Of a stretch of DNA of 9,260 bases, positions 1 to 9,260 are shown one piece after another. Under the pieces are notes generated by a model. That model worked only from the letters and a program-made list of their open reading frames with translations, ran no database searches and was not told where the DNA came from. This stretch comes from a virus (lineage: Duplodnaviria; Heunggongvirae; Uroviricota; Caudoviricetes). How positions within the stretch are numbered: position 1 is the stretch's first letter; every line of letters starts with the position of its first letter. Both the position numbers and the translations under genes were made by a program. The DNA lies in IMG/VR virus record IMGVR_UViG_2671180543_000004. One strand, written 5' to 3'.

Positions 1-192
1 GCAGACTTCACCGGAGTCGAACAACTGAACCAGTTTTTTCTGCCCGCTGTCACCCGGACGCCAGGCCAGCGTCGCCGAAGTATCACCAACGGATTTCTGC
101 CCCTGGGTTGTCGTTTTCCAGTCTGCATCTTTATCATCGAGATAAGTGTCATCTTCTGCATCAGCGGTCATTTCGCCAGGTTGCAGATCCTT
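1..192 (-). CDS. V: Major tail protein (lambda gpV-like); internal fragment, start hidden in the N-masked gap, 3' end beyond the window start
   Basis: Minus-strand translation of 192..1 in the frame with codons at 192-190 ... 3-1: [63 protein letters not shown] vs lambda gpV (recalled [62 protein letters not shown]), roughly lambda residues 43-106. The ORF track does not list it because both ends are cut. Confidence 0.8.
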
Positions 193-442
193 NNNNNNNN
201 NNNNNNNNNNNNNNNNNNNNNNNNNNNNNNNNNNNNNNNNNNNNNNNNNNNNNNNNNNNNNNNNNNNNNNNNNNNNNNNNNNNNNNNNNNNNNNNNNNNN
301 NNNNNNNNNNNNNNNNNNNNNNNNNNNNNNNNNNNNNNNNNNNNNNNNNNNNNNNNNNNNNNNNNNNNNNNNNNNNNNNNNNNNNNNNNNNNNNNNNNNN
401 NNNNNNNNNNNNNNNNNNNNNNNNNNNNNNNNNNNNNNNNNN

Positions 443-796
443 GGCCATCTCATTATCACGTTGATAGTTAAAACCGAGTGGGATCATGGTGTCGATGAGT
501 CCGGAAAGCACCGGAATATCCTTCATGGCCGGAAATATGGTGTTCTCCATCCACGTATCCAGCTCAGAATCCGGCGCCTGTGCACGGACGAAAACGGCAA
601 TATGCAGAACAGCCTGCCAGTCGTCCTCATCCGTCATTTTTCCGGTGTACTGCGCATCACTCAGCCACACCGCCACGGCGGGCAGTTCCTGCGCATCAAT
701 AAATGCCGGAAGCCCGTCAAAAAACGTGGCGCTGTCTCCACACTGTTCCCGAAGGCGTGCCAGCACGCTCTGACGGATTTGTGTGTGTCGGTTCAT
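443..796 (-). CDS. U: Tail terminator protein (lambda gpU-like); visible 5' part only, 3' end lies in the N-masked gap
   Basis: MNRHTQIRQSVLARL...GDSATFFDGLPAFIDAQELPAVAVWLSDAQYTG...DWQAVLHIAVFVRAQAPDSELDTWMENTIFPAMKDIP vs lambda gpU (MKHTELRAAVLDAL...TGATFFDGRPAVFDEADFPAVAVYLTGAEYTG...TWQAELHIEVFLPAQVPDSELDAWMESRIYPVMSDIP). 118 codons are visible before the N run. By lambda length the stop would fall near 400 inside the gap. The post-gap extension of the ORF to 161 is an artefact. Confidence 0.85.
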
Positions 797-1380
797 TTAC
801 TCAGATGTAACCTCAGTTGTTGTTTCAGGGCATACCCCAGCTGTTTCGGCATTTCCGCAGCAATGATGCGGTCGCGGGCATCTTCAAATGCCTGTGTCAG
901 CGGTCCGGACATCGGGATTTTCACCACATCAATGGGGTAACGATTTTTGCCGTCAATACGCCGCATCACATGCCAGCGACCATTCGCCAGTTGCTGAATA
1001 AACGCATCCCGGAAAAGGTATTTCCCCACTTTCAGTACGCTGCCACGATGACGTGAGTTGCTGCCATGCCGGGAGCGGGCCAGTCTGACCTGTGCGGTAC
1101 CCAGCTTAATGGCGGGCAGGTTACCCCGGTTAACACGCATGCGGGCATACATTTTTCCTGAGGGGCTGGCTTTAAGCAGCCTGACACGCTCCCTGACCGT
1201 TTTCAGGGGAATACCTTTCACCTGGTTATCCCCGGCAACGGTATTCTGCGCAACCTGCCGTGTGGCGACAGAAACAATCTTTGCCGCCACACGGTTTACC
1301 GCCCATGCGCTGGTCTGTGGCACCATGCGGGTATCGAGGCTGTTCAGATTGCGGATGGCATTCTCAAGTCCCTTCATCAT
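793..1380 (-). CDS. Z: Tail assembly / tail completion protein (lambda gpZ-like), 195 aa
   Basis: MMKGLENAIRNL...VNRVAAK...NRGNLPAIKLG...FIQQLANGRWHVMRRIDGKNRYPIDVVKIPMSGPLT...LGYALKQQLR vs lambda gpZ (MAIKGLEQAVENL...INRVAS...NRGDLPVIKLG...FIQQLKNGRWHVMQRVAGKNRYPIDVVKIPMAVPLT...LGYALQHQLR). The start overlaps the FII end. Its TGA (793-795) overlaps the U ATG (794-796). Confidence 0.92.
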   Translation of the reverse strand: MMKGLENAIRNLNSLDTRMVPQTSAWAVNRVAAKIVSVATRQVAQNTVAGDNQVKGIPLKTVRERVRLLKASPSGKMYARMRVNRGNLPAIKLGTAQVRLARSRHGSNSRHRGSVLKVGKYLFRDAFIQQLANGRWHVMRRIDGKNRYPIDVVKIPMSGPLTQAFEDARDRIIAAEMPKQLGYALKQQLRLHLSK

Positions 1381-1741
1381 ATCGCCTCATTCTGGCATTA
1401 TTCTGTGGGGCAGGACTGCCCCGCCTTAACCGGATATAACAGCATCCCCCGTCATCCGGAGTAATACGATCCACAAAGAAAGAATCATCCCCGATAGTTA
1501 ACGTATCCTGACGGCGTAACTGCGATATATCTGCCGTTTTCACAAACAGGCACGGTGAGGAATCCTCAAGCCGGATCCCCCCGGCAACAAAAGAAATACT
1601 TTCGGGATCATCAAAAACCCCTGTCAGGTGTGTCCCCTCAAGTTCTCCGGACGTAATGACGGCGCTGATCCCCATATCACGGAGAATGACTTCATTGACA
1701 CCGGCAAGCGCAGCATCAAACAGATTATCGAAACCGTCCAC
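1364..1741 (-). CDS. Fii: Head-tail connector / head completion protein (lambda gpFII-like), 125 aa
   Basis: MDGFDNLFDAALAG...MGISAVITSGE...GVFDDPESISF...SSPCLFV...QLRRQDTLTIGDDSFFVDRITPDDGGCC vs lambda gpFII (MADFDNLFDAAIA...MGTSATITSGE...GVFDDPENISY...SSPSLFV...QLRRGDTLTIGEENFWVDRVSPDDGGSC). Apparent GTG start at 1739-1741 with AGGAG 7 nt upstream. Stop TGA at 1364-1366. Confidence 0.9.
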   Translation of the reverse strand: MDGFDNLFDAALAGVNEVILRDMGISAVITSGELEGTHLTGVFDDPESISFVAGGIRLEDSSPCLFVKTADISQLRRQDTLTIGDDSFFVDRITPDDGGCCYIRLRRGSPAPQNNARMRRYDEGT

Positions 1742-1752
1742 GACATCTCCTG

Positions 1753-2139
1753 TTACTGCCTTTTTGCCAGACCACCTGCCGCCATGCTGGCAGCCACCTC
1801 AGCAGAAACACGAAACGACGTTCCCGGTGAAACAAATATCACTGAACCATTACATTTTGTATGCAGTGTCGCCAGTGCCACCACCGTAACCTGCCCCGTT
1901 TCGTCTCCGGTAACAATGCCTGGCTGTTCAGGAACTGACTCGCCTTTATGCGCGGTCGGATCATCTTTCGATGGTGAGTACGTATCCGGCTCTGCGACCT
2001 CCCCCGCATCTCCAAGCTCTTCCTCCAGTTCCGCCACTCGCTGCGCAATATCTGCCGCACTACCGGAGACATCCGGTTCACGCCCCAGCCTCTCAGCCAG
2101 CTCACAAAGACGTTTCAGGTTTTCTTCTTTCGTAGCCAT
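1753..2139 (-). CDS. Fi: DNA packaging / head assembly protein (lambda gpFI-like), 128 aa
   Basis: MATKEENLKRLCELAERLGRE...RVAELEEEL...VTVVALATLHT...VSPGTSFRVSAEVAASMAAGGLAKRQ vs lambda gpFI (...LALRVAELKEEL...LVTVVALVKLHT...VLPGTAFRVSAGVAAEMTERGLARMQ). Start taken at ATG 2137-2139, preceded by AGGAG, rather than the upstream alternative start at 2172 that lies inside the hairpin. Stop TAA at 1753-1755. Confidence 0.88.
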   Translation of the reverse strand: MATKEENLKRLCELAERLGREPDVSGSAADIAQRVAELEEELGDAGEVAEPDTYSPSKDDPTAHKGESVPEQPGIVTGDETGQVTVVALATLHTKCNGSVIFVSPGTSFRVSAEVAASMAAGGLAKRQ

Positions 2140-2158
2140 ACCCGCTCCTGATTGAATG

Positions 2159-2182
2159 AAAAACGGGAGCATTTAGCTCCCG
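2159..2182 (-). terminator. Putative intrinsic terminator or attenuator hairpin immediately downstream of E
   Basis: Minus-strand reading: CGGGAGC-TAAAT-GCTCCCG (7-bp perfect stem, 5-nt loop; plus-strand 2164-2182) followed by TTTTT (plus-strand A5 at 2159-2163). It starts 9 nt after the E stop and ends 19 nt before the FI start. Confidence 0.5.
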
Positions 2183-2190
2183 CTCACGGA

Positions 2191-3219
2191 TTATTTCACC
2201 TGCACCACCACAAACTCATCCGGATCCGGCAGCACCATCAGCGGCGCGGACTGCGTCATGGTGAATTCACGCGCCGGATCACCCACGGTCAGCCAGTGTT
2301 TCGGATAACGGGAAGACGCCACCACGCCTTCAGACAATGCCTGCGCATCCTGAATGGCACCGTAGCAACGAATACCCTCTGCGGCCGTATTTCCCAGTAC
2401 CAGTGTGCCGTCCGGCAGATAACGTTTTTCGGTACCGTCCTCTGCCACATAGGACGTTTTTGCCACCACGATTGCCAGATCACCATAATACCCTTTGAAG
2501 GACACCACCGCCCCCAGGTCTTTCACTGCCGTTTCCAGCTGTGAATTTGAGCCACGACGGGTATCCAGTTTTTCGCGGAACAGCTTAAAGCCATTCAGCA
2601 GACGCCAGACCTTACCATCCATAATGGCAATATTGATGGTGCCGGAAGCAAAATCACAGTACGCATCCAGATCATGCGTCGGATCAAAGGTATCGCGGTC
2701 CTGAGCGCTCCACTCCGTCCCTCCTGCCTGCGTAATGTTATTTCCCACCGACCGGCCAAAATCGACCTCAACAGTTTCAAACTGCTCTCCTTCCATGGTG
2801 TATTTGCCATACAGCACGGCATTCACCGCCTGCATCTCTTCCACCTGGACAATGGCGTGCTCTTCCTGTTTGAGGTTATCGGTGATGATACGCAGGCGAC
2901 GGTAAGCCGGGCCGTTCAGCTGGGCCGGATCTTCACCGGGAAGACGCTCCACCGCCTGCTGGTAATTAAATTCGTGTTTCGGCTTAACGTAGCCCGGGCG
3001 CAGTACACGAGTTTCACCGCCACGGTGACGCAACACCTTTCCTTCAACAACCGGGGAGACATAGGCCGCCACCGGCGTTTTTCCGGTAATTTTGTCCAGC
3101 ATTACCTCTTCGGTATGGAAATTCACCGTACGGCGGAAAAACAGCTCCAGAAACAGCGCACGAAATTTAACTTTTTGTTCGGTATAACCGAGTAACTGGC
3201 GGGTCGTAAACAATCCCAT
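2191..3219 (-). CDS. E: Major capsid protein (lambda gpE-like), 342 aa
   Basis: Alignable along its whole length with lambda gpE (PGYVKPKHE; AIVQVEEMQAVNAVLYGKYTMEGEQF; NNITQAGGTEWS; KEKLDTRRGSNSQLETAVKDLG; VLGNT; TGDPAREFTMTQSAPLMVLPDPDEFV). ATG at 3217-3219 preceded by GAAAGGAA. Stop TAA at 2191-2193. Confidence 0.95.
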   Translation of the reverse strand: MGLFTTRQLLGYTEQKVKFRALFLELFFRRTVNFHTEEVMLDKITGKTPVAAYVSPVVEGKVLRHRGGETRVLRPGYVKPKHEFNYQQAVERLPGEDPAQLNGPAYRRLRIITDNLKQEEHAIVQVEEMQAVNAVLYGKYTMEGEQFETVEVDFGRSVGNNITQAGGTEWSAQDRDTFDPTHDLDAYCDFASGTINIAIMDGKVWRLLNGFKLFREKLDTRRGSNSQLETAVKDLGAVVSFKGYYGDLAIVVAKTSYVAEDGTEKRYLPDGTLVLGNTAAEGIRCYGAIQDAQALSEGVVASSRYPKHWLTVGDPAREFTMTQSAPLMVLPDPDEFVVVQVK

Positions 3220-3276
3220 AAATCAGTTCCTTTCATTCAGAAATCAGTCAGGCTACCGCAGTGACCTGATAAAATG

Positions 3277-3624
3277 TTACGGCAGCGCTGCGTGACTCAG
3301 GGCACTGCCGGCAAAGGCATTCGCCTTTTTGTGTGTATCCACTCTCTCAGGCCAGTGGATGGCCTCCGTCGCAAAGGTCCCCGACTTGTAATACGTCAGC
3401 ACCGTCTCTGTACCTTCAAGCGGCAGTACCAGTATGCCAACCACATGGCCTGCCTTCTGTCCGTCCCAGACCACCAGTTTCCCGGTATCCTCATCCAGCA
3501 TCAGGGGCGTCAGAGCCGGTGTTGCCGAGGAAATCCCGCTGCTGCCTGTGGCGGTATGGGCCGGATCATTACCGGCAAAAATACGTACTTCCGCACGCTG
3601 TTCAGTGATGGTTTTCGTTACCAT
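3277..3624 (-). CDS. D: Head decoration protein (lambda gpD-like), 115 aa
   Basis: ...DPAHTATGSSGISSATPALTPLMLDEDTGKLVVWDGQKAGHVVGILV...TYYKSGTF...AFAG vs lambda gpD (...[37 protein letters not shown]...GILA...TFYKSGTF...AFAG). ATG at 3622-3624, stop TAA at 3277-3279. Confidence 0.92.
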   Translation of the reverse strand: MVTKTITEQRAEVRIFAGNDPAHTATGSSGISSATPALTPLMLDEDTGKLVVWDGQKAGHVVGILVLPLEGTETVLTYYKSGTFATEAIHWPERVDTHKKANAFAGSALSHAALP

Positions 3625-3763
3625 ATTGTAAAAACCTCATATTGATGGTCAGCACTGACTTCATGGCATGGCCATGAGCATTTTCACGTCCGCATCACCG
3701 TCTGCTGACGTCTGTGGCACGCCACCCTGTACCGCTGCCGGTGAATGGTTCGCCATGAAATGT

Positions 3764-5230
3764 TCAAACATGGCGGTTGTGGATGCAGAAACCGGTTCTG
3801 CCCTGCCTGAGGCTGCCGCCNNNNNNNNNNNNNNNNNNNNNNNNNNNNNNNNNNNNNNNNNNNNNNNNNNNNNNNNNNNNNNNNNNNNNNNNNNNNNNNN
3901 NNNNNNNNNNNNNNNNNNNNNNNNNNNNNNNNTTTTCAGCCTGCGCCTCTGCCCCTTTTGCCTCATCCAGGGCCATAATCTGATCACGAAGTGAGGGTCC
4001 GGCATTCGCCTGCGGTGAAGCAGCCAGAATCGGACGGGCTTTTTCCACCGTCATCTCCGGCATCGCCGCCAGCGTTGCCGCCAGTTGTTCACGTCCTTTC
4101 GCCTCTTCACATGCCATAATGCGATCGGCTTCACTCTGCGCAGATACACCAGATTGTTGCGGTGCCGCCACGGCCAGAATCGCCCGGGCCTGCTCAACGC
4201 TCATACCCTGTTGCCCTGCCAGCATCGTGGCCAGTTGTTCACGTCCTTTCGCTTCCTGACACGTCAGGATCCCCATCACTCGCTGGTTCTCCTGCGCGGC
4301 AGCCTCCGTTGCAGTTAATTGCGGCATAGTGCCTCCTGTATCGTGTGTGTTCAGCGTCGCAGCCATCACGCTGATGGCGTCCGACGCATTGATTAATTCA
4401 TCCGCCAGTTCGGCCTCAATACCGGACTGACCTTCAAAAACGGCGGCCTCTGTTCCCATAACCGCATCCACAGATAAACCGGTATACATCGCCACTTTTT
4501 CAGCAAACATCCGGCGCGCCGCATCAATGCGCTGCTGCATGTCCTGGCGAACCTTTGCTGGCAGGGATTCAAACTGATTGCCATCCACCTTGTGCGATCC
4601 GGCGTAAATCAGCGTGATATCCACACCGGCCTGTGCCAGATGGCCGGCATAGCTGACATGGCCCATCATCACCCCAATGGAGCCGATACGGGATGTCTGG
4701 GTAACCAGCCGTCGGGAGCAGGCCGATGCCAGTAACATGGCGGCTGAACAGGCCGTGTCATTGCACAGTGCCCAGACAGGCTTCAGCTGCCGGAGACGGT
4801 AAATCATGTCAGCGCAGTCAAACGCGCCGGTGGCCTGCCCGCCAGAACTGTCAATGTCCAGCAGTACGCCCCGTACCTGAGTGTCCGCCATTGCCTGCTG
4901 AAGACAGGCGACAATGCCGTCATAGCCAGTCATTCCGGAAAATGGCCGCATGCCACCCAGCCGGTGTACCAGCGTGCCGGTCACCGGCAGTACAGCAATA
5001 CCGTTCACCACCCGGTAAACACGGGCAGGTCGTTTGCCTCCGGCCATGTACTCGTCCGTTTCAGCCAGCATCCCGGGAGCGTCAAGCTGTACCTGCTGTT
5101 GCGGTACCGAAAGGCTTGCTGCGCCCATCTCACGCCCGAGCGCGCAAAAGAAAACCCGCGCATAGGCGGGCTCCAGAAGCAGCGGCTCATTGAATGCCGC
5201 AGCGATAATATGTGAAAGATTACGTCTCAC
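3764..5230 (-). CDS. C: Head protease / minor capsid protein C with C-terminal scaffold (Nu3-like) module; S49/ClpP-like peptidase family
   Basis: N-terminal two-thirds aligns with lambda gpC (AFNEPLLLEPAYARVFFCAL; NGIAVLPVTGTLV; KPVWALCNDTACSAAMLLASACSRRLVTQTSRIGSIGVMMGH; ITLIYAGSHKVDGN). GTG start at 5228-5230, preceded by AGGAG, overlapping the end of B as in lambda. The C-terminal region holds about three 50-aa repeats similar to the single lambda module RIMGILNCEEAHGREEQARVLAETPGMTV. The masked gap 3821-3932 interrupts the 3' end, so the true stop may be 3764 or, in the other frame, 3661. Confidence 0.88.
   Translation of the reverse strand: MRRNLSHIIAAAFNEPLLLEPAYARVFFCALGREMGAASLSVPQQQVQLDAPGMLAETDEYMAGGKRPARVYRVVNGIAVLPVTGTLVHRLGGMRPFSGMTGYDGIVACLQQAMADTQVRGVLLDIDSSGGQATGAFDCADMIYRLRQLKPVWALCNDTACSAAMLLASACSRRLVTQTSRIGSIGVMMGHVSYAGHLAQAGVDITLIYAGSHKVDGNQFESLPAKVRQDMQQRIDAARRMFAEKVAMYTGLSVDAVMGTEAAVFEGQSGIEAELADELINASDAISVMAATLNTHDTGGTMPQLTATEAAAQENQRVMGILTCQEAKGREQLATMLAGQQGMSVEQARAILAVAAPQQSGVSAQSEADRIMACEEAKGREQLAATLAAMPEMTVEKARPILAASPQANAGPSLRDQIMALDEAKGAEAQAEXXXXXXXXXXXXXXXXXXXXXXXXXXXXXXXXXXXXXXGGSLRQGRTGFCIHNRHV
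3933..4380 (-). repeat. Intragenic tandem direct repeat, 150-bp period, about 3 imperfect copies, within the 3' part of gene C
   Basis: Identical 23-mer gccagttgttcacgtcctttcgc at 4080-4102 and 4230-4252. gccagaatcg at 4023-4032 and 4173-4182. Both pairs are 150 bp apart. A more diverged copy sits at about 3933-4080. Protein-level repeats: RVMGILTCQEAKGREQLATMLAGQQGMSVEQARAILAVAAPQ / RIMACEEAKGREQLAATLAAMPEMTVEKARPILAASPQ / QIMALDEAKGAEAQAE. Confidence 0.8.
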
Positions 5231-6813
5231 GTGATGTTGTCTCCTCTTCCGGCCTGCGACTCTCCGCTATCTGCTGCTGATACGCCTGGGCTATCCACAC
5301 CGGACGTGAGAGTCCGGCTTTTTCGCGCTCTGCGGATTCCCTGACCTGCTGGCGGAAAATGTCCTGATAATCTTCGCCCATCAGTGCCAGTTCTTTCTCA
5401 TACGTGCTCAGTCCGGCCTCAATGCGCATCACCGATTCCTGGACCTCCTTGAGCCCGTCAATGGCCATTCTTCCGGAGCTAATCCACTCTGCCCGTGACC
5501 AGGCTGAACGCGCCTGGTAAAAATCAAAACGCGCCCGTGGCGGACGAATAATCCCCCGAAGAAGCGCCTCTTCCAGCCAGCAGGAAAACATCTGCGTGGC
5601 CAGCCGGGCCGCAATAAATTTTCGCCGCCCCATAAAATAGCGCCACGACTCATTGGCGGAGGCGCGGGCACTTGAGTAACTGACCTTCGAGTAATCACGG
5701 GACAACTGTTCGTAGGAAACGCCAAGACCGGCTGCAATATACCGCAGCAGCGCCTGTTCAAGCGCCGAAAATCCATTGTCTGAATCCTGCGCTGTCTGCA
5801 GGTTCAGCGCATCGCCAGGAAAAAAGGTGCGGAATTTTAACACCGCCCAGCGTCACGTTATTCGTGTCATACCAGCGGGTGAACTTCTCCAGAATATTAA
5901 TAAGCGGATTATCCTGCTGACCTTGCGGTGCCCCCGCGATATATTCAAATGCCTTTTCGGTATCAAGTTCACTTTCGATTGTGGCTGCATACATCGCCTT
6001 CACAATGGCCGACTGAAGCTGCGTGGCCTGCAGGGAGTCCAGCATCTTCATCCGCTCCATTACGCTGTAAAACTGATTAGCCCCACGGGTCTGCCCGTCC
6101 TCCACCGGCTCAAAAATATGCAGCATGGCCGGACGCCCGGTGGGAAGCTCACGCGGGATCCGCTCCCAGCGTCCGGCACCAGAGAACGGAAAATCATCCT
6201 CACAGATATGGTACGCAATCGCCCGCCCATACCGATCGACCTCAACCCCGGCCCGCAGAAAGTGGTTCCCCATACCGTGTCCTGGCGTGTCCACCCGTTT
6301 CGGACTCACGGCTTTAAAACGCGTACGGAATAACTGCGTGGTTTCCGTATCCCAGACCGGCTGCACAAAGATTTCGCCGTTAAAGGCATGCACGCCCACC
6401 CCTTCACGGATAAATTCCGTAAACGTGCGTTTCCCTTCCACGTCGATCTCGCCAAACATTCCTTCTGCGTATTCCGACCAGGCTGCTTCCACCTCCCCGA
6501 CAAAACTTTTTGCCGTGGTCTCCCGCATCCCCAGCCAACGCCAGTTCAGACGGTAGCTGATAAGAAACATGTGCCCGACGATATGATCCTTATGCAGGGC
6601 CACCGCATTAGCCGCGATACCGTTATTGCGCACCAGATCATCTGCCCGGGCATTCCCCAGACGCAATGCAGGCAACAGGGCCGCATCGGCACTCTGCGCC
6701 GGTGGTAACCACTCTGCCATTTGCCCGCCAAATCCTGCGCCGCCTCCGTTGTAGCTGAGACTCTCACGAAGCGGAACGCCGTTCACATCAATCAGGACAG
6801 GCGTTCGTTTCAT
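5220..6813 (-). pseudogene. B: Portal protein (lambda gpB-like) split by a +1 frameshift into two ORFs (6813..5758 N-terminal, 5843..5220 C-terminal)
   Basis: N-terminal ORF (MKRTPVLID...GGGAGFGGQ...GNARADDLVRNNG...FEPVEDGQTRGANQFYSVMERMKMLDSLQATQLQSAIVKAMYAATIESELD...LGGVKIPHLF) and C-terminal ORF (FFPGDALNLQTAQDSDNGFS...LLRYIAAGLGVSYEQLSR...SGRMAIDGLKEVQE...) both align with lambda gpB. The frames switch at the T6 run (A6 on plus strand, 5820-5825). Removing one T restores PHLFPGDALNLQ, cf. lambda PHLMPGDSLNLQ. Stop TAA at 5220-5222. Confidence 0.85.
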
Positions 6814-7013
6814 AACCTCACTCCCAGCGGTCGGCGGCGTCGGGTCGTACCCAGAACCGACTCCGCATCGTTGATCGCACGGTTAAGCTCATTCAGGGAC
6901 GCTGCCGTATATTCGATCCTGCGACCGTCTTTCTGTACCGACACAACCCGTTTACCGGTTAATAAATCAAGGCGCGCCTGACGCAGCGCCTGCAGTTCAG
7001 CGACTGTAACCAT
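6810..7013 (-). CDS. W: Head-tail joining / head completion protein (lambda gpW-like), 67 aa
   Basis: MVTVAELQALRQARLDLLTGKRVVSVQKDGRRIEYTAASL... vs lambda gpW (recalled ...[29 protein letters not shown]...). ATG at 7011-7013 directly follows the A stop. Its TGA (6810-6812) overlaps the B ATG (6811-6813). Confidence 0.9.
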   Translation of the reverse strand: MVTVAELQALRQARLDLLTGKRVVSVQKDGRRIEYTAASLNELNRAINDAESVLGTTRRRRPLGVRL

Positions 7014-8924
7014 TCACTCCTCCGGACAGCTTCGCTGCCAGTTCTTCAAGGGTCGGTTGTGCAGTTGCATCCTTGCGGGATGCAACTGCACAGCCAGATC
7101 AAGTTGCCAGCGTTGCACGGACACACGTAATGCCGCATAGGCATACACCAGGCAGTCCAGCGCTTCGTTACGCCGCTTTTTGTTATCCCACAACAGACGC
7201 ATCTTTCCTTTTTCCCACTTTTCCACCAGTTCCTCCGCCACCAGTTGTTGTGCCTCTGTCTGCGAAAAAATCTCCGGATTATCAGGAAAGCGGATGGCAT
7301 ACGATGTGGCCTCATTCACAGGGGTGGGATCGGCCTTCATTCGGGCATAGAGAATTTCTTTTGCGGTATCCGTCCCCACCTCACACAGATACACACCCCG
7401 CTGATTGCGGGTTTTCGGCATGGTGATCACCGGCTTGCCATAGACAGAGGCACCTTTTACCGGCAGTACCCGGAAAATACCGTGTTTTTTTGACCTCTGA
7501 TACACGATTTCGCCATCGATCCCCCCGATATCCCAGCAGACACGGGAAATGGTCATTTCGGTACCGTCTGCATGGCGGTATTTTTTATTGATCGCCGCAT
7601 CCACACGTAACAGCGTCTCTTCCTCATCAGGACGTCCCATGATGATGATTTTATCCACCAGAAAGGCTTCCTCTCCCGGAGCCCACCCCCAGACATACAT
7701 CTCAAAACGGTTTCGCTGCGAGTCAATGCCCGCCGTCAGATAAACCACCCGGACAGGCACCGTTGCCGTGTAAGGCACAACCTTATCCATCAGTACCTGG
7801 TGATCGAGTTTTTCGCCCACGGCCTCTTCCCAGGTCTCGCCCAGCGTGGTGTTCACAAAAGTTTTCACGCCGTTGGGATCTTTCAGTGCATCCAGCCAGT
7901 CACAGACTATCTGTACCCTGGTGGTGAACGGACTGTACGCCGTCCATATATGGAAAGTGATGGAGCGCGGCGGCGGAATTTCATTACCCGAAGCACTGAA
8001 AAACGTCAGACCGTCACACGTCCACATCCCGGTATTGTCACAAATCCAGCGCCCCCCGGTCTGATCAAGTTCAGACTGACGGATCACGCAGCCATTATGT
8101 TCACACAGGTAATACACCGTTTCCGGTTTACCCTTCTCCCATTTCAGGCCAAACGACGTCGCATCATCGCCAAACTTCAGATACTGCTCCTCCCCGCAAT
8201 GAGGGCAAGGGACATAAAACCGCATGAAATGCGCAGATTCATTCGCAGCTTTTTCAATCTGACAGGAGCCTTTAATTTTTGGCGTTGAACCGCGTATGGA
8301 TTTTGGCCATACCGAACCTTCAATACGTTTATCGCCAAGCAGTGTTGGCGAACCTTCTTTTTCCACATCCGGTTCAAACGAGGAGAGTTCGTCATAGCAG
8401 ACCACATCGACAGATTTTTCACGGTAGTTTTTGGCAGCAGCACCACCCAAACACCAGAACCCCACACCAGAGGAAAAACGCTTCAGTGTGAGCGTATTAT
8501 CCCGGTGTTTCCGGCCCAGCCAGGGAGAAAGTTTTTTCAGGCAAGGAACATCACGAATTGTTGCTTCCACGTGAGACTTCATAAAATCTTCAGCAGCTGA
8601 GTCCGTCGGCTGAAAAAGAAGAGTGTTGCGGGATTTGTGCTCAATAAAATACCCGATCACACCAAGCACCATTTTTGTATAACCAACACGGGCAGATTTA
8701 ATCAGGTTAACTGTACGAATCTCGTCATTGCCCATGCAGTTCATGATGGCGACCTGAAACTGCAGCGTTTTCCATTCCCCCTCACCGTATGACGATTCTT
8801 TAGGCAGGTAATAATTTTGATCGGCCCATTCTACAGCCGTCACCGGCAATACCCTGACCAGTGGCTGCAGTGCGATAGTGACTGCCACCATCATATTACT
8901 CAGTTGTTGTTCTGATATATTCAT
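7014..8924 (-). CDS. A: Terminase large subunit (lambda gpA-like), 636 aa
   Basis: Alignable with lambda gpA along its whole length (MNISEQQ... vs lambda MNISNSQ...; TAVEWADQNYYLPKESSYGEGEWKTL vs PQTAVEWADANYYLPKESAYQEGRWETL; KSARVGYTK ATPase motif; FMRFYVPCPHCGEEQYLKFGD; YLTAGIDSQ; RRNEALDC). The ORF track extends to a TTG at 8981, but homology begins at ATG 8922-8924 (MNIS). Stop TGA at 7014-7016. Confidence 0.95.
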   Translation of the reverse strand: MNISEQQLSNMMVAVTIALQPLVRVLPVTAVEWADQNYYLPKESSYGEGEWKTLQFQVAIMNCMGNDEIRTVNLIKSARVGYTKMVLGVIGYFIEHKSRNTLLFQPTDSAAEDFMKSHVEATIRDVPCLKKLSPWLGRKHRDNTLTLKRFSSGVGFWCLGGAAAKNYREKSVDVVCYDELSSFEPDVEKEGSPTLLGDKRIEGSVWPKSIRGSTPKIKGSCQIEKAANESAHFMRFYVPCPHCGEEQYLKFGDDATSFGLKWEKGKPETVYYLCEHNGCVIRQSELDQTGGRWICDNTGMWTCDGLTFFSASGNEIPPPRSITFHIWTAYSPFTTRVQIVCDWLDALKDPNGVKTFVNTTLGETWEEAVGEKLDHQVLMDKVVPYTATVPVRVVYLTAGIDSQRNRFEMYVWGWAPGEEAFLVDKIIIMGRPDEEETLLRVDAAINKKYRHADGTEMTISRVCWDIGGIDGEIVYQRSKKHGIFRVLPVKGASVYGKPVITMPKTRNQRGVYLCEVGTDTAKEILYARMKADPTPVNEATSYAIRFPDNPEIFSQTEAQQLVAEELVEKWEKGKMRLLWDNKKRRNEALDCLVYAYAALRVSVQRWQLDLAVQLHPARMQLHNRPLKNWQRSCPEE

Positions 8925-9219
8925 CGAGTAAATCCGGTAATTTATCCCCCGCACGCGCGCACTGATTCGCTCCCTTAGCAATAAGGATTTTCAGATGATC
9001 AATATGACGCGGCGTTAAATCCGGGAACTGTCGTTGCATGGACAAAGGAATGGAGTCAAGCGTACTGGATAAAGCCATCGCCAGCTTACTAAGGGCAAAA
9101 ATACAAAATCCGGTATCGATAAGATTTCCTTTTGACACCTGATTTTTTAACTGCTGTGCGACAGCCTGTTCTGCGGTCAGTTCCCATCTGGCAATGAGTA
9201 GTTTGAGGTGTACTGGCAA
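8896..9219 (-). CDS. nu1: Terminase small subunit (lambda Nu1-like), C-terminal portion only; possibly N-terminally truncated
   Basis: Translation ...TGFCIFALSKLAMALSSTLDSIPLSMQRQFPDLTPRHIDHLKILIAKGANQ...LPDLLDEYI aligns with the C-terminal half of lambda Nu1 (recalled ...TAFCTFVLSRIAGEIASILDGLPLSVQRRFPELENRHVDFLKRDIIKAMNK...IPGLLSEYI). Stop TAA at 8896-8898. The 3' end overlaps the A start (8924) by 29 nt, as in lambda. The ORF opens with TTG at 9217-9219 and an in-frame TAG lies at 9229-9231, so the N-terminal domain is not encoded in this frame. Confidence 0.75.
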   Translation of the reverse strand: MPVHLKLLIARWELTAEQAVAQQLKNQVSKGNLIDTGFCIFALSKLAMALSSTLDSIPLSMQRQFPDLTPRHIDHLKILIAKGANQCARAGDKLPDLLDEYIRTTTE

Positions 9220-9260
9220 TAGCGGACACTACCATTTGTTCTTTTTTTAAGCAGCCATCT

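Follow-up and report, generated by a model that had tools for sequence, protein, structure and literature searches.

Downstream of the capsid gene (gene 10) of phage T7 lies the T-phi terminator, a leaky hairpin that provides the capsid mRNA with a stable 3' end. Its activity is experimentally documented; it acts on T7 RNA polymerase, in a phage unrelated to the one considered here. Two phages with a lambda gpE-family capsid gene (E) followed by an FI-type gene, N15 (AF064539, 7053-7073) and phi80 (FN582354, 7221-7245), carry a stem-loop after the major head gene that is annotated as a 'putative rho-independent transcription terminator'; both annotations are predictions, not experiments. In the reference annotations of lambda and phage 21 that we examined, post-capsid hairpins are missing. 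Differences in yield among the lambda late proteins were reportedly put down mainly to translation initiation, in work by Sampson et al. (PNAS, 1988).

We have analyzed a stretch of 9,260 nucleotides from a tailed phage (Caudoviricetes; IMG/VR record IMGVR_UViG_2671180543_000004), referred to below as the window. It carries a hairpin at 2159-2182, directly after its own capsid gene. Read on the minus strand, the junction runs ...GTGAAATAA TCCGTGAG CGGGAGC TAAAT GCTCCCG TTTTT CATTCAATCAGGAGCGGGT ATG (the upstream end can also be given as GGTGAAATAA-TCCGTGAG), with the following features:

2191-3219, minus strand: gene (open reading frame) for the major capsid protein, lambda gpE family; its stop codon TAA (2193-2191) lies 8 nt ahead of the core stem.
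2183-2185, minus strand: GAG, which can lengthen the stem to 10 bp by pairing with the tail's first three U (fold of -17.2 to -17.7 kcal/mol).
2164-2182, minus strand: core RNA hairpin with 5' arm CGGGAGC (2182-2176), loop UAAAU (2175-2171) and 3' arm GCUCCCG (2170-2164).
2155-2163, minus strand: U-rich tail UUUUUCAUU, five U abutting the stem (2163-2159), then two U in the next four nucleotides.
1753-2139, minus strand: gene (open reading frame) for an FI-type DNA-packaging protein, with start codon ATG at 2139-2137 and Shine-Dalgarno sequence AGGAG at 2149-2145.

A sequence-only reading of the window had described a perfect 7-bp stem with a 5-nt loop and a T5 run on the minus strand, set in a 51-nt spacer between E and FI, and each of these elements is found exactly where it had been placed. 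The gene assignments hold as well. The capsid protein shares 94-95% amino-acid identity with the phage 21 clade and about 63% with lambda-type gpE proteins (tblastn), and the downstream gene is annotated 'gpFI: DNA-packaging protein FI' in relatives. In an E. coli relative that is 98.5% identical, PGAP calls the same gene pair, again 51 nt apart, with the upstream member named 'major capsid protein'.

The hairpin is real and does not arise by chance. As the earlier reading had proposed, we calculated its folding energy: the core folds with -13.3 kcal/mol (z = -6.0), a value matched by none of 200 shuffles, the 10-bp form made through the GAG:UUU pairs reaches -17.2 kcal/mol, and the spacer in its 56-nt context reaches -22.2 kcal/mol (z = -3.8). 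Among 30-nt local folds on the minus strand of the window it is the third most stable, and among the 12 most stable it is the only one that is wholly intergenic and has a T run behind it. The most stable local fold of the window is a different element, a perfect 12-bp inverted repeat (GCAGTTGCATCC-CGCAA-GGATGCAACTGC) at 7061-7089, which falls within the 3' end of the gene for the terminase large subunit. On each strand it folds with -22 to -23 kcal/mol, and among the loci compared it is present only in one close relative (L227).

Terminator prediction, a further check that had been proposed, came out divided. A standard terminator scan of the window left the 2159-2182 hairpin out of its output, presumably because the G-T extension of the stem uses up the first three T's. 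Our own strict motif scan of both strands (a stem perfect over 7 bp or more and including five or more GC pairs, a loop of 3-8 nt, then T5) returned this hairpin as its single instance in the window, where 300 dinucleotide shuffles gave 0.003 per window on average. No Rfam 15 family matched any part of the window at the gathering threshold. Folding of both strands finds no T run behind the hairpin on the plus strand, so that only the strand bearing the genes, all head genes included, has terminator-like geometry. Intrinsic terminators are usually described as having a GC-rich stem, roughly 5-14 bp long, and a loop of 3-8 nt; the window offers seven perfect pairs, six of them G-C, and a 5-nt loop. 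Its tail has five consecutive U and seven U in nine nucleotides overall, below the 7-9 U given in PMC9388147. Such canonical geometry, confined to the gene strand, speaks for a genuine partial intrinsic terminator, at which a fixed fraction of polymerases would stop after the capsid gene and leave the head-completion and tail genes with less transcript. So does the annotation of the N15 and phi80 equivalents as putative rho-independent terminators. We nevertheless hold this explanation to be somewhat unlikely: as far as we can infer, every gene downstream is essential, with no promoter of its own in evidence, and further points against it come from the comparison with other phages.

The closest named phages are those of the phage 21 group, with 84-87% DNA identity across the E-FI junction. 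In phage 21 the spacer between E (gene 7) and ORF1 contains the hairpin CGGGGGC-GAAAU-GCCCCCG, unannotated in the phage 21 records and the direct ortholog of the hairpin in the window. The two differ in one loop base and in one stem pair, where a compensated change sets the A-U of the window against G-C in phage 21. The tails differ too: phage 21 has UGUC between the stem and six U (UGUC-UUUUUU), whereas the U run of the window abuts the stem. The motif GGGGGC is common to the hairpin 5' arm and the Shine-Dalgarno region of phage 21. Spacers of the window type are rare, with at least 95% identity in 8 of 5426 complete E. coli genomes; about 1518 records match the window spacer at 80-90% identity, which is the range of the phage-21 type.

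Our searches gave about 200 copies of this spacer within the clade, many of them from contigs that came up repeatedly; with the duplicates removed, 24 distinct sequences are left across a stretch of 89 nt. Stem pairing is intact in every variant, and in the 18 distinct phage-21-clade spacers 125 of 125 stem cells pair. There are three types with a single change in the stem, all of them G-U wobbles on the sense strand and none disruptive; one of them falls at the same pair as the A-U of the window and so represents the intermediate. One variant among the clade spacers has a 1-nt deletion. This points to RNA-level selection on the stem in the phage-21 clade, but covariation within the clade is thin: one pair is changed on both sides (in the window itself), and the score obtained is equalled in 43 of 500 shuffles, a weak control owing to the little variation in the clade. 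The tail and the ribosome-binding region diverge, with indels.

The sequence-only reading could recall no equivalent at this position in lambda, and here it was mistaken. The E-FI spacer of lambda contains AUGGCCC-UUCG-GGGCCAU (J02459, 7163-7180), unannotated in that record, with the same position, strand and 7-bp stem as the hairpin of the window and a tail, UGUUUCUCU, that is likewise U-rich. It differs from the window in having an unrelated sequence, a 4-nt loop and a start only 2 nt past the E stop. The N15 and phi80 stem-loops share with the window the junction between an E-family capsid gene and an FI-type gene, the strand, a 7-bp GC stem and a short loop. Their sequence, GUGGCCC-AUUC-GGGCCAC, has no similarity to CGGGAGC-UAAAU-GCUCCCG of the window, and their tail is CUUUCU rather than U5. 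To the extent that N15 and phi80 carry a putative-terminator annotation, the element is already known, and the copy in the window is the phage-21-clade ortholog of the same hairpin.

The junctions after D, E, L, I, J and lom are the only ones in the lambda late operon with a spacer of 40 nt or more; at the others genes overlap or lie at most 15 nt apart. A terminator-like hairpin is found in the spacers after D, E, I, J and lom, and the one between L and K shows a high degree of structure. The hairpins with a U run after D, I, J and lom (J02459, 6080-6134, 15445-15504, 18904-18964 and 19586-19649) are unannotated.

Conservation in relatives, which had also been suggested as a check, extends well beyond these phages. 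A single-protein search of genome contigs gave 8 loci and a viral-contig search gave close relatives only; both were low in diversity, and lineages were therefore taken not only from the genome-contig search but also from a tblastn search of a phage collection, in which 409 records matched. Inspecting the spacer after the capsid stop lineage by lineage, we find a strong GC hairpin right after the stop, on the gene strand, in about 20 of 22 distinct E-family lineages. The carriers include the phages lambda, phage 21, Gifsy-1, N15, phi80, phiARM81ld, Chi, Saba, AH2, Vibrio K251, Salvo, FoX4, phiA034, DSS3-P1 and phiAxp-2, as well as prophages of Providencia, Trabulsiella, Serratia and E. whittamii; only in NrS-4 and Rostov 7 is the hairpin weak or ambiguous. 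Most of the post-capsid spacers fold more stably than 96-100% of the shuffled versions of themselves, and the stems are unrelated in sequence between lineages. The D-E spacer served as a control: a comparable hairpin is found in only 3-4 of 12 lineages (clear and terminator-like in lambda, N15, phi80 and Vibrio K251), and the 57-nt D-E spacer of the window itself (3220-3276, minus strand) is without a strong hairpin. The post-capsid hairpin is an ordinary feature of head clusters of the lambda and phage-21 type, not a peculiarity of the prophage in the window.

The U-tract follows a different pattern. At least five U in the 8 nt behind the core stem are found in only about 8 of 20 lineages. 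U-rich tails are frequent in the enterobacterial temperate members, a point in favor of partial termination. Against it, the U-tract is not conserved across lineages despite the conserved hairpin, which is kept without a U-tract in Trabulsiella, Chi, Saba, AH2, Salvo and Vibrio K251 (the first three being enteric-host lineages), and the majority phage-21 type has four nucleotides between its stem and its U run. Hosts of high GC content often use terminators without strong U-tracts, so the argument from hairpins that lack one is weaker for lineages that infect such hosts. The distance from the stop to the hairpin has a median of about 9-10 nt across lineages and is 5-8 nt in the window.

The same survey bears on whether the hairpin could be a palindrome acting at the level of DNA (a protein binding site or a recombination joint) or a functionless neutral relic, both of which we consider quite improbable taken together. 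About 20 lineages form a hairpin at the same position from unrelated sequences, and the single-base stem variants of the phage-21 clade all keep a G-U pair on the sense strand, where the opposite strand would have an A-C mismatch. A mosaic joint at the hairpin was rejected: similarity to phage 21 spans the spacer and breaks off inside FI, not at the hairpin. What lends a relic some credit is that this prophage looks defective, which makes a present-day function doubtful, and that a deletion derivative has retained the hairpin despite losing most of D and E. The derivative is a viral contig (L165, 1104-1240) in which the first ~32 codons of D are fused to the last codons of E (CAGGTGAAATAA), with an intact phage-21-type hairpin behind them.

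The signs of decay are as follows. The portal gene of the window is split over two frames (open reading frames 5758-6813 and 5220-5843, with the break at about 5821-5840, minus strand), while the close relative NZ_CP065615 has a single portal gene of 530 amino acids. The sequence suggests either a frameshift in a defective prophage or a sequencing error. In NZ_CP065615 (757000-770000, L231), the nearest complete relative, copies of IS2, IS600 and ISEc60 interrupt the part of the prophage that lies upstream of the terminase genes, which also contains a lysozyme pseudogene with an internal stop and four tRNA genes behind a DNA methyltransferase gene. With the portal gene frameshifted in the window and the nearest complete relative riddled with insertion sequences, the hairpin of this particular prophage may be a relic, perhaps no longer under selection. 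The window also contains two masked runs of N, at 193-442 (250 bases) and 3821-3932 (112 bases), the latter in a place where the close relative has about 48 nt. The N run at 3821-3932 produces a false frame break in the protease/scaffold gene C, and the frameshift that this mimics was rejected as a sign of decay.

The structure might instead work at the level of translation, setting that of FI relative to that of E, for instance by exposing or hiding the FI ribosome-binding site according to whether a ribosome sits at the E stop. In the window, GCUCC of the 3' arm (2166-2170) is complementary to GGAGC in the region of the FI Shine-Dalgarno sequence (2145-2149 region, minus strand). When the stop codon and the next 12 nt are masked to mimic a terminating ribosome, the predicted unpaired probability of the Shine-Dalgarno zone falls from 0.68 to 0.35 in the window, from 0.38 to 0.10 in phage 21 and from 0.57 to 0.16 in phiARM81ld; in these three, once the 5' arm is covered, the 3' arm is predicted to pair with the FI ribosome-binding site. 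For 21 lineages we computed how accessible the FI ribosome-binding zone is when a ribosome occupies the stop and when none does, with shuffled flanks for comparison, and found no consistent effect, most lineages being unchanged. Nor do the Shine-Dalgarno sequence and the stem co-vary in the phage-21 clade, and some chance likeness is to be expected between G-rich stems and purine-rich ribosome-binding sites. A translational device of this kind is improbable, and Shine-Dalgarno sequestration or translational coupling was rejected as the general role since the effect is inconsistent over the 21 lineages. An RNase III site was rejected too, a stem of 7-10 bp being generally far too short for one.

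The earlier reading had left the choice between a partial terminator and a 3' stabilizer. Both fit the comparative data, and the evidence leans towards the stabilizer. We give roughly even chances to the following account: the hairpin forms the 3' terminus of the capsid message, serves mainly to protect the mRNA from degradation and is a leaky terminator at most. It would form in the late mRNA and act mostly after transcription. The long late transcript would be cut and trimmed, 3'-to-5' exonucleases would stall at the hairpin, and the capsid (D-E) segment of the message would outlive the part downstream, a longer life that could help to supply the several hundred capsid subunits needed per virion. 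Minor termination might occur with polymerases that lack the Q antiterminator or a closely following ribosome. The structure, the position, the strand specificity and the conservation of the hairpin are direct observations, from which we infer the stabilizing role and the weak termination.

Four considerations favor stabilization over termination. The hairpin is conserved and the U-tract is not. The hairpin usually lies within reach of a ribosome sitting at the stop codon (about 10 nt): in E. coli, terminator efficiency dropped from about 90% to under 10% once a stop codon had been shifted to 5 bp before the terminator, through repression by the ribosome (PMC4824070), and the stem in the window begins similarly close, 5-8 nt past the stop. 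Lambdoid late operons are normally transcribed by Q-loaded polymerase, on which the Q nozzle blocks the folding of terminator hairpins at the exit channel for RNA (PMC9388147). The hairpin can still form once the RNA has left the polymerase. Finally, terminator-type hairpins increase the abundance of upstream mRNA (PMC11696848). We found no Q gene in the window and no annotated Q in the prophage of the nearest complete relative; Q, if present, argues against termination because the loaded polymerase prevents terminator hairpins (PMC9388147). Against stabilization, a 7-bp stem at -13 kcal/mol is only a moderate barrier to exonucleases, and the copy in the window has the canonical geometry of a terminator, with U5 directly behind the stem. 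The thin covariation in the phage-21 clade and the reported weight of translation initiation in setting lambda late-protein yields also count against it. A literature search returned no 3'-end, coverage, transcript or half-life data for the E-FI junction in any surveyed phage.

By itself the hairpin of the window has little importance. The survey gives it a wider setting: a post-capsid hairpin is nearly universal in head modules of the lambda E family, independent of sequence and kept even without a U-tract. This pattern points to segmental mRNA stabilization that favors capsid supply within one long antiterminated operon.

Yin et al. 2022 (PMC9388147) describe a hypothetical Q-dependent terminator made up of a hairpin, a spacer and a U-tract, in which the spacer would match the Q nozzle's lengthening of the RNA exit channel and the hairpin would terminate Q-loaded polymerase specifically. 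The window lacks this geometry, its spacer between stem and U run being 0 nt, whereas the phage-21 type has UGUC before its six U. That the phage-21 type (hairpin, UGUC, U6) is an example of the proposed Q-dependent terminator seems to us highly improbable; were it so, the variant in the window, with its U run directly on the stem, would be the natural counterpart of standard geometry. The window type and the phage-21 type with its 4-nt spacer form a natural pair for following how Q-loaded polymerase handles different terminator geometries.

Follow-up and report, generated by a model that had tools for sequence, protein, structure and literature searches.

Probable ancient triplication of a conserved mini-domain in the scaffold half of a phage-21-type prohead protease gene

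Analysis of a window of 9,260 nucleotides (the whole stretch of phage DNA presented here) makes it highly probable, at roughly 0.85, that the region of the repeat, near the 3' end of its prohead protease gene, is the scaffold half of a phage-21-type gene and contains an ancient, conserved triplicate of a mini-domain of ~40 residues, which would fold independently as a contact module and render the scaffold multivalent. The same three units are annotated in GenBank entry M81255 (phage 21 head operon, early 1990s), in which gene 6 carries repeat_region features named 'Tri1 box', 'Tri box' and 'Tri3 box' with the remark 'function unknown; putative'. The observation is therefore already on record, and the novelty and recency implied by an earlier note on this DNA did not survive comparison with the identical three-unit arrangement of phage 21. 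A search of the Nu3, gpNu3 and phage 21 literature, whose results did not include the Smith & Feiss phage 21 paper, returned no paper describing the repeat.

The protease-scaffold gene and its three units

The gene that holds the repeat is, by its sequence, a phage-21-type S49 prohead protease/scaffold gene analogous to lambda C/Nu3. Its neighbours in a lambda-like head module are the portal gene on one side and the decoration and major-capsid genes on the other (open reading frames and annotated relatives), and the order terminase, portal, S49 protease/scaffold, decoration, major capsid is that of annotated relatives. The minus strand is the coding strand of every gene in the window according to the ORF list, and the features are given below from the 5' end of that strand.

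About 7014-8981, minus strand: terminase large subunit (ORF list)
Between the terminase large subunit and the portal in gene order, minus strand: gpW-like gene (ORF list)
5220-6813, minus strand: portal, frameshifted in the window's prophage
3661-5230, minus strand: prohead protease-scaffold gene of the phage-21 gp5 / lambda C type, GTG start at 5228-5230, stop at 3661-3663; the product is 501 aa in unmasked genomes of 99.9-100% identity
4352-4795, minus strand: S49 (SppA/ClpP-like) peptidase domain, aa 146-293 (Pfam PF01343, E 2.1e-35)
4333-4338, minus strand: Shine-Dalgarno AGGAGG, with a 5-nt spacer to the nested scaffold ATG
3661-4327, minus strand: scaffold gene nested in frame within the protease gene, counterpart of phage 21 gene 6 and lambda Nu3, with its ATG at 4325-4327, beginning MPQLTATE
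4157-4291, minus strand: unit 1 (Tri1), ENQRVMGILTCQEAKGREQLATMLAGQQGMSVEQARAILAVAAPQ; single-copy-unit HMM match at aa 314-358, 65 bits, i-E 2e-22
4230-4252, minus strand: unit 1 copy of a 23-nt exact repeat, matching 4080-4102 exactly
4010-4132, minus strand: unit 2 (Tri2), EADRIMACEEAKGREQLAATLAAMPEMTVEKARPILAASPQ; single-copy-unit HMM match at aa 370-408, 54 bits, i-E 8e-19
4080-4102, minus strand: unit 2 copy of the 23-nt exact repeat, encoding (E)AKGREQLA
3933-3991, minus strand: visible start of unit 3 (Tri3), LRDQIMALDEAKGAEAQAE(K...); HMM match at aa 416-432, 13 bits, ended by the mask
3821-3932, no strand: run of 112 N, standing for 48 nt (ACTGGCGGCCTGTCCGGGGATGACCGTGGAGAATGCCCGGGCTGTACT) in eight 99-100% identical genomes
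3664-3820, minus strand: C-terminal tail shared by scaffold and protease (…AAASGRAEPVSASTTAMFEHFMANHSPAAVQGG…DADVKMLMAMP; translation)
3277-3624, minus strand: decoration protein, 115 aa (ORF list)
2191-3219, minus strand: major capsid protein, 342 aa (ORF list)

The AGGAGG motif occupies the position of the putative ribosome-binding site annotated for phage 21 gene 6 (OL657228, M81255), and the nested product is 200 aa long in unmasked relatives, its C-terminus being common to protease and scaffold. Searches of Pfam, NCBIfam and PDB sequences gave no match over these C-terminal 200 residues: Pfam recognised only Peptidase_S49, neither Pfam nor NCBIfam yielded a model for the unit, and the PDB sequence search matched the protease domain only, through the SppA structures 3rst and 4kwb at E ~3e-14. 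Within the tail, TTAMFEHFMANHS is a predicted helix (AlphaFold2, residues 159-172 of the scaffold model), and lambda and other relatives have a motif like it after their single unit.

Phage 21 is the closest named phage, and across the head module its DNA matches the window at about 90% identity. It shares with the window the gene order, the nested products of 501 aa (gene 5) and 200 aa (gene 6), the ribosome-binding site and the unit positions, and its gp6 is 95.5% identical to the scaffold part when a 93%-identical relative, P0002, stands for the window. The two differ only by point substitutions, such as K or N in the EEA(K/N)GRE of unit 2, which sets the exact match between units at 23 nt in the window. 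Unlike phage 21, the prophage that carries the window copy has a frameshift in its portal gene, so the protease-scaffold gene is probably not in use there. This prophage is probably defective, and its host looks like a Shigella flexneri-type chromosome.

The units were delimited with an HMM trained exclusively on 83 single-copy units from distant relatives, which gave three significant matches in the window protein versus one in lambda gpC. Visible in the window are units 1 and 2 in full and the beginning of unit 3, at the annotated Tri positions; all three are complete in the eight near-identical genomes, and unit 3 reaches 48 bits in one such unmasked locus, L013. The PHROG head-scaffolding and capsid-assembly (lambda Nu3-like) families likewise match three stretches each on the close homologues P0002 and P0101. 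Short linkers of Pro, Gln, Ala and Ser separate the units, and a tail of ~50 residues follows unit 3. Unit 3 lacks an otherwise near-invariant Arg (EAKGAE), so unit 3 may differ functionally from units 1 and 2.

The repeat described in the earlier note is real and above chance. When 3933-4172 was compared with the sequence at other offsets, 150 was the best offset, with 47% self-identity versus a mean of 26.5 +/- 3.7% for offsets 30-399. A repeat search paired 4023-4116 with 4173-4266 (94 nt, 73% identity, spacing 150) and 3954-3985 with 4095-4126 (32 nt, 75% identity, spacing 141), and the reported 23-nt exact match was recovered. The proposed 150-bp period applies from unit 1 to unit 2 (50 aa) but not from unit 2 to unit 3 (47 aa). 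Similarly, of the repeat's proposed extent, 3933-4380, the units fill 3933-4291, but 4292-4380 comprises the end of the protease part and the start of the nested scaffold gene.

Conservation and predicted fold of the unit

Lambda gpC (439 aa) shares 53% identity with the protein of O121, a close relative, which is 501 aa long. Lambda and the window share an S49 protease domain that is 53% identical, a nested in-frame scaffold gene and the gene neighbours; the lambda C/Nu3 identity that had been proposed for the gene is supported, and lambda gpE is 63% identical to the window's major capsid protein. Alignment and HMM agree that lambda gpC has one unit (aa 357-402, RIMGILNCEEAHGREEQARVLAETPGMTVKTARRILAAAPQ), as the earlier note had stated, versus three in the window. 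Ahead of its unit lambda has a Thr/Ala/Gln-rich low-complexity linker of ~60 aa, whereas the window protein has almost no linker; lambda Nu3 (201 aa) and phage 21 gp6 (200 aa) are near-equal in length but different in make-up.

The wider family was sampled by running HMMER against 1.84 billion cluster representatives and keeping one relative per 50%-identity cluster. Of the 123 close relatives that were 400 aa or longer, 88 carry a single unit and one (P0219) carries three; in the other 34 no unit was detected. The prevalence of single-unit relatives indicates that three units are a derived state of an enterobacterial sub-lineage, and 'expansion', relative to lambda, is correct in that sense.

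Comparison of the window's lineage with phage 21 gave a dN/dS of 0.09 over the units (0.03-0.12 per unit) and 0.11 for the protease domain, with dS at 0.2-0.7. Judged from these sequence comparisons, the units are under purifying selection at the protein level, each being conserved as a peptide and not as a DNA site. The core motif is also kept in each unit across the divergence of E. coli and Salmonella.

AlphaFold2 modelled a single unit, from an alignment of 25 units, as three short helices (residues 2-9, 18-25 and 32-41) with a mean pLDDT of 82, a helical prediction of the kind for which the earlier note had called. In the model of the whole scaffold, the same three-helix pattern recurs in each unit at pLDDT 75-83 with a pTM of only 0.28. 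The low pTM indicates no fixed arrangement between units, as independent beads on flexible linkers would give. Going by the title of a 2011 paper by Medina et al., lambda gpNu3 is reportedly intrinsically disordered; the predicted fold of the unit may accordingly be of marginal stability or may arise only when a partner is bound.

Other scaffolding proteins bind the coat protein through helical and helix-turn-helix motifs, and the helix-turn-helix at the C-terminal end of the P22 scaffold and the helical motifs of phi29, SPP1 and 80alpha resemble the units in being small helical modules within a largely flexible scaffold (PMC11565965). The likeness is a functional analogy: no sequence match or significant fold match was found between the unit and the coat-binding modules of P22, phi29, SPP1 or 80alpha, and those scaffolds have a single C-terminal module whereas the window has a tandem array. 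For lambda Nu3, the reported interaction partners are Nu3 itself, C, B and E (PMC3224144). By analogy with these systems, we infer that the unit would be a protein-binding scaffold module. Each unit alone would fold as a small three-helix bundle and serve in protein-protein contacts, with a second scaffold molecule, the major capsid protein or the portal as its partner, and the scaffold would form a multivalent 'beads on a string' chain of about 200 aa. Since the protease shares the scaffold C-terminus, the units would also tether or load the protease in the procapsid, holding it inside until protease and scaffold are degraded.

The additional units might instead be mainly a spacer or ruler that replaces the lambda linker and keeps the scaffold at about 200 aa, with no extra binding role. 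This would explain why one unit plus a ~60-aa linker in lambda Nu3 and three units with almost no linker in phage 21 gp6 give products of 201 and 200 aa, for shells whose geometry is assumed to be the same given 63% identical major capsid proteins, and it would agree with the occurrence of alleles of two to four units in head modules that look intact. However, purifying selection acts on every unit no less strongly than on the protease domain, the core motif persists in each over the E. coli/Salmonella divergence where drift would be the expectation for a simple spacer, and all phage isolates with this head have exactly three units. We rate the spacer reading as unlikely, a dN/dS near 0.09 in every unit not being expected of a spacer.

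Age and copy number of the triplicate

The favoured reading also holds that the triplicate is old, and several lines of evidence bear on its age. Nucleotide identity among the units is only 51-66%, and Tandem Repeats Finder detected no tandem repeat in the window and none in L013, the near-identical locus that lacks the mask; together these results argue for an old protein-domain triplication and not for a DNA tandem array. The window units are not the high-identity, head-to-tail copies, detectable by Tandem Repeats Finder, of a VNTR-like DNA array. Salmonella gpC homologues of the Gifsy-1 type and the P0219 cluster also have three units; they are 54-64% identical, retain the EAKGRE Arg in unit 3 and differ in their C-terminal tails. 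Units at the same position are 79/74/68% identical between the phage-21 type and the Salmonella relatives (P0026 and its relatives), as compared with 56-62% for different units inside one protein. Thus, the triplication predates the split of the phage-21-type and Salmonella lineages.

The scaffold gene is 600 nt long (three units) in 18 of 18 phage records with this scaffold, representing 15 distinct isolates. The segment is present in 1870 of 5426 complete E. coli genomes, and the full three-unit length was found at 58 of the 60 best places in a spread sample of E. coli genomes.

The masked gap at 3821-3932 had been suspected of hiding a further copy. In all eight 99-100% identical genomes the masked stretch is 48 nt long; it encodes (K)LAACPGMTVENARAVL, with which unit 3 is completed, in a continuous 501-aa frame ending at 3661. 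A second run of 250 N at 193-442 stands for 184 nt in all eight near-identical loci, so that both runs exceed the sequence they replace by 64-66 nt, and the frame of the window gene appears broken only because its N-run is 64 nt too long. The window's major capsid protein is unchanged in chromosomes whose flanks are 99-100% identical to the window. Given that the near-identical genomes have 48 nt, that 112 nt breaks the frame and that an extra unit needs about 198 nt, what lies under the mask is the remainder of unit 3. On the strength of the 48 nt in the eight genomes, a masked fourth copy was rejected.

These data leave very little room for the reading that a 150-bp DNA repeat expanded in tandem recently and specifically in the lineage of the window's prophage, with perhaps a fourth copy masked. 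Recent expansion is known elsewhere, in the perfect 150-nt duplication of L014 and in the P0024 lineage, whose units are 82-91% identical, and the 23-nt exact match between units 1 and 2 could be read in the same way. Against this, the window units are too diverged in DNA and silent in Tandem Repeats Finder, three positionally orthologous units occur in phage 21, in the 15 phage isolates and in Salmonella relatives, and the gap corresponds to 48 nt where a further full copy needs 198 nt. The recency implied by the earlier note was thus contradicted.

Equally improbable is that the boxes act in DNA or RNA, for instance as CII-type TTGYN6TTGY sites or an antisense promoter, with the peptide repeat incidental: OL657228 (phage 21) marks two TTGYN6TTGY matches in the region and one lies in unit 2 of the window (4075-4088), but the window has 2 in total versus 1.57 expected by chance, the units contain no promoter-like site, dS is high (0.2-0.7) at a dN/dS of about 0.09, and the unit peptide is conserved in distant taxa with different codons. 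The CII-site and antisense-promoter ideas were rejected on the first two of these grounds, the chance-rate TTGYN6TTGY count and the lack of promoter-like sites.

The copy number of the unit does vary among related prophages, with 2, 4 or 6 units besides the usual 3. A survey of the best 120 homologues, with the full-length protein as query, identified the following alleles.

451/452 aa: two units, with at least four different 49-50-aa deletion junctions
472 aa (P0113): 29-aa deletion, in the window's own lineage
482 aa (P0127): 19-aa deletion inside unit 2, in at least 1000 contigs
551 aa (L014): four units, with a perfect 150-nt x2 duplication, 100% identical
657 aa: six units

Crossovers can be recognised by chimeric units; in one example, units 1 and 2 are joined within EAKGREQLA, the region of the 23-nt identity. 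The 29-aa deletion of P0113 equals the 87-nt spacing of 12-nt direct repeats at 4072-4083 and 4159-4170. Residual similarity between units allows unequal recombination and slippage, which have given rise to the 2-, 4- and 6-unit and partial-deletion alleles in other E. coli and Shigella prophages. The earlier suggestion that the repeat is a substrate for recombination is therefore supported, in other genomes, by the altered unit numbers, the 19- and 29-aa deletions and the chimeric junctions.

The two- and four-unit alleles are found in head modules whose neighbouring genes are of essentially the usual lengths; the 2-, 4- and 6-unit alleles are absent from all 15 phage isolates with this head. 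It is a doubtful but conceivable proposition that the number of mini-domains is a functional, evolvable setting of scaffold valency or length, in which 2-, 3-, 4- and 6-unit alleles are all assembly-competent and alter assembly kinetics, fidelity or protease loading.

The value of the repeat as a discovery is small, the phage 21 entry being decades old and the segment occurring in about 1/3 of complete E. coli genomes. Of modest value are the unit, as a predicted conserved three-helix mini-domain that occurs once in most lambda-like protease/scaffold proteins, and the public alleles of two to six units, which, with their defined junctions, could be used for testing the effect of scaffold valency and length on capsid assembly. 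If the proposition of a functional unit number is true, the Tri-box array would be a natural allelic series for multivalent scaffold-capsid contacts in the building of a T=7 shell.

Exchange and deletion within gene C

Comparison of the window with two homologous loci, L001 and L002, placed a mosaic breakpoint within gene C, at about 4330-4400. The protease domain of E. coli RMDEC364 is near-identical to that of the window (3 differences in 900 nt), whereas the 420-nt stretch encoding the tandem scaffold units carries 40 differences. An O121 strain shows the opposite pattern, its scaffold part being identical throughout and divergence appearing upstream of it. From these opposite similarities we infer that recombination near the nested scaffold start swaps the protease and scaffold halves of the gene.

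Gene C also contains 12-nt direct repeats that resemble GCGTTGCCGCCA, encode LAA motifs and make up one family:
4072-4083, 12-nt direct repeat
4159-4170, 12-nt direct repeat
4060-4071, further member of the family
4354-4365, further member of the family

The spacing between the first two of these is 87 nt, equal to the 29-aa deletion in P0113, an allele named Shigella flexneri and present on 53 contigs. This match suggests that slippage between the short repeats generated the deletion allele. As for the masked stretches, 193-442 contains 250 N where genomes of 99-100% identity have 184 nt, and 3821-3932 contains 112 N where they have 48 nt; because both runs exceed the sequence they replace, their length is no guide to reading frame or hidden content.

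Unit homologues and the C-terminal tail

A second E. coli lineage (proteins P0024 and P0060) has three to four units (GDQIMALPEAKGREQLAQ...). These units are 82-91% identical to each other, which implies a far more recent expansion in this lineage, or concerted evolution. In several other database proteins (P0181, 721 aa; P0184 and P0185, 577 aa; P0222-P0225), the protease/scaffold is joined to tail-fibre-like or other phage sequences; the break falls downstream of unit 3 in some cases and inside or beyond lambda's single unit in others. Such fusions suggest either that prophage remnants have been rearranged or that sequences of multiple lambdoid prophages were joined in assembly.

The C-terminal tail (window 3664-3760, ...STTAMFEHFMANHSP...) forms a predicted helix similar to the first helix of the unit (xDRIMAxxEA). 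It also resembles the lambda post-unit motif TALDRLMQGAP, and in many relatives (P0227, P0228, P0233, P0093, P0095) the single unit is followed by an F/L-E/D-x-x-M motif of this kind with Pro after it. The tail helix could represent half of a unit, or else a distinct motif for capsid targeting.

The split portal gene

Upstream of gene C lies the portal gene:
5220-6813, minus strand, portal gene

Its 3′ end is overlapped for 11 nt (window 5220-5230) by the GTG start of gene C, as it is in annotated relatives; this arrangement is consistent with translational coupling. Within the portal gene, a T6 run at 5820-5825 (minus strand) carries a 1-nt insertion that is absent from an E. coli prophage of 99.9% identity, thereby dividing the gene into two ORFs of 351 and 207 aa. 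An identical pair of split ORFs is called in near-identical Shigella-type chromosomes (L009). Given this recurrence, the insertion is probably a genuine inactivating mutation, and the prophage carrying the window is probably defective.

What the first reader, a model, noticed from the sequence alone, without database searches (positions are those of the whole stretch)
5758..5843. Portal gene B is split by a +1 frameshift at an A6/T6 homopolymer (5820-5825)
Both halves of the portal protein are well conserved relative to lambda gpB but lie in different frames. The frames switch exactly at a six-base homopolymer, and deleting one base restores a continuous reading PHLFPGDALNLQ that matches lambda PHLMPGDSLNLQ. 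Lambda-type portals are made from a single ORF with no known programmed shift. So this is either a sequencing or assembly indel (homopolymers are the classic site) or a real inactivating mutation. A real mutation would make this a defective prophage unable to form heads, even though the rest of the module looks intact.
Basis: partly seen in the sequence, partly recalled or inferred. Interest (0 to 1): 0.55.

Follow-up and report, generated by a model that had tools for sequence, protein, structure and literature searches.

The report
Frameshifted portal pseudogene, Shigella flexneri prophage
The phage portal gene really is broken by one extra T in a T5 run, and the same break is inherited across Shigella flexneri genomes, so it is an ordinary pseudogene in a prophage that is damaged in other places too, not a sequencing error or a recoding signal.

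Summary
The lambda/phage-21-type portal gene (window 5220-6813, minus strand) is split at a T6 run (A6 on the plus strand, 5820-5825). Removing one T gives a continuous 530-aa protein that is 61% identical to lambda gpB.

The sequencing-error reading is refuted.
- The exact 351-aa N-terminal product is indexed in 2587 collection blocks and on at least 1000 contigs.
- These include the independently sequenced S. flexneri genomes 301, 2457T, 8401 and 2002017.
- All 13 distinct Shigella-type loci I read have T6.
- None of 5426 complete E. coli genomes carries T6, and no listed row from the 20 phage records does. The nearest intact E. coli copy differs only by the extra T and one SNP.

This is therefore a derived, vertically inherited insertion from replication slippage.

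The prophage is defective in other ways.
- IS600 removes the N-terminus of Nu1.
- In the window and about half of the loci, a quasipalindrome-type change replaces the last 25-30 residues of the large terminase.

No recoding signals are present. The site CUU_UUU_UCC is a UUU_Ynn tetranucleotide, which is known to be +1 shift-prone, so a trace of full-length portal is possible but untested.

The two fragments have been in GenBank as adjacent CDSs since the first S. flexneri genomes. Interest is low.

The parts
5820..5825 (-). T6 homopolymer on the coding strand (A6 on the plus strand). This is the site of the one-base insertion; intact relatives have T5.
5220..6813 (-). Whole portal (gpB / phage 21 gp4-type) pseudogene, 1594 nt against 1593 nt in intact copies.
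5758..6813 (-). N-terminal portal ORF of 351 aa. Residues 1-331 are authentic and the last 20 residues are an out-of-frame tail. It is identical to AAN42336/AAP16213 and others from S. flexneri.
5220..5843 (-). C-terminal portal ORF of 207 aa from a fortuitous GTG. Authentic portal sequence starts at the T run. It is identical to AAN42337/AAP16214.
6810..7013 (-). gpW-type head-tail joining gene, intact, immediately upstream of the portal gene.
7014..8924 (-). Large terminase (gpA type), 636 aa instead of 642. Its C-terminal tail is replaced because of a second frameshift.
7055..7095 (.). 18-nt inverted repeat, 94% complementary with a perfect 15-bp core, created by the change TGGCG to AGTT (net -1). 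It has the signature of a quasipalindrome template switch. The change is present in 5 of the 10 loci L003-L012.
8896..9204 (-). Remnant of the small terminase (Nu1 type) that lacks about the first 67 codons.
9205..9260 (.). End of an IS600 copy that truncates Nu1. The junction is shared by all S. flexneri loci read.
3661..5230 (-). C / S49 protease-scaffold gene. It looks frame-broken only because of the N run at 3821-3932. It is an intact 501 aa in the complete genomes.

Best explanation
A single T was inserted into a T5 run of the portal gene, the usual outcome of strand slippage during replication. It happened in a lambdoid (phage-21/lambda head type) prophage in an ancestor of the sampled Shigella flexneri lineages and has been inherited vertically since.

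Translation from the portal start reads 331 authentic residues, then 20 out-of-frame residues, then a UGA stop. The product lacks the last ~200 residues of the portal, including the final fifth of the Pfam portal domain, so it is inferred to be unable to form a working portal ring.

The gene is a pseudogene in a prophage that cannot produce particles in any case. IS600 has removed the start of Nu1 and the region upstream of it. In part of the lineage, including this window, the prohead-docking C-terminus of the large terminase is also frameshifted.

Shown: the insertion, its derived state, its recurrence, and the other lesions. Inferred: the slippage mechanism, loss of portal function, and loss of particle formation.
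For: - The T6 run and frame break sit at 5820-5825.
- Pfam PF05136 is split at profile position 288 and becomes contiguous after removing one T.
- The repaired protein is 61% identical to lambda gpB over its full length and matches solved lambda portal chains such as 8k38 at E=4e-213.
- The exact 351-aa product is listed in 2587 blocks of the assembly collection, 31 of them with contigs over 1 Mb.
- It occurs on at least 1000 contigs, with accessions from S. flexneri 301, 2457T, 8401 and 2002017. The 207-aa product is the adjacent CDS in 301 and 2457T.
- T6 is present in 10 of 10 loci L003-L012, in L014 (L015 is the same record as L008), and in two IMG/VR contigs, L017 and L020.
- T5 is present in both intact E. 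coli prophages aligned base by base.
- All 40 listed E. coli rows and all 18 listed full-coverage phage rows, including phage 21, span 1593 nt against the 1594-nt query.
- T5 is also present in four IMG/VR contigs.
- A 70-nt probe across the site found no exact T6 match in 5426 complete E. coli genomes; the best match was 98.6%, equal to the one gap.
- The portal DNA differs from the intact E. coli CFSAN029787 copy only by the extra T plus one SNP. In the other S. flexneri sub-lineage (L004, L009, L011, L012) it differs by the extra T alone.
- Other lesions are the terL tail change, Nu1 cut by IS600, and the truncated Rz and IS-interrupted early region in the flanks.
- In lambda, loss of only the last 5 residues of gpA abolishes prohead docking (PMC4856287).
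Against: - Nothing here measures protein or particle production.
- All other head and tail ORFs from W to the tape measure remain full length in all ten loci. This fits a recent inactivation but would also fit some retained use.
- The shift site is a UUU_Ynn tetranucleotide, a class reported to be +1 shift-prone (PMC5009743), so the allele may be leaky rather than null.
- I did not see raw reads for the particular assembly the window comes from. That assembly contains N runs.
Confidence: 0.93

Rival explanations
1. A sequencing or assembly error: a homopolymer miscall in the source assembly, with the real gene having T5 and being intact.
For: - Homopolymers are the classic site of indel errors.
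- The window comes from an assembly with N runs (193-442 and 3821-3932) whose lengths do not match the real sequence, so it is probably a draft.
Against: - The same T6 appears in every one of 13 distinct Shigella-type loci read.
- The exact truncated protein occurs in 2587 collection blocks and on at least 1000 contigs.
- These include finished genomes deposited by different groups over about 20 years: AE014073 (2457T), Sf301, Sf8401, 2002017, CP- and LR-prefixed chromosomes.
- An error would not recur identically across platforms while being absent from 5426 E. coli genomes.
Confidence: 0.01
2. Leaky or compensatory +1 ribosomal frameshifting. With UUU in the P site, tRNA-Phe re-pairs one base forward on UUU_U and the ribosome continues with CCU GGC GAU. 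This would yield a small amount of authentic full-length portal (HLFPGD...) from the T6 allele, either incidentally or with some use.
For: - The site CUU_UUU_UCC allows perfect re-pairing in the +1 frame, and the shifted product would have exactly the wild-type sequence.
- Downstream head and tail ORFs are all still open.
Against: - The next 0-frame codon is UCC, not a stop, and no Shine-Dalgarno-like stimulator lies just upstream.
- No functional phage or intact prophage has T6, so the shift is not a conserved feature.
- The element lacks the Nu1 N-terminus and has an IS600 where the upstream packaging region should be. In this lineage it also has a disabled terminase tail, so full-length portal would have nothing to work with.
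- Any shifting is expected to be at the per-cent level or below. That figure is my inference and was not measured.
Confidence: 0.05
3. Transcriptional slippage or phase variation on the T run, with reversible T5/T6 switching or RNA polymerase stuttering that restores the frame in a fraction of cells or transcripts.
For: - The break is in a homopolymer.
- S. flexneri does use transcriptional slippage in some type III secretion genes (PMC5009743).
Against: - The bacterial cases cited in that review involve runs of about 9 A or T. Six is short.
- All 13 distinct Shigella loci have exactly T6 and all non-Shigella relatives exactly T5, with no mixed states. That is the pattern of one fixed mutation, not of switching.
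Confidence: 0.01

Closest known systems
Lambda gpB / phage 21 gp4 portal protein (Pfam PF05136, Phage_portal_2)
   Same: - The repaired product is 61% identical to gpB over 526 residues and about 93% identical in DNA to the phage 21 portal.
- The gene order Nu1-A-W-B-C-D-E is the same.
- It matches solved lambda portal chains 8k38/8xot at E=4e-213.
   Different: Here the gene carries a one-base insertion, so no single ORF encodes the protein. Only residues 1-331 are made in frame.
The annotated pair of 'head-tail preconnector gp5' CDSs of S. flexneri 2a 301 and 2457T (AAN42336/AAN42337, AAP16213/AAP16214)
   Same: Their sequences are identical to the two window ORFs. The DNA context is the same, including the IS600 junction.
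   Different: There is no biological difference. The window is another copy of this locus with two N-filled gaps. I found no paper in the searchable library that discusses this pseudogene specifically.
Degraded ('grounded') lambdoid prophages of Shigella and E. coli, in which point frameshifts and IS insertions disable morphogenesis genes
   Same: - There are multiple independent lesions in one element: a homopolymer insertion, a quasipalindrome change, and IS600 and other IS insertions.
- The lesions are inherited vertically.
   Different: The head and tail ORFs other than Nu1, A and B are still open, and the portal has no damage beyond the one base. Decay is therefore at an early stage in this module.
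prfB-type programmed +1 frameshift (CUU_UGA with an upstream Shine-Dalgarno-like element), and incidental UUU_Ynn +1 shifting
   Same: A CUU_UUU_U string allows +1 re-pairing. The direction of shift needed is +1.
   Different: There is no stop or rare codon in the A site, no upstream stimulator, and no conservation of the site in relatives.

Membership tests
Lambda-family portal protein (PF05136) | Significant match to the family profile above the curated cut-off. | tested here: met
   The N-fragment scores 228.7 bits, the C-fragment 80.4 bits and the repaired protein 326.5 bits, against a cut-off of 32.9.
Lambda-family portal protein (PF05136) | Full-length colinear similarity to lambda gpB, and a gene position between W and the C protease. 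| tested here: met
   61% identity over 526 residues after removing one T. The gene order is shown.
Lambda-family portal protein (PF05136) | Encoded by one uninterrupted ORF, i.e. a functional gene. | tested here: not met
   Two overlapping ORFs lie in different frames and the profile is split at position 288. The window copy is a pseudogene of this family.
Programmed +1 ribosomal frameshift (prfB-like) | A slippery codon that allows P-site tRNA re-pairing in the +1 frame. | tested here: met
   The site is CUU_UUU_U on the coding strand. UUU_Ynn is noted as shift-prone.
Programmed +1 ribosomal frameshift (prfB-like) | A slow-to-decode 0-frame A-site codon (stop or rare codon). | tested here: not met
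   The next 0-frame codon is UCC (Ser), and the 0 frame runs on for 20 codons before a UGA. That UCC is not a rare codon in E. coli or Shigella rests on my general knowledge.
Programmed +1 ribosomal frameshift (prfB-like) | A Shine-Dalgarno-like stimulator a few bases upstream of the shift site. | tested here: not met
   The upstream sequence is GGUGUUAAAAUUCCGCAC, with no AGGAGG- or GGGGG-like string next to the site.
Programmed +1 ribosomal frameshift (prfB-like) | The frameshift configuration is conserved among homologues. | tested here: not met
   All listed phage rows, all listed E. coli prophage rows and four IMG/VR contigs have the in-frame T5 form.
Transcriptional slippage / phase-variable tract | A long homopolymer (about 9 A or T in the known bacterial cases) and length heterogeneity between or within strains. 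| tested here: not met
   The run is 6 nt. It is invariant at T6 in 13 Shigella-type loci and at T5 elsewhere. The run length in known cases is from PMC5009743.
Pseudogene in a defective prophage | A derived disabling change relative to otherwise near-identical intact orthologues. | tested here: met
   The portal differs from the intact E. coli copy by the extra T and 0-1 SNP.
Pseudogene in a defective prophage | The lesion is inherited across a host lineage, not private to one assembly. | tested here: met
   2587 collection blocks and at least 1000 contigs, including four named S. flexneri reference strains.
Pseudogene in a defective prophage | Further independent disabling lesions in the same element. 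| tested here: met
   IS600 in Nu1, the terL tail frameshift, a truncated Rz and IS elements in the early region.
Pseudogene in a defective prophage | No particle formation and no full-length protein. | not testable with these tools
   This needs induction experiments and proteomics.

The most novel reading that the evidence does not exclude
The T6 allele is leaky rather than null. tRNA-Phe slips +1 on UUU_U and gives per-cent-level, sequence-perfect full-length portal. Because every other head and tail ORF from W to the tape measure is still open, the S. flexneri remnant could still assemble some proheads or particles, for example when a co-resident or superinfecting lambdoid phage supplies terminase and cos. 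That would be a natural case of a compensated indel in a phage structural gene.
Probability: 0.05. Interest if true: 0.4.

Novelty: already known. Interest (0 to 1): 0.1.

Why it matters
It matters little biologically. It is one more disabled gene in the IS-ridden, pseudogene-rich genome of S. flexneri.

Its practical value is as a caution for annotation. A homopolymer frameshift in a draft assembly can be checked against public assemblies, and this one should not be "corrected". The split portal, together with the IS600-cut Nu1, marks this prophage remnant as incapable of autonomous packaging.

The terminase quasipalindrome change, present in only part of the lineage, could serve as a phylogenetic marker within S. 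flexneri.

Tried and rejected
- Sequencing error was rejected after the exact-protein look-ups and base-level comparison of 13 Shigella-type loci.
- Programmed recoding and transcriptional slippage were rejected. Stimulatory elements are absent, the run is short, and all functional relatives have T5.
- An apparent second frame break in the C protease gene (ORFs 3764..5230 and 3661..4005) turned out to be an artefact. The 112-N run at 3821-3932 stands in for 48 real bases, and C is an intact 501 aa in the complete genomes.
- Likewise, the 211-aa ORF at 161..796 runs through the 250-N run at 193-442 and is not real.
- The S. flexneri 2457T and 301 genome papers (PMC153260, PMC137130) are not held.
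- Two full-text searches found no paper describing this particular pseudogene.
- The window's exact source assembly was not identified. No complete E. coli RefSeq genome holds it. The only two hits in the one-genome-per-species collection (S. flexneri SFBU1023 and 'E. coli' ECMA0423) differ from the window by two extra indels in terL.
- One call failed on a format error and was repeated.
- I did not run the large homology searches, structure prediction or fold searches because the answer did not depend on them.

Full report
**What is in the sequence**

The window carries, on its minus strand, the packaging and head module of a lambdoid prophage. The gene order is a Nu1 remnant, A (large terminase), W, B (portal), C (S49 protease/scaffold), D, E, FI, FII, Z, U, V.

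At 5820-5825 the plus strand reads AAAAAA. On the coding strand this is CAC CTT TTT TCC TGG CGA.

The ORF that starts at the portal ATG (6813) runs to a TGA at 5758-5760. Its last 20 residues, SWRCAEPADSAGFRQWIFGA, resemble nothing in portals. The frame one base ahead reads FFPGDALNLQTAQDSDNGF... and continues to the normal portal stop at 5220. The reported span 5758-5843 is exactly the overlap of these two ORFs.

Pfam's lambda-family portal model (PF05136, 354 positions) matches as follows:
- The first ORF covers positions 2-288.
- The second ORF covers positions 288-354.
- After deleting one T, a single 530-aa protein covers positions 2-354.

The repaired protein is 61% identical to lambda gpB over 526 residues. 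The junction reads PHLFPGDALNLQ against lambda PHLMPGDSLNLQ. It also hits the solved lambda portal chains (8k38 and others) at E=4e-213.

**Error or real mutation**

I ran that test and it is decisive.

The exact 351-aa product of the first ORF is indexed in 2587 blocks of the public assembly collection, 31 of which hold contigs longer than 1 Mb. It is recorded on at least 1000 contigs, which is the counting cap. Its protein accessions come from S. flexneri 2a 301, 2a 2457T, 5 str. 8401 and 2002017. The 207-aa second ORF is the adjacent CDS in 301 and 2457T.

I read the DNA of ten such places (L003-L012), including AE014073 and several CP-, LR- and NCTC-type records. All ten have T6. The only two matches in the one-genome-per-species collection also have T6: S. 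flexneri SFBU1023 and a 4.44-Mb record labelled E. coli ECMA0423, which is the same record as L008. Two IMG/VR contigs have T6 as well.

Outside these Shigella-type records, relatives lack the extra base:
- The two intact E. coli prophages that I aligned base by base have T5.
- Four IMG/VR contigs have T5.
- All 40 listed E. coli rows and all 18 listed full-coverage phage rows, among them phage 21, span 1593 nt against the 1594-nt query.
- A 70-nt probe centred on the run found no exact match in 5426 complete E. coli genomes. The best match was 98.6%, which equals the single gap.

A base-calling error cannot recur identically in finished genomes made by different groups and methods and be absent everywhere else. 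T6 is a real allele.

**Derived state and age**

The window's portal DNA differs from the intact copy in E. coli CFSAN029787 only by the extra T and one A/G substitution at CDS position 1334. In a second S. flexneri sub-lineage (L004, L009, L011, L012) it differs by the extra T alone.

So T5 is ancestral, and the insertion is the only damage in the gene. It predates the split of the two sub-lineages, which differ by 11-25 SNPs across the window.

The mechanism is inferred, not shown. A single-base expansion of a homopolymer by strand slippage during replication is the simplest account of T5 to T6.

**The prophage is not otherwise intact**

There are three further observations in or next to the window.

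1. Nu1 is truncated. Homology to intact prophages stops at window 9204, inside Nu1. About 67 N-terminal codons are missing, and 9205-9260 is the end of an IS600 copy. All ten S. flexneri loci share this junction.

2. The large terminase tail is replaced. At about 7084-7088 the window has AGTT (coding strand) where intact relatives have TGGCG.
   - This net -1 change converts an imperfect palindrome into an 18-nt inverted repeat with a perfect 15-bp core.
   - That is the signature of a quasipalindrome template switch.
   - It replaces the last 30 residues of the 642-aa protein (LAASRKDATAQPTLEELAAKLSGGVNGYSR) with a 24-residue unrelated tail, giving 636 aa.
   - In lambda, loss of just the last five residues of gpA abolishes docking on the portal (PMC4856287). 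I therefore predict this terminase to be inactive for packaging.
   - The change is present in 5 of the 10 loci L003-L012, and in L017 and L020, so it is younger than the portal frameshift.

3. The flanks in the complete genomes show a truncated Rz gene, several IS elements and an IS-interrupted early region.

By contrast, W, C, D, E, FI, FII, Z, U, V, G, T and H keep full-length ORFs in all ten loci, apart from a shorter H in one and a slightly shorter T call in two. Given 99.9% identity to intact E. coli copies, recent inactivation is enough to explain this.

**Recoding**

The frame could be restored by a +1 ribosomal shift. The site CUU_UUU_UCC allows tRNA-Phe to re-pair perfectly one base forward, which would give the wild-type sequence.

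UUU_Ynn is reported to be especially prone to +1 shifting in bacteria even without a neighbouring stop codon (PMC5009743). A trace of full-length portal is therefore plausible.

The features that define programmed +1 sites are absent:
- The next codon is an ordinary UCC, not a stop or rare codon.
- There is no Shine-Dalgarno-like element just upstream.
- No functional relative has the shifted configuration.

Transcriptional slippage in bacteria is documented on runs of about nine A or T. This run is six and shows no length variation among strains. I rate functional recoding as very unlikely and incidental leakiness as possible but untested.

**Comparison with what is known, and verdict**

The gene is a member by descent of the lambda-family portal proteins, but it fails the single-uninterrupted-ORF criterion. 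It is a pseudogene of that family.

The two fragments have been public as adjacent 'head-tail preconnector gp5' CDSs since the first S. flexneri genomes. I found no paper in the searchable library that discusses them, and the two original genome papers are not held.

This is an already known, ordinary feature. It is a fixed homopolymer frameshift in a defective, IS-ridden prophage of a pathogen well known (from general knowledge) for pseudogene accumulation.

**Caveats**

The window has two N runs (193-442 and 3821-3932). Their lengths, 250 and 112, exceed the real sequence in complete genomes, 184 and 48 nt. ORFs that cross them are artefacts. The window probably comes from a draft assembly that I could not identify. 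No expression or particle data were available.

Noticed in passing
window 7055-7095 (change at about 7084-7088), minus-strand terL: A second frameshift. TGGCG in intact relatives is AGTT here (net -1), which turns an imperfect palindrome into an 18-nt inverted repeat with a perfect 15-bp core. This has the signature of a quasipalindrome template switch. It replaces the prohead-docking C-terminus of the large terminase (636 aa against 642 aa). It is present in 5 of the 10 S. flexneri loci, so it is polymorphic within the species.
   Followed up: yes
window 8896-9260: The small terminase gene (Nu1 type) lacks about its first 67 codons. An IS600 end abuts it at 9204/9205. The junction is shared by all S. 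flexneri loci read.
   Followed up: yes
window 193-442 and 3821-3932: Two runs of N (250 and 112 nt) stand in for 184 and 48 nt of real sequence in complete S. flexneri genomes, a consistent excess of 66 and 64 nt. They are gap or mask placeholders. They create a false frame break in the C protease gene and a false 211-aa ORF at 161..796.
   Followed up: yes
L008/L015 and L014, corresponding to window about 8199 and about 8326: S. flexneri SFBU1023 and 'E. coli' ECMA0423 carry two further single-base indels (-1 and +1, about 125 nt apart) in terL. In L008 these split terL into 201-aa and 397-aa ORFs. This is either further decay in that sub-lineage or errors in those assemblies.
   Followed up: partly
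L003:2321-3742: One S. flexneri assembly (GCA_008973575.1) has a group II intron-type reverse transcriptase ORF (RVT_1 + GIIM, 473 aa) between the Q antiterminator and the holin gene of this prophage. It is absent from the other loci.
   Followed up: no
L002:4439-5629 (E. coli FDAARGOS_943): The closest E. coli relative of the whole window (98.4%) has an intact T5 portal, but carries an ISEc60 (IS4-like) insertion between the Z-type tail gene and FII. That is an independent route to a damaged prophage of the same type.
   Followed up: no
E. coli CFSAN029787, RMDEC364, VL46, VL40: These genomes each hold three places matching the portal region, so there are several co-resident lambdoid prophages with near-identical head genes. 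This gives scope for recombination between copies.
   Followed up: no

Follow-up and report, generated by a model that had tools for sequence, protein, structure and literature searches.

An IS600 insertion very probably truncated the Nu1-type small terminase gene of a decaying lambda-like prophage in Shigella flexneri

The small terminase of phage lambda, Nu1, uses its C-terminal part for oligomerisation (self-association) and for binding of the large terminase, gpA. Nu1 homologues are also left in defective lambdoid prophages that do not package DNA, such as nohA in Qin and nohD in DLP12, both cryptic prophages of E. coli K-12. In these prophages, the Nu1 homologue survives and the downstream head genes are deleted. 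IS600 is among the insertion sequences that have expanded in Shigella, and 22% of the S. flexneri pseudogenes come directly from IS insertion (PMC7373316). A further report describes an IS600 insertion in lacZ of STEC O121:H19, together with its excision and reversion (PMC9397093).

The window (the whole stretch of 9,260 nucleotides that was analysed) was identified by sequence comparison as the part of a Shigella flexneri prophage, lambda-like and defective, that contains the head genes. It is a draft sequence with two runs of N, at 193–442 and 3821–3932, and all features described below lie on its minus strand. The gene order after the large terminase is that of lambda, with homologues of W, portal, protease, D, and E. 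As in lambda, a Nu1-type sequence lies directly upstream of, and overlaps, a gpA-type large terminase gene, and its C-terminal region aligns with that of lambda Nu1; unlike in lambda, the N-terminal third is missing. Compared with nohA and nohD, it is the head genes that survive here, whereas the 5′ end of Nu1 and cos have been lost.

The remnant of the small terminase gene occupies positions 8896–9203 and encodes codons 68–169 of 169, ending with a TAA stop at 8896–8898. The sequence-only reading of this DNA had described a Nu1-like small terminase without an in-frame N-terminal region, and the Pfam, tblastn, and alignment results agreed with that description. The HMM search of the 107-aa product against terminase small-subunit families, proposed in the same reading, returned Phage_Nu1 (PF07471) with an E-value of 5.6e-19 and 68.8 bits (Pfam cutoff of 30 bits), and only the C-terminal part of the profile was matched (positions 85–163 of 164). 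The remnant also matched PHROG phrog_57, the full-length small terminase family, with an E-value of 1.1e-37 over profile positions 87–189 of 199. With the intact 169-aa small terminase of an E. coli prophage as the tblastn query, residues 68–169 were located at 9204–8899 with 99% identity over 102 residues. Residues ~86–181 of lambda Nu1, its C-terminal half, aligned to the remnant with many invariant positions. Judged by these matches, the assignment to Nu1 is far above chance. The N-terminal DNA-binding domain is absent from the same gene: codons 1–67 are missing, and from 9204 onward the sequence is IS600 instead, so that codon 68 (AAA, Lys) begins with the terminal A of the element at 9204.

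The break point and the identity of the adjoining element can be read directly from the window. Positions 9204–9260 represent the right end of IS600, an IS3 family element that is oriented like the terminase genes. All 57 bases agree with annotated copies of IS600, and the 100% match to such copies spans 9197–9260. The terminal inverted repeat ends in ...GTACACCTCA at 9204; farther into the element, the transposase gene closes at 9258–9247 with its final three codons and stop (ATG GCT GCT TAA). In the RefSeq annotation of E. coli, the matching copies are called "IS3-like element IS600 family transposase", and the end of the CDS equals position 9247 of the window. This end sequence is present in 2770 of 5426 E. 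coli genomes, at up to 43 places per genome, on both chromosomes and plasmids. A megablast search with positions 8700–9260 yielded 854 E. coli records that cover 8700–9204 and none that continue beyond, and the search with the whole window likewise ended at 9204. A look for insertion-sequence ends upstream had been recommended, and truncation in a degraded prophage by an insertion just upstream had been among the explanations offered; the IS600 right end in the 57 bases past the break bears this explanation out.

The properties of the element in related loci are those of IS600. It has TG...CA ends and imperfect terminal inverted repeats (the two ends compared read TGAGGTAGCCTGAG... and TGAGGTGTACTGGC...), and it is 1264 bp long (L008, 8753–10016; expected length ~1.26 kb) with a two-part transposase, orfA and orfB, for which RefSeq notes a "programmed frameshift"; of this transposase, the window itself contains no more than the final three codons and the stop. 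At the junction, L007–L011, L013, and L015 have the element in its full length of 1264 bp. In L003, L004, and L012 (two genome records, L004 and L012 being one and the same), another IS3-family element has entered the IS600 copy and is flanked by a duplication of CAA; from its sequence, we take it to be IS629. The 3-bp target-site duplication was observed directly: AAC at 9201–9203 is its right-hand copy, and in L014 and L016 gaagagaaac leads up to the element, which begins TGAGGTAGCC, and the element ends CACCTCA ahead of the right flank aactactc. A second IS600 copy in the same loci is flanked by GTC duplications. The uninterrupted Nu1 gene in L001 reads gaagagaaactactc. Nothing in kind separates this element from IS600. 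In the group of loci to which the window belongs by sequence, its flanks are unmatched, GGG and AAC.

The 107-aa ORF, called mechanically at 8896–9219, is a chimera of five IS600 codons (M P V H L, 9205–9219) and 102 Nu1 codons. Its TTG start (9217–9219) lies within the IS600 inverted repeat, so it is only by chance that the insertion gave the ORF a start there; genuine Nu1 sequence begins at 9203 and not at the TTG. What had been read as the C-terminal part of a Nu1 homologue is therefore the Nu1 C-terminal half, with the exception of these first five codons. Translation of the minus strand from 8896 to 9258 gives MAA*KKNKW*CPLLPVHLKLLIARWELTAEQ...EYIRTTTE*, in which the in-frame TAG at 9229–9231 stands where it had been reported, with three codons (TGT CCG CTA) between it and the TTG. 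This TAG is IS600 sequence and not a mutation of Nu1. The other two frames of 9220–9260 are also without Nu1-like sequence, as had been stated, and these bases too are IS600. A promoter scan at the IS600/Nu1 junction revealed no promoter-like site, no obvious ribosome-binding site precedes the TTG, and in L008 the one promoter-like site on the forward strand belongs to IS600 itself and lies at the IS left end. The apparent 107-aa gene simply runs on from the IS end into Nu1 sequence; it is most likely a non-functional pseudogene, and the Nu1 remnant itself is probably non-functional.

Full-length relatives of the gene show what the remnant lacks. A 169-aa small terminase is found at 95–99% identity in E. 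coli prophages and in PhiR12_1, whose record names E. coli K-12 MG1655 as the host; the full length of 169 aa, N-terminal domain included, is encoded by the PhiR12 series of phage genomes and by prophages of E. coli in their hundreds. The family phrog_57 matches residues 1–169 of this intact protein with an E-value of 1.8e-54 (profile positions 12–189), and the N-terminal 70 residues are unmatched by the Phage_Nu1 Pfam profile. A search of solved structures with the intact protein returned no terminase or Nu1 chain and only chance-level hits (E ~0.5, to BUD31). A weak alignment with lambda Nu1 suggests a winged-helix fold for the missing part. In comparison with lambda, the cos region of these relatives has three CCGGACAT repeats in place of the lambda cosB sequence, which suggests that their DNA-binding specificity differs from that of lambda.

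Shigella flexneri SFBU1023 and the "E. coli" genome ECMA0423 contain the exact 40-nt junction of the window. The same junction is present in Shigella flexneri genomes and in 0 of 5,426 complete E. coli genomes, and it recurs without change in at least 11 genomes that were assembled independently and are mostly complete. Two arrangements of the locus were observed directly. In L014 (CP000266.1) and L016, a simple insertion is kept, which consists of a cos-like site, Nu1 codons 1–67 (100% identical to the intact protein), AAC, IS600, AAC, and codon 68 onward. In L007–L013 and L015, the arrangement is a deleted one, in which Rz codon 134 (cgggacggg) adjoins the IS600 left end; L003 shows the same abutment of Rz and IS600 as far as its 8-kb locus reaches. 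The complete genomes CP012735.1 and CP012140.1 are examples of this deleted arrangement. The IS600 flanks of the deleted arrangement differ (GGG vs. AAC), and this mismatch points to a secondary deletion or to recombination between IS copies. Positions 4530–8751 of L008 equal positions 1–4221 of L014 at 99.86% identity, and 3217 bp of L014-equivalent DNA are missing.

The two arrangements also differ in cos. A cos-like core (CACTATTTATGAAAATTTTTCGG), exact in PhiR12_1, is present in L001, L006, L014, and L016 and in 0 of 8 deleted-arrangement loci within 10 kb. Neither lambda cosN (GGGCGGCGACCT) nor a cos-like core was found in the window or in the deleted-arrangement loci, and the window thus holds no cos upstream of the gene. 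In the eight 20-kb loci of the deleted arrangement, the search within 10 kb found neither the Nu1 N-terminus nor cos. On that scale, the loss of the Nu1 5′ end and cos appears to be a deletion, with an inversion to a distant site as a formal alternative. An inverted Rz 3′ fragment in L008 (1413–1648) was considered as a sign of an inversion that moved the Rz 3′ end and was rejected: it overlaps sequence that is retained at the junction and is only 98.7% identical. This fragment most likely belongs to another prophage remnant.

Two further head genes are frameshifted. The gpA-type large terminase gene (7014–8924, 636 codons) starts at 8924 and so shares 29 nt with the Nu1 remnant, which ends at 8896; it was assigned by Pfam (GpA_ATPase, E = 3.3e-53; GpA_nuclease, E = 1.1e-67) and tblastn. 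A 1-bp net deletion near 7087 puts its last ~28 codons out of frame (−1); by tblastn, residues 1–612 are in one frame and residues 615–642 in another. The portal gene (5220–6813) is split into two ORFs by a +1 frameshift, an extra A in the A-run at 5820–5825 (A6 here vs. A5 in intact relatives), and tblastn placed residues 1–331 and 325–530 in different frames. The same 351-aa portal fragment was found in all fetched Shigella loci in which the portal was called (7/10). The junction of the window and both frameshifts recur identically in independent complete genomes. Two other candidate signs of decay were rejected as artefacts of the N-runs in the window: the S49 protease/scaffold gene seemed to change frame, and a U-like ORF of 211 aa seemed to be fused.

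Together, these observations make it very probable that an IS600 insertion truncated Nu1 in a decaying lambda-like prophage and that a second, IS600-associated event took place in the window's lineage. A frameshift or a sequencing or assembly error near 9220–9235 had been raised as another explanation, in which an intact N-terminal domain would lie hidden immediately upstream. The window is indeed a draft with two N-runs and ends only 41 nt past the ORF start, but the three frames upstream of 9204 show no Nu1 likeness, the 57 bases are 100% IS600, the same junction recurs in those independently assembled genomes, and in L014 and L016 codons 1–67 lie across the IS, the 3-bp duplication being clean. 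Since the IS600 identity and the target-site duplication refute a hidden domain, we leave it next to no probability. A phage that naturally uses a ~100-aa small terminase, with DNA recognition left to the large subunit or a different protein, is just as hard to credit. Gene callers routinely call the 107-aa ORF, and PHROGs includes a family, phrog_1790 (114 positions, "terminase small subunit"), whose coverage is restricted to this C-terminal half. This family was most simply seeded by split genes like the IS600-split Nu1, because the N-terminal half has a separate family of its own, phrog_7289. Moreover, the equally short terminases that would be expected in related functional phages were not what the relatives showed: in the PhiR12-series phages, the closest deposited ones, as in over 850 prophage copies of E. 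coli, the protein is the 169-aa form. The homology breaks exactly at the IS end, the first five ORF codons are IS600 sequence, codons 1–67 sit beyond the IS in two Shigella loci, cos is absent in the window's group of loci, and portal and large terminase are frameshifted.

The window stops 57 bases into IS600, and what probably lies on the far side of the element was deduced from near-identical genomes. Because the window ends inside the IS, it does not itself distinguish the two arrangements, and its genome could carry the simple insertion known from L014 and L016, with the gene split and the Nu1 5′ end and a retained cos just past IS600. This is unlikely, as the window has the 1-bp large terminase deletion, which was otherwise seen only in deleted-arrangement loci (L014 and L016 have an intact 642-aa gene), and it matches those loci at 99.9–100% identity with 0–5 mismatches, vs. 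99.0–99.8% with 11–24 mismatches plus gaps for L014 and L016. We infer that the genome of the window has the deleted arrangement. Even less likely is a role for the 107-aa ORF as a decoy subunit that, expressed by IS600 read-through or from the phage late transcript, would capture the large terminase when lambdoid phages superinfect; if so, the chimeric ORF would persist in S. flexneri by poisoning terminase assembly of incoming phages, a form of superinfection interference. The remnant does retain the whole region used in lambda for self-association and gpA binding, and the ORF is intact, 99% identical to functional relatives, and kept in many S. flexneri genomes. However, the junction offers neither a promoter-like site nor an obvious ribosome-binding site before the TTG, high identity is expected of a recent pseudogene, and the decay of neighbouring genes argues against selection on the block.

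The truncation by IS600 very probably proceeded as follows, with the order of events deduced. The 1264-bp IS600 transposed into the Nu1-type gene between codons 67 and 68, separating the N-terminal DNA-binding part from the C-terminal part. In the window's lineage, an IS600-associated adjacent deletion, or recombination with another IS600 copy, then probably removed the DNA from Rz codon 135 to the IS left end, including cos and Nu1 codons 1–67. The prophage would thus be left without an intact terminase recognition subunit and without cos beside its packaging genes, and it has also gained the portal and large terminase frameshifts. Insertion and cos-removing deletion would have fixed it in the chromosome as a non-packageable remnant. 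The case is an ordinary one of IS-driven prophage decay. In the report on lacZ of STEC O121:H19 (PMC9397093), the same element inactivated a gene by simple insertion, and the target gene and the host are different.

For Shigella biology, this adds one more documented case of IS600-driven prophage decay, and it matters little beyond annotation hygiene. Many genomes are annotated with a gene for the 107-aa product. Fragment families and 107-aa calls can mislead searches for "short" small terminases. The chimeric product is indexed in 362 blocks of a public protein collection, and IS600 lies directly upstream of it in all 10 places among the matches listed.

Every phage gene of the window lies on the minus strand, and the frame of the small terminase translates over 8896-9258 as MAA*KKNKW*CPLLPVHLKLLIARWELTAEQAVAQQLKN...DEYIRTTTE*. 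Three codons (TGT CCG CTA) separate the in-frame TAG (9229-9231, minus strand) from the TTG (9217-9219, minus strand) that opens a mechanical 107-aa ORF (8896-9219, minus strand). The product matched Pfam Phage_Nu1 (E=5.6e-19) over profile positions 85-163 of 164 only, and it could be aligned to the C-terminal half of lambda Nu1; translation of the two other frames upstream gave nothing Nu1-like. The translation, the profile match and the lambda alignment therefore bear out the sequence-only observation, and the ORF is not there by chance. An intact E. coli relative (L001) encodes a 169-aa 'terminase small subunit' (L001 3197-3706, WP_074132335.1), and its residues 68-169 were placed by tblastn at window 9204-8899 with 99% identity. 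At the same place, the uninterrupted gene reads gaagagaaactactcattgcc and the window ...cacctca|aactactcattgcc. The 107-aa ORF is thus a fusion in which five codons from IS600 (M P V H L) precede Nu1 codons 68-169.

When 8700-9260 was searched by megablast in 5,426 complete E. coli genomes, 854 records covered 8700-9204 and none went further, while the last ~57 bases matched a repeat with up to 43 copies per genome, chromosomal and plasmid. Searched alone, 9195-9260 matched sequence that carries the annotation 'IS3-like element IS600 family transposase'. The IS600 copy of CFSAN004176 is 100% identical across window 9197-9260, and its transposase CDS terminates at the base equivalent to 9247, so the MAA* of the translation is the transposase C-terminus. 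The IS600 end at 9204 reads ...GTACACCTCA (plus strand, TGAGGTGTAC...) and shows the TG...CA terminus typical for IS3-family elements.

Several explanations had been offered for the missing N-terminal domain, and an insertion just upstream in a degraded prophage is the one upheld, as the upstream bases are IS600 and phage homology stops at 9204. A sequencing error or frameshift hiding the domain was rejected because the TAG and the TTG are both IS600 bases. It had also been proposed that DNA recognition is supplied differently in this phage; this reading was rejected, and nothing supports a naturally short form. The related deposited genomes of the PhiR12 series (host, per record, E. coli K-12 MG1655 or E. 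coli C) have a 'terminase subunit Nu1' annotated at 169 aa, with 95% identity to the E. coli protein. The full-length small terminase family phrog_57 likewise matched residues 1-169 of the intact protein (E=1.8e-54).

By exact search, the 40-nt junction is present in Shigella flexneri SFBU1023 and in ECMA0423 (labelled E. coli). The exact 107-aa product is indexed in 362 blocks of a public collection, a lookup showing that many public genomes already contain the IS600/Nu1 junction and have it annotated. Ten 20-kb loci were examined among the product matches listed, and two arrangements were found. L014 (CP000266.1) and L016 carry a simple insertion, in which Nu1 codons 1-67 (100% identity to the intact protein) lie on the far side of IS600, after a cos-like site; phrog_57 matched the orphan N-terminal fragment of L014 (E=1.5e-11). 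Their left junction, ...gaagagaaac|TGAGGTAGCC..., is the IS600 left end, the right junction is ...CACCTCA|aactactc..., and the flanking AAC is a clean 3-bp target duplication. In the other eight loci (L007-L013 and L015), a 1264-bp IS600 has the same Nu1 junction on its right side, but its left end abuts the Rz spanin gene at codon 134 (...cgggacggg|TGAGG, the stop codon coming from the IS), and the flanks are mismatched (GGG vs. AAC). Neither the Nu1 N-terminus nor the cos-like core was found within 10 kb in these eight 20-kb loci. L012 and L004 come from one record; L003 and L004, the loci of SFBU1023 and ECMA0423, are 100% identical where they overlap.

Since L008 4530-8751 equals L014 1-4221 at 99.86%, the two arrangements are the same prophage, the deleted one being without 3,217 bp of L014-equivalent DNA that includes a second, inverted IS600 copy. 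In the simplest history, IS600 inserted once into Nu1, and one lineage then lost DNA either by a deletion next to the element or by recombination of two of its copies, mechanisms that the data fit equally. The window differs from the deleted-arrangement loci by 0-5 mismatches (99.9-100% identity) vs. 11-24 mismatches plus gaps for L014 and L016, and shares with the former a 1-bp deletion in the large terminase, which in L014 and L016 has its intact 642 codons. Because the window ends within IS600, we infer its arrangement from this identity and common deletion, and its own genome very probably has the deleted one.

Further rearrangements were observed around the junction. In L004 1936-3227 (also in L003 and L012; two genomes), a second IS3-family element, which we take to be IS629, interrupts the junction IS600 after orfA and is flanked by a CAA duplication. 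Another IS3-family element interrupts the IS600 copy of L014 and L016 at a different place, and the nested insertions are independent. At the left edge of the prophage, L008 1413-1648 is a second, inverted Rz/Rz1 3' end fragment (98.7% identity to L014 4046-4281), with a host VTT-domain gene on one side and another IS on the other. L007, L009 and L015 carry a primase gene at this position, a pattern suggesting IS-mediated inversions around the prophage.

The intact relatives share a lambda-like cos region (L001 3790-3935, minus strand; L014 7005-7160; L017 1900-2140). The 12-nt GGGCGGCGACCT of lambda is unchanged in PhiR12_1; in the E. coli and Shigella prophages the sequence is GGGCGGGAGCGG. 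Three CCGGACAT repeats, one inverted, lie between the lambda-like cosN region and the small terminase start. In the intact relatives, the N-terminal 70 residues lie outside the match to the Pfam Nu1 profile, and searching solved structures by sequence gave chance matches only; the lost domain, which aligns weakly to lambda Nu1, would thus seem to be a variant of lambda's with diverged specificity. The repeats and the unmatched N-terminus suggest that cosB and the small terminase form a specificity pair in the intact relatives that differs from lambda's.

Decay was also seen elsewhere in the window. The portal gene has an extra A (5820-5825; A6 vs. A5 in intact E. coli relatives) and is thereby divided into ORFs of 351 aa and 207 aa. 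The same 351-aa fragment occurs in all Shigella loci with a portal gene called (7 of the 10 fetched), so the extra A probably dates back as far as the IS600 insertion. The large terminase gene (7014-8924, minus strand; Pfam GpA_ATPase and GpA_nuclease) has a small patch near 7084-7087 (CCGCCAGC to AACTGC) that shifts the last ~28 codons. Window 7061-7089 reads GCAGTTGCATCC TTGCG GGATGCAACTGC, a perfect 12-bp palindrome, vs. a right arm of GGATGCCGCCAGC in intact relatives. This clustered change (net -1 bp) resembles the 'correction' of a quasipalindrome by template switching, and it is found in the deleted-arrangement Shigella loci and missing from L014 and L016.

Relative to the window, SFBU1023 and ECMA0423 carry a 1-bp deletion and a 1-bp insertion in the large terminase (8198 and 8326, 128 nt apart), which break the ORF at 220 aa counted from an upstream TTG; the gene called in L012 is 10296-10901 (201 aa). 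These indels are either real further decay or an error common to both assemblies. The FI-like and FII-like head-completion genes (1367-2139) have 54-65% protein identity to E. coli prophage L006, which is otherwise 96-99% identical; they are a mosaic replacement inside the head module. N-runs at 193-442 (250 bases) and 3821-3932 (112 bases; only 48 nt in complete genomes) make two further genes look broken, and disruption of the protease/scaffold gene (ORF 3764-5230, minus strand, 488 aa) and the fused U-like ORF (161-796, minus strand, 211 aa) were rejected as artefacts of the second and first run, respectively. The window seems to come from a draft scaffold that ends in the IS600 repeat.

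The recognition domain and cos are lost, the portal gene is split and the end of the large terminase is out of frame, so the block is best regarded as a prophage remnant that does not package DNA. No promoter-like site was found at the IS/Nu1 junction, and the remnant could be transcribed by read-through only; that the orphan C-terminal domain acts as a decoy is very unlikely, and nothing supports it. IS600 is one of the insertion sequences that have expanded in Shigella and enteroinvasive E. coli, and ~22% of S. flexneri pseudogenes are directly attributed to IS insertion (PMC7373316). The IS600-truncated Nu1 is a textbook outcome, already known in kind. In PHROGs, phrog_57 stands beside two half families: phrog_1790, annotated 'terminase small subunit', represents the C-terminal half in 114 positions and matches window 8896-9219, and phrog_7289, of 'unknown function', represents the N-terminal half in 91 positions and matches L014 7235-7447. 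Split pseudogenes may have seeded both.
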